From the IMG/VR virus record IMGVR_UViG_3300020029_000569, positions 28,207 to 92,206 of that record: a DNA stretch of 64,000 nucleotides; one strand, given 5' to 3'. The notes beneath the pieces are model-generated. The model was not told where the DNA came from, did not search any database, and saw nothing but the letters and a program-made list of their open reading frames with translations. This document shows, piece by piece, positions 1 to 64,000 of the stretch. Made by a program: the position numbers and the translations under genes. The stretch is from a virus. Lineage: Duplodnaviria; Caudoviricetes. Every line of letters starts with the position of its first letter. The first letter of the stretch is position 1.

Positions 1-572
1 CGTCCCTCTTTTTTTAACGCTTCATCCAAAGAAGTATATTCCCTTTCTATTTGAGCAAGTACTTCGTTGTATTGCCTTTCCGTTTCCTCTAATTCGTTTA
101 ATGTTTGAGTACGGCTTTTTAAATCGCCATCTTTTACGCTTTCCCTATTCATTGCCTGACGGTTACAGGCAGATATATGTTCGGCCAATGATATTGCCCT
201 TGCAAATAATCTATTCTTTTGGGATTGGATATAGGCATCTGTAACCTTGACAAATAATTCAGTATTAGAACGGATAGCCGTAAGTTCAACATCTTCACTT
301 ATTTGAATTTTGCTTTCTGTAAGTATGGAATTACATATTTCAACTTTTACAGTACGCCTATCCTTATCCATATTCATTATCCAACTACATTTATTTGAAT
401 AAGCAAGTATGATAAATGCACTAAGAAAATCAGAATCTTTTGGGTTATCAAATGTTTCATATATCGGATTGAAAAGAAAATGGATATTGTATTGTTTCAA
501 TAACGCTCTCATATATCCCGAACTGTTTAATTCAGATAATGTATCAATTAAAACTTCATATATTTTTTTCAT
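1..572 (-). CDS. Hypothetical phage protein, runs off the window edge (MKKIYEVLIDTLSELNSSGY...)
   Basis: Hand translation: open frame from ATG at 572 to the window edge; ATGA overlap with the stop of 569..859. Not in the supplied ORF track. Confidence 0.7.
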   Translation of the reverse strand, partial: MKKIYEVLIDTLSELNSSGYMRALLKQYNIHFLFNPIYETFDNPKDSDFLSAFIILAYSNKCSWIMNMDKDRRTVKVEICNSILTESKIQISEDVELTAIRSNTELFVKVTDAYIQSQKNRLFARAISLAEHISACNRQAMNRESVKDGDLKSRTQTLNELEETERQYNEVLAQIEREYTSLDEALKKEG

Positions 573-859
573 ATTATCTTTTCTTGTTTTGCTATTTTAA
601 TTATTGACCGAGTGTATAACTGAGTGAATGTAATTCCGTATATCTTATTCACCATTTCAAAAAACTTCTCTTGTGTTCTGTTAAGACATACATCGCTTCT
701 TGTCCTGCCTTCTACTAATTCTATTGTACCAATGTTGTCAAAATCTTTTTTCATTTCTAAAATAATTTCGTCATTCAATTCTTGCGAAGTGAATCCCTTT
801 TCTATCAGCTTCTTTTTTATTATAATGACATTATTGGGCAATTTCATTTGTTGCGGCAT
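569..859 (-). CDS. Hypothetical protein
   Basis: 96-aa ORF; TACTTTTG box on the minus strand at 878-885 just upstream. Confidence 0.6.
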   Translation of the reverse strand: MPQQMKLPNNVIIIKKKLIEKGFTSQELNDEIILEMKKDFDNIGTIELVEGRTRSDVCLNRTQEKFFEMVNKIYGITFTQLYTRSIIKIAKQEKII

Positions 860-877
860 CGGAAAATATCTATGTTA

Positions 878-924
878 CAAAAGTACATATATTATTTTGC
901 AATAAAAACAACTATCTACATTTG
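878..924. promoter_or_regulatory. Divergent Bacteroidota-type sigma promoters (-7 TAnnTTTG boxes)
   Basis: TACATTTG at 917-924 (+) before 943; TACTTTTG at 885-878 (-) before 859. Confidence 0.6.
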
Positions 925-942
925 TTTTGAAATTAATTACAA

Positions 943-2076
943 GTGGAAGATACAGTAACAAATACAGCAGCCGAAACACAAGTAGCACCACAAAATACTA
1001 CTACCGAACAAGCAGCACCACAAGCAACTACAACTACTACTGAAACAGCAGCAGGAACAGTTGATACTGAAACCACAGCAACTCCCGAAAGTACATCAGC
1101 AGCACCTACCGAAACTTCAACAGAAGAACAAGGAAGTGAAACAGCAACTCCGCAAGCAGTAGCACCCGCACCTAAAAAAAGTATCGAAGATATTTTAAAG
1201 GAAAACGGATACGAAGAAGAATTGCAAGTACTCCAAAACGCAAAGCAACAAAAGCAGAAAGAAGCAGAAGAAGCGGAAAAGCCATTTTCAGAAACTAAAG
1301 AATGGGCAGCTTTAATTGACTTTAGCGCAAAAAACAAATTGGCAAACGCAGATGACTTTATCGAACACAAAAAAATTAATGCAGAAAGTAATCAAACTTT
1401 GGCATTTGAAAAATTCAAAAGCGAATTTGTAGCACCCGAAGGAAGCGAAGAACTCGAAGCGTCTGAACTGAATGAATTAATTACAGAACAGTTTAATGAA
1501 AAGTTTTTTATCAATAGCGAAAATGAAGCCCTAAAGAAAATTGGAGAAAAAGAATTAGAATCTTTTGCCAATGAAGTTAGGAAACCGATAAACGAAAAAA
1601 TAGCAGTTGCTCAAAATCGTTTCGCTACTACGGCAATGTATCAACAACACCAAAAGGCACTTACTGAATTTAATAAGAATCCTCAAACGATAACTACTAA
1701 GTTCAAAGACGATGCAGGTAATGAAATTGAACTTTCAGTTGACATAACTCCTACGCTCGAACAAGCAGAAGTTGATACTTACCTTAAATCAGAAGAAGCA
1801 AGTCCCGTACTTAAAATGATTTTTGAATCATTCACAAAGGATAGGGAACAAGGTGATAAGGGGTACGGTGCAGTACTGTCATATTTGCATCAGCAAAAAT
1901 CAAAGGATATTATATCCCAAAAGATAGCTGAAAAGGCATACGAAAAAGGACTTGAAAAAGCTAAAGGATTAGCAGCAGGGGCTAAAAAGCCATTTAATTC
2001 AAAAGAAAATGCAACTCCCGAAACTACATCAGAAGAAAAACCATTAAGACAATATAGCGGAGGAAAATTCGCTTAA
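943..2076 (+). CDS. Putative capsid scaffolding/assembly protein
   Basis: Acidic, T/E/A-rich disordered N-terminus, helical body; immediately upstream of the capsid gene. Confidence 0.55.
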   Translation: MEDTVTNTAAETQVAPQNTTTEQAAPQATTTTTETAAGTVDTETTATPESTSAAPTETSTEEQGSETATPQAVAPAPKKSIEDILKENGYEEELQVLQNAKQQKQKEAEEAEKPFSETKEWAALIDFSAKNKLANADDFIEHKKINAESNQTLAFEKFKSEFVAPEGSEELEASELNELITEQFNEKFFINSENEALKKIGEKELESFANEVRKPINEKIAVAQNRFATTAMYQQHQKALTEFNKNPQTITTKFKDDAGNEIELSVDITPTLEQAEVDTYLKSEEASPVLKMIFESFTKDREQGDKGYGAVLSYLHQQKSKDIISQKIAEKAYEKGLEKAKGLAAGAKKPFNSKENATPETTSEEKPLRQYSGGKFA

Positions 2077-2111
2077 AACATATTTAAAACAAAAAATTAA
2101 AATTTAAAATT

Positions 2112-3590
2112 ATGGCTTGCGCAATAGAAAATTACACTACGGAACAATGTATCACTGAGGGTTTTCCTATTTATGACCAATATGCAGATATTTTACTCCA
2201 ACCAGACGTAAGAGAAGCAGCAATTAAACGTGGCAACTTGCCTAATTTCATGCTGTATCTTCAAGATTGGCGTAGAGGTTTGTTGGGTGGTTCATCCATG
2301 TCAAGCGAGCGCGTAGTAAAAACAAGGACGTATATGTGGGAAGAAATGAACTACCATAATAATCCTTATCTGTTTACTATCGAAAAGGAACAGTCAGCAG
2401 GTGCGCCCGGTGCGCCCGTAACGGCTACTATCATTCGTCCCGTAGGTTCGGAAGGTCAAACAGCACCCGCAACAGGATATACAGCGTTTGCTAACGTAGC
2501 AGGTGCTATCGTTCAAGTTCGTATTACAGACGTTACTGATGACCAAATCCAATTAACGCCAATTAACGGTCAAGCATTGGATTTTACAGCAGAAAATACT
2601 ACATTCACGTTTGATCCAAACTATGTGTATGATGGAAACTGTGAAAACCCAATTCCTACAACGGGATGGCAACAAACACAAATGCAAATTGGTACAGGTA
2701 CTATTCAAACATACGAAAATGGTAAATGTATCTGTGATAACGCATTGACGCACTACGGGTATAACTTCATACCTAAGAAAATGCAAATGCAAGACCCATT
2801 GACAGGCGGGTGGTTAGATACATGGTGTTTGCCAAATGCAGTACAAGACATCGTTACAGAAGGTATGTTCTACGGTCAATTTGTACAAATGATGTTTGGT
2901 CAGTATGACTTTACGCAAGACGCAGGTATCAACGGTTTAATTCCTTCTATCCTTTCACAGGGTGGATTCAATATGCCTATCAATACTTCCGATGCGAAAT
3001 CAATGCTTGCGAGTTTGAAGATTATTGCGATGGAGTACTATCGTTTAAATATCAAATCATTTGATTTGTGGTGCGATATTACAATGTACACTAACCTTAA
3101 TCAAGGACTTGCTGAATTAATTGGGCCAAATAACTTTAGTTTGCCAATTTGGAACGGTGATGCAAAAGGTAATGCAGTAGCCGATTCAGGTAGCGGTCAT
3201 ATCGAATGGTACGGTTTCCGTTCTTTAGGAAATCTGTTGGGTATGGATATTGATGTTCGTATCAATGTAATTCAAGGATGGGAACAAATGAGCCTTTTCC
3301 AAGTGTACAAAGATTTCGCTATCCTGATGCCAAATACTCCATACATGACACAAGATGGTGCTGCAATTCCACAAATTGAAATCACTCGTTTGGCAGGTTG
3401 TGAAGCATGGCAGGTTGCACCAAGAAACTCTTATGGTAGCCGTATGTGGTACTATGATTTCAGACAACAAGGTGGTAGAAAACTTGAAATTTATGGCAAA
3501 AATGAATTTGGCATGGACATTCACGGGTTGCCATTCATGGGTATTTTAACAGGTAATCAATGTCCTTTAAATTACCAAGTGGTAGCGTAA
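2112..3590 (+). CDS. Major capsid protein (crAss-like size and position)
   Basis: 492 aa; codon usage looks highly expressed; follows the scaffold-like gene; YMWEE segment in the N-terminal part. Confidence 0.7.
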   Translation: MACAIENYTTEQCITEGFPIYDQYADILLQPDVREAAIKRGNLPNFMLYLQDWRRGLLGGSSMSSERVVKTRTYMWEEMNYHNNPYLFTIEKEQSAGAPGAPVTATIIRPVGSEGQTAPATGYTAFANVAGAIVQVRITDVTDDQIQLTPINGQALDFTAENTTFTFDPNYVYDGNCENPIPTTGWQQTQMQIGTGTIQTYENGKCICDNALTHYGYNFIPKKMQMQDPLTGGWLDTWCLPNAVQDIVTEGMFYGQFVQMMFGQYDFTQDAGINGLIPSILSQGGFNMPINTSDAKSMLASLKIIAMEYYRLNIKSFDLWCDITMYTNLNQGLAELIGPNNFSLPIWNGDAKGNAVADSGSGHIEWYGFRSLGNLLGMDIDVRINVIQGWEQMSLFQVYKDFAILMPNTPYMTQDGAAIPQIEITRLAGCEAWQVAPRNSYGSRMWYYDFRQQGGRKLEIYGKNEFGMDIHGLPFMGILTGNQCPLNYQVVA

Positions 3591-3628
3591 TCAATTAAAC
3601 ATTTAACTATTAAACCAAATATAAAAAA

Positions 3629-4558
3629 ATGTCAGTAATACAATTACATATTTCCCCAAACAAAAAACCCGTAGAGCGTATATCTAATGGGATTGTGGAT
3701 AGCAAAACAGGTGAGTACAAAGGCAGACAAAACATAAAAAGTTTGCGTTACCCACCAAAGCAATTCATACCATACAGCTATACAGCCTATGTGCAGAAGA
3801 TTGATGATGGGGCAAATTATAAAGGTCAAATTAAGTTCTTATCATTAAATGAAGAAGGTGGTGAGTTTATGGAAATTCGATATTTGCAAGGATGTCCTTC
3901 TCTTGACAGAAAATGGCAAGAAGCAAAAGGATACAAACCCGTAAATGCAAAAGACGGAATGGGTGAGTTTTTTCAAGGGGCTACTTTTGTAGATATTCCC
4001 GAAGAACCAACTAATTTGTTATACCGAATGATGATTAGTAATCACCCTAACAACAGTGATAACCCACATCGTCCAAAAACATCGCCTGTTTACTTTAAAG
4101 TTCGTAATGGCAAAAATGATGTAGACTCAAGGAAAGCTAAAATGCTTTATGAAAAGAAATTGGCAGACTTCAAATTAGACCTTGCAACAGACGATAATAC
4201 GGCAGAAGTATTCTCAATTATCTACAAGATAAAACCCGAATACGAACTGAACGTAAGACGAGAAAAGGTAATGGAGAAGTTTGATGAACCTAATGGAGTT
4301 GAGAGCGTAATGAAAAGAGCAAGTGATTTCTTTGAAGCATTGCAAAATACATTCCAACACTATTTGAATAACAATGTTATTGAGGTAGTAAAAGAAGAAG
4401 TTATTTTCAAAGCAGACAAAAAACCATTAGGACTTTCAGTTAAGTTAGGTGCTAATCCTGAAAAGTACGCAGAACTATTCGTAAAAAAATGTAATAAAGA
4501 CCACGAAATATTATCAGCGTGGTTGGAAATTGAAAAAAAATTAAACAACAAAAATTAA
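3629..4558 (+). CDS. Conserved structural-module protein downstream of MCP
   Basis: 309-aa ORF with a HPNN motif; synteny resembles crAss-like capsid modules. Confidence 0.5.
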   Translation: MSVIQLHISPNKKPVERISNGIVDSKTGEYKGRQNIKSLRYPPKQFIPYSYTAYVQKIDDGANYKGQIKFLSLNEEGGEFMEIRYLQGCPSLDRKWQEAKGYKPVNAKDGMGEFFQGATFVDIPEEPTNLLYRMMISNHPNNSDNPHRPKTSPVYFKVRNGKNDVDSRKAKMLYEKKLADFKLDLATDDNTAEVFSIIYKIKPEYELNVRREKVMEKFDEPNGVESVMKRASDFFEALQNTFQHYLNNNVIEVVKEEVIFKADKKPLGLSVKLGANPEKYAELFVKKCNKDHEILSAWLEIEKKLNNKN

Positions 4559-4572
4559 AAATTTAATATATT

Positions 4573-5187
4573 ATGGCAACAGTAACTAATGGCTTCAAAA
4601 TTTGGGATTCAACTAACTTTATTAGCTGCTGCTCCGCAGGTAGCGGTTCAGGAGACCCTTCAAATGTCATTCAATGCGGTGAAGGTTGGAATCCAAGACC
4701 AGCGCAAATAACCCCCAAATATAATTGTGATATTGGTACAATAACATGGTTTTTGAATGACAACATTACTGGGTCATATCCATCGGTAGATGGTGCAAGA
4801 AACGGTATTGCAGTCACCAATCCAATGACAAATGAAGTTACTCTTTGGGACGTAACAGGTTCTACACCTGCCGAAAAACTTGCAGAATTTTTGCCGATTT
4901 GTAATTGTACGGACTGTACAGGTAATGTGGATTCATTAGCAGGCGAGTACGAATGTGATTACCCAGATGTTCCTGTGGATGCTTATTGCTATAATGTTGT
5001 ATTCGTAGGTGACGGACGAGACAATACATTGAAACTATTTGCAATGAGATATAACGCATACCTAGTAGGCTATCCATTCCAAACAGCTTACAACCCTACA
5101 ACCGGCAGCACAACTTATAGAGTTTGTCTGAACAGACCTATTGCACAAATAGGAAATCCATCAAGTCAAACTTGGACGTTGGTTTAA
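4573..5187 (+). CDS. Cys-rich virion protein (auxiliary capsid/decoration candidate)
   Basis: 204 aa; last gene before the terminator of the capsid operon. Confidence 0.45.
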   Translation: MATVTNGFKIWDSTNFISCCSAGSGSGDPSNVIQCGEGWNPRPAQITPKYNCDIGTITWFLNDNITGSYPSVDGARNGIAVTNPMTNEVTLWDVTGSTPAEKLAEFLPICNCTDCTGNVDSLAGEYECDYPDVPVDAYCYNVVFVGDGRDNTLKLFAMRYNAYLVGYPFQTAYNPTTGSTTYRVCLNRPIAQIGNPSSQTWTLV

Positions 5188-5214
5188 TAGGGGTATTTTA
5201 ATATTTACCACCGT

Positions 5215-5248
5215 TGGGGTTGCCGTGAACGGTAGCCCCATTTTTTTT
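5215..5248 (+). terminator. Rho-independent terminator
   Basis: GGGGTTGCCG-tgaa-CGGTAGCCCC stem-loop followed by A and T8. Confidence 0.8.
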
Positions 5249-5271
5249 AAATAACACAAAATTAAAATGTA

Positions 5272-8130
5272 ATGGCCTGTACAAATCCTATATACATAAA
5301 TACAACAAACGTAGACAACTTTGGGTTTTCTACAACATTTAGTCCATACGGATTAGCACCTATAACGCCAAGTGTAACCTTTGATATTGATGGTTATACG
5401 GAATTTAAAGCAGGTGGTGAAGCTAACATTACCCAAATTAATTTTGAAGTTCTTGATCCGCAAGAAAATACATACACCGCTACTATAAACCCATCATTAT
5501 CAGAAACAATGGTAACGATAGAAAACCTTGTAGGTGGACTTTTGTATTTTGGTACTTATCATATCAAAGGGACATTAATAGAGGCGAATGCAAGTACTTA
5601 TGTTATAGAGTTTGATGTTGAAGTATGTGATAGTAATTTGTTAGGTGGAAACTCAAACAACTTTATACAAGGTTGCATAAATGCAGAAGCAAACTGCGTA
5701 ACAGCAAAACTTACAATTACCGACCAAAACAGTTATATCTACAATAAGAAAACACCCGAATTTGTAGAGTATGAAGCAAAAATGTGGTTGCCTAATAACC
5801 CTGACGGTGGACTTGAAGAATTTAACTTTAATGATTTACCATACGTTAAAACACTCGCAGGGTATTACACAGGGGTTTATCAAATATCAGTCACATCGGT
5901 AGCGACATACGCTCTTAATTGCGGTGCTTTTTTAGCAATTACATATAAGAGCGCATTGACTAAAACTATTGATTGTACAGCAGCTATATGTGAATTGAAT
6001 TGTTGTTGGGCAGAAAGTAATCAGATAGCAGCAAGTGGTGGACAGAAAGCAGGACAAATGCAAGAAAAAGTAGATGCCGCCACTCCTTATTATTTAGAAG
6101 CATTTGGTAATTATTTCTGTGGTAAAAATGCAGAAAAAGCCATTGCTAAAGTAAATGAAATTTTAGGGTGTAGCTGTACTTGCAGACAATACGTTATTCA
6201 ACCCGCACCAATAACATTAGGCACAGCAAATGTATTTGGAGAGTGCGGCACAGTAGTTGAATTAGACGACAATGGAGATATTCGTATTCATTCATTAGCC
6301 TATTCAATTACAAAAGGAGACCCTTCCGATTTAGGGTATAGCATAGTGACAACTCAAATAAATGATTGTACAAAACGTACAGTAATTAGTTTTGACTACA
6401 ATGTATTACAACAAAACATTCTGAACGCTATTGCTAACAACCCACAATATATTTTGAATTGGCAGGAAGTGTTAGGGATTACAGATTGTCCTTGCGATGG
6501 AGTTCAAATAGACAATGGTGCTTCGTTAGTTACGTTAAATACACAAAGTCCTGATTTTACTACATTGGAAGATACATACTTCGTAAAAAACGATATACTG
6601 ACAGGCGTAGAATACAAAGACGAAACAACTATTGTCGGTGGTACTATTGATTACATAAAATACACAGACCAAATCATTCAGCAATCGGGAGTGCTTCAAA
6701 ACGCAGGTGGCAATATCACATTACCTTGTGGTGTTTGTGGAGAAAACATTACTGACTTATCGGGATATAAATTAATTACAGAAACGCATACTACTTGCGG
6801 ATGTGTGGAGATGAAACAATGCGACCTTGAAACGCCTTATGTTGATTATAGTGAAAGATATGGATTTGCTTATAGATTTAATCCACAAATTGAAGAACCT
6901 TGTTATACTACATATACAGAAGTAATTGACGGAGACCCTTATACCATGTATAAAATTTACTTTGGAGATACTGAAAATGATAGTTCATGGGCAGCTATAA
7001 GGGTAGCAATATTAAAAGTAGATAATGTAGGTGTAGTGTCATTGCATGAGACAAGAACGGTAATAGGTGCAGACTTTAATGACATAGATACTCCAACAAC
7101 AAATAATACATGGGGCAATCAAGTGGCACTTAATAGACCAAGTTCTGTGAATTTAGATTTTGATGAAATTGTAAACGGAGAACCCGTATTATATTTTTCT
7201 ACTTTTGGAGGCTATATATGTCGTGCAGTACGGGAAAGAAGTAGCGAGTGTGATGAAAGAGCAAATTGGAAGGTATATGTAATTGCAACTACAAGCGGTA
7301 GTTTGTATGGTGTAAAGAAATTTATTATTGATTCAAGCGGGAATAGATCATTTATATTTTACAACAACTCAACACAAAAGTTATATTCACTGACGTATGA
7401 TAACATCGGTTCAAAAAACGATTCTGCAAATTGGATAGTTACTGACTTAAACATATCATGTATAGGTACGGGTGCAAATTTTAATATAGAATTGACTAAG
7501 AATTGGATATTTGTGTTAAGCGAAGGGGCTGTTAATTTAGTAATATACACGGGCGGCACTTTGATAGCGAATATTGCCAATCCTGCCAATTATAGTTCTT
7601 ATGTGATGTGTGGTAATTTGTCAGCAACAGCAACCTCGTATATTGACGGAGATGGATTGACAGCAACAATATGGAAACCCACATGGATTCAGAAAATAGT
7701 AGTAGGTGGTGATGATAGATATTATTTTGGAAATATTGACCCTGATATTACCAACAACTATATTAAATTATCTTATGTAAGATATGTAGAACTAAGAGGC
7801 GACCCTACAACAACAGCAGATTGGGAATTTAATACTGATATAGTAGTTAACAACAATTCAATATTAGCAGGTGGTACATGGAATCCAGATGTAAGTAGTA
7901 ATGTAAACGGTGCAAGTCAAGGTATGTTTGTTTTAGGCGGCACAGGTTCAATAGCAGTGTCAATGCTGTTCTATGGTATTAAATTGTTTAATTTTACAAC
8001 TCATACAGTTTCTTTATTATCAGGACAAGCAACAGCAAACGGCAATTTGCAAACAAGCCTATTCATGGATTCTCAGTGGAGTTATGATTTAACTAATTGC
8101 GAAGGTGGTGGTAGTGGTAGTGGGGAATAA
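5272..8130 (+). CDS. Large Cys-rich virion/tail protein, beta-rich C-terminal half
   Basis: 952 aa; many CxC/CC motifs; within the structural module. Confidence 0.5.
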   Translation: MACTNPIYINTTNVDNFGFSTTFSPYGLAPITPSVTFDIDGYTEFKAGGEANITQINFEVLDPQENTYTATINPSLSETMVTIENLVGGLLYFGTYHIKGTLIEANASTYVIEFDVEVCDSNLLGGNSNNFIQGCINAEANCVTAKLTITDQNSYIYNKKTPEFVEYEAKMWLPNNPDGGLEEFNFNDLPYVKTLAGYYTGVYQISVTSVATYALNCGAFLAITYKSALTKTIDCTAAICELNCCWAESNQIAASGGQKAGQMQEKVDAATPYYLEAFGNYFCGKNAEKAIAKVNEILGCSCTCRQYVIQPAPITLGTANVFGECGTVVELDDNGDIRIHSLAYSITKGDPSDLGYSIVTTQINDCTKRTVISFDYNVLQQNILNAIANNPQYILNWQEVLGITDCPCDGVQIDNGASLVTLNTQSPDFTTLEDTYFVKNDILTGVEYKDETTIVGGTIDYIKYTDQIIQQSGVLQNAGGNITLPCGVCGENITDLSGYKLITETHTTCGCVEMKQCDLETPYVDYSERYGFAYRFNPQIEEPCYTTYTEVIDGDPYTMYKIYFGDTENDSSWAAIRVAILKVDNVGVVSLHETRTVIGADFNDIDTPTTNNTWGNQVALNRPSSVNLDFDEIVNGEPVLYFSTFGGYICRAVRERSSECDERANWKVYVIATTSGSLYGVKKFIIDSSGNRSFIFYNNSTQKLYSLTYDNIGSKNDSANWIVTDLNISCIGTGANFNIELTKNWIFVLSEGAVNLVIYTGGTLIANIANPANYSSYVMCGNLSATATSYIDGDGLTATIWKPTWIQKIVVGGDDRYYFGNIDPDITNNYIKLSYVRYVELRGDPTTTADWEFNTDIVVNNNSILAGGTWNPDVSSNVNGASQGMFVLGGTGSIAVSMLFYGIKLFNFTTHTVSLLSGQATANGNLQTSLFMDSQWSYDLTNCEGGGSGSGE

Positions 8131-8141
8131 ACAATAATATT

Positions 8142-8906
8142 ATGGCAAACAATATAGTTACATTTCAAGAGTTAGTATTAGAGTGCGTGCATCTATCAAT
8201 GAATCACGATCAAAATGCACAATTACCACCACAGATAATTTCGGTAGCTACAAGACTTTCAACGGATTTTATACTTTCAGAATTAGTCAGAGTATTCCCG
8301 TATTCAACGTCTATTCTTGACAAAGGAAGACCATTCCTTAAAAGAAAATTAGTTTCAGTAGTAGATGGGATTGCCACTTTTCCTGACGATTATAGAGATA
8401 TTTTACAAATAAGTATTGCAACTAATAAAAGTGCAACAAGTGGTTGCAATTGTGGTGAAGAAGTTGATGAATGCTATAAAGTTGACGACCATTGCACTCC
8501 CGTTGAAAAAGCACCAATAAGAAAAGAAAAGTGTTATTTTGTAAAGGTAAATATCGTAGATAATGATGCTTACGCTGATGCTACAACAAGCGAACTAATA
8601 CCACCAACATTAAAGAACCCTATTGGAATGTTTATTAATAGGCAACAGTTTAAAATATGCCCTGTTGATGGAATTTCACATATCGAAATAATCTATATTA
8701 AGCATCCTTTAAAGTATAATATAGGTTATACAATCATGCCAGACGACACATGGCAAATTGACCCTGCAACAACTATTGAACCCGAATGGGAACGTACTGT
8801 AAACCCCGAATTGTTTAAATGTATAACTTCACTTTTAGGACTTCATGTAAGAGATGGAAATTTTATACAATGGAATAATGAATTGAAAAAAATAGGAATG
8901 TTTTAA
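8142..8906 (+). CDS. Tail tubular/ring (adaptor) protein candidate
   Basis: 254 aa; ATFPDDY and IIYIKHP segments recall podovirus/crAss ring proteins. Confidence 0.5.
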   Translation: MANNIVTFQELVLECVHLSMNHDQNAQLPPQIISVATRLSTDFILSELVRVFPYSTSILDKGRPFLKRKLVSVVDGIATFPDDYRDILQISIATNKSATSGCNCGEEVDECYKVDDHCTPVEKAPIRKEKCYFVKVNIVDNDAYADATTSELIPPTLKNPIGMFINRQQFKICPVDGISHIEIIYIKHPLKYNIGYTIMPDDTWQIDPATTIEPEWERTVNPELFKCITSLLGLHVRDGNFIQWNNELKKIGMF

Positions 8907-8941
8907 TTATCTTTGTAATCAACAAAAAACTATAATAAAAA

Positions 8942-9052
8942 ATGGAAAATCTAACAAGCAAATCAAAAATCTTCATCGAAGAAGCGTGTGGTAGTTGTGG
9001 TGGAAAGAAACCAAGTACTTACCCAAGACCACCTAAAAAACCAACACGATAA
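8942..9052 (+). CDS. 36-aa CxxC, Pro/Lys-rich peptide (MENLTSKSKIFIEEACGSCGGKKPSTYPRPPKKPTR)
   Basis: Hand translation; TATCTTTG box at 8908-8915 upstream; stop overlaps the next ATG. Confidence 0.55.
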   Translation: MENLTSKSKIFIEEACGSCGGKKPSTYPRPPKKPTR

Positions 9053-9687
9053 TGGAACACATTTGGCTATCATATATCATTCACTTTGTTATCTCTATCA
9101 TTGCAGGTAGTCTTTTCTGTATTGGTTTATTTCAAAGTGCGCAAGGGGAATCATCTATTAAACCTGACGGAAGCGAAAGTACCGATTGGGGAATGATTTT
9201 TTACCCAATCACTAAATTCCTTTCAAGGAAAAATTACATTGATATTTTCTACATTGGTTGGCAATTAGAAGATTTGTATAACCGTATCAAATGTGATTTT
9301 AGACAGCATAGCGATGTCATAGAAGCAATGGGAGTTACTGAAAGTGAAATAACAATTGGAAACCCTGATTTATTGCAAATGTGGGAAATGCTGATTTGTG
9401 ATATTAAAAAGAAATACAAAATAGAAGGTTATATCCAAGACGATAGAGTTTTATTTTACGAAACCTACGAACAGCCCGTTTTCGGAGGTTGGAGAAAACC
9501 GCTTCTATTATGCTACAAATGCTATGCTTCTATTTGGGGTACGATTATATTTATCCTAATGAGTATGTTTTCCATTAAAACGGGATTGATACCCAAAGAT
9601 TTTTATATTCTGATACCTATGTGGGTGATTTACGTTTTCTCATTGGTAGTGGCAAATATGTACTTAGAAAAAAAAGTAAGAGGGTAA
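9052..9687 (+). CDS. Membrane protein with CxxC motif
   Basis: Three hydrophobic segments; LLCYKCYASIWG motif. Confidence 0.6.
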   Translation: MEHIWLSYIIHFVISIIAGSLFCIGLFQSAQGESSIKPDGSESTDWGMIFYPITKFLSRKNYIDIFYIGWQLEDLYNRIKCDFRQHSDVIEAMGVTESEITIGNPDLLQMWEMLICDIKKKYKIEGYIQDDRVLFYETYEQPVFGGWRKPLLLCYKCYASIWGTIIFILMSMFSIKTGLIPKDFYILIPMWVIYVFSLVVANMYLEKKVRG

Positions 9688-9689
9688 CA

Positions 9690-10301
9690 ATGACAATTAT
9701 ACAAGGCGCAGAACTGATACAGCAACTCGTAAAAAACGGAGTTATTAGGGGTAAGGATACCCTTACAAGAGAAGTTTATGTGTACTTAGTTACCACCGCA
9801 AGGGATTACATTCTTTTTCAAAAGAAACAAGGTGGGGATATACTTACAACCAACGCATCGGTAGTAACCCAACCCAAAGAATACCAAATACAAAACAATA
9901 CCGTTATTCTCCCAAAAGGATATAACATACAAGGTATCACTTCACTCGAATTGCTGACTAAAGGAGGTAATTATTTAGATCATTCAATATTTCCATTATA
10001 CGCAGGTGCTAAAAATATAGTGGATAATATGTTTACCTATTACATTCCATTGGCAGGAAGTATCGAATTTAAAAACTTACCTTTTAATGCAGGAAAAGTA
10101 AGGATATATTCAGTAGCAGGTTCAGACATTAATGATAATGTAAGCAATGATATTATGTATTTAATCCTAAAAGAAGTAATGAAATTAGGACAAATGAGTG
10201 AAGAAAAACGAAAAGATACAAGTGCTGACGGAAACACTACCGATGATATTTTACAAGCACAAATCAGAACTCAAACCAATGTACCTAACCAAGTAGTGTA
10301 A
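9690..10301 (+). CDS. Tail ring/structural protein candidate
   Basis: Likely ATG at 9690, just after the upstream stop; in the tail module. Confidence 0.45.
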   Translation: MTIIQGAELIQQLVKNGVIRGKDTLTREVYVYLVTTARDYILFQKKQGGDILTTNASVVTQPKEYQIQNNTVILPKGYNIQGITSLELLTKGGNYLDHSIFPLYAGAKNIVDNMFTYYIPLAGSIEFKNLPFNAGKVRIYSVAGSDINDNVSNDIMYLILKEVMKLGQMSEEKRKDTSADGNTTDDILQAQIRTQTNVPNQVV

Positions 10302-10318
10302 ACTTTAAAACAAACAAA

Positions 10319-10642
10319 ATGGAAATTAGAGACTTTTACGGAAATGGAACAGTAATGGAAGAAACCGTTAAGGATATTGCTCCAAAAGTTCAAACTACAA
10401 TCACAGTAAGAGATAAAGAAATTTATCGTGAATTGCCAGAGGGTGCAACTATTACCGAAGAAAATGTAGATATTGTAGTTGAAGAAATAGAAAATGGATG
10501 GATGAAAACCGTTAACCGATATTGCCGATTTATGAAAAAAGAAGTGGACGGTGAAGAAGAATACGATTCGTACTACAATACCAAGAAATACTATTCAAAA
10601 AACAAACCAGTTGATATAGAACTAACCTACGCAGTTTCGTAA
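10319..10642 (+). CDS. Hypothetical acidic protein
   Basis: 107-aa ORF, tightly packed in the operon. Confidence 0.55.
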   Translation: MEIRDFYGNGTVMEETVKDIAPKVQTTITVRDKEIYRELPEGATITEENVDIVVEEIENGWMKTVNRYCRFMKKEVDGEEEYDSYYNTKKYYSKNKPVDIELTYAVS

Positions 10643-10643
10643 A

Positions 10644-11711
10644 ATGGCAATTTTAACTAACTATATAAAAGCAAGTGATGTAATTCAGCAACGATGTTTG
10701 CGTGATGAAGATTTTGCAATGAGCAAAGCACCCGTTTTATTGAGTTATTTGCCAACGGTATATAACGATTTAAAATTCGAGGGAACTAAAACAACCGTGT
10801 ATCGAAAGTATTACATAAACAAAGAAAACAATACCCTTGCAATACCTAATGACTGCTTATTATTAGTAGCTGTTGGTTATGAGAATGAATGCGGTAGTAT
10901 AGTAGGTATGTGGTATAATGATGGACTGCCAAGAGATATTTTATTTGAGAATAGACACGATTGTGGGTGTGATATTTGTGGTGATGAAAATAGTTTATGT
11001 TCAAGTGTCCGTGAATTTGATAATGTAGAACAAACCGTTGTTATATTTGGAGAACCTTATACTAACATAACCAATACCTCTATTTTAGATGATGGACGTA
11101 TCTTGCAATACACTAAAACTTACATGGCATCTGATGGAAGTGGGGATGAAGAAGAAGTTATTTTTGTTGAAAAAACTGAACAAATTTGCTCATTGGAATT
11201 GTCCCCTTGTGGATGTATTGCCAAAACAGAAGATAACCAAAATAAGCTAAAGGATTTAGATAAGACTTGTTGCTCATTATCTACTAATTGCGGCACTTAT
11301 GACAAAAAATGTTGCACCAATAAAGACCCTAATAGTTTTACCTTAGATATTCAAGGCAGACTGATAGTATTTTCTCCTAATTATTTAAAAGACTATGCCA
11401 TTATTAAGTATGTCACAGCAGTCAATAGTGCAGGGGATTATCAAATTCCGTCATTGGCATTGGAAGCGGTATTAGCAGGGTTAAAATATTATTCCGAAAG
11501 TGAAAATCCCAAAGCAGCACCTTATACAAGAGGTCAAGGCGGTATGTATCATAAAATGTACACTGCCGCTATGAATAAATTTATAAAACGTATCCGTCCT
11601 ATGCCTTATCAGAGGTATATGAAAGCAATGGGAGTTGTACCCGTTCATTTACGTCAAGGATACTTTAATACACCACTACTTTCATCTAATGTAAACAATA
11701 AAAAATACTAA
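10644..11711 (+). CDS. Tail tubular/ring protein candidate, Cys-rich
   Basis: 355 aa; LAIPNDC and IIKY...GDYQIP segments; directly upstream of the large tail stabilisation-like gene. Confidence 0.5.
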   Translation: MAILTNYIKASDVIQQRCLRDEDFAMSKAPVLLSYLPTVYNDLKFEGTKTTVYRKYYINKENNTLAIPNDCLLLVAVGYENECGSIVGMWYNDGLPRDILFENRHDCGCDICGDENSLCSSVREFDNVEQTVVIFGEPYTNITNTSILDDGRILQYTKTYMASDGSGDEEEVIFVEKTEQICSLELSPCGCIAKTEDNQNKLKDLDKTCCSLSTNCGTYDKKCCTNKDPNSFTLDIQGRLIVFSPNYLKDYAIIKYVTAVNSAGDYQIPSLALEAVLAGLKYYSESENPKAAPYTRGQGGMYHKMYTAAMNKFIKRIRPMPYQRYMKAMGVVPVHLRQGYFNTPLLSSNVNNKKY

Positions 11712-11712
11712 A

Positions 11713-14700
11713 TTGGAACAAGTTAATATCCCTAAATTCCCTGTCAAATTACAATTAGACGCTGCACATGAAAAGATGCAGGATATAGAAAGTAGGTTTC
11801 TAAAAAATGTCCGTGTACTTCAAAATGCAAACCCTAATAATACAAACCTTAGTGGTAACAATACTAAGACGGGTTCTAATGCAGGTAGTCAAACACCACT
11901 ATTATCAAACAAATTAGTTGATAATGAATTTGTATTACCATTAGGGACAAATAAGACTATTGGAACTTATGAAAGTAAAGAGACAAATGAATTGTATTGG
12001 TTTGTTTGGAACTCAAATCTTCAACATACTGTAAACGTAATTGACGGGATTACCGAACAATGCTATACCGTTTTTAAAGGTAGTTGTTTGGAATTTTCAC
12101 TTGATCCAAAATATGCAATACCCGAACACAAAGTCTATCTGCAACTAACTTACGATGCTACAATAATTGACGGGGAACAAGTAAAGACACTTCTTGAAAA
12201 GGAATTGATATTTACAGATGCCCTTAATAACGTAAGGCAAATAAATGTGTTTGCAAGTATAGGTAGTAATAGTTTCACAACGGATTATTTCAAACCCGTA
12301 TTCCCTCATTACAATGCTTGCTGTGATTATATTACACTTGCACCAATAGCACCAATGTATTGCCCACAAGTAGAACTTATTAAAAGGGTTCAAGGTGCTG
12401 ATGGTCATGCTATTGATAAAGAACTGCCAAATCAATTATTCAATAATCCGTTGCAAATTGCATACAACTTTGGATATGTTGATAATAGACCAAGTAGTGC
12501 AAGTCCCTATTCGACACCTATTATAGTTGGGGGGACTGATTGTGCTGACCAAAATCCTGAAACATTACCAAGATGTGCAAAAGTTAAGTTTTGGGCGGGT
12601 AATGCTTTTGTAAACCTTATTAATATTTATTTCAGAAGCGCACCTAATGGGAATTGGTATTTGTACGATACTATATTCAAACATAATTGCCCTGACGAAA
12701 ACGTACATTGGTGGGAGCGTACAGAAGCGTGGAATGACTTTAATTACAACGAAGAAGATAACACCATTGAATATACATTTTGCGCAAATAAAGAATGTAC
12801 ACCAATAGACCAATCGCTATTTGAACACATTGAAAATAATATACCTTTTGCATCAGTAGCACTAAGTCCCGCAGGTAATAATCTATTACTCGCAAATACT
12901 TTAGTAGGTAGCGATAACCTAACTTGCGAACAAGTAAGTAGTTTTAGTATATCGGTTACACCGCAAGAAAGTGATGTTTGTGAAATACCAAAAAGGCAAA
13001 TTAAAATCTACATGATTATCAGAAATGATAGCAATGATGGGCATGGACATGGTAATGAATGTCAGTTTTTATTTGGTAATTCAAAAGGTGGCAACCAACC
13101 TATTGATGGTAGATTTTACTTTGGCGGTTTTGGTTGGAGAAGAAACCCTGCAACTACACAAATGAGAGTAGCTATTGACGGTAGAAGTGGTTGGGATAGT
13201 TGGAAAGGGTATAAACAATATGTACCTTCAACAATAGAAGAACAAACAGGTGGTTTCGTAGGTTATTTAGCAGGAACAAACTTCGTTTCAATATCAAGCC
13301 AAGTAAAATATTTTGACGGTAATTGTGATGTAGAAGAATTAGGAATTATATATCGTGATTTATCTACAATGTATAATCCAAATGGAAGTTTTGATAGCCT
13401 TGTAGAAGCATTAAAAGATGGTGAATATCTAATACTTCAAGAATTTGTTTTTGAAGATGTACCCGCAGGAAAATATGTATTTAGAGTAGCAGGGCATAGG
13501 TCAGGAATGGATAACGGATTTGAACAAACAAGTTCATACGTTTATGGGAGTGAAGCAATAACACCATGTGCAGTTGAAAGTGGAGAATGTGTTACACCCG
13601 CAATAAGAAATGATTACGAATGGACTATTGACGTTTGCGAATGTGATTACAATAGTTTGAATGATGGTTATTTAATGAAGTTATTAGACCTTACTTATCC
13701 TGATTTTGAAAACGATTTAAGGAATGTAATTACATATAATTTCGTAAGAGAAGTGTATGTTTATGAAGATGAAAATAATTCAATCCCATTTGAAAAACAA
13801 CAAGCAAACTTCGAGTTTGGGAAATTTAAAGACAAAATAACAGGAATTGATGTAACCGTAGATGGATTTGAAGTTGGTGGTGTACCGTTATTATTAATAG
13901 ACCCATTAACAACGAATATAGCAGGAATAGGATTCCCCATACCATGTCCACCTGCCCCTTTATTACCATTTGCAGGTATGTTAGATACGCCAAGTGGAGT
14001 AGAAAATACAACATTAAGAATTACAGACCATAACGGATTTGTATTTCATAGAGAACAATTTTGGAGATGGAGATTATTTTTTAATGTGCTTAATTGTTTA
14101 CCTTTTGACATGACAGCGCAATTTGGAGAACCTACATTAGGAACATTTAGCATTACTTATACGGATAAATGTTATAACCTTAATTTTAAAGATGTACAAG
14201 TAGGGATAACAAAAGTTCAACCACCTGTAACACTATTGAATAATAAAGGGTATAAAGGTTTATTGGGTACAGTATCAGTAAGTACAGGTACAGCAGATGA
14301 TGAGTGCAATAGATACCTAATAAAAGGTAATTTAAAAGATACAGACGGTAATGCTTTAGTAGGTGCAAATATTGGATATACAGGTAGCCAATTCGTAATG
14401 ACTGATGGGTTTGGTAATTTCAGTTTGATAGCACACCAAAATACTTCATTTGATAGAAGCGATTATTTCATTATTAGTAATGTAGGTAGTGCTTGTACCA
14501 TAGTATGTGTAGATAGTGAGGACTGTACGTTATGTTGTGAAGATACATACCAAGAAATAACTTTAGATGATACTCCTTGTGTATTATGTGAAAAGTTAGA
14601 AATTGATATGGGTGATTTCGTATTTAAGAAAATTAACTTTCCCGATAGAGGATTAAAAGGTAGATATGGTATTGGAGGTGTTGGTTGGGATTGTTATGGA

Positions 14701-16809
14701 CGTATTGTAACAGGGGGTGTAAATATTATAGATTATATTAATGTGCCTGAATGTTGGACTAAACACCCACTTATTTCATGGTCATGGGATGGACTTAATC
14801 TACTACCACAAGAAGTTAAATACTTTTCATTCTACATGACCAAAAACCTTAATGGTAATTATATTCAGTGGGTAGCAGATGCCTTTGATTTACTTGATGA
14901 AAATGGCAATGTAACCACAAATAGAGGTAAAGCAGTAGCAGTAGCAGTAGATATGAAATCATTGCTACAATACAACATAATAAACAAATTCAATACCCTT
15001 GCAACCTATCAATTTGTAGAAGGAGATATACTTAAAATTATTGACGATTGTGATAATCCAATATTTTACAGAATAACGGGGACTACCTTTGGAACTCCCG
15101 AACAAACTGCACTTGAACAAGAACTTACAGTAACAAACAATGTAGGGGATACGGCAACTACTAAAACTAATTATGCTACCGCAAACGGAAGTACTATTAT
15201 CATTCCTTATGATGGACAAATAGATGCTTTATTAGAAAGTTGTGGGATTAAGATTGAAATTGACAGACCCTATGAATGTCAAGACAACTCATATCCGTTT
15301 TTTGAATTATGCTGCATGATACCCGTTTACGAAGGAGTGCCAATGGATCATTTTTGTTGTGATGGAGGTAGTGGCGAAAGTGGCGGTTCGGGTAGTGGTT
15401 CGGGTAGTGGAGATTTAACGGGTTGTGTACTTAACGCATTTGACACTTATAAGATTTTCAGAAACATACCTCGAATATCTGATTGCAGTGCAAACCCTGA
15501 CGATGACCCTTACTTCTCAAATAATGTAACTGATTTTTGGGGTGCAGGTGTAGGTAGTTTTGGTAGGATAGGTGCAAGAAATCCATACGCACAAAGGATA
15601 TGGGAACAAAACAGAGTAGCAAGAAGTCAGGCATGGATAAATAATGGAATCGTAAACGGACTTGCGACATTTTGGAATGAGAACGTAAAAGATTACGATA
15701 CTCAAAACTTCGGGGGCATACAAGCGATGTACGCATTCAGAAACTTTGTTGGATTTATCTGTACGCAGGACTTCTTTGCAGCAGACTACAACGTACCTTA
15801 TCTTTATAATGATGGTGAACAAATCAGGGTAACTTCACTTGACAGAAATTTAGGCGAACCAAAACAGAAGTCAGGAATGAACTATGGATGTTTCCAAGAT
15901 AACACAAGCAGCATAGTTTTCAATGACGGATTAGCATACTACTATTCACAGAATGAGTATATCATGTGTGATTTTAATACTGCTATTGACATAGGAAAAG
16001 ACGGAGTGAAAAGTTGGATGATAGATAAAAACAAATATCTTCAAAACTTCAACAAAGCAATAGCGGATCAGGGTGCTTATGATTACTTTTTATTTGAAGT
16101 AATTTCGGGTTATGACCCTATGAATGACGAAGTAGTAACAACAGTAAGACCAAGAAACGGGTTATCTCAAAATACCAAGTCATTTGTAAATGAAAATAGA
16201 GATATTAGGATAGAAGTAGGGGAAACTATTGTGTATAACGCTATTTTAAAATCATGGGTTAATTTTAGAGGGTATGTACCCGAATACTATGGCAAACTCA
16301 AAAATGCCAAAAGCGGTATGCAGATGTACACCTTTGTATGTGGATTGCCCTATCAGCATAATAATCTTCAAGGAACGTACGGTACATTCTATGGGCATAA
16401 ACAAACACCAGTAGTTGAAGTATTGGTAAATAATACCGACAGCAAAGTAAAAATATACCTTAGTGCCTCACAAGAAATATTGCCACAAACAATGTTTGTG
16501 GATAGGATAATGTCAGAGGAAGTTAATTCACTTTCGTACCTACCAATGCCCTATTGGACGAAAAAGGAAAATATCTTTTACGGGGCATTTTGGAGGGACA
16601 TGGCAAGCTATTGGGATGCTAACTATATGCAGGAATCAACCTATTTTGAAGGTAAGAGAATATTCGGTAAATTTGCATTTATGAGATATGTAAATACATA
16701 CGATAATTCAGATAAGTACTTTGCATTAACTCATTTTTGGACTTTAGTAACAGGTAGTGAACTTTCTATGAAACCACAAATCGCTGCACCAAACCAACAA
16801 GGACAATAA
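11713..16809 (+). CDS. Tail stabilisation/nozzle protein (P22 gp10/crAss muzzle-like)
   Basis: 1698 aa; N-terminal RFLKNVR, IFTDALNNVRQIN and C-terminal KKENIFYG...EGKRIFG pattern; followed by ejection-type genes. Confidence 0.65.
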   Translation: MEQVNIPKFPVKLQLDAAHEKMQDIESRFLKNVRVLQNANPNNTNLSGNNTKTGSNAGSQTPLLSNKLVDNEFVLPLGTNKTIGTYESKETNELYWFVWNSNLQHTVNVIDGITEQCYTVFKGSCLEFSLDPKYAIPEHKVYLQLTYDATIIDGEQVKTLLEKELIFTDALNNVRQINVFASIGSNSFTTDYFKPVFPHYNACCDYITLAPIAPMYCPQVELIKRVQGADGHAIDKELPNQLFNNPLQIAYNFGYVDNRPSSASPYSTPIIVGGTDCADQNPETLPRCAKVKFWAGNAFVNLINIYFRSAPNGNWYLYDTIFKHNCPDENVHWWERTEAWNDFNYNEEDNTIEYTFCANKECTPIDQSLFEHIENNIPFASVALSPAGNNLLLANTLVGSDNLTCEQVSSFSISVTPQESDVCEIPKRQIKIYMIIRNDSNDGHGHGNECQFLFGNSKGGNQPIDGRFYFGGFGWRRNPATTQMRVAIDGRSGWDSWKGYKQYVPSTIEEQTGGFVGYLAGTNFVSISSQVKYFDGNCDVEELGIIYRDLSTMYNPNGSFDSLVEALKDGEYLILQEFVFEDVPAGKYVFRVAGHRSGMDNGFEQTSSYVYGSEAITPCAVESGECVTPAIRNDYEWTIDVCECDYNSLNDGYLMKLLDLTYPDFENDLRNVITYNFVREVYVYEDENNSIPFEKQQANFEFGKFKDKITGIDVTVDGFEVGGVPLLLIDPLTTNIAGIGFPIPCPPAPLLPFAGMLDTPSGVENTTLRITDHNGFVFHREQFWRWRLFFNVLNCLPFDMTAQFGEPTLGTFSITYTDKCYNLNFKDVQVGITKVQPPVTLLNNKGYKGLLGTVSVSTGTADDECNRYLIKGNLKDTDGNALVGANIGYTGSQFVMTDGFGNFSLIAHQNTSFDRSDYFIISNVGSACTIVCVDSEDCTLCCEDTYQEITLDDTPCVLCEKLEIDMGDFVFKKINFPDRGLKGRYGIGGVGWDCYGRIVTGGVNIIDYINVPECWTKHPLISWSWDGLNLLPQEVKYFSFYMTKNLNGNYIQWVADAFDLLDENGNVTTNRGKAVAVAVDMKSLLQYNIINKFNTLATYQFVEGDILKIIDDCDNPIFYRITGTTFGTPEQTALEQELTVTNNVGDTATTKTNYATANGSTIIIPYDGQIDALLESCGIKIEIDRPYECQDNSYPFFELCCMIPVYEGVPMDHFCCDGGSGESGGSGSGSGSGDLTGCVLNAFDTYKIFRNIPRISDCSANPDDDPYFSNNVTDFWGAGVGSFGRIGARNPYAQRIWEQNRVARSQAWINNGIVNGLATFWNENVKDYDTQNFGGIQAMYAFRNFVGFICTQDFFAADYNVPYLYNDGEQIRVTSLDRNLGEPKQKSGMNYGCFQDNTSSIVFNDGLAYYYSQNEYIMCDFNTAIDIGKDGVKSWMIDKNKYLQNFNKAIADQGAYDYFLFEVISGYDPMNDEVVTTVRPRNGLSQNTKSFVNENRDIRIEVGETIVYNAILKSWVNFRGYVPEYYGKLKNAKSGMQMYTFVCGLPYQHNNLQGTYGTFYGHKQTPVVEVLVNNTDSKVKIYLSASQEILPQTMFVDRIMSEEVNSLSYLPMPYWTKKENIFYGAFWRDMASYWDANYMQESTYFEGKRIFGKFAFMRYVNTYDNSDKYFALTHFWTLVTGSELSMKPQIAAPNQQGQ

Positions 16810-16810
16810 C

Positions 16811-17137
16811 ATGGCACTAATTACATACTTTGAACCAAATTGGGAACGAACAGTAAGGGCGGCATACGCTGAAAGTAAAAGCAATGCAATTACAGATGCA
16901 GCAGTGCAAAATATAGGTTTTTTAATTAAAAATAATTGCTATCTTTACAGAGTAGAGGACACTTCAAACGGTAGTTTTATTGGTTTTGTAGTATATGAAG
17001 GGAACGGAGTACCATTGTTAAATTACAATGGAGATTTGATACCAAAAGCAGGACACATAAGGCCGCAGTTTGAAGTTCAACCTATCATAGCAGAGTATAA
17101 TTATATCTTAACAACAACCGTAAACAATAATATTTAA
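16811..17137 (+). CDS. Hypothetical protein
   Basis: 108-aa ORF between the nozzle and ejection genes. Confidence 0.5.
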   Translation: MALITYFEPNWERTVRAAYAESKSNAITDAAVQNIGFLIKNNCYLYRVEDTSNGSFIGFVVYEGNGVPLLNYNGDLIPKAGHIRPQFEVQPIIAEYNYILTTTVNNNI

Positions 17138-17139
17138 CA

Positions 17140-17883
17140 ATGTGGGGGGCCATAATTCAACTTATCGCAGGTTTAGGGACAGCAGGATATAACGCCTACA
17201 AAGCCAATAAAACCAAAAAAGAACTTAAAGACTTAGGTGATGTTGACTATACTATACCACAAGGATATGGAGATAATGTAGGAGTTACAGCAAATGAATT
17301 AGCGCAAGGTGGGATAGATGCAGATACTCTAAATAAAATATTAGGACAATACCAACAACAATTTGCAGCATCTTCTAATTCAGTTTTACAAGCGGGTGGA
17401 GGTGTTAACGACATTGCTAAATTATACGGAAAATTTAATGACAGCGTAACTAAATTAGGGGTTCAAAGTACAGCATTAAGAAACCAAAAATTAGAGAATT
17501 ACTTACAGTCCGTATCTACTTATGCAGGACAAGGAGCATTGCAATGGAAACTTAACCAATACGATAGAAACCGTAATGATAAAGCAGCAGCATCGGCAGC
17601 ACTTCAAGGTTTTAATCAGGGGACAAATAGCGGGGTAAACATGGCAGTTCAAGGCGGTGTAAACTTAGGAAATTACTTAAATTCACCAAGCGTAAATACA
17701 AACCAAAGTCAATACAATGACATGGTTAAGAAAGCATTTGCAAGTGAAACAGACCCCGTTTTCTATAATAACAATTTTGGTAACCCGCCACTTGCAAGCA
17801 CTCAATACGCAAACCAAAACCAAGCAAACAACGCTATTGATATAGGCGGTATGAACAATGTAAACCAAATGTGGAATTTTTAA
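17140..17883 (+). CDS. Internal virion/ejection protein (small)
   Basis: Hydrophobic Gly/Ala N-terminus; Q/N/A-rich helical body; typical podovirus position. Confidence 0.6.
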   Translation: MWGAIIQLIAGLGTAGYNAYKANKTKKELKDLGDVDYTIPQGYGDNVGVTANELAQGGIDADTLNKILGQYQQQFAASSNSVLQAGGGVNDIAKLYGKFNDSVTKLGVQSTALRNQKLENYLQSVSTYAGQGALQWKLNQYDRNRNDKAAASAALQGFNQGTNSGVNMAVQGGVNLGNYLNSPSVNTNQSQYNDMVKKAFASETDPVFYNNNFGNPPLASTQYANQNQANNAIDIGGMNNVNQMWNF

Positions 17884-17884
17884 A

Positions 17885-19720
17885 ATGGCATACACGGAAC
17901 AAACATTTACGAATTTAGGCAGTGTACAAGCCCCCGATGCAAGTCAATCAACAGCATTTGCAGGTAGTACCCCATTTGCATTTTCAGAAGGTACTAATCA
18001 ACTACTTAACCAAGTAACACAACAAGCGGTAAAGAGAAGGGAAGATGAAGTAAAAATGTACAATGATAATCTGCAAGCAGCGTTATCAAAAGCAAGTAAC
18101 ATAGCAGAAGGTTTGTCAGCACAAGATTATGATGAAGCAAAATCTAAATCTAAAAAGGCAATTAAATACATTTACGATAATCCTCAAATATTATTAGGCA
18201 AAGACCCCGAAAAGTCAAACGAATTTAATAATATGCTTGTGGACATTGCATCATACACGCAACTCTCAAAAGCAACAAAAAAAATAGAGGATAACTACAA
18301 CGACCTCATTAAAAAAGATAGTGATTGGAATAACGAAGTGAATAATTATTATTTACAACAATACCGAAATACAACAGACCCTAACGAAAGGGCAAAAATG
18401 GCTTTTACTCCAATTAAAAATCCATTAGGTGATTTCCAAACATTAGTAGTACCTAAACTTCAACAAAACGCACCGATAGAAACACGCACAGAAGTTGACC
18501 CTAATGATAAAGGTAAATTAATTGTTTACCAAGATAAAATATTTGATGAAGGTGTTTATAAAGAAGCATTCAAAAACTACAACGGGGCGTATCTTACAGA
18601 AGAATGGAATGTAAGACCTGACATTCAACAACAATATGCTACTCCTGACGAATACATTGAATTTAAGGCAAAAGAAACATTCGTACCAAAAGCAACAAGC
18701 AAAAGCAGTGTTACCAATAATGTATCTTATGTTGAAGGTAAAAAGAACGAAAGAAACCAAGCAAGTATAGAAGGTAGGGCAACAGAAGGAGAAGCAAACC
18801 GTAATAACAAAATAAGGTTACAGGAATTAAAAGAAACCCAAACTTCAACTAATCCACAATACAAAAATATTGCACCTATACTTAATAATATAGACGGTTT
18901 TGAAAGTAATGTAATGAAAACAGTTGAAGCTACCCCCGCAATTGAAAAAATGACAGGTATAAAACAATACAAAGAGGTAAATCCTGCATTTATAAACGAA
19001 ACAATTATTAAAGGAGTTTATCCAAATGGCGCAAGTCAATACGGGGATGCTTATGGAAAATTGTATATCGTAACGGATGCAAAAGGTAATTCATACTACG
19101 CTCCTGCAAAGGAATTATTCAAAGTTAAGGGCAAACCTGCAACAAAAGAAGAATACGAAGCGGCACAAAAAATATCACCTACCTCAGTTTCAAAAGAAGT
19201 GCTACCAAACAACGACAAAGGACGGCAATACACCAAAGAAACATTATTAGGTAGTGCAGTTGATAATACTGGTAATGGTAGATTTGAGTATGATATTTGG
19301 AAGAAAAATAACCAAGAAATACAAACCTTAGAAACGGAAGTTAACAAACCACAATCAGTACAAAAGCAAACATATAAATATCCCAAAATAACAGGGTATG
19401 TAGAAGAACTTAAAAATGATGGAATTGGCATAGGTTCAATAGATACAGGTGGGCATAATAAAGGCTCTTTACATGGCAAAACATTGGCAGTTGATTTGCC
19501 TGCTTCTAAGAATGGTGGAATTGAAGGGCTGAAAACATTATTGCCAAAATTAAGAGAAAAATATCCCGAATTGGATATTGTAGATGAAATTACAAAACCA
19601 ACAGGACAAAGCGTTTGGACGGGGGCGCATATTCATATCGAAATGGACGGAAAAAAAGCAAATTTCCCAGAAGTACAAGTAACAACAACAAAAAAAGATT
19701 GGAGTAAATACAAAAGATAA
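17885..19720 (+). CDS. Internal virion/ejection protein with C-terminal M15-like Zn peptidase domain
   Basis: SLHGKTLAVD (H-x6-D) and HIHIE (HxH) motifs near the C-terminus. Confidence 0.65.
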   Translation: MAYTEQTFTNLGSVQAPDASQSTAFAGSTPFAFSEGTNQLLNQVTQQAVKRREDEVKMYNDNLQAALSKASNIAEGLSAQDYDEAKSKSKKAIKYIYDNPQILLGKDPEKSNEFNNMLVDIASYTQLSKATKKIEDNYNDLIKKDSDWNNEVNNYYLQQYRNTTDPNERAKMAFTPIKNPLGDFQTLVVPKLQQNAPIETRTEVDPNDKGKLIVYQDKIFDEGVYKEAFKNYNGAYLTEEWNVRPDIQQQYATPDEYIEFKAKETFVPKATSKSSVTNNVSYVEGKKNERNQASIEGRATEGEANRNNKIRLQELKETQTSTNPQYKNIAPILNNIDGFESNVMKTVEATPAIEKMTGIKQYKEVNPAFINETIIKGVYPNGASQYGDAYGKLYIVTDAKGNSYYAPAKELFKVKGKPATKEEYEAAQKISPTSVSKEVLPNNDKGRQYTKETLLGSAVDNTGNGRFEYDIWKKNNQEIQTLETEVNKPQSVQKQTYKYPKITGYVEELKNDGIGIGSIDTGGHNKGSLHGKTLAVDLPASKNGGIEGLKTLLPKLREKYPELDIVDEITKPTGQSVWTGAHIHIEMDGKKANFPEVQVTTTKKDWSKYKR

Positions 19721-22700
19721 TGCCAATAAAAAAAACATATCAGTTAGGTAATGAAAAGTTTGATATTCCCGTAGAGGAAACACAGGCATTTTTAGCAGAT
19801 AATCCCGATGCAGTAGAACTAAGTAGCTTTGTTGTTGGGAAAGATACGTTTGATATTCCTTTGCCCGAAGTTGAATCTTTTTTAGCAGATAATCCTGATG
19901 CTAAAGAAACATTTGGCGCAGTAAAAAAAAAAGAAACTCCGATACTATCACCGAACAAACCAAAAGCAGAATATCCTATCGCAAGTGGTTTATCAAGTGG
20001 CTCAATACCTCAATCACCTACACAAAGTACCCCAACGGTACAAAGCAATGGACAATCACAAAAAAGTAGTTTTTGGAAGGATGCTATAACAGCTACTAAA
20101 GAAAATATTGCCCAACAAGGGAAAGTAAATAGACCTATTAAAGAAGATATTTTTACTCAAAATATATCAGGTGTAAAATCACCTATTGAAGTTGCAAGTA
20201 AGCCACAAAAGAAAGCAATAAAAGTTAATCTTAATGAGCAACAACAAAAAGAAGAAGATTACAAGCAGTCGTTACGAGATAAAATAAATTCAGGCATACC
20301 ATTAGATATAGAAGAAACTAAATATGTAAAAAAAGCATTTGGGAAAATTGCACCACAAATAGGTAGTTTATCTGTTGCGGAAATTAATCAAGGGTTATTT
20401 GATGCAAACAAAAAAAATACACAACAACGTAGGGATGAATTGCTCAAAGAACATGAATTTGCTGATGTAAATAATAGAATAAAAAATGGCGAAGTAAGTA
20501 AAGAAGATTTACAGATAGCACAGGATAATGGGTTAATCCCACCATTTTTAAAATCAGAACAAGCCGAACAACTAAGGGTTAATTGGAATGCTGATATTAA
20601 AAATGCTCATGCTGAAATAGATAATGCGCTTTCAAATAATATATCATCAATAGTCCAAAATCAACAAACAGAAAACGATAGGATTGACGCACTTAAAGCA
20701 GGTATCCGTTCTGAAAATTATTATCGTAAAGAAGATACGCCACAAAGGATTGCTCATATAAAAGATATGGAAAATGAGTTATTCCAACTTGAAACTAAAA
20801 GAAAAAGAGAAGATGATTACCTAAACTCATTAGTTGATAATACTATCAAAGAAAGTCAAAGAGATATAATGATGATGGGTGGTTTTGAATTTGACAAAGA
20901 TAATCGTGGATTGCTTACTGAAAAAGGGCGTGCAGAGGTGGCAAAAGCAGTAGAAGATTATGTAGCAAAACAACCAGCAAGTAAACAGTTTTTGCTTAAT
21001 TATAAAAATATCCGTAAAGAATCTTCACTAAAGTATCTCGTATCTCCTCTCATATCATCTCAATTCAAAACATCTGACGTTACAAAAGGAAATGCTTATT
21101 TAGAAGAAGTTGTCGCAAGGACAGCGGAAATATTGCCAAAGTATTTTAAGAATTACTACAAGTCAGTAGATGAAATTTCAAAAGACTTACCAAAAGAAGC
21201 AAAAGGACTTGTAAAGCAAGTCGCTGGAATAGAAGGTGGTACATTTGATAATAATTTTCGTCCAAAATTACTAAATGAGCAAGAAAAAGTAGCAGCAGTC
21301 AATACATTGAAATTCATGGAAATGAAGGGAGATGTAGATAGTCAAAATGCAAAATTTGAACAAGTAGTAAACACGCCACAAGTCAAATCGGTATTAGGGC
21401 AAGAGTTAACAGACCTTGAAAACAAATACAATAATAAGGAGATAAATGGCGCAACTTTCAAAAACGAAAGACTTAAATTATTATACCTTAATCCTCAAAC
21501 AAAATCATTAGCAGAACAATATATACAATCAGTTACAAATGCACAAAATAAGTATGAAAAAGACGTAAATGATTATTTAAAATCTATTCAGCCCGATTTT
21601 GCTAAATATACTAAAATTGATAATAAAGGAAATATAGTTTCTATTGCAGGGATGAAACCTGAAAAATTTGCATCCGTAATGACTGAATTGCAAAGTGCAA
21701 AACAAGTTTCAGAAATAAATGCAACTAAAGAAGTAATACAGGATAGAGAACAGAGAGGTAATGAAGCAATGGGTGAACCTACTGATATGAAAATAATCCA
21801 ACAAGGGTTTACGTCAGGATTAAATAATATGTACACCGCAAGGGCAAAATGGCTTTATGACCAAACAGGCATTGACTTTTTTAATGATGCAAGAATAGGT
21901 GGAGAAATGGTTTTAAATACTGCAAATCAACCTAACGAAAGTACATTTGCAAAGGACAATTTTACATTAGAAGCAGGAGATTGGATGGGTGCATTGAATC
22001 CTGCTTATATACTTCATACAGCATCTTCAAGCGCACCGTATATGATGGAAGCGATGGGTACAGGAATAGGCATAGGCGGTATTGCTAAAAATGTGCTATT
22101 AGAAGCAGGATTAGGAGAAGGAGTAGCATTATCAAGGTCGGGTAGATTAATTCAAAAATCACTTGCAGGGGCAAGCGGTGGTAGTCAGGATGCTTTTAGT
22201 ACAATGGTATCAAACTATAATGATTTAGTTAAAGAAGGATTTAGCGTTAAAGATGCTGATAGAATTTCAAAAGAAGCATTTGTAAAAGAGGTAGTACCTG
22301 ATATGTTATTTAGTGGAATTGGGATGGAAGGATTATTTAGGGCAACTGCAAAACCAACATTAAAAAATGTACTTAAAAGAACTGCTACAACATTTTTAGA
22401 ACAAATACCCGAAGGCGCACAAGAAGCTATACAAGGGTATGCTTTAGAAGATGCGAAAGGAACAAAAGAAAATATATTCAATTATGCGTTAGAGGATAAG
22501 GATGGTTTTAATAATTTGATGGGTGGTTTTTCAGGTGGATTAGGAAGCGGTACGGTAGTATCGGCAGTAGGATTGGCAAAAGATACATACGGTTGGAATA
22601 AACTTTATAATATTTCAACTTCTGATATGCAAGATGCAGTAAGATATAGTGCAGTTGCAAATATGGTAAATAATCCTTCGGATATAAAATCACAATCAGC

Positions 22701-25700
22701 ATTAGACATGATGAAATTAAGCATGGATGATTACCGAAAGGTGTATATGGAAACTCCCGAAACGGATAAATTAGCAAAAGACAAGGCACGTCAAGATTAT
22801 TCAAATTCATTAAGAACTTACGCCTATGCCAAAGAGTATAATAGGCAAGCACAAAAATCTAATGTAGAGGACATTCACGCTGATTACAAAGCACATAACC
22901 GAGCAGTAGCAAACTCGTATCAAAAGTTAGCTGATAATGCAGAAGAAGCAAATAAAAAAACATACCAAAAACAAGCTGACCATTATACTCAATTAGCGGA
23001 CAAAGCAGAATACGGACAGCAAACTCCTATCTATGCTTTTGAAACTAATACAGGTAGAGTATTCATTACAGAAAGCACAGCTAAGACACTCGCAGAAGGT
23101 AGTATTTTAGATAAAAACGATAAGTTTAATGATGCAGTAAAGAATGGAGTAATTACAGGAATACAGGTTATTGATGATAGCGAAACCAATAAAAAACTTA
23201 CTGAAAAATTTGCAGAAGCACAAAAGAAAAAAGCACCACCGATAGCACCAATCATTTCAGAAGAACAAGAAAATCAAATAGATAATTCAAATACCACACA
23301 AGGAATAGGAGTAGTTGAATCTAATGGTAAATTCACTGTTGTTAATCCTAATGGAACTAAAGAAGTATTTGATACAAAAGACGAAGCAGATGCGAGAGCA
23401 TTGGAAATAGCAAACCCTAAAACTGAAAATAAAGCAGTAGAAAATATAATATCTATTGAGGACAGAAAAAGAAAAGATTTATTTCCTGACGAATCAGAAT
23501 TTGCAGATGTTATCGGAGAAAGCGGTAAAAATTCAAATATATCATCATACAGAGAAGTGAACGGTATTGGAATATCTGAATATACTAATCCTGATAACGG
23601 TTTGGTTGATGTAATAATGTCAGGCACATCAGATAACGACTATGTAGGATACGTTAGAATTTATGAAAACGGTAAGCCGACAGAAAGGTGGACTTCTAAA
23701 ATGGAGAACAAGTCAGGCAATAAAGAGAATTTTAAAACTATGATTTCGGAAGTACAAAAATTACTTCCACAAGGGCATGAATATACCGAAAAGACAAACA
23801 TTTCATTAGACGGATTAAGAGTTTATGCCAATCAATTAAACAGAGGATATGAAATTGCTACCGATGAAAATGGAGATGCTATAACAAACAATGTAGAATT
23901 AAATAACGCTACATTAGAGGCATTACAGGGGGCAAAAACAGAAAGCGAAGTAAGTAGTTTATACGACAAAAAAACAGGCATAACTAAAGAAGAATTTGAT
24001 AAAATAAAAGATAAAATAAATTCTCTTATTCCTAATACAAGGGTACTATTCAATTCTTCTAATGGTTCTGTCATAATAAAATTACCTGTACTAAAATCTA
24101 AAACCCAAAATGCTACACAAAACACAGAAATTGCAAGTGCAGAAAGCACAACAACTATTGGACAAAACGAATTGCCCCAAACGGAAGGAACGGTTAATGA
24201 AAATGTTACTGAAACTCAAAAACCTATTTCAGCAACATTAGAAGGTAAACCTATAACCATTGAAAAAACAGAAACGGGTTACACCTACACCACCGCAAAA
24301 GGAATAGTAGAGGAAGTTTCAGAAACAGAACACCAAGAAAATATTGCAGACAACTCATTGGTTATACCAAAAACTACGCCTGATGAAAAAATAGTAAATG
24401 ATAATACATTTACAAGGGATGATATGAAGTCAGTATCTGACGGTACAGGACTAGCCAAGAAAGGTGCTGAGGTAATGACAACTGACAAAGTAGAATCTAA
24501 TTTAAGAGTAGGCGATAAGGTTACATTTTTTGCAGAAAAAGAAAGAAGTGGGGTATGGGATGGAAAATCAATAAAAGACAAAGACGGAAATCCTTGGGGG
24601 GTAATGGGTATTTTAGCAGATACTAATGGATGGATAAGAAATGATACTAAAATTGAAGAATCTAAAAAAGAAGCAGTAGTAAGCAGTACGGATGCTATCG
24701 AAGTACCCACAACCACTGATACGCCTACTGCTGAAACTGCAACCAAAGGAGAACCCGAAAGAATATCACAACCTATTGAATTAGACCCAAACATTACATC
24801 ACCATTAAATACAGAACAAGATGCCATTCAAAAGTCAGAAACAGAGGGCGGCGTGTTACGCACAGAACAACCCAAATTGGAACTGCAAAGCGTGGGAGAA
24901 GGAAACACCCAAGAGCAAACCGCTACCACAGAAAGTGAAGCCAAAAAAGAAACCATAACTCCTATTCAAAGAATAACAGGTAACAAAGATGCAGTAACAT
25001 TAAGTGGGTTAACAGAAAAAGAAAGGCAACAACAAATTGCAGAAAGAGATAACAGTTTAAAACTTTCAAAAGAAAAAGAAGCTGAAAGTAATTTAGCGGG
25101 ACAAGTACGAAGGTTTAATGAAATGCGCAGGAATGATGCCAAAAGACCAAGATTACTTAATGACATTAGAAAAGCATCAACGGAACAAGGATTTGAAGTT
25201 AAGTATGACGGTAAGGGAATTGAGGTATTAAAGAAAACCAAAAAAGGCAAACCGACTAAAATAAACTCTTATTCATCAGAAGTGGGCAGACGTAGCACAA
25301 CTAATGAAAAAGCATTGCATGAAAGAAGTGAAGCGGTACAAGACCTTTATGTGAAATTAATGGATTTGGGTATTGATTTGGATTTAAGAAATTCAGACGA
25401 TAATAGTCGTTTTTCTGAATCACAAATAGAAAGTGCAATAACAGATATTGAAAATGGAATACCAAGCAGACAAGCAAATGAAATATTAAACAAAGTTGAA
25501 GCATTAGCGGAAACGGGTAAATTAGAAGTAGGTGATAAAGTAAGTGGGTATAAGTCAATTCCTATTGATGAATTAATTACAGAAGCAGAAGAATTAAGAA
25601 GCGAAGAACTTTTTAAAGACCTTACAAATGATGAAGTTTTTGAACTTTACTCAAACGAATTACTTGCATCAAACGAAACCGATAACATTATAAACCAAGA

Positions 25701-28700
25701 ATATGAAAGAATTAACAATGAAGGAGCAGTTTCAAGCACTCCCGAAACAAGCACAACAGACAGCAGTACAGCAAATGAAGAAACATCTGATGAAAAAGGA
25801 ACTAACGAAGCGACTTATGAAACAAAAGAAACAGATGTAGTTGAAAGCGCATCCAAAAATATATTTAACGAAACAAAAGAAAGCATCAGCAAAAAAATAA
25901 AATCAGTTCAAGAAAAAATATCAAAAGCGATAAATGATGGGATAAGTAAGTGGGGTTCTAAAAAAGGGTATTACGGGGAGGAATATGGAGATCAAAACGA
26001 AAAAGAAATTAATATCCCTAATTATACTTTTTCCGATAAGAGAAATGTAGAAGGTTCTGAATATAAAGAAGATTTCGATAATTATAGAAAACTAACAACA
26101 GAAGCTCAGAAGTTACATGAGTTATTGGATGCTGTGAATCCAAAATTAGAATCAGAAAGTTCAAAAAACCTAAAGAAAAGGTTAGGTAGTATTGCCTTTA
26201 ATTTTAGTTCTAATTCAGATACGGATAAAATACTTTTATCAAAAGAGGTAGATAATATTCTTAAAGAGTTAGAAAGCAGAGACGAAAATGTTGATGGAGA
26301 AAAACTGTTAAGCGATTATTACAATGCGGATGCAGATGAATCGCAAATTCAACAAATGAAAAATAATTCTGCTGAAATAACAGAGTTGATTAAATCAAAT
26401 ACGCCCACAAAACTGATTGGAATAGTACCAGAAAAAATATCAGAATCATTTGATAAACTTGCTGATAAAATATTAGCATTAAGGTCAAAAGGAGATAGCC
26501 TAAAAACTGATATTACTTTAGGACTTAAAGATGCCGCACTAACAGAAATAGCATCTCTAATAAGAGATATTGGTACAGTCGCAGACAAGGTAGCAGAGGT
26601 GATAAAAGCTATCAATAAAGTACTTTCAAAACCCGAATACAAAGACCTAAATAAAGATGAAATTAGGAATGAAGTTTTATCTGCCATTAATCCTATCAGC
26701 GATGCAAATAAAAAGTACTTAGACGGGGTAATTAAAAATATCGAAGATGGCAAAACTACTCTCGAAGAAGAAATAAAAGACATTCAAGACGACCTACCTA
26801 AAAGGTACGCTGACAAATACATAAAATACCTCAATGATAATTATACACCAAAACAAGAAAATAAAAAAGAAAAAACCGATAACACCAAAACCGAAGCCAA
26901 AGAAACAGAAGTATTAAGCGAAGAAGATAATCAAGCAGGCATAGCACATAGACTGACAGAAGAAACAAGGAAAGAATTAGGATTGCCAGAATATGAAAAA
27001 GAAACGATAACTGATGCCGAATTGGATGGTATGGCTGATGCTGAAATTAAAAACGGGTACAATATTAAAAAGTTAGTTACTAAAATGGCAAAAGGGGTAT
27101 TACCTACTGCCTTAGAACAAACTATAATGAAAAAGTATCTTGCAAGTTTGGAAGCGCAGATAGAAAAAAATCCTACCAATGAATCAATAAACGATTACAA
27201 AACAGCCGTTGAAGCGAGTGATGCAATAGGTTCAGAAATAGGTAGAAGTCTTAGAAGCAGGAGAGGTGGTATCATTAAAGATGATAGTATTGCTGCATAC
27301 TTTTTAACTGAATTGGAATCATCGGGTGTTGACGAATTAACCGAAGCGCAAAAGAACAAAGTACAAAAAGAGTTCAACGATATTCAGGAAGCGAACAGGA
27401 AATTACAAGAAAAAATAGCACAGTTAGAAATTGAAAATGCTAAAATATTGGCAGACAAGGCTATTGCTAAAGAAGCAAAAACAAAGTCTAAAAAAGAAGA
27501 TTTAAAGAAGCAAAAAGAAGATATTAAAGAATCTATCAAGCAGAAACTAAAAGAAGCAAGAAGCCAATTAAGTTCTACCCCTGTACCGTATCTGAATGAA
27601 ATATTAGCAATTACACCTGATGTTGCTAAATTAGTAAAAGTATATGCAGAAGAAGGGATTATCAAATTAGACGAAATTGTAGATAATATCCATGCTATTA
27701 TTAAAGAAAATTCAGACAACATAACTAAAAAAGATATTATAGATATTATAGCGGGTAAATACAATGAAAGAAAACAAACCCGTTCTGATATTGCAAAACA
27801 ACTTTTAGACCTTAGAACACAAGCTAATTTAGTCGGCAAATTAGAAAGTTTAGAAAATGGGATTGAACCTAAAACCGAAACTAAAAAAGTGGAAAGGAAT
27901 AAGGAAATATCTTCTTTGAGAAAAAAAATAAATGAGAATTATCTTACTAAATTATCCTCTGCAAAAAATACTATTCAAAACCAAATTGACAAACTTAGAG
28001 AAGATTTAAGCACAGGAAACTTTTTAGATAAACAAGAAAACCAAGAACTTAAATTAGACAAAGAAGCTATTGCATTAAAAGACGAATTGATTAAGTTGAA
28101 GAAAGAAAGAGATATTAGACTTTTAAGGCAACAATATCAAAACAGGTCATTAAAGCAGAAAGCAGTTGATTCTTTTTTGGAGATAATTAATGTGCCAAGA
28201 ACAATAATGAGTTCAATGGATTTTTCAGCCCCTTTAAGACAGGGGTTAATTGCAAGCATATCCCACCCCACAGTTGCATTTAAAGCATTTGGGGAAATGT
28301 TCAGGCAAGCGGTTTCTCAAAAAAGATTTGACAGGTGGTTTAATGATATTCGAGAAAGCGAGTTATTTGAAATAATGGAGAAAAGTGGTTTGTATGTAGC
28401 TGCCCCTCACGACCTTAGATTATCTGCCAAAGAAGAACAGTTTATGAATAATCTTGCAGAAAAAATACCGTTCATTGGGGGTGCAGTAAGAATACCTCAA
28501 TCAGTACCATTAATAGGGGGTAAGAAAATTGGAGGATTAATAAAAGGCAGTGAACGTGCGTATGTATCTTACTTAAATAAAATGAGAGTAGATTTATTTA
28601 CACAAGGCGCACAGGTATTAGAATCAATGGGTAAGACTTATGATAATAGTCCTAAAGAATATGAAGGTCTTGCAAGTTTTGTAAATAACTCAACAGGTCG

Positions 28701-29412
28701 TGGTAAATTAGGTGCTATTGAATCCGCAGCACCAATATTAAATTCAGTATTCTTTTCTCCAAGATTAATTGCATCGAGGCTTAACTTATTAAATCCCTTG
28801 TACTATGCTCAATTACCACCATACGCCCGTAAAATGGCATTAAAAGATATGACTAAATTTATAACTTTTGGTGTTACATTATTGGCTTTAATAAAACAAA
28901 CGTGGGGGTGTCCTGATGATTGCCCCGAATGTACAGATTGCGCCAATATCGAATTAGACCCAAGAAGTACTGATTTTGGCAAAATACGAGTAGGTAATAC
29001 AAGGTATGATGCATGGGGTGGCTTTCAACAGTACGCAAGGATAATAGCGCAAATGATAACGGGGGAAGCAAAATCTTCAACAACGGGTAACGTCAGAAAA
29101 ATAGATGGTGAAGGTTTGTTTGGCAAGGATAGAGCCGATGTTTTAGGATCATTTTTTAGGGGTAAATTAGCACCTGTTCCTGCATCTATTTTAGATATTG
29201 TATCGGGTAGGAATATTATTGGAGAAAAAGTAGATGCAAAAATGATAGCAGAAAGAACCCTATTACCTCTAATATACAGTGATGTTAAAGAAGCAGTAAA
29301 TGAGCAAGGAATTAAAGCATTAGCAACAGTAGGATTGCCCGCAGCATTTGGTATCGGGGTAAATACATATACTCCAAAAAAATCAAAATACGATAAAGAA
29401 GAAACTAAATGA
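19720..29412 (+). CDS. Giant internal virion/polyvalent-type protein
   Basis: 3230 aa; helical/coiled-coil; N-terminal duplicated ~30-aa motif; C-terminal DPRSTDFGKIRVGNTRYDAWGG domain. Confidence 0.65.
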   Translation: MPIKKTYQLGNEKFDIPVEETQAFLADNPDAVELSSFVVGKDTFDIPLPEVESFLADNPDAKETFGAVKKKETPILSPNKPKAEYPIASGLSSGSIPQSPTQSTPTVQSNGQSQKSSFWKDAITATKENIAQQGKVNRPIKEDIFTQNISGVKSPIEVASKPQKKAIKVNLNEQQQKEEDYKQSLRDKINSGIPLDIEETKYVKKAFGKIAPQIGSLSVAEINQGLFDANKKNTQQRRDELLKEHEFADVNNRIKNGEVSKEDLQIAQDNGLIPPFLKSEQAEQLRVNWNADIKNAHAEIDNALSNNISSIVQNQQTENDRIDALKAGIRSENYYRKEDTPQRIAHIKDMENELFQLETKRKREDDYLNSLVDNTIKESQRDIMMMGGFEFDKDNRGLLTEKGRAEVAKAVEDYVAKQPASKQFLLNYKNIRKESSLKYLVSPLISSQFKTSDVTKGNAYLEEVVARTAEILPKYFKNYYKSVDEISKDLPKEAKGLVKQVAGIEGGTFDNNFRPKLLNEQEKVAAVNTLKFMEMKGDVDSQNAKFEQVVNTPQVKSVLGQELTDLENKYNNKEINGATFKNERLKLLYLNPQTKSLAEQYIQSVTNAQNKYEKDVNDYLKSIQPDFAKYTKIDNKGNIVSIAGMKPEKFASVMTELQSAKQVSEINATKEVIQDREQRGNEAMGEPTDMKIIQQGFTSGLNNMYTARAKWLYDQTGIDFFNDARIGGEMVLNTANQPNESTFAKDNFTLEAGDWMGALNPAYILHTASSSAPYMMEAMGTGIGIGGIAKNVLLEAGLGEGVALSRSGRLIQKSLAGASGGSQDAFSTMVSNYNDLVKEGFSVKDADRISKEAFVKEVVPDMLFSGIGMEGLFRATAKPTLKNVLKRTATTFLEQIPEGAQEAIQGYALEDAKGTKENIFNYALEDKDGFNNLMGGFSGGLGSGTVVSAVGLAKDTYGWNKLYNISTSDMQDAVRYSAVANMVNNPSDIKSQSALDMMKLSMDDYRKVYMETPETDKLAKDKARQDYSNSLRTYAYAKEYNRQAQKSNVEDIHADYKAHNRAVANSYQKLADNAEEANKKTYQKQADHYTQLADKAEYGQQTPIYAFETNTGRVFITESTAKTLAEGSILDKNDKFNDAVKNGVITGIQVIDDSETNKKLTEKFAEAQKKKAPPIAPIISEEQENQIDNSNTTQGIGVVESNGKFTVVNPNGTKEVFDTKDEADARALEIANPKTENKAVENIISIEDRKRKDLFPDESEFADVIGESGKNSNISSYREVNGIGISEYTNPDNGLVDVIMSGTSDNDYVGYVRIYENGKPTERWTSKMENKSGNKENFKTMISEVQKLLPQGHEYTEKTNISLDGLRVYANQLNRGYEIATDENGDAITNNVELNNATLEALQGAKTESEVSSLYDKKTGITKEEFDKIKDKINSLIPNTRVLFNSSNGSVIIKLPVLKSKTQNATQNTEIASAESTTTIGQNELPQTEGTVNENVTETQKPISATLEGKPITIEKTETGYTYTTAKGIVEEVSETEHQENIADNSLVIPKTTPDEKIVNDNTFTRDDMKSVSDGTGLAKKGAEVMTTDKVESNLRVGDKVTFFAEKERSGVWDGKSIKDKDGNPWGVMGILADTNGWIRNDTKIEESKKEAVVSSTDAIEVPTTTDTPTAETATKGEPERISQPIELDPNITSPLNTEQDAIQKSETEGGVLRTEQPKLELQSVGEGNTQEQTATTESEAKKETITPIQRITGNKDAVTLSGLTEKERQQQIAERDNSLKLSKEKEAESNLAGQVRRFNEMRRNDAKRPRLLNDIRKASTEQGFEVKYDGKGIEVLKKTKKGKPTKINSYSSEVGRRSTTNEKALHERSEAVQDLYVKLMDLGIDLDLRNSDDNSRFSESQIESAITDIENGIPSRQANEILNKVEALAETGKLEVGDKVSGYKSIPIDELITEAEELRSEELFKDLTNDEVFELYSNELLASNETDNIINQEYERINNEGAVSSTPETSTTDSSTANEETSDEKGTNEATYETKETDVVESASKNIFNETKESISKKIKSVQEKISKAINDGISKWGSKKGYYGEEYGDQNEKEINIPNYTFSDKRNVEGSEYKEDFDNYRKLTTEAQKLHELLDAVNPKLESESSKNLKKRLGSIAFNFSSNSDTDKILLSKEVDNILKELESRDENVDGEKLLSDYYNADADESQIQQMKNNSAEITELIKSNTPTKLIGIVPEKISESFDKLADKILALRSKGDSLKTDITLGLKDAALTEIASLIRDIGTVADKVAEVIKAINKVLSKPEYKDLNKDEIRNEVLSAINPISDANKKYLDGVIKNIEDGKTTLEEEIKDIQDDLPKRYADKYIKYLNDNYTPKQENKKEKTDNTKTEAKETEVLSEEDNQAGIAHRLTEETRKELGLPEYEKETITDAELDGMADAEIKNGYNIKKLVTKMAKGVLPTALEQTIMKKYLASLEAQIEKNPTNESINDYKTAVEASDAIGSEIGRSLRSRRGGIIKDDSIAAYFLTELESSGVDELTEAQKNKVQKEFNDIQEANRKLQEKIAQLEIENAKILADKAIAKEAKTKSKKEDLKKQKEDIKESIKQKLKEARSQLSSTPVPYLNEILAITPDVAKLVKVYAEEGIIKLDEIVDNIHAIIKENSDNITKKDIIDIIAGKYNERKQTRSDIAKQLLDLRTQANLVGKLESLENGIEPKTETKKVERNKEISSLRKKINENYLTKLSSAKNTIQNQIDKLREDLSTGNFLDKQENQELKLDKEAIALKDELIKLKKERDIRLLRQQYQNRSLKQKAVDSFLEIINVPRTIMSSMDFSAPLRQGLIASISHPTVAFKAFGEMFRQAVSQKRFDRWFNDIRESELFEIMEKSGLYVAAPHDLRLSAKEEQFMNNLAEKIPFIGGAVRIPQSVPLIGGKKIGGLIKGSERAYVSYLNKMRVDLFTQGAQVLESMGKTYDNSPKEYEGLASFVNNSTGRGKLGAIESAAPILNSVFFSPRLIASRLNLLNPLYYAQLPPYARKMALKDMTKFITFGVTLLALIKQTWGCPDDCPECTDCANIELDPRSTDFGKIRVGNTRYDAWGGFQQYARIIAQMITGEAKSSTTGNVRKIDGEGLFGKDRADVLGSFFRGKLAPVPASILDIVSGRNIIGEKVDAKMIAERTLLPLIYSDVKEAVNEQGIKALATVGLPAAFGIGVNTYTPKKSKYDKEETK

Positions 29413-29618
29413 TTATAGATACGCCATATAATTTCGGGGATATAGTTTTCTTAAAAACAGACATTGAGCAAAACGAAAGAATGATAACTAAGTTCTCTAT
29501 TGAAAGTCCTACACTAATACAATACGAACTTAGTTTTGGTGCTTTTGTTTCATGGCATAATGAGTACGAATTTGAAAGAGAATTAAGCCTATCTAAGAAA
29601 TTTGGCAGTTCTGATTAA
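29409..29618 (+). CDS. Small hypothetical protein
   Basis: 69 aa; ATGA overlap with the upstream gene; YNFGDIVFLK start. Confidence 0.6.
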   Translation: MIIDTPYNFGDIVFLKTDIEQNERMITKFSIESPTLIQYELSFGAFVSWHNEYEFERELSLSKKFGSSD

Positions 29619-32041
29619 TAAGTTTCCATTTCCTTTTTAGCTTGTTCTTGCTGAATGTTCAGTTCTGTTTTTTGCTGATTTTCCTGTAAACGATTTTGAT
29701 TAGTTTTATCCTTAACCTCAATTTGTCCTTGTGTTTTTAATTGAGTTTCTAAGGCTAATATCCTTGCTTCTAATGCAGCATCTTCTTGTTTTTGTTGGGA
29801 TGCAATTTGTATCGCTTGCGCTTGTGCTGCTTGTTGTTGCTGACCTTGTATTTCCATTGCACGTTTGGCATTCTCGATATTTATCCTTTCTTGTTTTCGG
29901 ATAGACATAGTAACAAACGCTTTTGCAAGTTTGAAGTTTGGAATATCTTGCGCTTGCAAGGTAGTTCCTTTTGGTACTACTCTTGTCGCTTCATACTGAA
30001 CACATAACGCCATTAGTTGTATTCTCTCTTGCGTGGAGGGTGCGTTTTGAATTTGCAGGGTACATCTTTGAATAGGCATATCTTTATACACTTCTAACCA
30101 CACAGTACCTTTAGTTCCTATGAGTGCTTTCATTTCTTCTGCACGTTCTGTTTCGGGTTCTCCGTTCTTATTAAATTCAGTAATCACTTGCTGATTATAG
30201 TACAGCATTCTTTGTCCGAATTGTTTAAGGGCAAACGTATATGCTTCTTCAATACTTGCTGTACTGTAATCACTTGTTTGGTTTGCTAATTCAGTACCTT
30301 TTTGTGTTTGTCGCGGTTTTGGGTCTTGACCTAATCTACTTGCAGGTACGCCTAATGCCATAAGCATTGTATTATACACACTAAACATTTCCTGCATTAA
30401 ACCTTGCAAATTAAGAAGGATTTTATTTTCCATTATAAACGTAGGTCTATCCAACCTTTGTTCGTCATTATCTCCTGACCTTAATTTGAATACACCTCTA
30501 CCTGTAAGTACATAGTTTCGGATAATCTTTTCAGTAATGCCCTGTAAACTTAGACTTGTAATATCATGCCCTTGTTCTCTCATTAAATCTTCTTCTTCTG
30601 CTTTGATTTCTTCTGCAAGTTCACGGATAGTTTCTTCTGCAAATGCTACACCCTCTGGGATAAAGTTTGCAAGTGTATTAAGATATTGATTATACAAAAT
30701 GTTCAACCTTAAAAAGTCCCCTTGTTGAGCATCATAGAAACTTTGACGCTGCATATCCTTGTAGATAATAAGACTGAAATCTGCATTTTGAAGATTAGTG
30801 CCGTGCCTGTACATATCCTGCAAGTCCCCTAAGTCAAAGATAAAACTTTCTTCATTATCAACTTTAAATCCACTAATTAAAGGGAGGTAGTAGAACTTTT
30901 TAATTGTATCGTAGTACTTATCTGTTTTTTCATCATAGACGTGCTTTTTAACTTCAAAGTATCCTAATTGAATATAAGTATTCATTAAAGCGTAATTGTA
31001 AGCATACCAATTATTGTACATCCCATTAGGGGTAAATGTATTTTGGAATTGGTAGGCAACGGGGAACTCACTTCTTGTATTGTAATACATATTTCTATTT
31101 GTTTCATAGACAAGTTTGCAAGTTTCGGGACTTAATTTGCCGCCTACCATTTGCATAAAAGTTGACCATGTAACGGTTTGAACATAGTACCAATAATCCA
31201 TATCAGCACCATTACGTCTGTAAAAGTTTGAAGTATAGATAGCAGCAGGGTCAATGTATTGAACCATAGGTAATCCCGTGACTACACTTGTGTAAAAACG
31301 ATAAGTCAAAGCATTAACTTTCATAAAGTCGCTTATGATTAAGGGACTTACATTAGTAAGGAAATCTGAACTATTAAGGTAGAACGATATAAGTTCCTCA
31401 TGTGAAATTTCCACACCGTCCTTTAGCATATCTGCTTCATTCAGCAAGTTAAAATCCATATCGTCAACTGCTTCATTTTTAATGCTGTCAATCAGACTAA
31501 GGGATTCATTTGCTATTTCATTTCCTTCTTCATCTATTTCGAGGTTGGTATCTTCATCATACGGTGCTTCATTAGTCATTTTTTTTATGTAGTTGACTAC
31601 TTCTAATAATGCCCGTCTTGTTTTGATTTTAAGTTTTTGCTTTTCTTTTTTGGAAACGGATAGTTTATCACTACCACTCCCTACTTTTAATTCAATAGGC
31701 ATTCCCTCAATATTCTTTTGGATAATCATATTGACTGCATGAACTAATGGGGAAATCCTCCAATCAGTACGCATAAGGTCTGCCTTTTGAGATATTGGAA
31801 CATTCTCATTAGGTTCAAAATATCTTTTCATTTCCGCTTCATCCCCAATTCCTAAATCAATGCCACGATATTTTGCTAAAGGCTGTGCAAATGGACTTGA
31901 ATTAGTATAGATATACGCCCAACTAAGGAACTGTGCCGCCCACCTTTCATCTACTTCCATGTAAGCATCAGCGATAATATTTTGTGGGTTTATTGATGGA
32001 TTACTCGAAGAACTGTTATTTTCTGAGGATTTTTTTGCCAT
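29615..32041 (-). CDS. Portal protein (crAss-like size)
   Basis: About 808 aa from the likely ATG at 32041; Q-rich coiled-coil C-terminus; LGVPASRLGQ segment typical of P22-like portals. Confidence 0.65.
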   Translation of the reverse strand: MAKKSSENNSSSSNPSINPQNIIADAYMEVDERWAAQFLSWAYIYTNSSPFAQPLAKYRGIDLGIGDEAEMKRYFEPNENVPISQKADLMRTDWRISPLVHAVNMIIQKNIEGMPIELKVGSGSDKLSVSKKEKQKLKIKTRRALLEVVNYIKKMTNEAPYDEDTNLEIDEEGNEIANESLSLIDSIKNEAVDDMDFNLLNEADMLKDGVEISHEELISFYLNSSDFLTNVSPLIISDFMKVNALTYRFYTSVVTGLPMVQYIDPAAIYTSNFYRRNGADMDYWYYVQTVTWSTFMQMVGGKLSPETCKLVYETNRNMYYNTRSEFPVAYQFQNTFTPNGMYNNWYAYNYALMNTYIQLGYFEVKKHVYDEKTDKYYDTIKKFYYLPLISGFKVDNEESFIFDLGDLQDMYRHGTNLQNADFSLIIYKDMQRQSFYDAQQGDFLRLNILYNQYLNTLANFIPEGVAFAEETIRELAEEIKAEEEDLMREQGHDITSLSLQGITEKIIRNYVLTGRGVFKLRSGDNDEQRLDRPTFIMENKILLNLQGLMQEMFSVYNTMLMALGVPASRLGQDPKPRQTQKGTELANQTSDYSTASIEEAYTFALKQFGQRMLYYNQQVITEFNKNGEPETERAEEMKALIGTKGTVWLEVYKDMPIQRCTLQIQNAPSTQERIQLMALCVQYEATRVVPKGTTLQAQDIPNFKLAKAFVTMSIRKQERINIENAKRAMEIQGQQQQAAQAQAIQIASQQKQEDAALEARILALETQLKTQGQIEVKDKTNQNRLQENQQKTELNIQQEQAKKEMETY

Positions 32042-32087
32042 AAAAAAAATATTTATGTAAAAATAGCATTTTTCTGTAAATTTGTGC

Positions 32088-33086
32088 ATGATAATTTCAA
32101 TACCATACAGTTACATTAATGGCATACCCGTTGGGGATTGCGGAGTACAAAACCTAACTATTGACCTTACGGGATACCCGTTATGTACTGATAAGTATTT
32201 TGAATTAAGGATAGTATCAATTTCAACGGTTGACGGTCAAACAATTACCACCTTTAATTATCAGCAAAACACATACGGTACAACTACCTTATCCCCTACC
32301 GAATTGATACTACTATTATCTACTGCATTTATATGCCCACCTTCTTATGGATGTTTAGGACAAGAAGCGTCTTTTGATTGGGAACTTACGCCTATTCAAG
32401 CAGATAAATGGATCAGCGATAGCATTGTAAATGCAGTATCCCCTTCAAATGTAGTCTATTCGTTTAGTGATATTACAGTAAATGGGATTGCCTATACCCC
32501 ACTACCTCATGTATTTTGGACTGATGCAGTAGATGGGAATGCAAGTAGTCATGTTTTTGATTACATAGAAGAAATAATAGCGTATATAGTAAGTTTGAAC
32601 ATACCCGAATATGTAGGTGCTATCAACTATGCAAGCAATGGAATGTCGGATAACTTAGACGGTACAGGACTTTTAGAACTTTATTTTGAAACAGGAACTA
32701 CCGTGTCAATTGATATTACCGCCCCTTCACCCGTTATTGCAGGTACATTTACAGGCGGCACAGCAACAACGGTAATGCTATCATTGGAAATTACAGATAC
32801 AAGCACAATGGCAACAGGCGATATACTTACACAAACTAATTACCAAGTCACAGACGGAGTTAATTTAATAGGAAGTACTACCACTCCCGTTGCTACTGTA
32901 CTGCCTTATAATATTTTTTGCGGTGGGTGTGGACTTAACAAAAACCAAAGTTGGGTAATTACAGAAACGATAGTAACACAAAACGTATGCGCCCGAAATA
33001 ATGTAGCCACAGGGTACATTGAATCAGATGAAATAATAGATGCTATCAACAACGTAATTACTAAAACGGGTAGTTCGATAGGGTAG
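32088..33086 (+). CDS. Cys/Thr-rich beta-structured virion protein
   Basis: About 332 aa; TAAATTTG box at 32077-32084. Confidence 0.5.
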   Translation: MIISIPYSYINGIPVGDCGVQNLTIDLTGYPLCTDKYFELRIVSISTVDGQTITTFNYQQNTYGTTTLSPTELILLLSTAFICPPSYGCLGQEASFDWELTPIQADKWISDSIVNAVSPSNVVYSFSDITVNGIAYTPLPHVFWTDAVDGNASSHVFDYIEEIIAYIVSLNIPEYVGAINYASNGMSDNLDGTGLLELYFETGTTVSIDITAPSPVIAGTFTGGTATTVMLSLEITDTSTMATGDILTQTNYQVTDGVNLIGSTTTPVATVLPYNIFCGGCGLNKNQSWVITETIVTQNVCARNNVATGYIESDEIIDAINNVITKTGSSIG

Positions 33087-33154
33087 GCATTTCAAATATT
33101 TTTTTTAGTGATTAAATTATAATTTATCTTTATGCCTTAAAATTCAGTTTCCCA

Positions 33155-33970
33155 ATGGCAGATTACCAAAATTTAAAAACAGGTCAAGTACTAACTGAAT
33201 GTGAGTTCTATGATTGCCTTATAGATAAGTGTTGTTATAAATGTAGTATGGGTTGGGCATGGGAAAACTTAACTACTCATGTTGTCCATACGGGTCAGGT
33301 ATGGCTTGAAATATTCCAATTAAACCCACCATTTTGTGATTGTGCTGATATTGGTTGTCCAAACGGTAGGGAAGTGGGTTATTTCAATATAATAGAAAGC
33401 ATCAGCATGGGTGGTATGAGTTCACAATTTGTGCAAGTCACTCTTAATGCTGCGACATTTATTGACAACGAAAGTTTAGTACCGCCAACACCCGATTACA
33501 TAGTAGATTGGGGGGATGGAAGTCCTACTCAGTCAATTACCATTGGCCAAACTCTTAATCATGCACCTGCAACAACGGGTATCGTAAAAGGGTCAATATC
33601 ATGGCAAGACGCATCAGTAGATTTTTGGTATGAGTTTAACTTTGGGGTAGTAACAAATTCACAAACAGAACGAATATCATCGGTAGATTACGATTTAGAT
33701 TGCACTTTGTATCCAAGTTACCCTGTTGACATTACAGATAGTGCTACTATTACAACTTATACAGTAAGGACAAGGGTTGGAACCATATTTGGACAAACGA
33801 TTTACAGTCTAAATGCAACAGGTCAAACCTATTCAGAAAGTGGACAACTACTAACTGATTATACTTTACCGTCAGACCAAATAGTAACTTCTTATAGCAT
33901 TAGATTTGGTGCTACAAATACACAAACATTTAGGAATACATCTGTACTAAGAACTAAATGTATTGATTAA
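33155..33970 (+). CDS. Virion protein with PKD/Ig-like motif
   Basis: VDWGDGS motif; N-terminal Cys-rich domain paralogous to the next gene. Confidence 0.55.
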   Translation: MADYQNLKTGQVLTECEFYDCLIDKCCYKCSMGWAWENLTTHVVHTGQVWLEIFQLNPPFCDCADIGCPNGREVGYFNIIESISMGGMSSQFVQVTLNAATFIDNESLVPPTPDYIVDWGDGSPTQSITIGQTLNHAPATTGIVKGSISWQDASVDFWYEFNFGVVTNSQTERISSVDYDLDCTLYPSYPVDITDSATITTYTVRTRVGTIFGQTIYSLNATGQTYSESGQLLTDYTLPSDQIVTSYSIRFGATNTQTFRNTSVLRTKCID

Positions 33971-34359
33971 TGGCAAACTATGAAAAAATAGGGAGTTTAG
34001 TTATTGTTAGCGAATGTTTATTTTATTCAATGCTGTTAGGAGATTGTAATTGCAATTTGAAATATCGTTGGAAAAATCTAACTACTAACATAACTAAAAC
34101 AGGTGCAGAGTGGAAATCGTACTTTGTCACAAACCCACCCGACTGTGCTACTGACGATAACTCACTTTATGGAACTACAATAACAGGAGTAGCAGGTAGT
34201 ACTATTACAATGCCACCCAATACAGGTACAGCATTCACTATTGCATGGGATAATACAATTATGACAAGTGGGTGGGTACAAGTTGGAACTTCAATAGATA
34301 TTACGCCCTCTGTATTAGCAGGTGGGGAAGAAGTAAAAGTAACCTATACGAAACCTTAA
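33970..34359 (+). CDS. Small virion protein, paralog of the preceding gene's N-terminal domain
   Basis: MANYEK..ECLFY..WKNLTT..TG..W..NPP aligns with MADYQN..ECEFY..WENLTT..TG..W..NPP. Confidence 0.55.
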   Translation: MANYEKIGSLVIVSECLFYSMLLGDCNCNLKYRWKNLTTNITKTGAEWKSYFVTNPPDCATDDNSLYGTTITGVAGSTITMPPNTGTAFTIAWDNTIMTSGWVQVGTSIDITPSVLAGGEEVKVTYTKP

Positions 34360-34619
34360 AAAAAAGTTTGGATATTTAGAATTAGCAATTATCTTTGTAT
34401 TTCATAACCGTGCGGTTTTTATATATCACTTAGACCACAGACCTTTGCATATACATATAATAGTGTATATAAAATGAATGAAAACACTAAAAAAAATAAG
34501 AGTTCTTTGTAGGAAAATATCAATAAGAATTTATAATATTAGAATGGCTTGTATAGGGCAAATAAGCGCAACAAAATACCCTCATAAATGGGATGATTCT
34601 TTGTCATGGGATGAAAACG

Positions 34620-34967
34620 TTAAGAGGATAGGTCAATCTTAAAATCTCGTATAGCTTCAAACGTATTTTGGGGAGGTAGTTGTATTTGCGTTAAATTCAT
34701 TCCTCCGATTCCATTTACAACGCTTTCAACTACTACTATTATCGGATTAACTCCTACTGAATTAGTAAGAGATAAAACATGATTTGAAATAGTCTGTGAA
34801 TTGGAATTGTTTTTAATTCTATATGCTGGTCGTGGCAATGCAAAATACAATCCATTACTTTCAAAGTATTTTACATATCCGTTTTTAATTAAAACATCAT
34901 ATATTCTATTATAATTATCTTCTGTGTCTCCGATAGGCAGACTAACAATAATTATGAAATTTTTCAT
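34620..34967 (-). CDS. Hypothetical protein, possible passenger gene of the IS element
   Basis: ATG at 34967; TATATTTG box at 35000-34993. Confidence 0.5.
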   Translation of the reverse strand: MKNFIIIVSLPIGDTEDNYNRIYDVLIKNGYVKYFESNGLYFALPRPAYRIKNNSNSQTISNHVLSLTNSVGVNPIIVVVESVVNGIGGMNLTQIQLPPQNTFEAIRDFKIDLSS

Positions 34968-35001
34968 CTTATTATTTGTTTTGTGGTTATTACAAATATA
35001 C

Positions 35002-35036
35002 AAAAAGGTTGGTAGTTAATTCTACCAACCTTTTTT
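35002..35036. terminator. Bidirectional terminator
   Basis: AAAAAGGTTGGTAG-ttaatt-CTACCAACCTTTTT inverted repeat. Confidence 0.75.
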
Positions 35037-35052
35037 AAATCGAATTGTATAT

Positions 35053-35280
35053 TTATAAAAAATCTTTTACATCACATTCTAATACCTCAGCTATTAATTT
35101 TAAGGTCGTTATCTTACTTCCGTAATGTCCGTTTTCTATCATGCAAATAGCCGTAAAATCCATGTTGCATAATTTCCCCATTTCACGGATATTAATACCC
35201 CTTGAACGTCTTATTATTCGCATTTTTGCGCCCATGCTAACCAAATAAGGGTCTTTTACTATTTCTCTTTTTTGTCGCAT
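35053..35280 (-). CDS. XRE/Cro-C1 helix-turn-helix regulator
   Basis: RIIRRSRGINIREMG...ICMIENG...TLKLIAEVLEC pattern; overlaps the transposase 3' end. Confidence 0.85.
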   Translation of the reverse strand: MRQKREIVKDPYLVSMGAKMRIIRRSRGINIREMGKLCNMDFTAICMIENGHYGSKITTLKLIAEVLECDVKDFL

Positions 35281-36203
35281 GTTGAAGTTAATTTTTTATA
35301 GTTCAAATTTCCATTACAGTTACTCAATGCTGCCTGAAATCTATCGGACTGACATATTTGTTTGCTGTTATATCTAAAAGCGTTTTCATTGCAATACCGT
35401 TGCAAGTGTTTAGGACTTACAAAGTGGTGAATACCTGCGATTTGCTTTTTTAATATATTCCAATATCCCTCTATCGTATTAGTATGCACTACTAAATTTT
35501 CAGTATATCTTACATATTCATCGGCTCTATGATAAACACTTTCATGTTTATATTCTCCGCTTACTTGTCTGTATCCGCTTTTTTCATCTGATACCATAGT
35601 ACTATTTGGCTTAACAAATTCTTTAACTGCCTGAACTAATGTACTTGCATCAGTATCGGGTATTACTTTTGTTTTTACTTTGCCATTTCTCTGAACTGCA
35701 CCAAATACAGGTGTTTTATTATCCAATGGCTTTTTACCTTTCTTTTTACTTCTATGTATATTGCCTAATTTGCCCCCGATAAACGTCTCGTCGCATTCCA
35801 CAACATTTTCAAGCAAAGCAGGTGCGCTATCTTTCAGCATTTCACGGATACGGTGGTTTAAATGCCATGCTGATTTTTGAGTAATACCGAGCCACCCAGC
35901 TAACTGCAAACTGCTAATACCCTTACTATGTACAGTAAGTATGTAAGTAGCTAAAAACCACTTTGTAAGGGGGATTTTAGTATTCTCATACACAGAGCCA
36001 ACAAGTACAGAAAATTTAAAACCGTTGCATTGCTTTTCACGACATTTAAATGTTTTACGATTACTAAAACGACAAACATTTATAGAGCCACATTGAGGGC
36101 AGGCAGGCGTGCCGTTCCACCTCTGCAACTCTAAATACTTTCTGCACTTTTCATCAGTATTGAAGCGTTTTTGAAATTCTAATAAGTTTTTGAAGTGTAT
36201 CAT
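35259..36203 (-). mobile_element. IS1595-family (ISXO2-like) transposase
   Basis: N-terminal Zn ribbon (CPQC..CREKQC), KGISSLQL HTH, DDE-type motifs VECDETF, VSDE, HTNTIEGYW, FRYN; element ends not resolved. Confidence 0.92.
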
Positions 36204-36307
36204 TTTAAAGAGTTATGAAATGTAAAGGTATATACATTGTATATACTTTCAAAGTATTTAGTAAGTTATTTTTAAAAATGTATATATTTTATTATTACCT
36301 TTGCTTT

Positions 36308-36499
36308 ATGAAAGATAATCAGGTATTAATCAAATTGTCTGAAGATGAAAAGAAAGCATTTAAGAAGGCTGCTGAATTAAGTGGTATAGGCTTTTCAGCA
36401 TGGGCAAGGCAGCAATTAAGAGCAGCAGCCATAAAAGATTTAAATGCAGCAGGTATAGAAGTAGATTTTTTAAAAACTCCCACCAATGGCAAAAGCTAA
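36308..36499 (+). CDS. Ribbon-helix-helix-type small DNA-binding protein
   Basis: MKDNQVLIKLSEDEKKAFKKAAELSGIGFSAWAR; TACCTTTG box at 36296-36303; divergent from the transposase. Confidence 0.65.
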   Translation: MKDNQVLIKLSEDEKKAFKKAAELSGIGFSAWARQQLRAAAIKDLNAAGIEVDFLKTPTNGKS

Positions 36500-36629
36500 A
36501 AAAATAATATTGAAAGAAGAAGATTTAAAGGACAGTAAAGAATCATCTTTATTATTTCACAACATAATGAAAGCATCTGTAAGCATTCTACCCAAAAAGA
36601 AAGTTGAAAAGAAAAAGAAGGAAAATTAA
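36486..36629 (+). CDS. 47-aa basic peptide (…FHNIMKASV…)
   Basis: Hand translation; overlaps the 3' end of the RHH gene. Confidence 0.5.
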   Translation: MAKAKKIILKEEDLKDSKESSLLFHNIMKASVSILPKKKVEKKKKEN

Positions 36630-36654
36630 AAATTTGTATATACATTTGTAAAAA

Positions 36655-36905
36655 CAAAGCAACCCCGACAAGCGATTTCACCTAATGAGGGTACTCATAT
36701 GAGAAGTTCTACTTGCGGGGAATTGGGTTGAAGCTATACAATTAACAACTTCCCTATGCTCTGGTGCTGCGTCAACAGCTTTATTTACAAAAAAGCGAGA
36801 GGGGGTTTGGATCCCTAACAGGCTGTTAATCTTTAACCTGTTGTCACCGACCTCGAATCTTCAAGAATTTATACCCCGCCTGCTGCAAACAAGCGGTTTT
36901 TTTTA
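36655..36905 (+). ncRNA. Candidate structured non-coding RNA
   Basis: TACATTTG box at 36641-36648; GC-richer non-coding segment with several nested stems; ends in a CCGC..GCGG-T-run terminator. Confidence 0.4.
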
Positions 36906-36928
36906 TTTAAAAAATGTATATTTGAAAA

Positions 36929-39061
36929 ATGAAAAAGATACTTATATTAATGACAATTATATTTTTGTCATACTTCTCGAAGGCTCAAGGTATTACCACT
37001 CAAGGGGCGGCAAATTCATCAATAATTTCAAGGGGTGGATTACTTGCAGATAGTATGTTTGTAGTTCCTTTAAGGGATACTATCCCCCCCCCAACTTATA
37101 ATAATACTCTAAGAAAAACAGGGGCAATAGTAATTAAAAGTAGTAACCAATTACCATATTATTTTAATGGAACAAAATGGGTACAATTTTCTATTGGAAC
37201 AAGTAATGGATATGTACTATATTCCGACAGTAATACAGTCTATGTAACACAATACGGTGCTGATACTGCAAGGAGTACTATAAATACTCAAATAGGACTA
37301 AGGGTCAAGTATTCAGATAGTGTGACTACTTATGTTACTCCAACAATGTTAAATGACACAGCAGCAGCAATAAGGGCAGCAATACCCGCTATACCTACTC
37401 TATATTATCAAACAGTACAAAGAAATGCAGTATCAGTAACACAAAGACCACGACTTAATTTTAGTACTCAATTTTCAGCAACAGATAATGGGGGTAATAC
37501 TTCATCAGATATAGCAGTAACTTCAATAGCACAAAATATAGTAACAGGACTACAAGATAGTTTAAACACAAGAGTTCGGTACACCGATACAAGTTCTATA
37601 TTAGGTAATTATGCTTATAAAGACGGGTCAAATGCAACAGGAACATGGAACAATAACGCCAATACTGCAACAAAATGGATAACGCCACGTACAGTAGCAA
37701 TAACAGGAGATTTGACTTACAATTCGGGTAATTTAGACGGGTCAACAAGCGTAACAGCAGCAGGTACGTTAGCAACCGTAAATGCAAATACAGGAACATT
37801 TGGGAGTGCTACACAAGCACCAATATTTACTGTAAATGGAAAAGGATTAATTACGGCAGCAAGCAACACTACTATCACTCCCGCTATTGGTAGTATTACT
37901 GGATTAGGTACAGGCGTGGCAACTGCATTAGGAGTAAATGTAGGAACGGCAGGGGCTTTTGTCGTCAACGGGGGCGCACTCGGCACTCCATCAAGCGGTA
38001 ACGGATCAAATCTGACTAACATTACCGCTACTACCAACGCAAATCTTACTGGCCCTATAACGTCAGTAGGTAATACAACATCTGTTGCATCTCAAACAGG
38101 CACAGGGTCAACGTTTGCAATGTCAGTTGGGCCATCATTTACAGGCACTGCCAATGCAGTAAATATGAATGTCGGTGGCGGCACCTCGAATGCTGTAGTT
38201 ACAGCAACAAGCGCAACGGATATATCACTCACATCTACAGGTCATGGCTTGACGGTAGGAGGTGCTGCATCATCAACTAATATGGCACTTGGAGAATATG
38301 CCACCGGTGTAGGAATACAAGCCCGAAATAACGGTAATGTCGGTGTGCTGCATCTTAATGCAGAAGGTGGCGATGTTCGTGCAGGATTTAACGCACCGGC
38401 AGGCGCAAGTAATTTAACATTGTTTCAAACAGGCACAGGTACAGGTGACTATGCTGAAATATCAGCGCGTAACGGTGCAGGTGCAGCAGCAGATGGGTTA
38501 TTACATAGAACATTTGGAACGGCATGGACAACTTCGGGCAGTAACTTTCAGGACGGTGCTGCATCAATGACAGGTACAAACCTAAGTGGTGGCTATTCAA
38601 TAGGCACTCAGGCATCGGCAGATTTGCGATTTTACACCAACAATACATTACGCACAACATGGGCAGCGGCGACAGGCAATATTACAACAACAGGCGGTAT
38701 AGCTTCTTCTTCTGTCAGTGCAGGGATTGGATATGCAGTTGGTGCGGGTTTAGTGGTTACGCAAATCACTTCAAAGGCGACAGGAGTTACGATTAATGCA
38801 GTAACGGGCGCAATTACAACTAACAATGCAGCTTTAGCGGCAGGTGCAGAAGTAAAATTTACTGTAACAAATTCTCGTGTTGCTGCAATAGACATACCAA
38901 TTGTGGCAATAAAATCAGGTGGCACATCGGGTCGTTATCTAATTACAGTCAGTGCTGTGGCGGCAGGTAGTTTTGATATTGTGCTTTCAAACGTAAGCGC
39001 AGGTAGTCTTAGTGAAGCGGTAGTTATAAATTTTGGAATTATTAAAGGTCAAGTAAATTAA
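36929..39061 (+). CDS. Tail fibre-like G/T/A/S-rich protein with N-terminal signal peptide
   Basis: 710 aa; repeated VxYSDS motifs; TVNGKGLITAAS fibre motif; MKKILILMTIIFLSYFSKA|Q start. Confidence 0.6.
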   Translation: MKKILILMTIIFLSYFSKAQGITTQGAANSSIISRGGLLADSMFVVPLRDTIPPPTYNNTLRKTGAIVIKSSNQLPYYFNGTKWVQFSIGTSNGYVLYSDSNTVYVTQYGADTARSTINTQIGLRVKYSDSVTTYVTPTMLNDTAAAIRAAIPAIPTLYYQTVQRNAVSVTQRPRLNFSTQFSATDNGGNTSSDIAVTSIAQNIVTGLQDSLNTRVRYTDTSSILGNYAYKDGSNATGTWNNNANTATKWITPRTVAITGDLTYNSGNLDGSTSVTAAGTLATVNANTGTFGSATQAPIFTVNGKGLITAASNTTITPAIGSITGLGTGVATALGVNVGTAGAFVVNGGALGTPSSGNGSNLTNITATTNANLTGPITSVGNTTSVASQTGTGSTFAMSVGPSFTGTANAVNMNVGGGTSNAVVTATSATDISLTSTGHGLTVGGAASSTNMALGEYATGVGIQARNNGNVGVLHLNAEGGDVRAGFNAPAGASNLTLFQTGTGTGDYAEISARNGAGAAADGLLHRTFGTAWTTSGSNFQDGAASMTGTNLSGGYSIGTQASADLRFYTNNTLRTTWAAATGNITTTGGIASSSVSAGIGYAVGAGLVVTQITSKATGVTINAVTGAITTNNAALAAGAEVKFTVTNSRVAAIDIPIVAIKSGGTSGRYLITVSAVAAGSFDIVLSNVSAGSLSEAVVINFGIIKGQVN

Positions 39062-39066
39062 TAAAT

Positions 39067-39822
39067 ATGAAAATAAAATGTATAGACTGCGGCAAAGAGC
39101 GAAACGTCAGAGGTGCGCGCGCGAAGTATCAGAAAAGGTGTCAAGATTGTAATCAAAAAAATAGGGCGGGACAAACACTGCCACAAATAGATATTGTTGG
39201 GCAAACATACGGTAAACTTACAGTCTTAAAATATAATAGCGGGTCTCGCACTAAAAAAGCTACATGGGCTTGCAAGTGCGACTGCGGGGGCATGGCACAT
39301 GTTATTGGAGCGAATCTTAAAAATGGTACAACTAAAAGTTGCGGCTGTATTAGCATTGATAGAATGGCTAAGTTAAATAAAACACATGGTTTATCTTCTA
39401 AAGTTCCTGAATATAGCGTTTGGGCAGATATGAGAAGTAGGTGTACGAATACTAATAGAAAGTGTTACGCAGACTATGGAGCAAGGGGAATAAAAGTTTG
39501 TGAAAGATGGGATTCATTTGAGAATTTTTATTCAGACATGGGCAAACGACCAACATCAAAGCATAGTATAGAAAGAGATGATGTAAATGGAGATTATGAA
39601 CCGTCTAATTGCAGATGGGCAACACAAGTTGAACAAGCGAACAACAAGACAAATAGCGTTTACTATACATACAAAGGAACAACAAAAACATTTGCAAATT
39701 GGATGAGGATACTGTCAATTAGCAGAACCCATTTCGGCAGAATGATTAAGCGAATGACTTTTGAAGAAATAGTCGAAAAGTATCCACCGATAGATGCAGT
39801 AATTAAAGCAGCAAATAATTAA
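39067..39822 (+). CDS. Free-standing HNH homing endonuclease with Zn-ribbon
   Basis: CKCDCG, TKSCGC, YGARGIKVCERW, HSIERDDVNGDYEPSNCRWAT..QANN. Confidence 0.9.
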   Translation: MKIKCIDCGKERNVRGARAKYQKRCQDCNQKNRAGQTLPQIDIVGQTYGKLTVLKYNSGSRTKKATWACKCDCGGMAHVIGANLKNGTTKSCGCISIDRMAKLNKTHGLSSKVPEYSVWADMRSRCTNTNRKCYADYGARGIKVCERWDSFENFYSDMGKRPTSKHSIERDDVNGDYEPSNCRWATQVEQANNKTNSVYYTYKGTTKTFANWMRILSISRTHFGRMIKRMTFEEIVEKYPPIDAVIKAANN

Positions 39823-39823
39823 C

Positions 39824-40438
39824 ATGAAAAAACTCCTATTCCTTCTCCTATTACCATTCACGCTATCAGCGCAGTATGTAGATACATATTCCAACATTCA
39901 AACATTAAAAGCATCAGGACTATTAGTTTCGGGAATGTCATACATGATAACCGACTTAGGTAAGATGGAAATAATGGCAAGGACTATAAACTCATTTTAC
40001 CCTATACCAATTAAAAGAACTCCATTTGCAATGGAATACGATTTTGAGACTTTTAATTTTGATACCAAAGTAGTAACAGGGTATGATAATATCCAATGTG
40101 TAGCACGTTGTAATAGTGGGGTGTGGGCTTTAATTAATGACGTAGGACATACCCCTTACAAAGCAGCATACGCATCTAATAACCTAATGGTTCACTTCTA
40201 TAAAACATACGATAAGGTAATATCTTCATCTACTAATATTGATGATGGGTACGCAGCAAGTTCTTTAATGATTTCATGTGGGGCAAGTGTTTCTTTTAAC
40301 TATATAGCAGTTTTGCTGTATAAGACCGTATTTAATAACGGAATACCAACAAAAGTACAAATGACACTCCAAGAAGCGAGTATAGCAGGAGCAAATATAT
40401 TTTTATACGTTACAATGGCAAAATTTATACCTTTATAA
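39824..40438 (+). CDS. Secreted-type hypothetical protein
   Basis: MKKLLFLLLLPFTLSA|Q signal peptide. Confidence 0.6.
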   Translation: MKKLLFLLLLPFTLSAQYVDTYSNIQTLKASGLLVSGMSYMITDLGKMEIMARTINSFYPIPIKRTPFAMEYDFETFNFDTKVVTGYDNIQCVARCNSGVWALINDVGHTPYKAAYASNNLMVHFYKTYDKVISSSTNIDDGYAASSLMISCGASVSFNYIAVLLYKTVFNNGIPTKVQMTLQEASIAGANIFLYVTMAKFIPL

Positions 40439-40657
40439 TGCAAAATATTCAAAATCAATTAATTATCTTTACAAAATGGATACTATAAAAGTAAAAGACG
40501 GCAAAATCTATGAAAGTCAAGACGTAGAAATAAACCTACCGCAACTTGAAATAGAATTAGAGGAAAGACAAAAAAGCATTGATGAACAAATAGCCAATGT
40601 CAACGCCCTAAAAGAAAAAATAGAATACATAAAATTACTTCAAAAAAAATAATAAAA

Positions 40658-40858
40658 ATGCCACAATTTGTATTACAAATAGACGGTGCAACACCACCAA
40701 AATATATCCTCGCAGTAACAAGAGATACGGCAGGTGCAATTACAAACTATACAACTACTACCGCTATTACTGCCGCATGGCACGGTACAGAAACAGAAGC
40801 AATTGCTTTGAGTACTGAATTAACAGGATTTGTAGGAACAACGCCCGTTAGAAAATAG
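40658..40858 (+). CDS. Hypothetical protein
   Basis: 66-aa ORF with A-rich leader. Confidence 0.55.
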   Translation: MPQFVLQIDGATPPKYILAVTRDTAGAITNYTTTTAITAAWHGTETEAIALSTELTGFVGTTPVRK

Positions 40859-41199
40859 TGAATACTGTACGGAAAATAGCATTTGTTATCGGATTCGCAT
40901 TTCCTATGTATGGATATGCGATTTTAGGTAAACAATGGTTTGATTTATGCACACAAGTTTTCATTATGACTATTCTTGCATTATTGCTTGAATTTGTTAT
41001 AAAACTAAAAGATAAAACTTACATTGCAATGATAGTATCTGCAATGGGTACTGTTTTATATGCAATGGCAAAACAAGTCCTAAAGGTTGGAACTGTCTAT
41101 GTTTGGACTGATGAAGTGATGTGGTGGTTAGTACCTTTTGTATTTGTGCTAATCCTCATTATTGATTTAGTTAAAACATATCGTAATGCAACCAAATAG
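40858..41199 (+). CDS. Membrane protein (4 hydrophobic segments)
   Basis: Hydrophobic stretches in the translation. Confidence 0.55.
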   Translation: MNTVRKIAFVIGFAFPMYGYAILGKQWFDLCTQVFIMTILALLLEFVIKLKDKTYIAMIVSAMGTVLYAMAKQVLKVGTVYVWTDEVMWWLVPFVFVLILIIDLVKTYRNATK

Positions 41200-41442
41200 C
41201 ACTCATGTCGGAATGATAATTTTTTTTTGTAACTTTGTTAGTAGTGGTATTGATTATTGCTATTTACAAAGTAAAAAAATATAAAAAAGGACAAATTGCA
41301 GACTATAAAAAACTAAGTGAAGCGTGTATAAAAAGCATTGATATTTTTACAGTAGAGAGCAAAAAATTACATGACATAACGGAGTGTTTAATGAAAGAAA
41401 TGGTTGATTTTAAAAAAAGCGATATTTACAAAAATTACAAGA

Positions 41443-41787
41443 ATGACAGAAGAAACTAAAGAACTTTTAAAACTTTTTGGAGTTATATGCACTCCTATCG
41501 TTACATTTTTTGTAGGTAAATCGGGTATCGTAAAAAGGTATTTTGAGAATCGTCTATCTAAAGTAGAACGCCAACAAAAACGTGAAGAATCGGAAGTGGA
41601 AAAGACTAAATTAGAGAATGAACAACTACATAGATTAGTAGATGATCTGACGCAAAAAGTATCTCATTTAGAAAAAGAATTAGCCACCACTAACCTTAAA
41701 TTGAAACTACTTTTAGCATATTTTGAGAAAACACAACCTGATGCTGATAGTTTCATTGAAAACCTAAAAAGAACATCTGAACAATAA
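41443..41787 (+). CDS. N-terminal TM plus coiled-coil protein (lysis-module candidate)
   Basis: Hydrophobic N-terminus followed by a heptad-rich region. Confidence 0.5.
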   Translation: MTEETKELLKLFGVICTPIVTFFVGKSGIVKRYFENRLSKVERQQKREESEVEKTKLENEQLHRLVDDLTQKVSHLEKELATTNLKLKLLLAYFEKTQPDADSFIENLKRTSEQ

Positions 41788-41801
41788 AAAAAAACTCAAT
41801 T

Positions 41802-42077
41802 ATGACAAATAGAAACACAGTACTTATTGACGGTAAAGCGATTGATATTTCAGATACTAAAACATCATTATCATTCAAATCCCCATCTCCTAAATGGGCA
41901 AGTCAAGTATTCAATATTTGGGTCACCTTATCTATGATTGCAGCATTAGCAATTGTTACCTTTTCCGATGAAATACCTGACGATACAGAAGCTATTATAA
42001 ACAAGTCATTGCTATTTGGGACGGGCGTTATGAGGATACTTACAAAAGCCTTTGGACTTGAAGTAAAAGAAGATTAG
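41802..42077 (+). CDS. Putative holin
   Basis: 91 aa; two hydrophobic segments; SPSPKW motif; end of the late operon. Confidence 0.45.
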   Translation: MTNRNTVLIDGKAIDISDTKTSLSFKSPSPKWASQVFNIWVTLSMIAALAIVTFSDEIPDDTEAIINKSLLFGTGVMRILTKAFGLEVKED

Positions 42078-42316
42078 ATAGTAACACTCGAATAGTCTGA
42101 ATATGTCAATTTCCCCTTTTCGTTTATAATACCAATACATACTGAAAGCGGGGCATTTTGACAAGATTCAACAGCTAATAGTACAAATCCATCAGAAGGT
42201 TGATAGAATACCGAAAAATCAAAATCTATATATTTAGATAATTGCCTTTCTACTTCTCCCAATTCAGAATCATATTTTGACTTAGCGTTAATTAATTTAC
42301 TTATTTTAATTTTCAT
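42074..42316 (-). CDS. Hypothetical protein
   Basis: 80-aa ORF. Confidence 0.55.
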   Translation of the reverse strand: MKIKISKLINAKSKYDSELGEVERQLSKYIDFDFSVFYQPSDGFVLLAVESCQNAPLSVCIGIINEKGKLTYSDYSSVTI

Positions 42317-42318
42317 AT

Positions 42319-42522
42319 TTAATTTATTAGTGGTAATTGTATTTCTGATTTGTTTACGAAAGTATAGAACTTTTCATAGTTAAGATTTCTATTCATACCA
42401 TTATCAATTCTATCAATGCTATGTTGTGATTGATTTGATACATCTAATCTTTTAACTACCTCTCTACTTTCATATTCTCTAATTTCAAGGTATGTGAATA
42501 CACCTACTTTTTGATTATTCAT
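42319..42522 (-). CDS. Hypothetical protein
   Basis: 67-aa ORF, adjacent to the previous gene. Confidence 0.55.
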   Translation of the reverse strand: MNNQKVGVFTYLEIREYESREVVKRLDVSNQSQHSIDRIDNGMNRNLNYEKFYTFVNKSEIQLPLIN

Positions 42523-42841
42523 ATTTGTATTTCTTTTTAGATATTTTAATTAACCACTTTCTTGTTTTCTTACTAATACTTACGGGTTGGTGTCTTAGTG
42601 GTAGTTTCTTTTTCATAGTTATATTTTATCACTCCAAACATATTTTACGGGGTCATACTTTTTTGGGTCTTTGTAATCTTTGACATTTATCGCATCTTTC
42701 GCACGTCCTATCAAATCCTTCTTCTATTAAATATTTCAATTTAACGTCCTTGTATCTACTCCATTTAGTAATCTCCCATTTGTGTAGTCCTAATTTGCAT
42801 AGGAATATATTTATCAGTTTCATTCTTATCGGGTTATTTCA

Positions 42842-43063
42842 TTATTCATTAAACCAAATATTACTAACATACGCTGAATCTTTAGTATAGTTATTAACCC
42901 CTGTAACCTCTCTTAATCTACCACAAGCATACCCATTTTCAAAGACTGCCATTAAATCATTTTCTTTCATACTTGCAGTATCAGATAGACTTACAACCGT
43001 TACGCCAATGGTCATTGCCATACCGATAACAATTCCTACTAATAAACTTAATTTGTTTTTCAT
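42842..43063 (-). CDS. Small membrane-anchored protein
   Basis: ATG at 43063; TACCTTTG box at 43090-43083. Confidence 0.55.
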   Translation of the reverse strand: MKNKLSLLVGIVIGMAMTIGVTVVSLSDTASMKENDLMAVFENGYACGRLREVTGVNNYTKDSAYVSNIWFNE

Positions 43064-43176
43064 TTTTTTTAATATTTTTAGACAAAGGTAATACGGCAAA
43101 TCGGATTAAAAAATATTTTACACATTTTTTTGTACAATTCTTTGAATTATAAAATTGTTTTATGTATCTTTGTTTT

Positions 43177-43404
43177 ATGAATTACAAATTAACAACTCCC
43201 GCAATAGACTTTCTTCGCATTACGATTAAGGAAGTACAAGGTGCAGCAGATTTAATGAGAATATTAAAACTGAAAGAAGCACAAATCAGAAATGTAATCA
43301 GCGCAAACTCGCCAAACGGTCAACTGACAATGGTTGCAGTAGTTGAATACATCAAAGAAAATTCATCATTGAGAAGTGAAAGTAAAATATTAGAAACGGT
43401 ATGA
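43177..43404 (+). CDS. Small putative DNA-binding regulator at a divergent promoter
   Basis: TATCTTTG box at 43165-43172; HTH-like helical sequence; first gene of the rightward operon. Confidence 0.45.
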   Translation: MNYKLTTPAIDFLRITIKEVQGAADLMRILKLKEAQIRNVISANSPNGQLTMVAVVEYIKENSSLRSESKILETV

Positions 43405-43740
43405 TAAACATTTCAATAATAACATTTTTATTAGGAATGATAACAACATCATTTATTAGGCATAGTCATACGTGGCATATAGCATTACCAATTCTTACAG
43501 GATATTTACTGTGCCTTATTTTTAACTGCAAAAAACAAAGTAAATGAAAAATCCAACGCATTTTATTGAGGTATGGCGGCACAGACATAAAGGTGCTGAA
43601 ACAATTTGCGGTAAAACAATGCCGATAGGCGCACTTAAAACAGTATTACAAAATACAAAAAGGTTAGACGCATACACCATCTGCATTTTCCTAATAACTA
43701 AAAAATAAAAACGTAAGGCTGCTTTAAAGCCATTAAATAT

Positions 43741-44025
43741 ATGAAATATTTAAAGTACAAAGAAGGTGATATTTTATGTATTGACGCTGACAACATAGGG
43801 CATCAATATGAAATGGGTGAATTGGTTACAGTTTTGGAACTAATTGACGAACCGTATCTTACAGACGAACCGCATTATAGGGTTACAAACGGCATTAGAC
43901 AAAGATGTGTTTTAGACGAAGAAGTTAATCTTTATAAATCTAAAAAGCAACAAGAATATGACAAAGAAAAGCACAGCAAAAAGAATCGTGAATATAGCCC
44001 GGTAACTAAAATAATTAAACCCTAA
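43741..44025 (+). CDS. Hypothetical phage protein
   Basis: 94-aa ORF. Confidence 0.55.
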   Translation: MKYLKYKEGDILCIDADNIGHQYEMGELVTVLELIDEPYLTDEPHYRVTNGIRQRCVLDEEVNLYKSKKQQEYDKEKHSKKNREYSPVTKIIKP

Positions 44026-44028
44026 ACC

Positions 44029-44427
44029 ATGCAAACCCTAAACCACCGCCGCCAGTCCTTGCTGTTAAACCCTGATAGTAAAATAGGGGTGATTAATGAG
44101 AGGGGCGATTTAAGCCAATTACAAACGATCCTTAGTAGTCCGAATATGTGTGGGAGTTACAGGTACTATACAATCATGTTAGCTACTGACATACCGGAAG
44201 CGGGCATTATTTACCAGCCAATTTCCTATTTTTACGAACCCGACACCATCATAACTGATGAAGTGGAACTGCCGAAAGTGGATCGTAAGCCGTCAGCATA
44301 TAACACACCGTATGGAGTTGTATATCCATGCCAATTAAAGCCTATTTATTGCACTGAATTTAAAATGGAAAACGGATCACTCATTCACCTCACCGATTTA
44401 GACATTGAAAACATTAAAAAATTGTAA
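44029..44427 (+). CDS. Hypothetical phage protein
   Basis: 132-aa ORF in the operon. Confidence 0.55.
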   Translation: MQTLNHRRQSLLLNPDSKIGVINERGDLSQLQTILSSPNMCGSYRYYTIMLATDIPEAGIIYQPISYFYEPDTIITDEVELPKVDRKPSAYNTPYGVVYPCQLKPIYCTEFKMENGSLIHLTDLDIENIKKL

Positions 44428-44429
44428 TT

Positions 44430-44852
44430 ATGACAATAGAACAATTATCGGCTTATTTGCCGTATGAAATTGACATTTTTTGGAAGAATGAAAAACTACT
44501 ACTCAGGTCATTACTTATTAATGGTAGGTGTCAATTAATTGATGACTACGATCAAGTATTTGGTGTTGAAATTAAACACATTAAACCATACCTTCGCCCC
44601 CTATCCCAACTAACTGAAACTATTGTGCATGAGGGTAAAGAGGTGAATGTGGCAGATATATTTTGGCAAGAGTTTGGCGCAGGAGTATCTATAAATTACA
44701 AAAAAGTATGGCAGGGTGTATTTATGGATAATATAAAAAACAGTCCATATACATCAATTCAATATGGTACACTTCAGACATTACTACAATACCACTTCAA
44801 CATCTTCAACTTACCAGAATCCGAATTTATACCCATCCCGACTGCGAAATGA
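44430..44852 (+). CDS. Hypothetical phage protein (AYLPY...KPYLRPLSQL motif)
   Basis: 140 aa; motif pattern I associate with Bacteroidota phage proteins. Confidence 0.6.
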   Translation: MTIEQLSAYLPYEIDIFWKNEKLLLRSLLINGRCQLIDDYDQVFGVEIKHIKPYLRPLSQLTETIVHEGKEVNVADIFWQEFGAGVSINYKKVWQGVFMDNIKNSPYTSIQYGTLQTLLQYHFNIFNLPESEFIPIPTAK

Positions 44853-44885
44853 TAGCTAAAAATTATAAATTAAAAAATAAGTAAG

Positions 44886-45233
44886 ATGAGATTTAACCAA
44901 GCGACATTAAGTTATTTATCAGAGGTAGGCGCAGTTCTACAAAAGTCAGAATACAAAGTTACTGATGTTAATTTCGGAGAATTGAAAGCGTATGTAAATA
45001 AAGTTGATACATATAAAAAGCGAAATGGTAAGATTTGTAAAGTTGAACACCACTTTGGCAAATGGGTATCATTCCCTAAAGAATATGTCAGTTATGGCCA
45101 AAGAAAATACACTGGGGAGACTAATGATTGGTGCGTTGGAGACCGCGAAACAATTAGCGGAACAACTACTTGCAAATATCTAAATGCTGCCGCTAAAGAG
45201 CATATAGTCAAACTTTATCACAAACTGCCATAA
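44886..45233 (+). CDS. Hypothetical phage protein
   Basis: 115-aa ORF. Confidence 0.55.
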   Translation: MRFNQATLSYLSEVGAVLQKSEYKVTDVNFGELKAYVNKVDTYKKRNGKICKVEHHFGKWVSFPKEYVSYGQRKYTGETNDWCVGDRETISGTTTCKYLNAAAKEHIVKLYHKLP

Positions 45234-45281
45234 ACAAAATTTACAACTAAAACGGTAGGCCCCGTAAATGCCAGATGAGAT

Positions 45282-45692
45282 ATGAAAACATTTAAAGCAA
45301 ATCAGGAATTAATCCTATTTACGCTACCTCTTGATGCGCACTATGTAAAACCTGTATTATGTATGGGGTGTGCGGGAATAACTTGGTTAGAAAGGAAACC
45401 ATCTCACTATAATTTCATTTTTATGCCCTCTGTAAGTCCGAATAAATTATCTGATTGGCAACTACTCGGAAAACTATCAGAAATATCAGAAGATGTGGCA
45501 AAGACTATGGTGGACGACTGCCCATACTTTGCAAAATGCTGGAAGAATTACGGGTATGTAAAAACACATGAAAGCGTAAAAGAAAGAACGCGAGATACTT
45601 CATGCAACACCGCCATCGAATCGCTGCAATCAATCGCAAAGCATCTTGGATTTGAATTGACTGACAATATTTATTTACTTACAAACCAATAA
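45282..45692 (+). CDS. Hypothetical phage protein
   Basis: 136-aa ORF. Confidence 0.55.
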   Translation: MKTFKANQELILFTLPLDAHYVKPVLCMGCAGITWLERKPSHYNFIFMPSVSPNKLSDWQLLGKLSEISEDVAKTMVDDCPYFAKCWKNYGYVKTHESVKERTRDTSCNTAIESLQSIAKHLGFELTDNIYLLTNQ

Positions 45693-45693
45693 C

Positions 45694-45882
45694 ATGAACA
45701 AACAAATTAAAGATATTTTAGAAAAGCACGTTGACCTTAAATTTATAGGCAATGGTACATTCGCAGAAAACCTAAATAACGCCATCATTGATATATGCAG
45801 CAGGCAAATTGAAGTTACCGCAAAACAACTATCAAAGTACTTAAAGAAAGTAGAATTAACTTATAAAAACATCTCAAAATGA
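45694..45882 (+). CDS. Hypothetical protein
   Basis: 62 aa; overlaps the next start. Confidence 0.5.
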   Translation: MNKQIKDILEKHVDLKFIGNGTFAENLNNAIIDICSRQIEVTAKQLSKYLKKVELTYKNISK

Positions 45883-46358
45883 ACAAACAAACAAATGAGG
45901 GGCTGCGGAAGCCACTCGATAAAATAATAGCACACATGAAAAGTTGTGCAGAATATGCCGAAAAAGAAGGAGAAAACATGGATGATGTATCATGGGACAT
46001 GGAGGAGGGTATTTTAATATCATACAATGATGCTAAACTTATACTAAGCGAACTACTCAGCACTCAAAAAATGGGAGTGGAAGGGGATGGGTGGGCAGAT
46101 GATTTAAATTCGGAAGAACTGCACCCTGATAGTGTAAGGCTATTAGAAATAACATTTGAAGAACTGCGATTAAAAATGATCAAAAGCCAGAAAAAATACG
46201 GATATACAAACGGATGGCTGACCTCAAATTGGGAAGATGAATGCAGAGAACAATTAATACAGCATTTATACAAAGGCGATCCGCTTGATGTAGCTATATA
46301 CGCATTGTTTATGATTTATAGAGGTTGGTCAACTAACCCCACCAACCCGAACCGATAA
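45879..46358 (+). CDS. Phage protein with KGDPxDVA motif (MazG-like fold possible)
   Basis: C-terminal KKYGY..W..HLYKGDPLDVAIYALF. Confidence 0.5.
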   Translation: MNKQTNEGLRKPLDKIIAHMKSCAEYAEKEGENMDDVSWDMEEGILISYNDAKLILSELLSTQKMGVEGDGWADDLNSEELHPDSVRLLEITFEELRLKMIKSQKKYGYTNGWLTSNWEDECREQLIQHLYKGDPLDVAIYALFMIYRGWSTNPTNPNR

Positions 46359-46384
46359 AATGATGAATATGGAGGCGGTAAAGG

Positions 46385-47191
46385 TAACGGTCTGACGCTA
46401 TACGAAGGCAGGGAATAAGATGCACTCCCTTTCAGCCTTGCACAAATGATAAATAGACTTGTTTATTTGAAAAATTATATTTATCTTTGTGGTATGAAAA
46501 ATTGTTACGTTTACATACACAAAAAAGCAGACACGAAAGAAGTGTTTTACGTTGGAATAGGAAACCAATTAAAATATAGGAGAGCTTATCAGGTTACTGC
46601 AAATCGTAGAAGCAAAGAATGGGCAAGGGTTGTTGAGAAACACGGAGTTGAGGTTGAAGTATTTGCGGATAATTTAACAAGAGAAGAAGCTTTTGAAATA
46701 GAAATTTCTCTTATTAAAAAATATGGCAGAATAGACTTAGGCAATGGTTGTTTAGTGAATATGACAAAAGGTGGAGATGGTATTTATGAATTATCAGAAG
46801 AAGCTAAAAAACGAAATCCGAGAAATAGGGGGCAGAAAAGAGCAGAACACGCAACAAGAATTACTAAAGAAAAACTAACTGGTAGAGTTTTAAGTGAGGA
46901 AACAAAACACAAGATGAGGTTGTCTAAATTAGGTAAAAAACAATCAAAAGAGCATTTAGAAAAGAGAAAGCAAGGTTTAAAAAACACACATTATAAGGGT
47001 AGGACAATTTTAAATACTGAAACCAATGAAACATTTAACTCTATTTCAGAAGCAGCAAGGTTTTATAATATTGAAATTTCTACACTAAATAGAAAGCTAA
47101 ATGGCAAAACCAAAAACGATACGAATTTAATTATTAAATAAAGAAACGCTCACTTTAGCAGTACGCCCCTGCTTTTGTATAGCGTATGTTA
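46385..47191 (+). repeat. attC-like site 1, interrupted by a GIY-YIG gene
   Basis: TAAC ggtctg ACGCTATACGAAGGCAGGG (46395-46413) ... CCCTGCTTTTGTATAGCGT (47167-47185) at GTTA. Confidence 0.75.
46494..47141 (+). CDS. GIY-YIG homing endonuclease with NUMOD3/NUMOD1-type DNA-binding repeats
   Basis: YVYIH..FYVGIG..R..E..LVNMTKGGDG; LSEETKHKMRLSK; FNSISEAAR; own TATCTTTG box at 46482-46489. Confidence 0.88.
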   Translation: MKNCYVYIHKKADTKEVFYVGIGNQLKYRRAYQVTANRRSKEWARVVEKHGVEVEVFADNLTREEAFEIEISLIKKYGRIDLGNGCLVNMTKGGDGIYELSEEAKKRNPRNRGQKRAEHATRITKEKLTGRVLSEETKHKMRLSKLGKKQSKEHLEKRKQGLKNTHYKGRTILNTETNETFNSISEAARFYNIEISTLNRKLNGKTKNDTNLIIK

Positions 47192-47214
47192 TGGGGCGTT
47201 TTTAATCGAAATTT

Positions 47215-47496
47215 ATGAACACATACGAAATTCAAAAAGACCTTCAAAAGGCACTCGAAAACATTGATAAGAACGATTATATTCTTCGTTCACTAATCGC
47301 TCACTTGGAAGAACAATGTACTGAGGAAGAAGTAAAATTGGTTGAAGATAAAATATTTGAACTTGAACCGAAAGAATATGATAATAGGGAAGATTTCTTA
47401 GAAGACTATCAGCCAATTTTTGATTTGGTTGAATTTCCTTTCAAAGACTGCTTTCGTCTTTTTGACAAACGGCAACTTAATTGGGATGCTCTGTAA
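47215..47496 (+). CDS. Cassette A: acidic hypothetical protein
   Basis: 93 aa between GTTATGGGGCGTTTT and AAAATGCCCTATAAC. Confidence 0.7.
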   Translation: MNTYEIQKDLQKALENIDKNDYILRSLIAHLEEQCTEEEVKLVEDKIFELEPKEYDNREDFLEDYQPIFDLVEFPFKDCFRLFDKRQLNWDAL

Positions 47497-47505
47497 AATG
47501 CCCTA

Positions 47506-47598
47506 TAACGTTTTGCGGCTTTGTGTCTGTTTGCCCCTTGCACAAAGTTTCAAGTTACCACAAATGCTGATGGGGCAAATAGCACAAAACCGCTGTTA
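47506..47598 (+). repeat. attC-like site 2 (93 bp)
   Basis: TAAC gtttt GCGGCTTTGTGTCTGTTTGCCCC ... GGGGCAAATAGCACAAAACCGC t GTTA. Confidence 0.8.
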
Positions 47599-47626
47599 GG
47601 CGTATGTATTTAAAAACTTTGACGAA

Positions 47627-48286
47627 ATGATAAAGCACCCTGCAACGTACACAAATAGTTTCATTCCAAAATTTGCTGAACTGCTTATTGGATGTGAAAA
47701 CGTACTTGACATTTTCGGAGGCATTGGAAAACTTGCCCTGATAAAAGAACACGGATTTACTGGCAAAGTAATCTGTAATGAATTAGAACGAGAATGGGCG
47801 GAAACATCACCGTATAATGTTGATGAATGGCATATTGGAGATGCTGCGAATATGCAGTGGGCTGAAAGTAACTCTTTTGATGCAATATGCACAAGCCCGA
47901 CCTATGGCAATAGAATGGCTGACCACCATAACGCAAAAGATGGAAGCAAAAGAGTTACTTACAAACATTTTTTAGGGCGGGATTTGAACGAAGCTAATAC
48001 TGGTAGAATGCAATGGGGTGATAAATACCGAGAAAAGCACTTGGAGATTTACAAAGAATGTGCAAGGGTTCTAAAAAATGGTGGGCTTATGATTGTGAAT
48101 GTTTCCGACCATATCCGAAAAGGGCAAGTTGTGAATGTGGTAGAATGGCATAAGGAAGCACTAACAAATTTTGGAATGAAACTTATAGACGAAATAAAAA
48201 TTGAAACACCGAGAATGGGATTTGGGCAGAACGCTAAAAGCAGGGTGCAACACGAATGTATCTTGGTCTTTCGGCATGGCGTATAA
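47627..48286 (+). CDS. Cassette B: SAM-dependent DNA methyltransferase (N4C/N6A-type)
   Basis: LDIFGGIG SAM motif then TSPTY catalytic-like motif; stop codon is the TAA of TAAC. Confidence 0.8.
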   Translation: MIKHPATYTNSFIPKFAELLIGCENVLDIFGGIGKLALIKEHGFTGKVICNELEREWAETSPYNVDEWHIGDAANMQWAESNSFDAICTSPTYGNRMADHHNAKDGSKRVTYKHFLGRDLNEANTGRMQWGDKYREKHLEIYKECARVLKNGGLMIVNVSDHIRKGQVVNVVEWHKEALTNFGMKLIDEIKIETPRMGFGQNAKSRVQHECILVFRHGV

Positions 48287-48409
48287 CGTTTTGCGTGTAT
48301 AAGAAGTGGCGGATTAGAAATCCAAAACTTTCAGCAAACGCAGAACTTTGATAGAATGACAAAACTTTAAATTAACCAAAAAAACCGCCATTTTTTATAC
48401 ACGCTGTTA
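48284..48409 (+). repeat. attC-like site 3 (126 bp)
   Basis: TAAC gttttg CGTGTATAAGAAGTGGCGG ... CCGCCATTTTTTATACACG ct GTTA. Confidence 0.85.
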
Positions 48410-48512
48410 TAAGCTGGTGCGGTTTATTAACGCAGAATTTGAATCAAAGAACGAAACCTTTTTCTTTTCTTTTTTGAGCGATGGCAAAAATAAATTTGAA
48501 AAATTTAAAAAT

Positions 48513-49355
48513 ATGATTGATATAAACAAAAATTACAATGAAAGCAATTTAGAAACAATGGCAAAGATGCCTGATTGTTTTGTAGATTTAACGGTAACAT
48601 CACCACCGTATGATAATTTAAGAACCTATGAGAACGATGACTACTTAACTTGTGGTGAGTTTGAAGATATGGTTAAGGAGCTTTGGCGAATTACAAAAGA
48701 TGGTGGTGTAGTTGTTTGGATTGTAGGTGATTCAGTTAAAAACGGAAACGAAAGTGGGACAAGTTTTTATCATGCTTTGACTTTTAAGAAGTATGGTTGG
48801 AACTTATTTGATACTATGATTTACTTTAAAAATGGCGGTCTAAATTCAGGTGCGAATAACTCATACATTCAAAAGTTTGAGTATATGTTTGTTTTTTCAA
48901 AGGGTAAAATAAAAACAACAAACATTATTGAGGATAGACCAAACGAACACACAAAGCCACGAAAAAAGAAAAAACGAAACCCTGATGGCACATTTAGAAT
49001 ACAGGAAGTGCTAACGAAAGAACAAGGCAAGAGATATAATATTTGGTGTGTAAATACAGGAATACCGCACTCAACCCAAGACAAAATCGCTTATGAGCAT
49101 CCTGCAATATTCCCAGAAGTACTTGCTAATGACCACATAATAAGTTGGAGTAATGAAGGTGATTTGGTTTACGACCCTTTTATGGGAAGTGGAACAACTG
49201 CTAAAATGAGTATTCTAAATAATAGAAATTGGATTGGAAGCGAAATATCTTCTGAATATTGTGAGATTATTGAAGAACGTATTAAAAAAGCGTGGGAAGA
49301 AAAAAGAAAAGAAAAAGATTTACAAGCAGGAACTCTATTCGGAGACGAAATGTAG
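48513..49355 (+). CDS. Cassette C: beta-class N4C/N6A DNA methyltransferase
   Basis: TSPPY, HPAIFP, DPFMGSGTT; likely ATG at 48513. Confidence 0.92.
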   Translation: MIDINKNYNESNLETMAKMPDCFVDLTVTSPPYDNLRTYENDDYLTCGEFEDMVKELWRITKDGGVVVWIVGDSVKNGNESGTSFYHALTFKKYGWNLFDTMIYFKNGGLNSGANNSYIQKFEYMFVFSKGKIKTTNIIEDRPNEHTKPRKKKKRNPDGTFRIQEVLTKEQGKRYNIWCVNTGIPHSTQDKIAYEHPAIFPEVLANDHIISWSNEGDLVYDPFMGSGTTAKMSILNNRNWIGSEISSEYCEIIEERIKKAWEEKRKEKDLQAGTLFGDEM

Positions 49356-49365
49356 CACTTGCTTA

Positions 49366-49435
49366 TAACGTTAAAACTACACGCTGGTTGCCTATTTATT
49401 CCAATGCTTCGGCAACTAGCTTGTAGTGATTGTTA
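49366..49435 (+). repeat. attC-like site 4 (70 bp)
   Basis: TAAC gttaaa ACTACACGCTGGTTGCC ... GGCAACTAGCTTGTAGT gatt GTTA. Confidence 0.8.
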
Positions 49436-49542
49436 GTAGCTGTTTATCTAATTTACATTTATTTTGAAAATATTTGTAATTTTATTAGGTTATACAAAAA
49501 TTAGTTGTATATTTGTATAACAAAATCAAACAAATACAAATT

Positions 49543-49767
49543 ATGAAAACATCAACTTACACTTACCAATTTACAAACGGAACTTTTACAATCACAAAAG
49601 GAATAAGAACAAAATTTGATTGGTTTGTTGAAGTAGAATTAAATCCAATTGAATGTGATGGATATGTTGAAAAGAGATTTATAAAACTAGACCAAAATTT
49701 ATTTTTAACTTTAAAAAATGCAAAAGAAACCACAATTAAATTACTAACTAAATTTAACTTATTATAA
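49543..49767 (+). CDS. Cassette D gene 1, hypothetical
   Basis: ATG at 49543 after a TATATTTG box at 49508-49515. Confidence 0.6.
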   Translation: MKTSTYTYQFTNGTFTITKGIRTKFDWFVEVELNPIECDGYVEKRFIKLDQNLFLTLKNAKETTIKLLTKFNLL

Positions 49768-50180
49768 TGAAACTAATTCCAATGACTAATTTTGTTTTCC
49801 AGCAAAAAGAAAAATTAACAGATATTTACGGTAATGCAAAAGATGTGTTAGAAATTGACAAATCAAGAATAAATTTTATTCACAGCGTTTCAAATTACGC
49901 AAAGTTCCTAAATGAAACAATTTCACTAGGAATGCTAGTTCCTTGTGATGAAAAAGGAATTGAAATAATTATAGATACTGAGCACCGAGAAGATAGCACA
50001 AGTTGGTCACCTGATGAAATTGAACAATATAAAAAAGCTGAAACCGAAATTTATTTAAAAACAACAATAGATTTAGATACTGCTAAATTTCACGTTAAGC
50101 AAAAAAGAACAATTGAATATTTTACCTCTTTTAATATTGAAATATCCGAGTATGCTATTAAAAAATTTCAATTAGAATAG
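49767..50180 (+). CDS. Cassette D gene 2, hypothetical phage protein
   Basis: 137 aa; MKLIPMTNFV..NYAKFL..LGMLVPCDE. Confidence 0.65.
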   Translation: MKLIPMTNFVFQQKEKLTDIYGNAKDVLEIDKSRINFIHSVSNYAKFLNETISLGMLVPCDEKGIEIIIDTEHREDSTSWSPDEIEQYKKAETEIYLKTTIDLDTAKFHVKQKRTIEYFTSFNIEISEYAIKKFQLE

Positions 50181-50182
50181 TT

Positions 50183-50350
50183 ATGCAAAGACAATCAATA
50201 ATAGTATTTATTCAAGGCGATAGAATAGAAACGTATGGAAACTTAAAAAAGTGCTGTGAATGTGAGAACTTGAAATATCACACTTTAGCACGTTTAAAAT
50301 TTCCAATTCGGCTAAATGATGTAGTTATACACAAAACGCTCTTTAAATAG
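50183..50350 (+). CDS. Cassette D gene 3, 55-aa putative DNA-binding protein
   Basis: Hand translation MQRQSIIVFIQGDRIETYGNLKKCCECENLKYHTLARLK... Confidence 0.55.
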   Translation: MQRQSIIVFIQGDRIETYGNLKKCCECENLKYHTLARLKFPIRLNDVVIHKTLFK

Positions 50351-50354
50351 CTAC

Positions 50355-50481
50355 TAACGTATCGGTGCTATACGATGTGGCGGATTTTTAGTACTAAAGT
50401 CCAATACGAAGCACCAAAGTTGAATTTAAAATAAATGTTTAATCGAATCACGTCAGCCGCCATATTGTATAGCACTTGTTA
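50355..50481 (+). repeat. attC-like site 5 (127 bp)
   Basis: TAAC gtatcg GTGCTATACGATGTGGCGG ... CCGCCATATTGTATAGCAC tt GTTA. Confidence 0.85.
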
Positions 50482-50512
50482 GCGGATGCCGTTTCTTCAC
50501 AATAATTTCAAA

Positions 50513-50749
50513 ATGGAATACAAAGCACAAGAATTAAAAAAAGATTTAATTACAAAGCGTTGCATTGATAACGATATGACAATGGATGAAGCTTGTAAAG
50601 AAATAGGAATTTCAAAAGCTACATTATCAAGGTTGGAAAAGTCAAAACTGCCCGATGTCGAAACTCTTGGTAAGGTATGCACTTGGTTAGGGACAGAGCC
50701 AAATAAATACTTTGTCATTGTTCGCAAGCGTCAAGACGGTTTCCGCTAA
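50513..50749 (+). CDS. Cassette E: XRE-family HTH regulator
   Basis: MTMDEACKEIGISKATLSRLEKSKLPDVETLGKVCTWL; stop in TAAC. Confidence 0.85.
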   Translation: MEYKAQELKKDLITKRCIDNDMTMDEACKEIGISKATLSRLEKSKLPDVETLGKVCTWLGTEPNKYFVIVRKRQDGFR

Positions 50750-50871
50750 CGGTCGAGTATTGCCGAAGGTGGGGCATTATACCACTAATGTTTAATTGAA
50801 ATACAAAACTTGATAATATGAAAAATGTTGATTTGAAAAACGAAACCCCCACTTGCGGCAATACTTTGTTA
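50747..50871 (+). repeat. attC-like site 6 (125 bp)
   Basis: TAAC ggtcg AGTATTGCCGAAGGTGGGG ... CCCCACTTGCGGCAATACT tt GTTA. Confidence 0.85.
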
Positions 50872-51207
50872 TGCCCCGTTTTGGGTCAAACTTACAACTA
50901 CTTTGATGACGGGAAGATTAGACCAAGTAGAAGAATGGAAGTTGTTATTACAGAAATTATCCCATTTAATGAAATTGATGCAGAAACTTTGGAATCTTGG
51001 AAAGAAGAAGTTGAAGAATGTAATTGGCTTTACGCTAAAGAAACTGATTTCTTTGTAAAGGGTGATTTAAAAGTTTCTGATGATAAGATTGAAAAGATAA
51101 TTTTTGTAAGAACTATCAATAATAATGATGGTTGGTTTAGTCTTGGATGGTGGGGAGGTAGATTAGATATTGACGGTTCGTTGAACGCTCTGTTAAATGG
51201 GGCATAA
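50818..51207 (+). CDS. Cassette F: hypothetical protein (start codon inside site 6)
   Basis: 129 aa; stop in TAAC. Confidence 0.7.
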   Translation: MKNVDLKNETPTCGNTLLCPVLGQTYNYFDDGKIRPSRRMEVVITEIIPFNEIDAETLESWKEEVEECNWLYAKETDFFVKGDLKVSDDKIEKIIFVRTINNNDGWFSLGWWGGRLDIDGSLNALLNGA

Positions 51208-51330
51208 CGTAAAAGCATTGCTGTCAGTGGCGGAAATTGAAGCACAAAAGTTAAATTATGCAGAAAAGTTTATTTGAAAATATACAGTTGAATGAAGTAC
51301 ATCAGCCGCCATTGCAGCAATGCAGTGTTA
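51205..51330 (+). repeat. attC-like site 7 (126 bp)
   Basis: TAAC gtaaaa GCATTGCTGTCAGTGGCGG ... CCGCCATTGCAGCAATGC agt GTTA. Confidence 0.85.
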
Positions 51331-52271
51331 GCCGCAGTACTTTGTTATTAGGTGATTGCTTAATTGAAAGCGATAAAATTGAAAGCGGAACAGTTGATTT
51401 GATATTGACTGATTTACCTTATGGAAATATGGGAATGGAAGGTACAAATCACGGAATGACAGGGAAAGTTAGCTGGGATGAAACTATAAACCCAAGTGAT
51501 TTATTTGTGGTTGCGGATAGAATTTTGCGAAAAAACGGCAAAATGATTTTGTTTAGCCAAGAACCATATACAAACGAATTGATAAGTAAGGCAATACCTA
51601 ATTTACCATATAACTATAAGGCTTTTTGGGAGAAAGACCATTTTGCCAACGCTTTAAATGCTAAAAAAGCAATGTTAAATTATGCAGAAGAAATACTTAT
51701 ATACAGCAAAAACAACCCAAAACACGACTTTGAAGGATTACACCCATTGAGAGTATACTTTTTAACTCAAAAAGAAGAAAGTAAATTAACCGATAGCGAT
51801 ATAAAAAAAATACTTGGTAACGGAATGGGTGGGCATTACTTTACTAATGGCAGTCAGTTTTGTTTACCTACTTTGGCTAATTATGAAAAACTACAAACTA
51901 CTGGATTTTTTAAGCGTGATTGGAATGAATTAAAGCAAATAGATACGGAATACCGAACCGAACTATTAAAGCAAATGAATGACAAATACCCAAGCACCTT
52001 TAACCTATGGGAAGGCAACAAATACAAAAGCAACATCCTGAAATACAAAAAGGATTACAACGGCTACCACCCCACACAAAAACCTGTTTTATTGCTCGAA
52101 GATTTAATCAAGACTTTCAGTAATGAAAATGATTTAGTAGTTGATTTGACAATGGGAAGCGGCTCAACTGGTGTAGCCTGTCGAAATACAAACAGAAGAT
52201 TTATCGGCATAGAGAAAGATGAAAAGTATTTTGAGATTGCAGTACGGAGGGTGTCTGCGTATTGCGGCTAA
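51258..52271 (+). CDS. Cassette G: beta-class N6A DNA methyltransferase (start inside site 7)
   Basis: TDLPY, HPTQKP, DLTMGSGSTG; stop in TAAC. Confidence 0.92.
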   Translation: MQKSLFENIQLNEVHQPPLQQCSVSRSTLLLGDCLIESDKIESGTVDLILTDLPYGNMGMEGTNHGMTGKVSWDETINPSDLFVVADRILRKNGKMILFSQEPYTNELISKAIPNLPYNYKAFWEKDHFANALNAKKAMLNYAEEILIYSKNNPKHDFEGLHPLRVYFLTQKEESKLTDSDIKKILGNGMGGHYFTNGSQFCLPTLANYEKLQTTGFFKRDWNELKQIDTEYRTELLKQMNDKYPSTFNLWEGNKYKSNILKYKKDYNGYHPTQKPVLLLEDLIKTFSNENDLVVDLTMGSGSTGVACRNTNRRFIGIEKDEKYFEIAVRRVSAYCG

Positions 52272-52388
52272 CGGTTTCGGGCTTGGCGAAGTGGCTGAAC
52301 CCGAAGCTAAACTGGAACACAGAACTTTAAAATTAAGAACGAATGATTGATAGAATTACCGAACAGCCATTTCGCCAAACCCGTGTTA
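52269..52388 (+). repeat. attC-like site 8 (120 bp)
   Basis: TAAC ggttt CGGGCTTGGCGAAGTGGCTG ... CAGCCATTTCGCCAAACCCG t GTTA. Confidence 0.85.
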
Positions 52389-53149
52389 TGTGCAGGGCGG
52401 TTGATAACCTTGAACTCCTTTTGTCGCAACCTGATGAAAGTGTAGATTTGATTTACTGCGACATTCTTTATGGAACTGGTAGAAATTTCGGTGATTACCA
52501 AGACTTAAAACCGATTAGAAGCGAAATTGAAGCACATTATTTGCCACGATTAAAAGAAATGCACCGAGTATTAAAACAAAACGGCTCAATTTATTTGCAA
52601 ATGGATTATAGAATATCCCATTGGATTAGGTTGATAATGGATGATATTTTTGGGTATGATAATTTTGTAAATGAAATTATATGGTGCTACACTATGCCAA
52701 ACAACAACAAAAGGAGATTTAATGCAAAACACGATAATATATTTTCTTACGCAAAAACTAAAGACTATACATTTAATTGGCAAAGCGTATTAACAGATTA
52801 TTCCGAAAGTAGTAAAGAAAGAGGTAAGTATGGAAGTAACTCAATGATGGGTAAAGCCGACAGCCCTTTATCTAAAAACGGAGGTAAAATTATGGAAGAT
52901 TGGATGGTAATACACACACTTAAAGGCAATTCAAAAGAGTATTCAAAATACCCAACCCAAAAGCCAAAAGCATTAATTGAACGAATTATAAAAGCAAGTT
53001 CAAACGAAGGAGATACGGTTGCAGATTACTATTTAGGTTCAGGAACGACAGCAGTAGTTTGTAAAGAATTAAACCGAAATTTTATAGGTTGTGACATTAA
53101 CCCAAAGGCTATTGAAATAACGAAAGCTCGATTGAATGGTGGTCAGTAG
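52343..53149 (+). CDS. Cassette H: beta-class DNA methyltransferase with variant catalytic motif
   Basis: LIYCDILY (in place of DPPY), YPTQKP, DYYLGSGTT. Confidence 0.85.
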   Translation: MIDRITEQPFRQTRVMCRAVDNLELLLSQPDESVDLIYCDILYGTGRNFGDYQDLKPIRSEIEAHYLPRLKEMHRVLKQNGSIYLQMDYRISHWIRLIMDDIFGYDNFVNEIIWCYTMPNNNKRRFNAKHDNIFSYAKTKDYTFNWQSVLTDYSESSKERGKYGSNSMMGKADSPLSKNGGKIMEDWMVIHTLKGNSKEYSKYPTQKPKALIERIIKASSNEGDTVADYYLGSGTTAVVCKELNRNFIGCDINPKAIEITKARLNGGQ

Positions 53150-53275
53150 CATTGCACATAACTACTCGCTTGCTCTGTAAAACTACCTATATAAGTACTA
53201 TATGGAGTTATAGGCGCACCAATGGTTTGTTAATGACTATCACAATTATTCCGTAAATCCGCAAAAATTTAAACA

Positions 53276-53524
53276 ATGTCAAAATACCACAATTTAAGAT
53301 TAGAGTTTTCAGAACCATTTTCAAAGACTGACCTTTCATTTCATAAGGAATTTAAAAAAGCAAGTAGTAGGACAGATAGTGAAGATGAAATAAGGAAGAT
53401 ATTAGTAGAAGTACTAAAGGAGTATGCTAACAGTAAGGCAAAGACTAAAGGAGGGAGGTTAGGTAGGTTCTTTGCAAGGATAGGGGCTATTGTATTGCCT
53501 TTTGTTAGTTTTAAAAAGAAGTAA
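53276..53524 (+). CDS. Hypothetical protein with amphipathic C-terminus
   Basis: 82-aa ORF before the terminator. Confidence 0.55.
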   Translation: MSKYHNLRLEFSEPFSKTDLSFHKEFKKASSRTDSEDEIRKILVEVLKEYANSKAKTKGGRLGRFFARIGAIVLPFVSFKKK

Positions 53525-53550
53525 GTTTTAGGGTATTATCCCTTAATGTA

Positions 53551-53582
53551 AAAAGCCTACCCCGTTATTGGAGTAGGCTTTT
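53551..53582. terminator. Bidirectional terminator at the convergence of the two transcription arms
   Basis: AAAAGCCTAC-cccgttattgga-GTAGGCTTTT. Confidence 0.8.
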
Positions 53583-53602
53583 CTGCTTTTGGATTGGGGG
53601 TG

Positions 53603-53788
53603 TTATATTCCCTCAGTATTGACCCCTAATTCGGGAGTGCTTACTTCTCCGTTACCCCTATCGTCTATGGATATGTTTATGATAGTATCGTCAGGTTTCT
53701 CTCCGTGACTTAACATTACTACTCTTAGAAGGTCATGTAGTTCACCTATGGTAGTAGATACTGTGTTGGTGTTATGGATTATTGTCAT
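53603..53788 (-). CDS. Hypothetical protein
   Basis: 61-aa ORF, last gene of the leftward cluster. Confidence 0.5.
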   Translation of the reverse strand: MTIIHNTNTVSTTIGELHDLLRVVMLSHGEKPDDTIINISIDDRGNGEVSTPELGVNTEGI

Positions 53789-53794
53789 GGTTAA

Positions 53795-54034
53795 TTAGTT
53801 TTTGATTTTTTTATTATATTTTCTAATAGCTGATTTTTGATTAAGTGCAACAATACATTCACCTTTAATCCAAAACTCTTTTAGTCCTTTAGCTTTTAAA
53901 CGTTCAGATCGTAGGCGTTCTTTTTGTTCATCAGTTAATGGAGTATATTCACTATCATCATCATAATGCTTTCCACTCATAGGTGCTGCCATAGCCATCA
54001 TTGCAAGTATTGGCAATAGATTTTTCGTATTCAT
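53795..54034 (-). CDS. Hypothetical protein
   Basis: Likely ATG at 54034; IVALNQKSAIRK C-terminus. Confidence 0.55.
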   Translation of the reverse strand: MNTKNLLPILAMMAMAAPMSGKHYDDDSEYTPLTDEQKERLRSERLKAKGLKEFWIKGECIVALNQKSAIRKYNKKIKN

Positions 54035-54035
54035 T

Positions 54036-54551
54036 TTACTTACTTTTAAAGCTAATAGATTCAATATTAGAATAGTCAATAACACTATCTCCGTATAGGG
54101 TGGTATTGATTTCTAATTGTTTATGGTCTGTATCGTTATTGGTAACGGTACAGTCGTGTAGTTTGCTTTTGTCCTTCATAGTTATACGGTTTACTATCTG
54201 AGTGGGTTGTAATCCTCTTAATACATAGAAGATGTTTTGTTGCATGATGTCCTTTTGCATTTCTAATTTTTTAGTGTAGTATTTTTGATTTTTAATTCTG
54301 TTTGATTCGGGGGTGGTGTATATTTTAGATCCTCCTTTTTCTTCAAGAAGTTTTCTATTTGATTCTAACTTATCAGGGTTTACAATGTAATACACAGTCA
54401 TAGGACTTACCCCAAACTCTCTTGCTGTTGCCCTTAGTCTGTTGGTAGCCTTATACATTAAGATTATAGCCTGTTTATCCTTGTCGTTTATCTTTACCCT
54501 TCCGTCCTTGTCACGGTCTGAAATAGTCTTGTGCGTCCCTTTATTTTCCAT
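54036..54551 (-). CDS. HTH-containing DNA-binding protein
   Basis: LRATAREFGVSPMTVYYIV. Confidence 0.65.
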   Translation of the reverse strand: MENKGTHKTISDRDKDGRVKINDKDKQAIILMYKATNRLRATAREFGVSPMTVYYIVNPDKLESNRKLLEEKGGSKIYTTPESNRIKNQKYYTKKLEMQKDIMQQNIFYVLRGLQPTQIVNRITMKDKSKLHDCTVTNNDTDHKQLEINTTLYGDSVIDYSNIESISFKSK

Positions 54552-54841
54552 ATAATACAGATAAAAAGTTAAGAATGAATATACCTGCTACCATTGCTAC
54601 AATCATAATCACAAAAAGTATCTTTTCGATATTATCCCTTTTCATTAGTTTGTCGTTTTCTTGTTCAGTTGTCATTATTTTTATGGATTTTTAGGTTTAT
54701 CTAATCCTAATTTATTAATCACCGCATTTGCATATTTTTCAGCATTTTCATCTGCCGTATCTTGCCCAATACCCCAATCTCTATCAAGCCATCCTTGTAG
54801 ATATATTTCTTCTAATTTCTTTTTTAATTCTTCCGTTGTCA

Positions 54842-55210
54842 TTATTCGATTGTTATTTTTTTACGTTCCAAATCTATTTCAATATTAGAAGGGTAAAGAA
54901 CATTATCTTTAATTTTCATTTCATCTACTATTGTAAAGTCATTACTATGAATTTCAAATGTTTTAGTCAGGAGGTTATTACATTCTACATCATCTTCGCT
55001 GTAATACTGAAATTCTATTTCTGCTTCTACTGACTGAAAAAAACAACTAATGTCTTTAATGCCCCATAACATTGCAGCTATTTCAACACCCCATTTAACT
55101 GTTGCTGAGGCTATTATATCACTTATCTCAATGTCTTTATGAAGTTCAAGGTACTTGGGTACTCCATAACAGGATATGCTTTCGTTATGCAATTTAGTTT
55201 TAAATTCCAT
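54842..55210 (-). CDS. Hypothetical protein, paralog of 56335..56697
   Basis: MEFKTK..KW..EI...WGIK..IEID..KKITIE. Confidence 0.7.
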   Translation of the reverse strand: MEFKTKLHNESISCYGVPKYLELHKDIEISDIIASATVKWGVEIAAMLWGIKDISCFFQSVEAEIEFQYYSEDDVECNNLLTKTFEIHSNDFTIVDEMKIKDNVLYPSNIEIDLERKKITIE

Positions 55211-55215
55211 TATTT

Positions 55216-55479
55216 TTAAATATTAGTGATTGAATTAATAACTTCCACCTTTGCATTGATAAAGGTATCTTCTGATATTGCTTGTGCTAATCCCTTTTCT
55301 TTTGATGATCTTTTTAGTATTCTGAACTTATCGTTTTGAGAGTTGTACCTATCATCATAATAATCATCTATGTTGTTTTCTATGTGTTCAAGTACCTTTT
55401 TTTCATTTGCATCTGTAAAGGTAAACTTTGCCTTTGTATCTGGGTTGTCAATACTGTAAAATAAGTATGTGGTAGCCAT
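55216..55479 (-). CDS. Hypothetical protein
   Basis: 87-aa ORF. Confidence 0.55.
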   Translation of the reverse strand: MATTYLFYSIDNPDTKAKFTFTDANEKKVLEHIENNIDDYYDDRYNSQNDKFRILKRSSKEKGLAQAISEDTFINAKVEVINSITNI

Positions 55480-55660
55480 TGTATTTAGTCTTTATGTTGT
55501 TTCTTAATGTTAATCAAAAAATCAATTCCATCCATTATGAACATTATTAGCAGAATGAATGCAACAAAATAAGGGTGTCCAGATTCATCTATACTACCCT
55601 TTCTAATAGCATCGCTTACAAATAATAGTCCAAAAAATATTGCTGTTCTCATTGTCTTTA

Positions 55661-55930
55661 TTATTTAAGTTCAGTTAATAAATTCCTCATTCTATCCACT
55701 AATGAATCATCATAAGTTTCTTGTATTCTTTTGCAAGCCAATTCCAATACTTCTAATAGTCTTTCATGGTTATTAACCGCTTTACAGATTAGTTTTGCAT
55801 TTGCATAATTTTTAGTAGTATTAGGCAATTCAAGGATAGAATCGGGACTATGATAATCCCCTACGATTTCTACTTCTGATTTGCTTGTGCGTAGTACCCA
55901 ATCTAAGGGTGTATGTTTTGTTTCTGCCAT
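55661..55930 (-). CDS. Hypothetical phage protein (KHTP.W ... ANAKLI..A family)
   Basis: Motif pattern common in small phage proteins. Confidence 0.65.
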   Translation of the reverse strand: MAETKHTPLDWVLRTSKSEVEIVGDYHSPDSILELPNTTKNYANAKLICKAVNNHERLLEVLELACKRIQETYDDSLVDRMRNLLTELK

Positions 55931-55940
55931 TGTCTTTATT

Positions 55941-56195
55941 TTAAAGTATTATATTATTCCCTTTTGTAATTGGATTACCCATTCCTAACTTCATGTGTTT
56001 ACCAAAAATATTCATAAAATCCCATAATTGAAATTCAGTTACTCCGAATATATCTGCTCTTTTTTTATATTCTTCTATTGGTTTTCTAAACTCAATAGGT
56101 AAATAACTATCATCGTGTTCTTTCCATAATTTATAACCCGAATCAGTTAATTCTGCTTTTATGGATTGGTTGAAGTTCATTATCAAATCTGCCAT
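55941..56195 (-). CDS. Hypothetical phage protein (FQLWDFMNIFG motif)
   Basis: 84-aa ORF with AAGACAATG start context. Confidence 0.65.
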   Translation of the reverse strand: MADLIMNFNQSIKAELTDSGYKLWKEHDDSYLPIEFRKPIEEYKKRADIFGVTEFQLWDFMNIFGKHMKLGMGNPITKGNNIIL

Positions 56196-56334
56196 TGTCT
56201 TTATTTTTAACGTGTAATAAATATTAGAAACCCTATTGGTATGCTAAGTATAACCATCATAATAACTATAAAGATAACTATATGTTCTATTAGGTTTTGC
56301 TTAATTAGTTTTTTATTTTCTTTACTTGCTTCCA

Positions 56335-56697
56335 TTATTCTATTGTTATTGTTTTATCATCAAAATTAACATCTATATGGTTTGGGCAAAGAAAATCAGA
56401 AGTCATTTTAAAGTTATCGTCTATAACTGTAAACCCTTCATCAGTAATAATAAAAGAATCGTCTATTAAGTTATCACCTTTAATATCTTCTTTTTCATAA
56501 TATGAGTATTCAATTTCAATAGATACGCTACGAATGATAGATATAATACTTTTTATACCCCATTCTCTTGCTTCTACTTCTGCACTCCATTTAATTACTG
56601 CAAGTGCTGAATAATCATCTACTTCAATACCTAAATGCTTATCAAGTCCGTAAATGTCTATCTTGGGTGTATCGCTTATTTTTGTTGTAAATTCCAT
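56335..56697 (-). CDS. Hypothetical protein, paralog of 54842..55210
   Basis: MEFTTK..KWSAEVEAREWGIK..DVNFDDKTITIE. Confidence 0.7.
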   Translation of the reverse strand: MEFTTKISDTPKIDIYGLDKHLGIEVDDYSALAVIKWSAEVEAREWGIKSIISIIRSVSIEIEYSYYEKEDIKGDNLIDDSFIITDEGFTVIDDNFKMTSDFLCPNHIDVNFDDKTITIE

Positions 56698-56701
56698 TGT
56701 C

Positions 56702-56899
56702 TTATAGTTGTTTAATAGTTTCCAAATGAGTTTGAATAAAGTTAAGTCTTAATCCTGATTGCTCGGCAAGTGATTGTATTGCATGGCTTTTACCATCCTG
56801 CACCAATTGTTTAAGTCCATAGCATAATCTAAATTGTTTTAGTATGAGGTCTTTATGCCACTGTTCTAAGGGGTAATTACATTGAGGAGGTTTAGTCAT
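56702..56899 (-). CDS. Hypothetical protein
   Basis: 65 aa; AAGACAATG start. Confidence 0.55.
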   Translation of the reverse strand: MTKPPQCNYPLEQWHKDLILKQFRLCYGLKQLVQDGKSHAIQSLAEQSGLRLNFIQTHLETIKQL

Positions 56900-56905
56900 T
56901 GTCTT

Positions 56906-57187
56906 TTATTTTAAACTTATACAAGTTGTATTTTCTACCGTATCAATTGAAATAACGGTTAAATTTTGCCCTAATTTTATAGTACTGTCTATTCCTGCTA
57001 TTTCCATGTAATACGCTGATTCTTCCCAACAGAAATCACAGTTACAACTCTTGTCGTGGTAACGTGGGTCAACCGTTGAGTAAATTATTTCATCGTCTGC
57101 TTGAACGTCTTTAAATTCACTTGTTGAAATAATACCCATTATAGTAAGTACTATACATAGAAGGGTTATTTTGATTGCTGTTTGCAT
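56906..57187 (-). CDS. Membrane-anchored protein with HxxxCxCxxC motif
   Basis: Hydrophobic N-terminus; HDKSCNCDFC. Confidence 0.55.
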   Translation of the reverse strand: MQTAIKITLLCIVLTIMGIISTSEFKDVQADDEIIYSTVDPRYHDKSCNCDFCWEESAYYMEIAGIDSTIKLGQNLTVISIDTVENTTCISLK

Positions 57188-57189
57188 GA

Positions 57190-57417
57190 TTAGGAATTTA
57201 TAAGTGATTGTAAAAGTGAATTATCTTGTGGTTTGTTGAGGTAAAATTCAGCATCCTCCTTTATTGATTCATCGGTGGTATTATCTTTAGCAATCCATCC
57301 TTTCATAACTACCCCTTTTACTAATACTCTTACCCCTTTATTGTAATTTGAATCAGTGTTTAGCCTTCTTACTTGTACTTCTGTATTTTCGTTTATTTTT
57401 ATAGTTCTGTATGCCAT
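57190..57417 (-). CDS. Hypothetical protein
   Basis: 75 aa; AAGACAATG start. Confidence 0.6.
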   Translation of the reverse strand: MAYRTIKINENTEVQVRRLNTDSNYNKGVRVLVKGVVMKGWIAKDNTTDESIKEDAEFYLNKPQDNSLLQSLINS

Positions 57418-57427
57418 TGTCTTTAAT

Positions 57428-57793
57428 TTATTTGTAAACTGTTGGTGTTTCTTCCTGTGATAATTCAGCGTGTATCTTCTTTCCGTACTTGCTAACTTTG
57501 TTTATTTTATATGTATCTCCACTATTGTTAATGTACCAAATATTATTTTTACCGTCTGCACCTAAACTGGGGATTGCCAATCTTCCCATGTAATAATATC
57601 CCTTTGAATACCAAACTTTTTTACCCTTTGCTTTTTTGTCATCTGCGCTGTCTTTACCTGATAAAATATATTTACCCTTCGCTGTCTTTAAAAAATAGTA
57701 TTCTCCTGTATGTTTATACTCAACTATCAAAGGTGTGTTGTAAGTTAAATTTGAATAGGTTATATTAACTGCAAATATTTTTGTAATTTCCAT
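57428..57793 (-). CDS. Hypothetical protein
   Basis: 121 aa; AAGACAATG start. Confidence 0.6.
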   Translation of the reverse strand: MEITKIFAVNITYSNLTYNTPLIVEYKHTGEYYFLKTAKGKYILSGKDSADDKKAKGKKVWYSKGYYYMGRLAIPSLGADGKNNIWYINNSGDTYKINKVSKYGKKIHAELSQEETPTVYK

Positions 57794-57806
57794 TGTCTTT
57801 AGTTTA

Positions 57807-58079
57807 TTAGTTTTCTATTTCGTACATAGGTACGTTACTTTTATTTGTATGTGCATAAGAATCGAAATTTAGAAATGAGGCTTTGCAAGTTTTTACTTCT
57901 AATTTTAATTCATTTTTGCAAACTAAATAGGCTGGTTTGTTTAATTCCATTAAAATCTCCATTTTCTTATCATCAATATCTTTAGCAATTTGATACATTG
58001 TTTGTTTCTTTCTTTCGTCTATTGACTTTCTAATATAGTAGCCATTTTCTTTAAGTTCTGAAATTTTTATCTTTCTCAT
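57807..58079 (-). CDS. Hypothetical protein
   Basis: 90 aa; AAGACAATG start. Confidence 0.6.
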   Translation of the reverse strand: MRKIKISELKENGYYIRKSIDERKKQTMYQIAKDIDDKKMEILMELNKPAYLVCKNELKLEVKTCKASFLNFDSYAHTNKSNVPMYEIEN

Positions 58080-58084
58080 TGTCT

Positions 58085-58279
58085 TTAGTTTAAAAAGGTT
58101 GTTCTATTTATAAAATACTCATTGGCGGTAAATTCAGCATCTTTAAGGCTGTCATAACTCCACGCTATGCAACTAATATCAGAAGGTTTACCTGTGCATA
58201 CTTTAAAAGTACCTTTGCTATCCTTTGTAATGTAGCAAACTATCTTTCTATTTTTCTTGTATTGTTTTACTATTGCCAT
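58085..58279 (-). CDS. Hypothetical protein
   Basis: 64 aa; AAGACAATG start. Confidence 0.6.
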   Translation of the reverse strand: MAIVKQYKKNRKIVCYITKDSKGTFKVCTGKPSDISCIAWSYDSLKDAEFTANEYFINRTTFLN

Positions 58280-58284
58280 TGTCT

Positions 58285-58581
58285 TTACATTTTAACCGTT
58301 TTACTTCTGCTTATTTCAATAGCCTTTACAATGTGTTCTATACTTGTATTTTGGTCTCTGCTTGCATACATCTGGGATTGTATGTAAGCATCAGAATAAC
58401 CACCGCTTACCCATTTATCCGCTTTTTTTTGGCAATGTGGCGTAATTGTCTTAGCGGTTATCTCTGCCTGTATTTCATCCAAAGTAAAAGGATTATACTG
58501 TTTATGTTCTTCCCTGTCTTTCATCCTTATTAATTCGTCTAAGGAGTAAAGGGTAATATTATTATCTTGTTCGGTTCTCAT
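58285..58581 (-). CDS. Hypothetical protein
   Basis: 98-aa ORF. Confidence 0.55.
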   Translation of the reverse strand: MRTEQDNNITLYSLDELIRMKDREEHKQYNPFTLDEIQAEITAKTITPHCQKKADKWVSGGYSDAYIQSQMYASRDQNTSIEHIVKAIEISRSKTVKM

Positions 58582-58592
58582 TTTATTTGATT

Positions 58593-58982
58593 TTAAAAGT
58601 TATTGTTTGTAAATTCTACTGCTGTACATTTTTGAAAGTCCTCTTTTGGAAATATACCCAAATTAAAAGACTTACCTACAAAATACTCATCTACTGATTT
58701 CTCGGTACTCTGTGCGCTTACATTAGTTTCATAATTATATGAAGGATCGGCAAATAGTACTTTTACGCTATTCAGTTTATCAGGGGCAATTAGTTTTAAT
58801 TCGTCTGCCATATATGCACCCATTGAAGTATTAATAAGATAGTTTTTAATTCCGTCCTTGTCTGTCAATATCTCGGTAATTTCTCCTAACTGAGTAAACG
58901 CTCCGTTTATGTCTTTGTAGCATACCCGCAAACCTTGTTTTAGTTCGCTGTCTTTAGTGATTTTATTTATTAAAATTGTCAT
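58593..58982 (-). CDS. Hypothetical protein
   Basis: 129 aa; AAGACAATG start. Confidence 0.6.
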   Translation of the reverse strand: MTILINKITKDSELKQGLRVCYKDINGAFTQLGEITEILTDKDGIKNYLINTSMGAYMADELKLIAPDKLNSVKVLFADPSYNYETNVSAQSTEKSVDEYFVGKSFNLGIFPKEDFQKCTAVEFTNNNF

Positions 58983-59008
58983 TGTCTTTAAGTTGTTTTT
59001 ATAAGTGA

Positions 59009-60052
59009 TTAATATTTAATTTGCGGTTTGTTCTCGTTTCCGTCTCTATCCAATACTATATAATTATCAAAAATTGTTTTAGTGTCCTGTATGTCTGTGT
59101 AATCTACGCTCCATTTCCACGCATTGCCCGGAATACTCATCCAATTTAGTACCGTTACGCTTTTGGCATTTAATGATTTAACGGGGTAGAATGTGCCTCT
59201 ATATTTAACGTGTGTACATTTCATTTCTTTTAAACTGGCTTTACTGTGTATTACAATACCGCAACTTAATAGCTTCTCTTTGAAAAATGCTAATTTGTCG
59301 TTTTCTTCATTGATTTGTACCTGTAGTTTTTCCTTTCTTTCATCTGAAACATAAGCAGGATTTTCTTTTGTGCTTTGATGTCCGCTTACTCTATCCCAAT
59401 ATCCTACGCCTGTAAAGTATCGGTTTAATTCTCTTAATCTGGCTTCTACTTCCTTTATTCTGTTGCCCAAATAAACGGGGTTTGAATACTGCGCCCCCTC
59501 TGCTGTATATTTGGCGGTTTCTGCCCTGTCTTTGTAGTATGATGCTTTTTTATCCTCTTCAATGCTTTTGCCCATTCTATTATGGTTTCTTTCAATCAAT
59601 GCTCTATGTCTTTTCTCGCTGTGGTGTCCAATTTTGATTGGTTCGCCTAAACTTAAAAAGTCTTTACCCTCGTTTGATGCTTCATAGTACTGTTGGCTTC
59701 TCTTTTCTGCGTTCTCTGCATATTTTTCAAACCTTTCTGCCCTGTTTTCTGCTTTCTCTTGCTGCACTTCTATTTGTTCTGCAAAACTCAATTTTTCGCC
59801 CCTTTCGCCCTGATAAATTGCGCCTAATTGATTGCAGACATTTTCAGCACTCCATGTATTATTCTTTGCCCTGCTTACCCATGCACCGGCATAAGATGAA
59901 AATAGAAAATTACTTTTGATCATTTTCTTTTGATCTTCTGGCATACTTATATAGTCTGCCTTTTCAAATTTTAATTCTATTTTCCCAGTTTCAAGGTTTT
60001 TATAATATTGTCTTGTTTCTGTGCCTGTAGTGGCTGTGTTTGTTGTTTGCAT
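59009..60052 (-). CDS. DUF3560-domain protein
   Basis: LGEPIKIGHHSEKRHR signature. Confidence 0.8.
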   Translation of the reverse strand: MQTTNTATTGTETRQYYKNLETGKIELKFEKADYISMPEDQKKMIKSNFLFSSYAGAWVSRAKNNTWSAENVCNQLGAIYQGERGEKLSFAEQIEVQQEKAENRAERFEKYAENAEKRSQQYYEASNEGKDFLSLGEPIKIGHHSEKRHRALIERNHNRMGKSIEEDKKASYYKDRAETAKYTAEGAQYSNPVYLGNRIKEVEARLRELNRYFTGVGYWDRVSGHQSTKENPAYVSDERKEKLQVQINEENDKLAFFKEKLLSCGIVIHSKASLKEMKCTHVKYRGTFYPVKSLNAKSVTVLNWMSIPGNAWKWSVDYTDIQDTKTIFDNYIVLDRDGNENKPQIKY

Positions 60053-60150
60053 GATAGTTTGTTGCGCCTGTTATGGTCTGCGCTTGACATTTATAGATTT
60101 GTGATTGTGAAAAGATTAATTTGTTTTATGGCTGTATAGTCGGTTTGTAA

Positions 60151-60477
60151 TTAGATGTTTTCTGTTTTAATTATTATTAGGTCTAAGGCGTCATGTTGAT
60201 TGTATTCTATGGTATATTTTTTATTTTTCATCCATTTAGGAGCGCTTGCGCCCGCTTTTACACATTCGTCTATTAGTGCGCCCACTTGCCTTATATCTAC
60301 GGTATCAAGCCATGAATTAAAATCTTTCTTAAAGTCTGAAAGTTTAGTGTGAAAACTATCTCTTCTTATGAGTGCCTTTGTTCCTTGCATAAGTACGCAG
60401 TCGGTTGCTTTTTTGCTATCCACAAAGGTTTGATAGAATAGCTTTTTTACTGCTTCAAAATTTGGTTGTGTTTGCAT
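60151..60477 (-). CDS. Hypothetical protein
   Basis: 108-aa ORF. Confidence 0.55.
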   Translation of the reverse strand: MQTQPNFEAVKKLFYQTFVDSKKATDCVLMQGTKALIRRDSFHTKLSDFKKDFNSWLDTVDIRQVGALIDECVKAGASAPKWMKNKKYTIEYNQHDALDLIIIKTENI

Positions 60478-60519
60478 AGTATTATAGTTTTATAGTTTTA
60501 TTGAGTGATTATGTTTAAT

Positions 60520-60867
60520 TTATGCCCAAAGTTTTTTGGCTGTTTCGACTTTCTTAGTCAAGTCGTTGACCTCTTTTTTTGCATACGACATACTAAAAGA
60601 GTGTTCTTGTTTGCGTTCTCCGCTTTTATATTGTCGGTGCAGTTCGGTTGCCTTTGTCTTTAATTGCAGGTGTATTTTAGCCAATTTAAGGGCTGCCTTA
60701 GTCTTGAATACCCTAACAGATGCAATTCCCCTTTTTACGGTTGTTTCTACTTTTTTAGGGCTGTGGATAATAATATACCCCAATGAGGTAACACCTTGCA
60801 ATTTTCGTTTAATGTTCTGCGGTTTTACCGTTGTCTTAACTGAGTTTTTAATTTTTAAAAGTTTCAT
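60520..60867 (-). CDS. Chimeric ORF carrying a copy of the DUF3560 protein's C-terminus
   Basis: Last ~40 aa nearly identical to those of 61958..62650. Confidence 0.55.
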   Translation of the reverse strand: MKLLKIKNSVKTTVKPQNIKRKLQGVTSLGYIIIHSPKKVETTVKRGIASVRVFKTKAALKLAKIHLQLKTKATELHRQYKSGERKQEHSFSMSYAKKEVNDLTKKVETAKKLWA

Positions 60868-60937
60868 GTTTTGTTGAGTTTAAATATTAGTAATTTATTA
60901 AAATATAAATAGTTTATGAGAGTGAATTAATGGCGGG

Positions 60938-61228
60938 TTAAGCGATTTCGATTTGTACCATGTAGCCCGTGCAGTTATGCCTGACTTCTTTTGCCATTTC
61001 GCTGTACCTGCTTTGCTTTGTCTTATAAATTGAAACTTGCGTTCTTTTTGATACGTTCTCATATCTGTAAATCTCTCCTTTATGCAAAGTGTTCATGTGC
61101 GGTGTTTTTGTACCATTCATCAGTTTTGCGCAATCGTTGTAAATAATACCGTTATTTGGTAATTGTGCGCATAAAAATTGAATTGCTGCGCGTTTAGTAT
61201 TAAATTCTTGATTAATTTTAGTTGCCAT
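60938..61228 (-). CDS. Hypothetical protein
   Basis: 96-aa ORF. Confidence 0.55.
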   Translation of the reverse strand: MATKINQEFNTKRAAIQFLCAQLPNNGIIYNDCAKLMNGTKTPHMNTLHKGEIYRYENVSKRTQVSIYKTKQSRYSEMAKEVRHNCTGYMVQIEIA

Positions 61229-61352
61229 AAAATAATTGGTGTTTTGTTAAGTGTTAAAAAAATGATTGTGAAAAAATAGTAGGTATTTATGCGAGTGGGG
61301 TTAATTGATCGTATTTTACTATTTCGTATATCATTGTCTTTGAGTTTAGGAG

Positions 61353-61754
61353 TTATTTAATAATGTTTATGATAGTTTCTTTTACAGTTTTGCAGGTTAT
61401 ATGTTCGTATTCAGCGTATAGTTGCTCCTCTGCTTCGGGCAATGTCTTTGCGGTGTATGATGCAGTAATACTGTAAAATTTACCATCTGCGCCCACCGTG
61501 CGCCCGTTGAACTTAAATGTAAACTTTGTATTTGCTATTTTATTAGCTGAAAACATCTCGTTAAGGTGCTTTTTACTGCATACTTTCAAACGTCTATTCC
61601 AATACTCATATATTTTGATCTCTGAGTTTTTGGTTTCTTCATTGGCTAATACTGCCGGAATGTCTTTAAGGTTGCAAAAAATATCAAAAGAGTTCCCGAA
61701 GCCTTGAGACTGTATTAAAAATTTTCGTTGGTTGTTATCTATTGTAGTTATCAT
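61353..61754 (-). CDS. Hypothetical protein
   Basis: 133-aa ORF. Confidence 0.55.
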   Translation of the reverse strand: MITTIDNNQRKFLIQSQGFGNSFDIFCNLKDIPAVLANEETKNSEIKIYEYWNRRLKVCSKKHLNEMFSANKIANTKFTFKFNGRTVGADGKFYSITASYTAKTLPEAEEQLYAEYEHITCKTVKETIINIIK

Positions 61755-61957
61755 GGTATTATATTGTTTTATGATTGTGATTAAAATGTAGTAGGTTATT
61801 CACGTTCCTTTATACTTCACTGAATAGGGGTTTATTCTCGTAACTCATAACGCCCCCTATATTGCCGTCTTTGCCATCATTGTGCCATAAATGGCCCTGT
61901 ATTTCTGTCTTTATATCTTCCGGCAAAGTAAAATCAATATGCCCCTTTGCTAACATA

Positions 61958-62650
61958 TTATGCCCAAAGTTTTTTGGCTGTTTCTAATTTCTTTGTCAAT
62001 TCGTTAACGTCTTTTTTAGCATAACTCATACTAAATGAGTGTTCCTGTTTTCGTTCTCCGCATTTGTATTGTCGGTGCAATTCTATTGCCTCCTCAAGTT
62101 TGAACTCAAAATACTCTATACTTTCAGGAAGTGACAAATCTATTTTATTCGCCATCTTTTCCCAATATTGCGCCCTGCTTTCATATCCTTCTACTTTTTT
62201 GCCTTCTTCAACACTTTTGTGCATACGGTTGTGGTTTCTTTCAATTAAAGCTCTATGTCTTTTTTCGCTGTGGTGTCCTATCTTAATAGGTTCCCCCAAA
62301 CTTAAAAAGTCTTTGCCCTCGTCTGCTGCTGCCCAAAGTTCGTTACTCCTTTTTTCTGCATTAGCCGCCCAACCTTGTAATCGTTCCGCTTTTGCCTTTG
62401 CCCTTTCCTGTGAATTAAAGCCGTCAGTACGGGTAATTGAATAGTAATAGCTCCCATCTTTGCCCCGTCCCACAAAATTGTGTACATAACATTCATGCTC
62501 TTTGCCGTATTGAGTAGTTAATGTTATTACCTCGTCTTTTTGGTGTTGCTCGGTGCATTTTGCTACCCATACATTGGGGCAATATTTCGCATAAGTATTA
62601 ACGCCTGTTTGTGTTGCTGTGCCGTCTATGGCTGTTGAGTTGTTGTTCAT
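61958..62650 (-). CDS. DUF3560-domain protein
   Basis: NTYAKYCPNVWVAKC start; LGEPIKIGHHSEKRHR. Confidence 0.85.
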   Translation of the reverse strand: MNNNSTAIDGTATQTGVNTYAKYCPNVWVAKCTEQHQKDEVITLTTQYGKEHECYVHNFVGRGKDGSYYYSITRTDGFNSQERAKAKAERLQGWAANAEKRSNELWAAADEGKDFLSLGEPIKIGHHSEKRHRALIERNHNRMHKSVEEGKKVEGYESRAQYWEKMANKIDLSLPESIEYFEFKLEEAIELHRQYKCGERKQEHSFSMSYAKKDVNELTKKLETAKKLWA

Positions 62651-62736
62651 GTTGTTAAGTTTTTTTATTTGTGATTGTGAAGTGATTAAATAGTAATTGA
62701 GTGATTGTTATATATTAGTATGGTTATGGTAGTGGC

Positions 62737-63039
62737 TTAATCTTCTATAATCATCTCGTCTTGGATATTATTTGCAGCGATCCACAGTATGCGCTCTAAA
62801 TTTGCTTGATGGTCTTGCAATTCGTCCATATCCCAAGCGCCGTACTGTTGTAATTCCTTTATAAGTTGGTGACTCCCAATTTTATTTAATTGGCTGATTA
62901 TTTCAGGTAGTTGCATACACATTTTTACATCGTTGTCACATTGGCCCGAATGCGAGCAGGCGTTAACTATATTCAATGTAAGTGTAATACAGTCAATGTA
63001 GTTGAAATAAGCGGTAAATGTTTGATTTTTAGTTGCCAT
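62737..63039 (-). CDS. Hypothetical phage protein
   Basis: 100 aa; CSHSGQCD..ELQQYGAWD..NLERILWIAA. Confidence 0.65.
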   Translation of the reverse strand: MATKNQTFTAYFNYIDCITLTLNIVNACSHSGQCDNDVKMCMQLPEIISQLNKIGSHQLIKELQQYGAWDMDELQDHQANLERILWIAANNIQDEMIIED

Positions 63040-64000
63040 GTTTGTTAAGTTTAAAAAGTGAATAATGTTTGTTATTTGTTTATCAGGTGTGAAGATAGTA
63101 ACAATATCTGTAATAGCAAAATAAATATAAGAATATTGTACATTTTGCGATGAATCTATTTATTTTGTCGGTGAATAAATGAAAATGTACATTAATTCAT
63201 TCAAATGCCTATAATATTATTTTACATTTAATTATTCCAATTTCCCCCAACTATTTTTATAATTTTCTATAAATGTCGCTATTTTGTCGCTACTCTCCCT
63301 CCCCCTATTTCACCCACCACCAGCAGCAGTTAAACCACTGTGATCCGCCCCCACAGAACACCCCACACAGCAAAGTATAACCGCCACCAAACGCCATTGA
63401 AATCATAGCACCCTACCTACAACACAGCAACGGCAATACATACGGGCATACCTATACGAGATCACAGGCAAGTAAAAAAATAAAAAAAAGATACCTTAGT
63501 TTATAGGCTAAAGCGCAAAAAGGAAAGTGAAAACCCGACACAAACCCCGCCCCGTTACGCATATACGCCTCGTCTTGCTTTTAAATGTTTCTATTTTTTC
63601 TATTTTGGGTGTTAGTTATGTGTTCTTTGTGGTTATTGGTTGGTGTTGTTTTTTGTGGGTATAAGTGGGGTGTTTATGTGTATAGTGTGTGGATAAGCAT
63701 AATTGGGGTTTATTTGGGTGTTTTATAAAAATAAAGGGTTGATTTTGGGGTATTTTTGGGTGTTCAATTGGCAATATCAACGAAATATCTTTTAGGGCTT
63801 TAAAATGCTCCCAATAACTGTATTGTAATATTTCGATCTTTATTGTCATTTTTTAAGGTTTAATATGTATAAATTATAAACCCAAATTTAGGATAAATGC
63901 TTTTCATTTCAAGTTCTCCCGATTCAAGCAACGATGTGACAAATCCAATACAAGCAACATCAATTTGCCTTTTAGTCATTTGGTTGTTCATTGCCATTTG

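Follow-up and report, generated by a model that had tools for sequence, protein, structure and literature searches.

Our analysis supports the view that hairpin recombination sites in this phage region supply the start codon and a leader of 14-26 residues to the genes directly behind them. The evidence lies in the conservation of reading frame between hairpin and gene, the different leader-body combinations, the sequence context of the start codons and the position of the natural first residue in homologous proteins. We consider it probable that the region belongs to an integron-like array of reversed polarity, in which a leader started at an ATG in the hairpin loop is fused to a trimmed protein body. 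The array would be carried by a phage of a Flavobacteriia (Flavobacterium-like) host, each folded site would stand 5′ of the gene to which it belongs, contrary to the order in classical integrons, and crossover would take place on the sense strand within the left box, between TAA and C. In the long form of the site (about 125 nt) the A-rich loop would be the translation initiation region of the gene and provide its ATG, from which the frame would continue via the 3′ arm and across GTTA into a body cut back to roughly its natural first codon. We infer that initiation does take place at this ATG and that the mRNA of the array corresponds to the sense strand.

Hairpin sites and cassette genes

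The window, by which we mean the whole stretch of 64,000 nucleotides that was analysed, contains seven sites in which inverted AAC/GTT core boxes close an imperfect hairpin, an anatomy like that of attC sites. All sites, the ORFs F, G and H and their cassettes are in plus orientation. Site 6 (50747-50871) is bounded by TAAC at 50747-50750 and GTTA at 50868-50871 and carries a loop ATG at 50818; site 7 (51205-51330) is bounded by TAAC at 51205-51208 and GTTA at 51327-51330 with the loop ATG at 51258, and site 8 (52269-52388) by TAAC at 52269-52272 and GTTA at 52385-52388 with the loop ATG at 52343. For these three sites the hairpin scanner computed arm duplexes with energies between -33 and -36 kcal/mol, and upon folding each ATG was placed in the unpaired centre (z = -4.2, -4.0 and -3.6 against shuffles), with mismatches in the arms and a one-sided bulge of 3-5 nt beside the left core.

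A reading of the sequence alone had proposed that F, G and H start at these loop ATGs and continue in the same frame across the 3′ arm and GTT. This was confirmed, together with the leader sequences it gave, which agree with the translations, and the phase of GTT, which is ttG TTa in site 6 and a GTT codon in sites 7 and 8. ORF F (50818-51207, 129 aa) belongs to no Pfam family and has a leader of 16 codons plus 2 nt, followed by a body that begins at the TTA at 50869. ORF G (51258-52271, 337 aa) and ORF H (52343-53149, 268 aa) encode DNA methyltransferases with leaders of 23 and 14 codons, respectively, in both of which GTT is read as a codon. Both match PF01555 above the curated cut-off and over the whole profile (positions 1-220) with 113.5 bits for G and 180.7 bits for H. 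Genes in swappable cassettes are mostly DNA methyltransferases. F, G and H are the longest ORFs of their frames, and each has an alternative start within its cassette, namely TTG 50881, TTG 51342 and, for H, a second in-frame ATG at 52388 within the right box (GTTATGT). The first ATG of G after GTT lies 102 nt downstream, beyond the D-L-P-Y motif, as had also been noticed from the sequence.

The remaining sites show other arrangements. Sites 2 (47506-47598, 93 nt) and 4 (49366-49435, 70 nt) are short hairpins; the gene behind site 2 has its own ATG at +32, and site 4 precedes a cassette of three ORFs. In long site 3 (48284-48409) the frame opened by the loop ATG closes after 4 codons, and the downstream methyltransferase gene has a start of its own at 48513. 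In long site 5 (50355-50481) the loop ATG at 50435 opens an ORF of 15 codons whose stop is the TAG of GTTAG, 3 nt upstream of the ATG (50486) of an HTH gene. Site 5 is thus in a non-fused state of the uORF type and behaves like the ORFs of attI1.

A strict version of the scanner, in which the AAC and GTT ends had to pair, overlooked most sites and gave way to another. The scan of related loci yielded 218 distinct sites in two size classes of about 90 and 125 nt, and 50 related loci had at least two sites in the same orientation within a few kb, separating promoterless genes, as in attC arrays and attC clusters without integrase (CALINs). The sense strand folds better than the antisense strand (238 versus 155 sites over the threshold), and only 5 sites passed on the antisense strand alone. 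An Rfam scan of positions 45000-54500 at E ≤ 1 returned no family of attC type and only two chance snoRNA matches. The 92-kb record, estimated by CheckV to be 79% complete, contains no match to PF00589, PF01797 or PF00239, and HUH (PF01797) and serine (PF00239) recombinases, considered as alternative enzymes, are thus absent from it. Bacterial genomes scanned for relatives of G gave 14 loci, mostly on tiny contigs of metagenome bins, none of which was an array beside an integrase.

Reading frames, leaders and initiation context

Frame statistics were obtained from 155 long sites on related phage contigs, a sample gathered via homologues of F, G and H that is therefore enriched for these families and whose relatedness is controlled by clustering only. 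A long ORF crosses the GTTA box at 103 of these sites, while about one third of the long sites have no fused ORF. Among the 103, an open loop ATG is in frame in 85 (83%), compared with 16 of 206 (8%) in the two control frames. This tabulation over many arrays, which the sequence-only reading had suggested as a check, agrees with its view of the leaders, as does the number of leader-body combinations. The sites fall into 30 leader clusters and 38 body clusters with 46 distinct fused leader-body combinations; frame agreement extends over 21 of the 38 body clusters, and all but two of the leader clusters with several members keep a single phase. Seven start-less body families were seen more than once, and all 39 of their junctions are in frame. 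Length differences modulo 3 over loosely related sites were uninformative, with phase classes mixed, and gaps were instead compared within clusters: 10 of 24 indels between ATG and GTTA were of 3 or 6 nt, versus 5 of 63 upstream of the ATG. A loop ATG in frame with the ORF that crosses the GTTA box is a general rule of the long sites in these arrays. Since the frame runs from the loop ATG through the arm into the body, the product would be a protein with a leader of 14-26 residues, the sequence of which would mostly be dictated by the stem.

Since the ribosomes of this host group initiate without Shine-Dalgarno pairing and favour unstructured, A-rich leaders, the loop would be their natural landing place, and translation starting there would melt the 3′ arm. 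A is present at position -13 in 80% and at -12 in 83% of the loop ATG contexts, compared with 48% A in the loops overall and 33-35% at internal ATGs. These two positions promote initiation in F. johnsoniae (PMC6847099), and the loop ATGs bear the Flavobacterium initiation signature.

Relative to homologues that were solved or lie outside cassettes, the cassette bodies start at approximately residue 1. Homologues of F outside arrays have their Met exactly at the position of the cassette's TTA after G, and the V-D-x-I motif of G stands at body residue 23, which is also its position in the solved homologue 5hek. AlphaFold2, given an alignment of 12 sequences, modelled G poorly (mean pLDDT 57.6; values were low in the conserved parts as well), and the model is uninformative on the leader.

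Cassette borders and alternative explanations

Three natural cassette indels between Flavobacterium phage isolates of more than 99.9% identity have their breakpoints at the left TAAC box and remove a hairpin together with the gene behind it. Homology blocks of F, G and H likewise extend between the TAAC boxes of consecutive sites. Cassette F as a mobile unit would comprise 50750-51207, beginning with the C in the left box of site 6 and ending with the TAA in that of site 7, and its blocks cover 50747/50759-51209 in four related loci (L076, L077, L078 and L080). Cassette H (52272-53161) ends at a terminal half-site, TAAC at 53159-53162, with no hairpin behind it; its blocks start at 52261-52269 and in some loci end at 53162 (e.g. 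L089, L092, L113), and others are interrupted by a divergent middle part. Only once in 197 cases does the upstream ORF extend into the following site. Because the indel breakpoints and block ends coincide at this box, we conclude that crossover occurs between TAA and C of the left box and that every hairpin forms the 5′ portion of the cassette whose gene lies behind it, so that gene and leader are normally inherited together.

The sequence-only reading had instead followed the classical integron, in which a gene is followed by its own site and crossover takes place between G and TT of the right box. The leader would then come from the previous cassette, and shuffling would switch translation on or off depending on the neighbour. 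Each cassette body is complementary at its 5′ end to the nucleotides immediately preceding the following TAAC box, which fits crossover at either box. Near-identical sites also stand before unrelated bodies with homology stopping exactly at GTTA (site 8 compared with positions 5190-5319 of L001 and with L015, L092 and L140), and eight leader clusters are joined to 2-5 body clusters each. However, the three natural indels lie at TAAC and not at GTTA, homology blocks have their right end at the left box in 78 cases and at the right box in 7, and blocks covering a cassette run from left box to left box 12 times but from right box to right box only once in 40. These observations place the site with the downstream gene; the arrangement with a site 3′ of its gene and crossover in the right box is not found here, and such crossover is contradicted as the main route. 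Site swaps between unrelated bodies at GTTA do exist, so that a leader can to that extent be foreign to its gene, but they are rarer and all in frame. Since all 39 junctions of start-less families are in frame, no off state was observed, contrary to the proposed switch. We therefore retain from the earlier reading that the hairpin gives start and leader, but not that it belongs to the previous cassette or makes expression dependent on the neighbour, and we regard the classical layout as quite unlikely.

Another possibility, which we likewise consider quite unlikely, is that the functional proteins start inside the cassettes, at TTG 50881, TTG 51342 and ATG 52388, and that the loop ATG opens a helper frame. 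The loop ORF would then load ribosomes and melt the stem like ORF-11 of attI1, with the fusion incidental or a minor isoform. All three ORFs in the window do have such codons, homologues of the H type with their own start exist (L001 4459, gp36 of P12002L), and at many non-fused long sites the loop ORF ends about 35 nt or less from the ATG of the gene, as at site 5, in the manner of the termination-reinitiation described for attI1 and attC (PMC8876359). Yet in 9 of 13 G-type cassettes the stretch from GTT to the G-D-C motif lacks any ATG, GTG or TTG, and a V-S-G-S-T family likewise has no start codon before its conserved N-terminal motif. A helper ORF would moreover need no match in frame, whereas the large majority of crossing ORFs have one; the in-cassette codons lie in or beside the stem without an A-rich context, and a motif kept in leaders of the G type, described below, suggests that the peptide matters. 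The leaders could finally be an artefact of annotation, with G+C-rich arms poor in stops and A+T-rich loops containing chance ATGs: ORF lists always give the longest frame, and the GenBank annotation of Muminvirus isolates likewise took the first ATG. This was rejected by the control frames, in which the same arms are seldom open from a loop ATG, and the frame agreement across body clusters and an initiation context specific to loop ATGs also make it very improbable. Fusion of a loop-started leader to the body thus remains our preferred reading.

A conserved motif in leaders of the G type

The loop-encoded part of the G leader contains Q-K-S-L-F (51261-51275, plus strand). Of 13 G-type leaders 12 have Q-x-x-L-F, in which both Q codons are used and whose distance from the ATG varies, a conservation which suggests that the leader peptide itself matters. 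It resembles the beta-clamp-binding consensus QL[S/D]LF (PMC9690074) and is on this likeness a candidate sliding-clamp-binding pentapeptide. We tentatively suggest, as a possibility less likely than not, that hairpin heads are portable coding modules of fixed phase, some with a functional peptide, that the one of G is a clamp tether, and that crossovers at GTTA shuffle such tags. If so, the loop motif of the G type would tether a methyltransferase to the replisome, and unrelated enzymes would exchange N-terminal tags in a way resembling exon shuffling, driven by site-specific recombination of phages.

Comparison with known systems

As usually taught, an integron cassette consists of a gene without promoter and, behind it, the attC site, and signals for translation lie apart from that site. 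The arrays described here would form a widespread phage group of opposite layout, in which the recombination site also serves as the initiation region and provides the first codons. This would account for the expression of start-less anti-restriction methyltransferases in hosts that do not use Shine-Dalgarno sequences, gene callers and integron finders would mis-orient such cassettes, and the arrays would offer a testable model for the co-evolution of structure-specific DNA sites and coding sequence. Muminvirus and Lillamyvirus are cultured on Flavobacterium sp. LMO6 and LMO9, and the model is therefore directly testable.

CALINs have been described from virulent phages, and an attC site of a Polaribacter phage CALIN was recombined by IntI1 (Qi et al. 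2023, PMC9892861); start codons are not mentioned in that paper. The sites of this Polaribacter phage are short. Shared with attC sites and CALINs are imperfect hairpins of 60-130 nt with AAC/GTT boxes between promoterless genes of the same direction, a cargo rich in methyltransferases and complementary cassette ends. In contrast, the sites here are located 5′ of the gene, cross over at the left box on the sense strand, which is also the better folding one, and carry a start codon in the loop; in their arms we saw mismatches and the one-sided bulge but no canonical bulged extrahelical bases, and no IntI was found in the record. Polaribacter phage P12002L has short sites only, read by eye where the scanner found none, and its genes have their own starts.

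Initiation regions inside recombination sites are known from ORF-11, ORF-17 and ORF-18 of attI1 and from short ORFs of attC (PMC8876359). As with ORF-11, the site contains a frame that has an initiation region of its own and reads across the core box, a likeness in function that does not make the sites attI. In both systems the frame crosses the crossover point, aids cassettes without an initiation region and often stops at the TAG of the core. The attI1 ORFs, however, encode separate short coupling peptides, occur in one attI per integron and depend on Shine-Dalgarno sequences, whereas the frames described here are present in most long sites, are usually fused to the cassette protein and have an A-rich context without Shine-Dalgarno sequence. 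Some cassettes, such as aac(6′)-Ib (aacA4), borrow an upstream start codon (PMC8876359), and there too a start-less gene gains its N-terminus from the sequence in front. Those are sporadic fusions after loss of attC, while here the fusion appears to be a regular design with the gene's own site as donor. Small intergenic stem-loops also mark points of gene exchange in T4-like phages, where PeSL promoter/stem-loop modules flank variable genes in hyperplastic regions (PMC2839356, PMC4122927). PeSLs differ in being composites of promoter and terminator without start codon or coding sequence that are exchanged by homologous recombination, whereas the breakpoints of the arrays described here are confined to one box of 4-7 nt.

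Organization of the cassette array

The window takes up the 3′-terminal 64 kb of an IMG/VR virus record of 92,206 bp, and between ~46.4 and 53.2 kb every gene lies on the plus strand, with imperfect hairpins between genes that begin with a TAAC (left) box and end with a GTTA (right) box. A search for TAAC...GTTA flanking arms that can pair, scored with a simple energy filter, returned seven strong sites, all on the plus strand and inside 47.5-52.4 kb: 47506-47598, 48284-48409, 49366-49435, 50355-50481, and sites 6 (50747-50871), 7 (51205-51330) and 8 (52269-52388). The last three precede the ORFs F (50818-51207), G (51258-52271) and H (52343-53149). In Pfam, G and H are DNA methyltransferases (PF01555), F has no family match, and the gene before site 6 encodes a small HTH protein.

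The cassette between sites 4 and 5 (49436-50354) holds three small ORFs (49513/49543-49767, 49767-50180 and 50183-50350, plus strand) instead of one. At 46385-47191, a GIY-YIG endonuclease gene (46446-47141) was read from sequence as interrupting site 1; this ORF has no Pfam match at E<=0.01. The array ends at 53150-53162 in a lone left-box half-site (..TAAC then T) without hairpin, and the same kind of half-site closes the array of the isolate snork6-1 (L187).

Cultured Flavobacterium phages from the Baltic (genera Muminvirus and Lillamyvirus) have the same array type, and so do many IMG/VR contigs retrieved by way of F, G and H homologues. The sample consists of related loci gathered through these three gene families. 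The collected loci contain 218 non-identical sites, which fall into two size classes. In sites of ~90 nt the loop is short and the gene that follows has its own start; those of ~125 nt have extra loop sequence holding an ATG.

Cassette borders and polarity

The sequence-only reading had assigned each upstream site to the previous cassette, as in classical integrons. As the main route, this layout is contradicted by homology blocks and, decisively, by three pairs of cultured isolates (L183/L184, L185/L186 and L187/L188). Each near-identical pair differs by exactly one cassette, a unit of 506 nt between mumin6-1 and mumin6-3, 439 nt between sniff9-1 and sniff9-2, and 342 nt between snork6-1 and snork6-2, with 97.7 to 100% identity (mostly >99.9%) across the flanking blocks. 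Such differences amount to recent gain or loss of a cassette among cultured phages. Every breakpoint maps to a stretch of 6-12 identical nt with TAAC(G) at its end, located at two consecutive left boxes or the terminal half-site. The mobile unit therefore starts with the left arm and continues through loop, right arm, GTTA and gene to the closing TAA.

Homology blocks in the window have matching limits. The F block common to L076, L077, L078 and L080 runs from 50747/50759 to 51209, the G block from 51205 to ~52273, and H is common to at least 15 loci from 52261-52269 onward, where blocks extending to the 3′ end of H finish near 53162. Across the whole set of loci, blocks had their right end at a left box 78 times versus 7 times at a right box, and their left end 120 versus 93 times. 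Among 40 classes of cassette or block ends, 12 ran from left box to left box and one in the classical manner from right box to right box. Consistent with a border at the left box, the upstream ORF ends at the left-box TAA in 69 of 197 sites and at most 30 nt before the left box in 116, and enters the site in one. Under a single threshold, the sense strand folds at 238 sites and the antisense strand at 155, of which 5 fold on the antisense strand only. Taken together, block ends, breakpoints, ORF ends and strand folding indicate that a cassette forms a translation unit complete in itself, whose leader, the residues encoded from the loop ATG up to the right box, is normally its own.

Probable start codons in the hairpin loops

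The ATGs at 50818, 51258 and 52343 do lie in hairpin loops, at the unpaired centre of folds with z-scores of -4.2, -4.0 and -3.6. The frames cross the 3′ arm and GTT, in the phase ttG TTa in site 6 and as a GTT codon in sites 7 and 8, and the leader sequences match those read earlier. Initiation inside the cassettes is the alternative to be weighed. Each ORF has such a codon, TTG 50881 in F, TTG 51342 in G and ATG 52388, within GTTATGT, in H; as read from the sequence, these are in or beside the stem and lack an A-rich initiation context. The first ATG of G after GTT is at +102; as the sequence-only reading had noted, it lies past D-L-P-Y. In 9 of 13 G-type cassettes there is no ATG, GTG or TTG from GTT to the conserved G-D-C motif. 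With G numbered from GTT, its V-D-x-I...P-Y motif starts at residue 23, in agreement with the solved homologue 5hek. Relatives of F outside arrays (L081-L087) have their initial Met exactly at the cassette's TTA after the right-box G. H-type genes come in two designs, fusion to the loop ATG versus an own ATG ~39 nt after the site (e.g. L001 4459 and P12002L gp36).

Conservation of the frame also argues for starts in the loop. An ORF of at least 80 codons crosses the right box in 103 of 155 long sites, almost never in short sites, and 85 of these 103 frames (83%) are open back to the loop ATG, compared with 16 of 206 (8%) for the other two frames. Clustering gave 30 leader clusters, 38 body clusters (the part after GTTA) and 46 distinct fused combinations, and all but two multi-member leader clusters kept a single phase. 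When members of a leader cluster were compared, 10 of the 24 gaps between ATG and GTTA were 3 or 6 nt long, and 5 of the 63 upstream of the ATG.

In Flavobacterium johnsoniae, whose ribosomes disregard Shine-Dalgarno sequences, ribosome profiling and reporters showed that low secondary structure and an A at -3, -6, -12 and -13 act as positive determinants (PMC6847099). With one context per leader cluster, loop ATGs have A at -13 in 80% and at -12 in 83%, compared with 48% A in loop sequence as a whole and 33-35% at ATGs inside the phage's genes. Near the gene, only the loop is both unpaired and A-rich. In most leader clusters an AACTT(A/T)AA-like sequence is also conserved, lying 12-22 nt before the loop ATG (e.g. 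in the loop regions 50795-50817, 51235-51257 and 52315-52342); it may belong to the initiation region, serve as a promoter element or bind a protein.

Exchange at the right box

It had been proposed that shuffling makes expression dependent on the neighbour and acts as a translational on/off switch. Seven start-less body families were seen more than once, and all 39 of their junctions are in frame, with no off state among them, which speaks against a switch. What holds of the neighbour idea is that sites are occasionally exchanged at the right box; the leader is otherwise inherited with its own gene. Sites ~88-90% identical to site 8 precede a different, unrelated methyltransferase family in the related loci L001 (at 5190-5319), L015, L092 and L140, with homology stopping exactly at GTTA, and eight leader clusters are joined to 2-5 body clusters each, so that right-box exchanges also occur. 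The frame was preserved in every one seen. Such exchanges may reflect a second cleavage position, use of the other strand or short-homology recombination.

Proposed translation and leader function

The anatomy, borders, frame conservation, start context and natural N-terminus position of the cassettes provide the basis for a possible mechanism. The array would be transcribed rightward and the hairpin could form in the mRNA as well, where G-U pairs of the sense strand would assist it, and present an open A-rich loop. Ribosomes would initiate at the loop ATG and then unwind the 3′ arm, and the product would bear a leader with a sequence largely fixed by the stem.

In G-type cassettes, 12 of 13 leaders have Q-x-x-L-F near their start, in the loop-encoded part, 1 to 5 residues from the ATG (51261-51275, plus strand, in G; also in L001, L007, L008, L012-L018 and L035), and the rest of the leader diverges. 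Either CAG or CAA encodes the Q, and both residues between Q and L-F are variable, with S or D often in the third place. The bacterial beta-clamp-binding pentapeptide is QL[S/D]LF (PMC9690074), and by this resemblance the motif is a possible clamp-binding candidate. A C-terminal Q-x-x-L-F occurs in 4 of 82 other large cassette proteins, and no clamp gene of the phage's own was found in its record.

Comparison with known systems

Phage CALINs were published in 2023, one of them with methyltransferases in a Polaribacter phage, and one attC of the latter was recombined by IntI1; the paper makes no mention of start codons (PMC9892861). Our literature search found no paper on start codons in attC loops or on reversed cassette polarity in phages, and no tyrosine, serine or HUH recombinase was found in the virus record. 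At non-fused long sites, the end of the loop ORF often lies near the start codon of the gene itself, at many sites of other loci within ~35 nt of it. The region of site 5 (50355-50490) is of this kind, with a loop ATG at 50435 that opens a 15-codon ORF; this ORF stops at the TAG in GTTAG, and 3 nt separate the stop from the HTH gene's ATG (50486). This looks like translational coupling, and the non-fused long sites resemble in this respect the coupling described for attI1 ORF-11 and for short ORFs in attC sites (PMC8876359).
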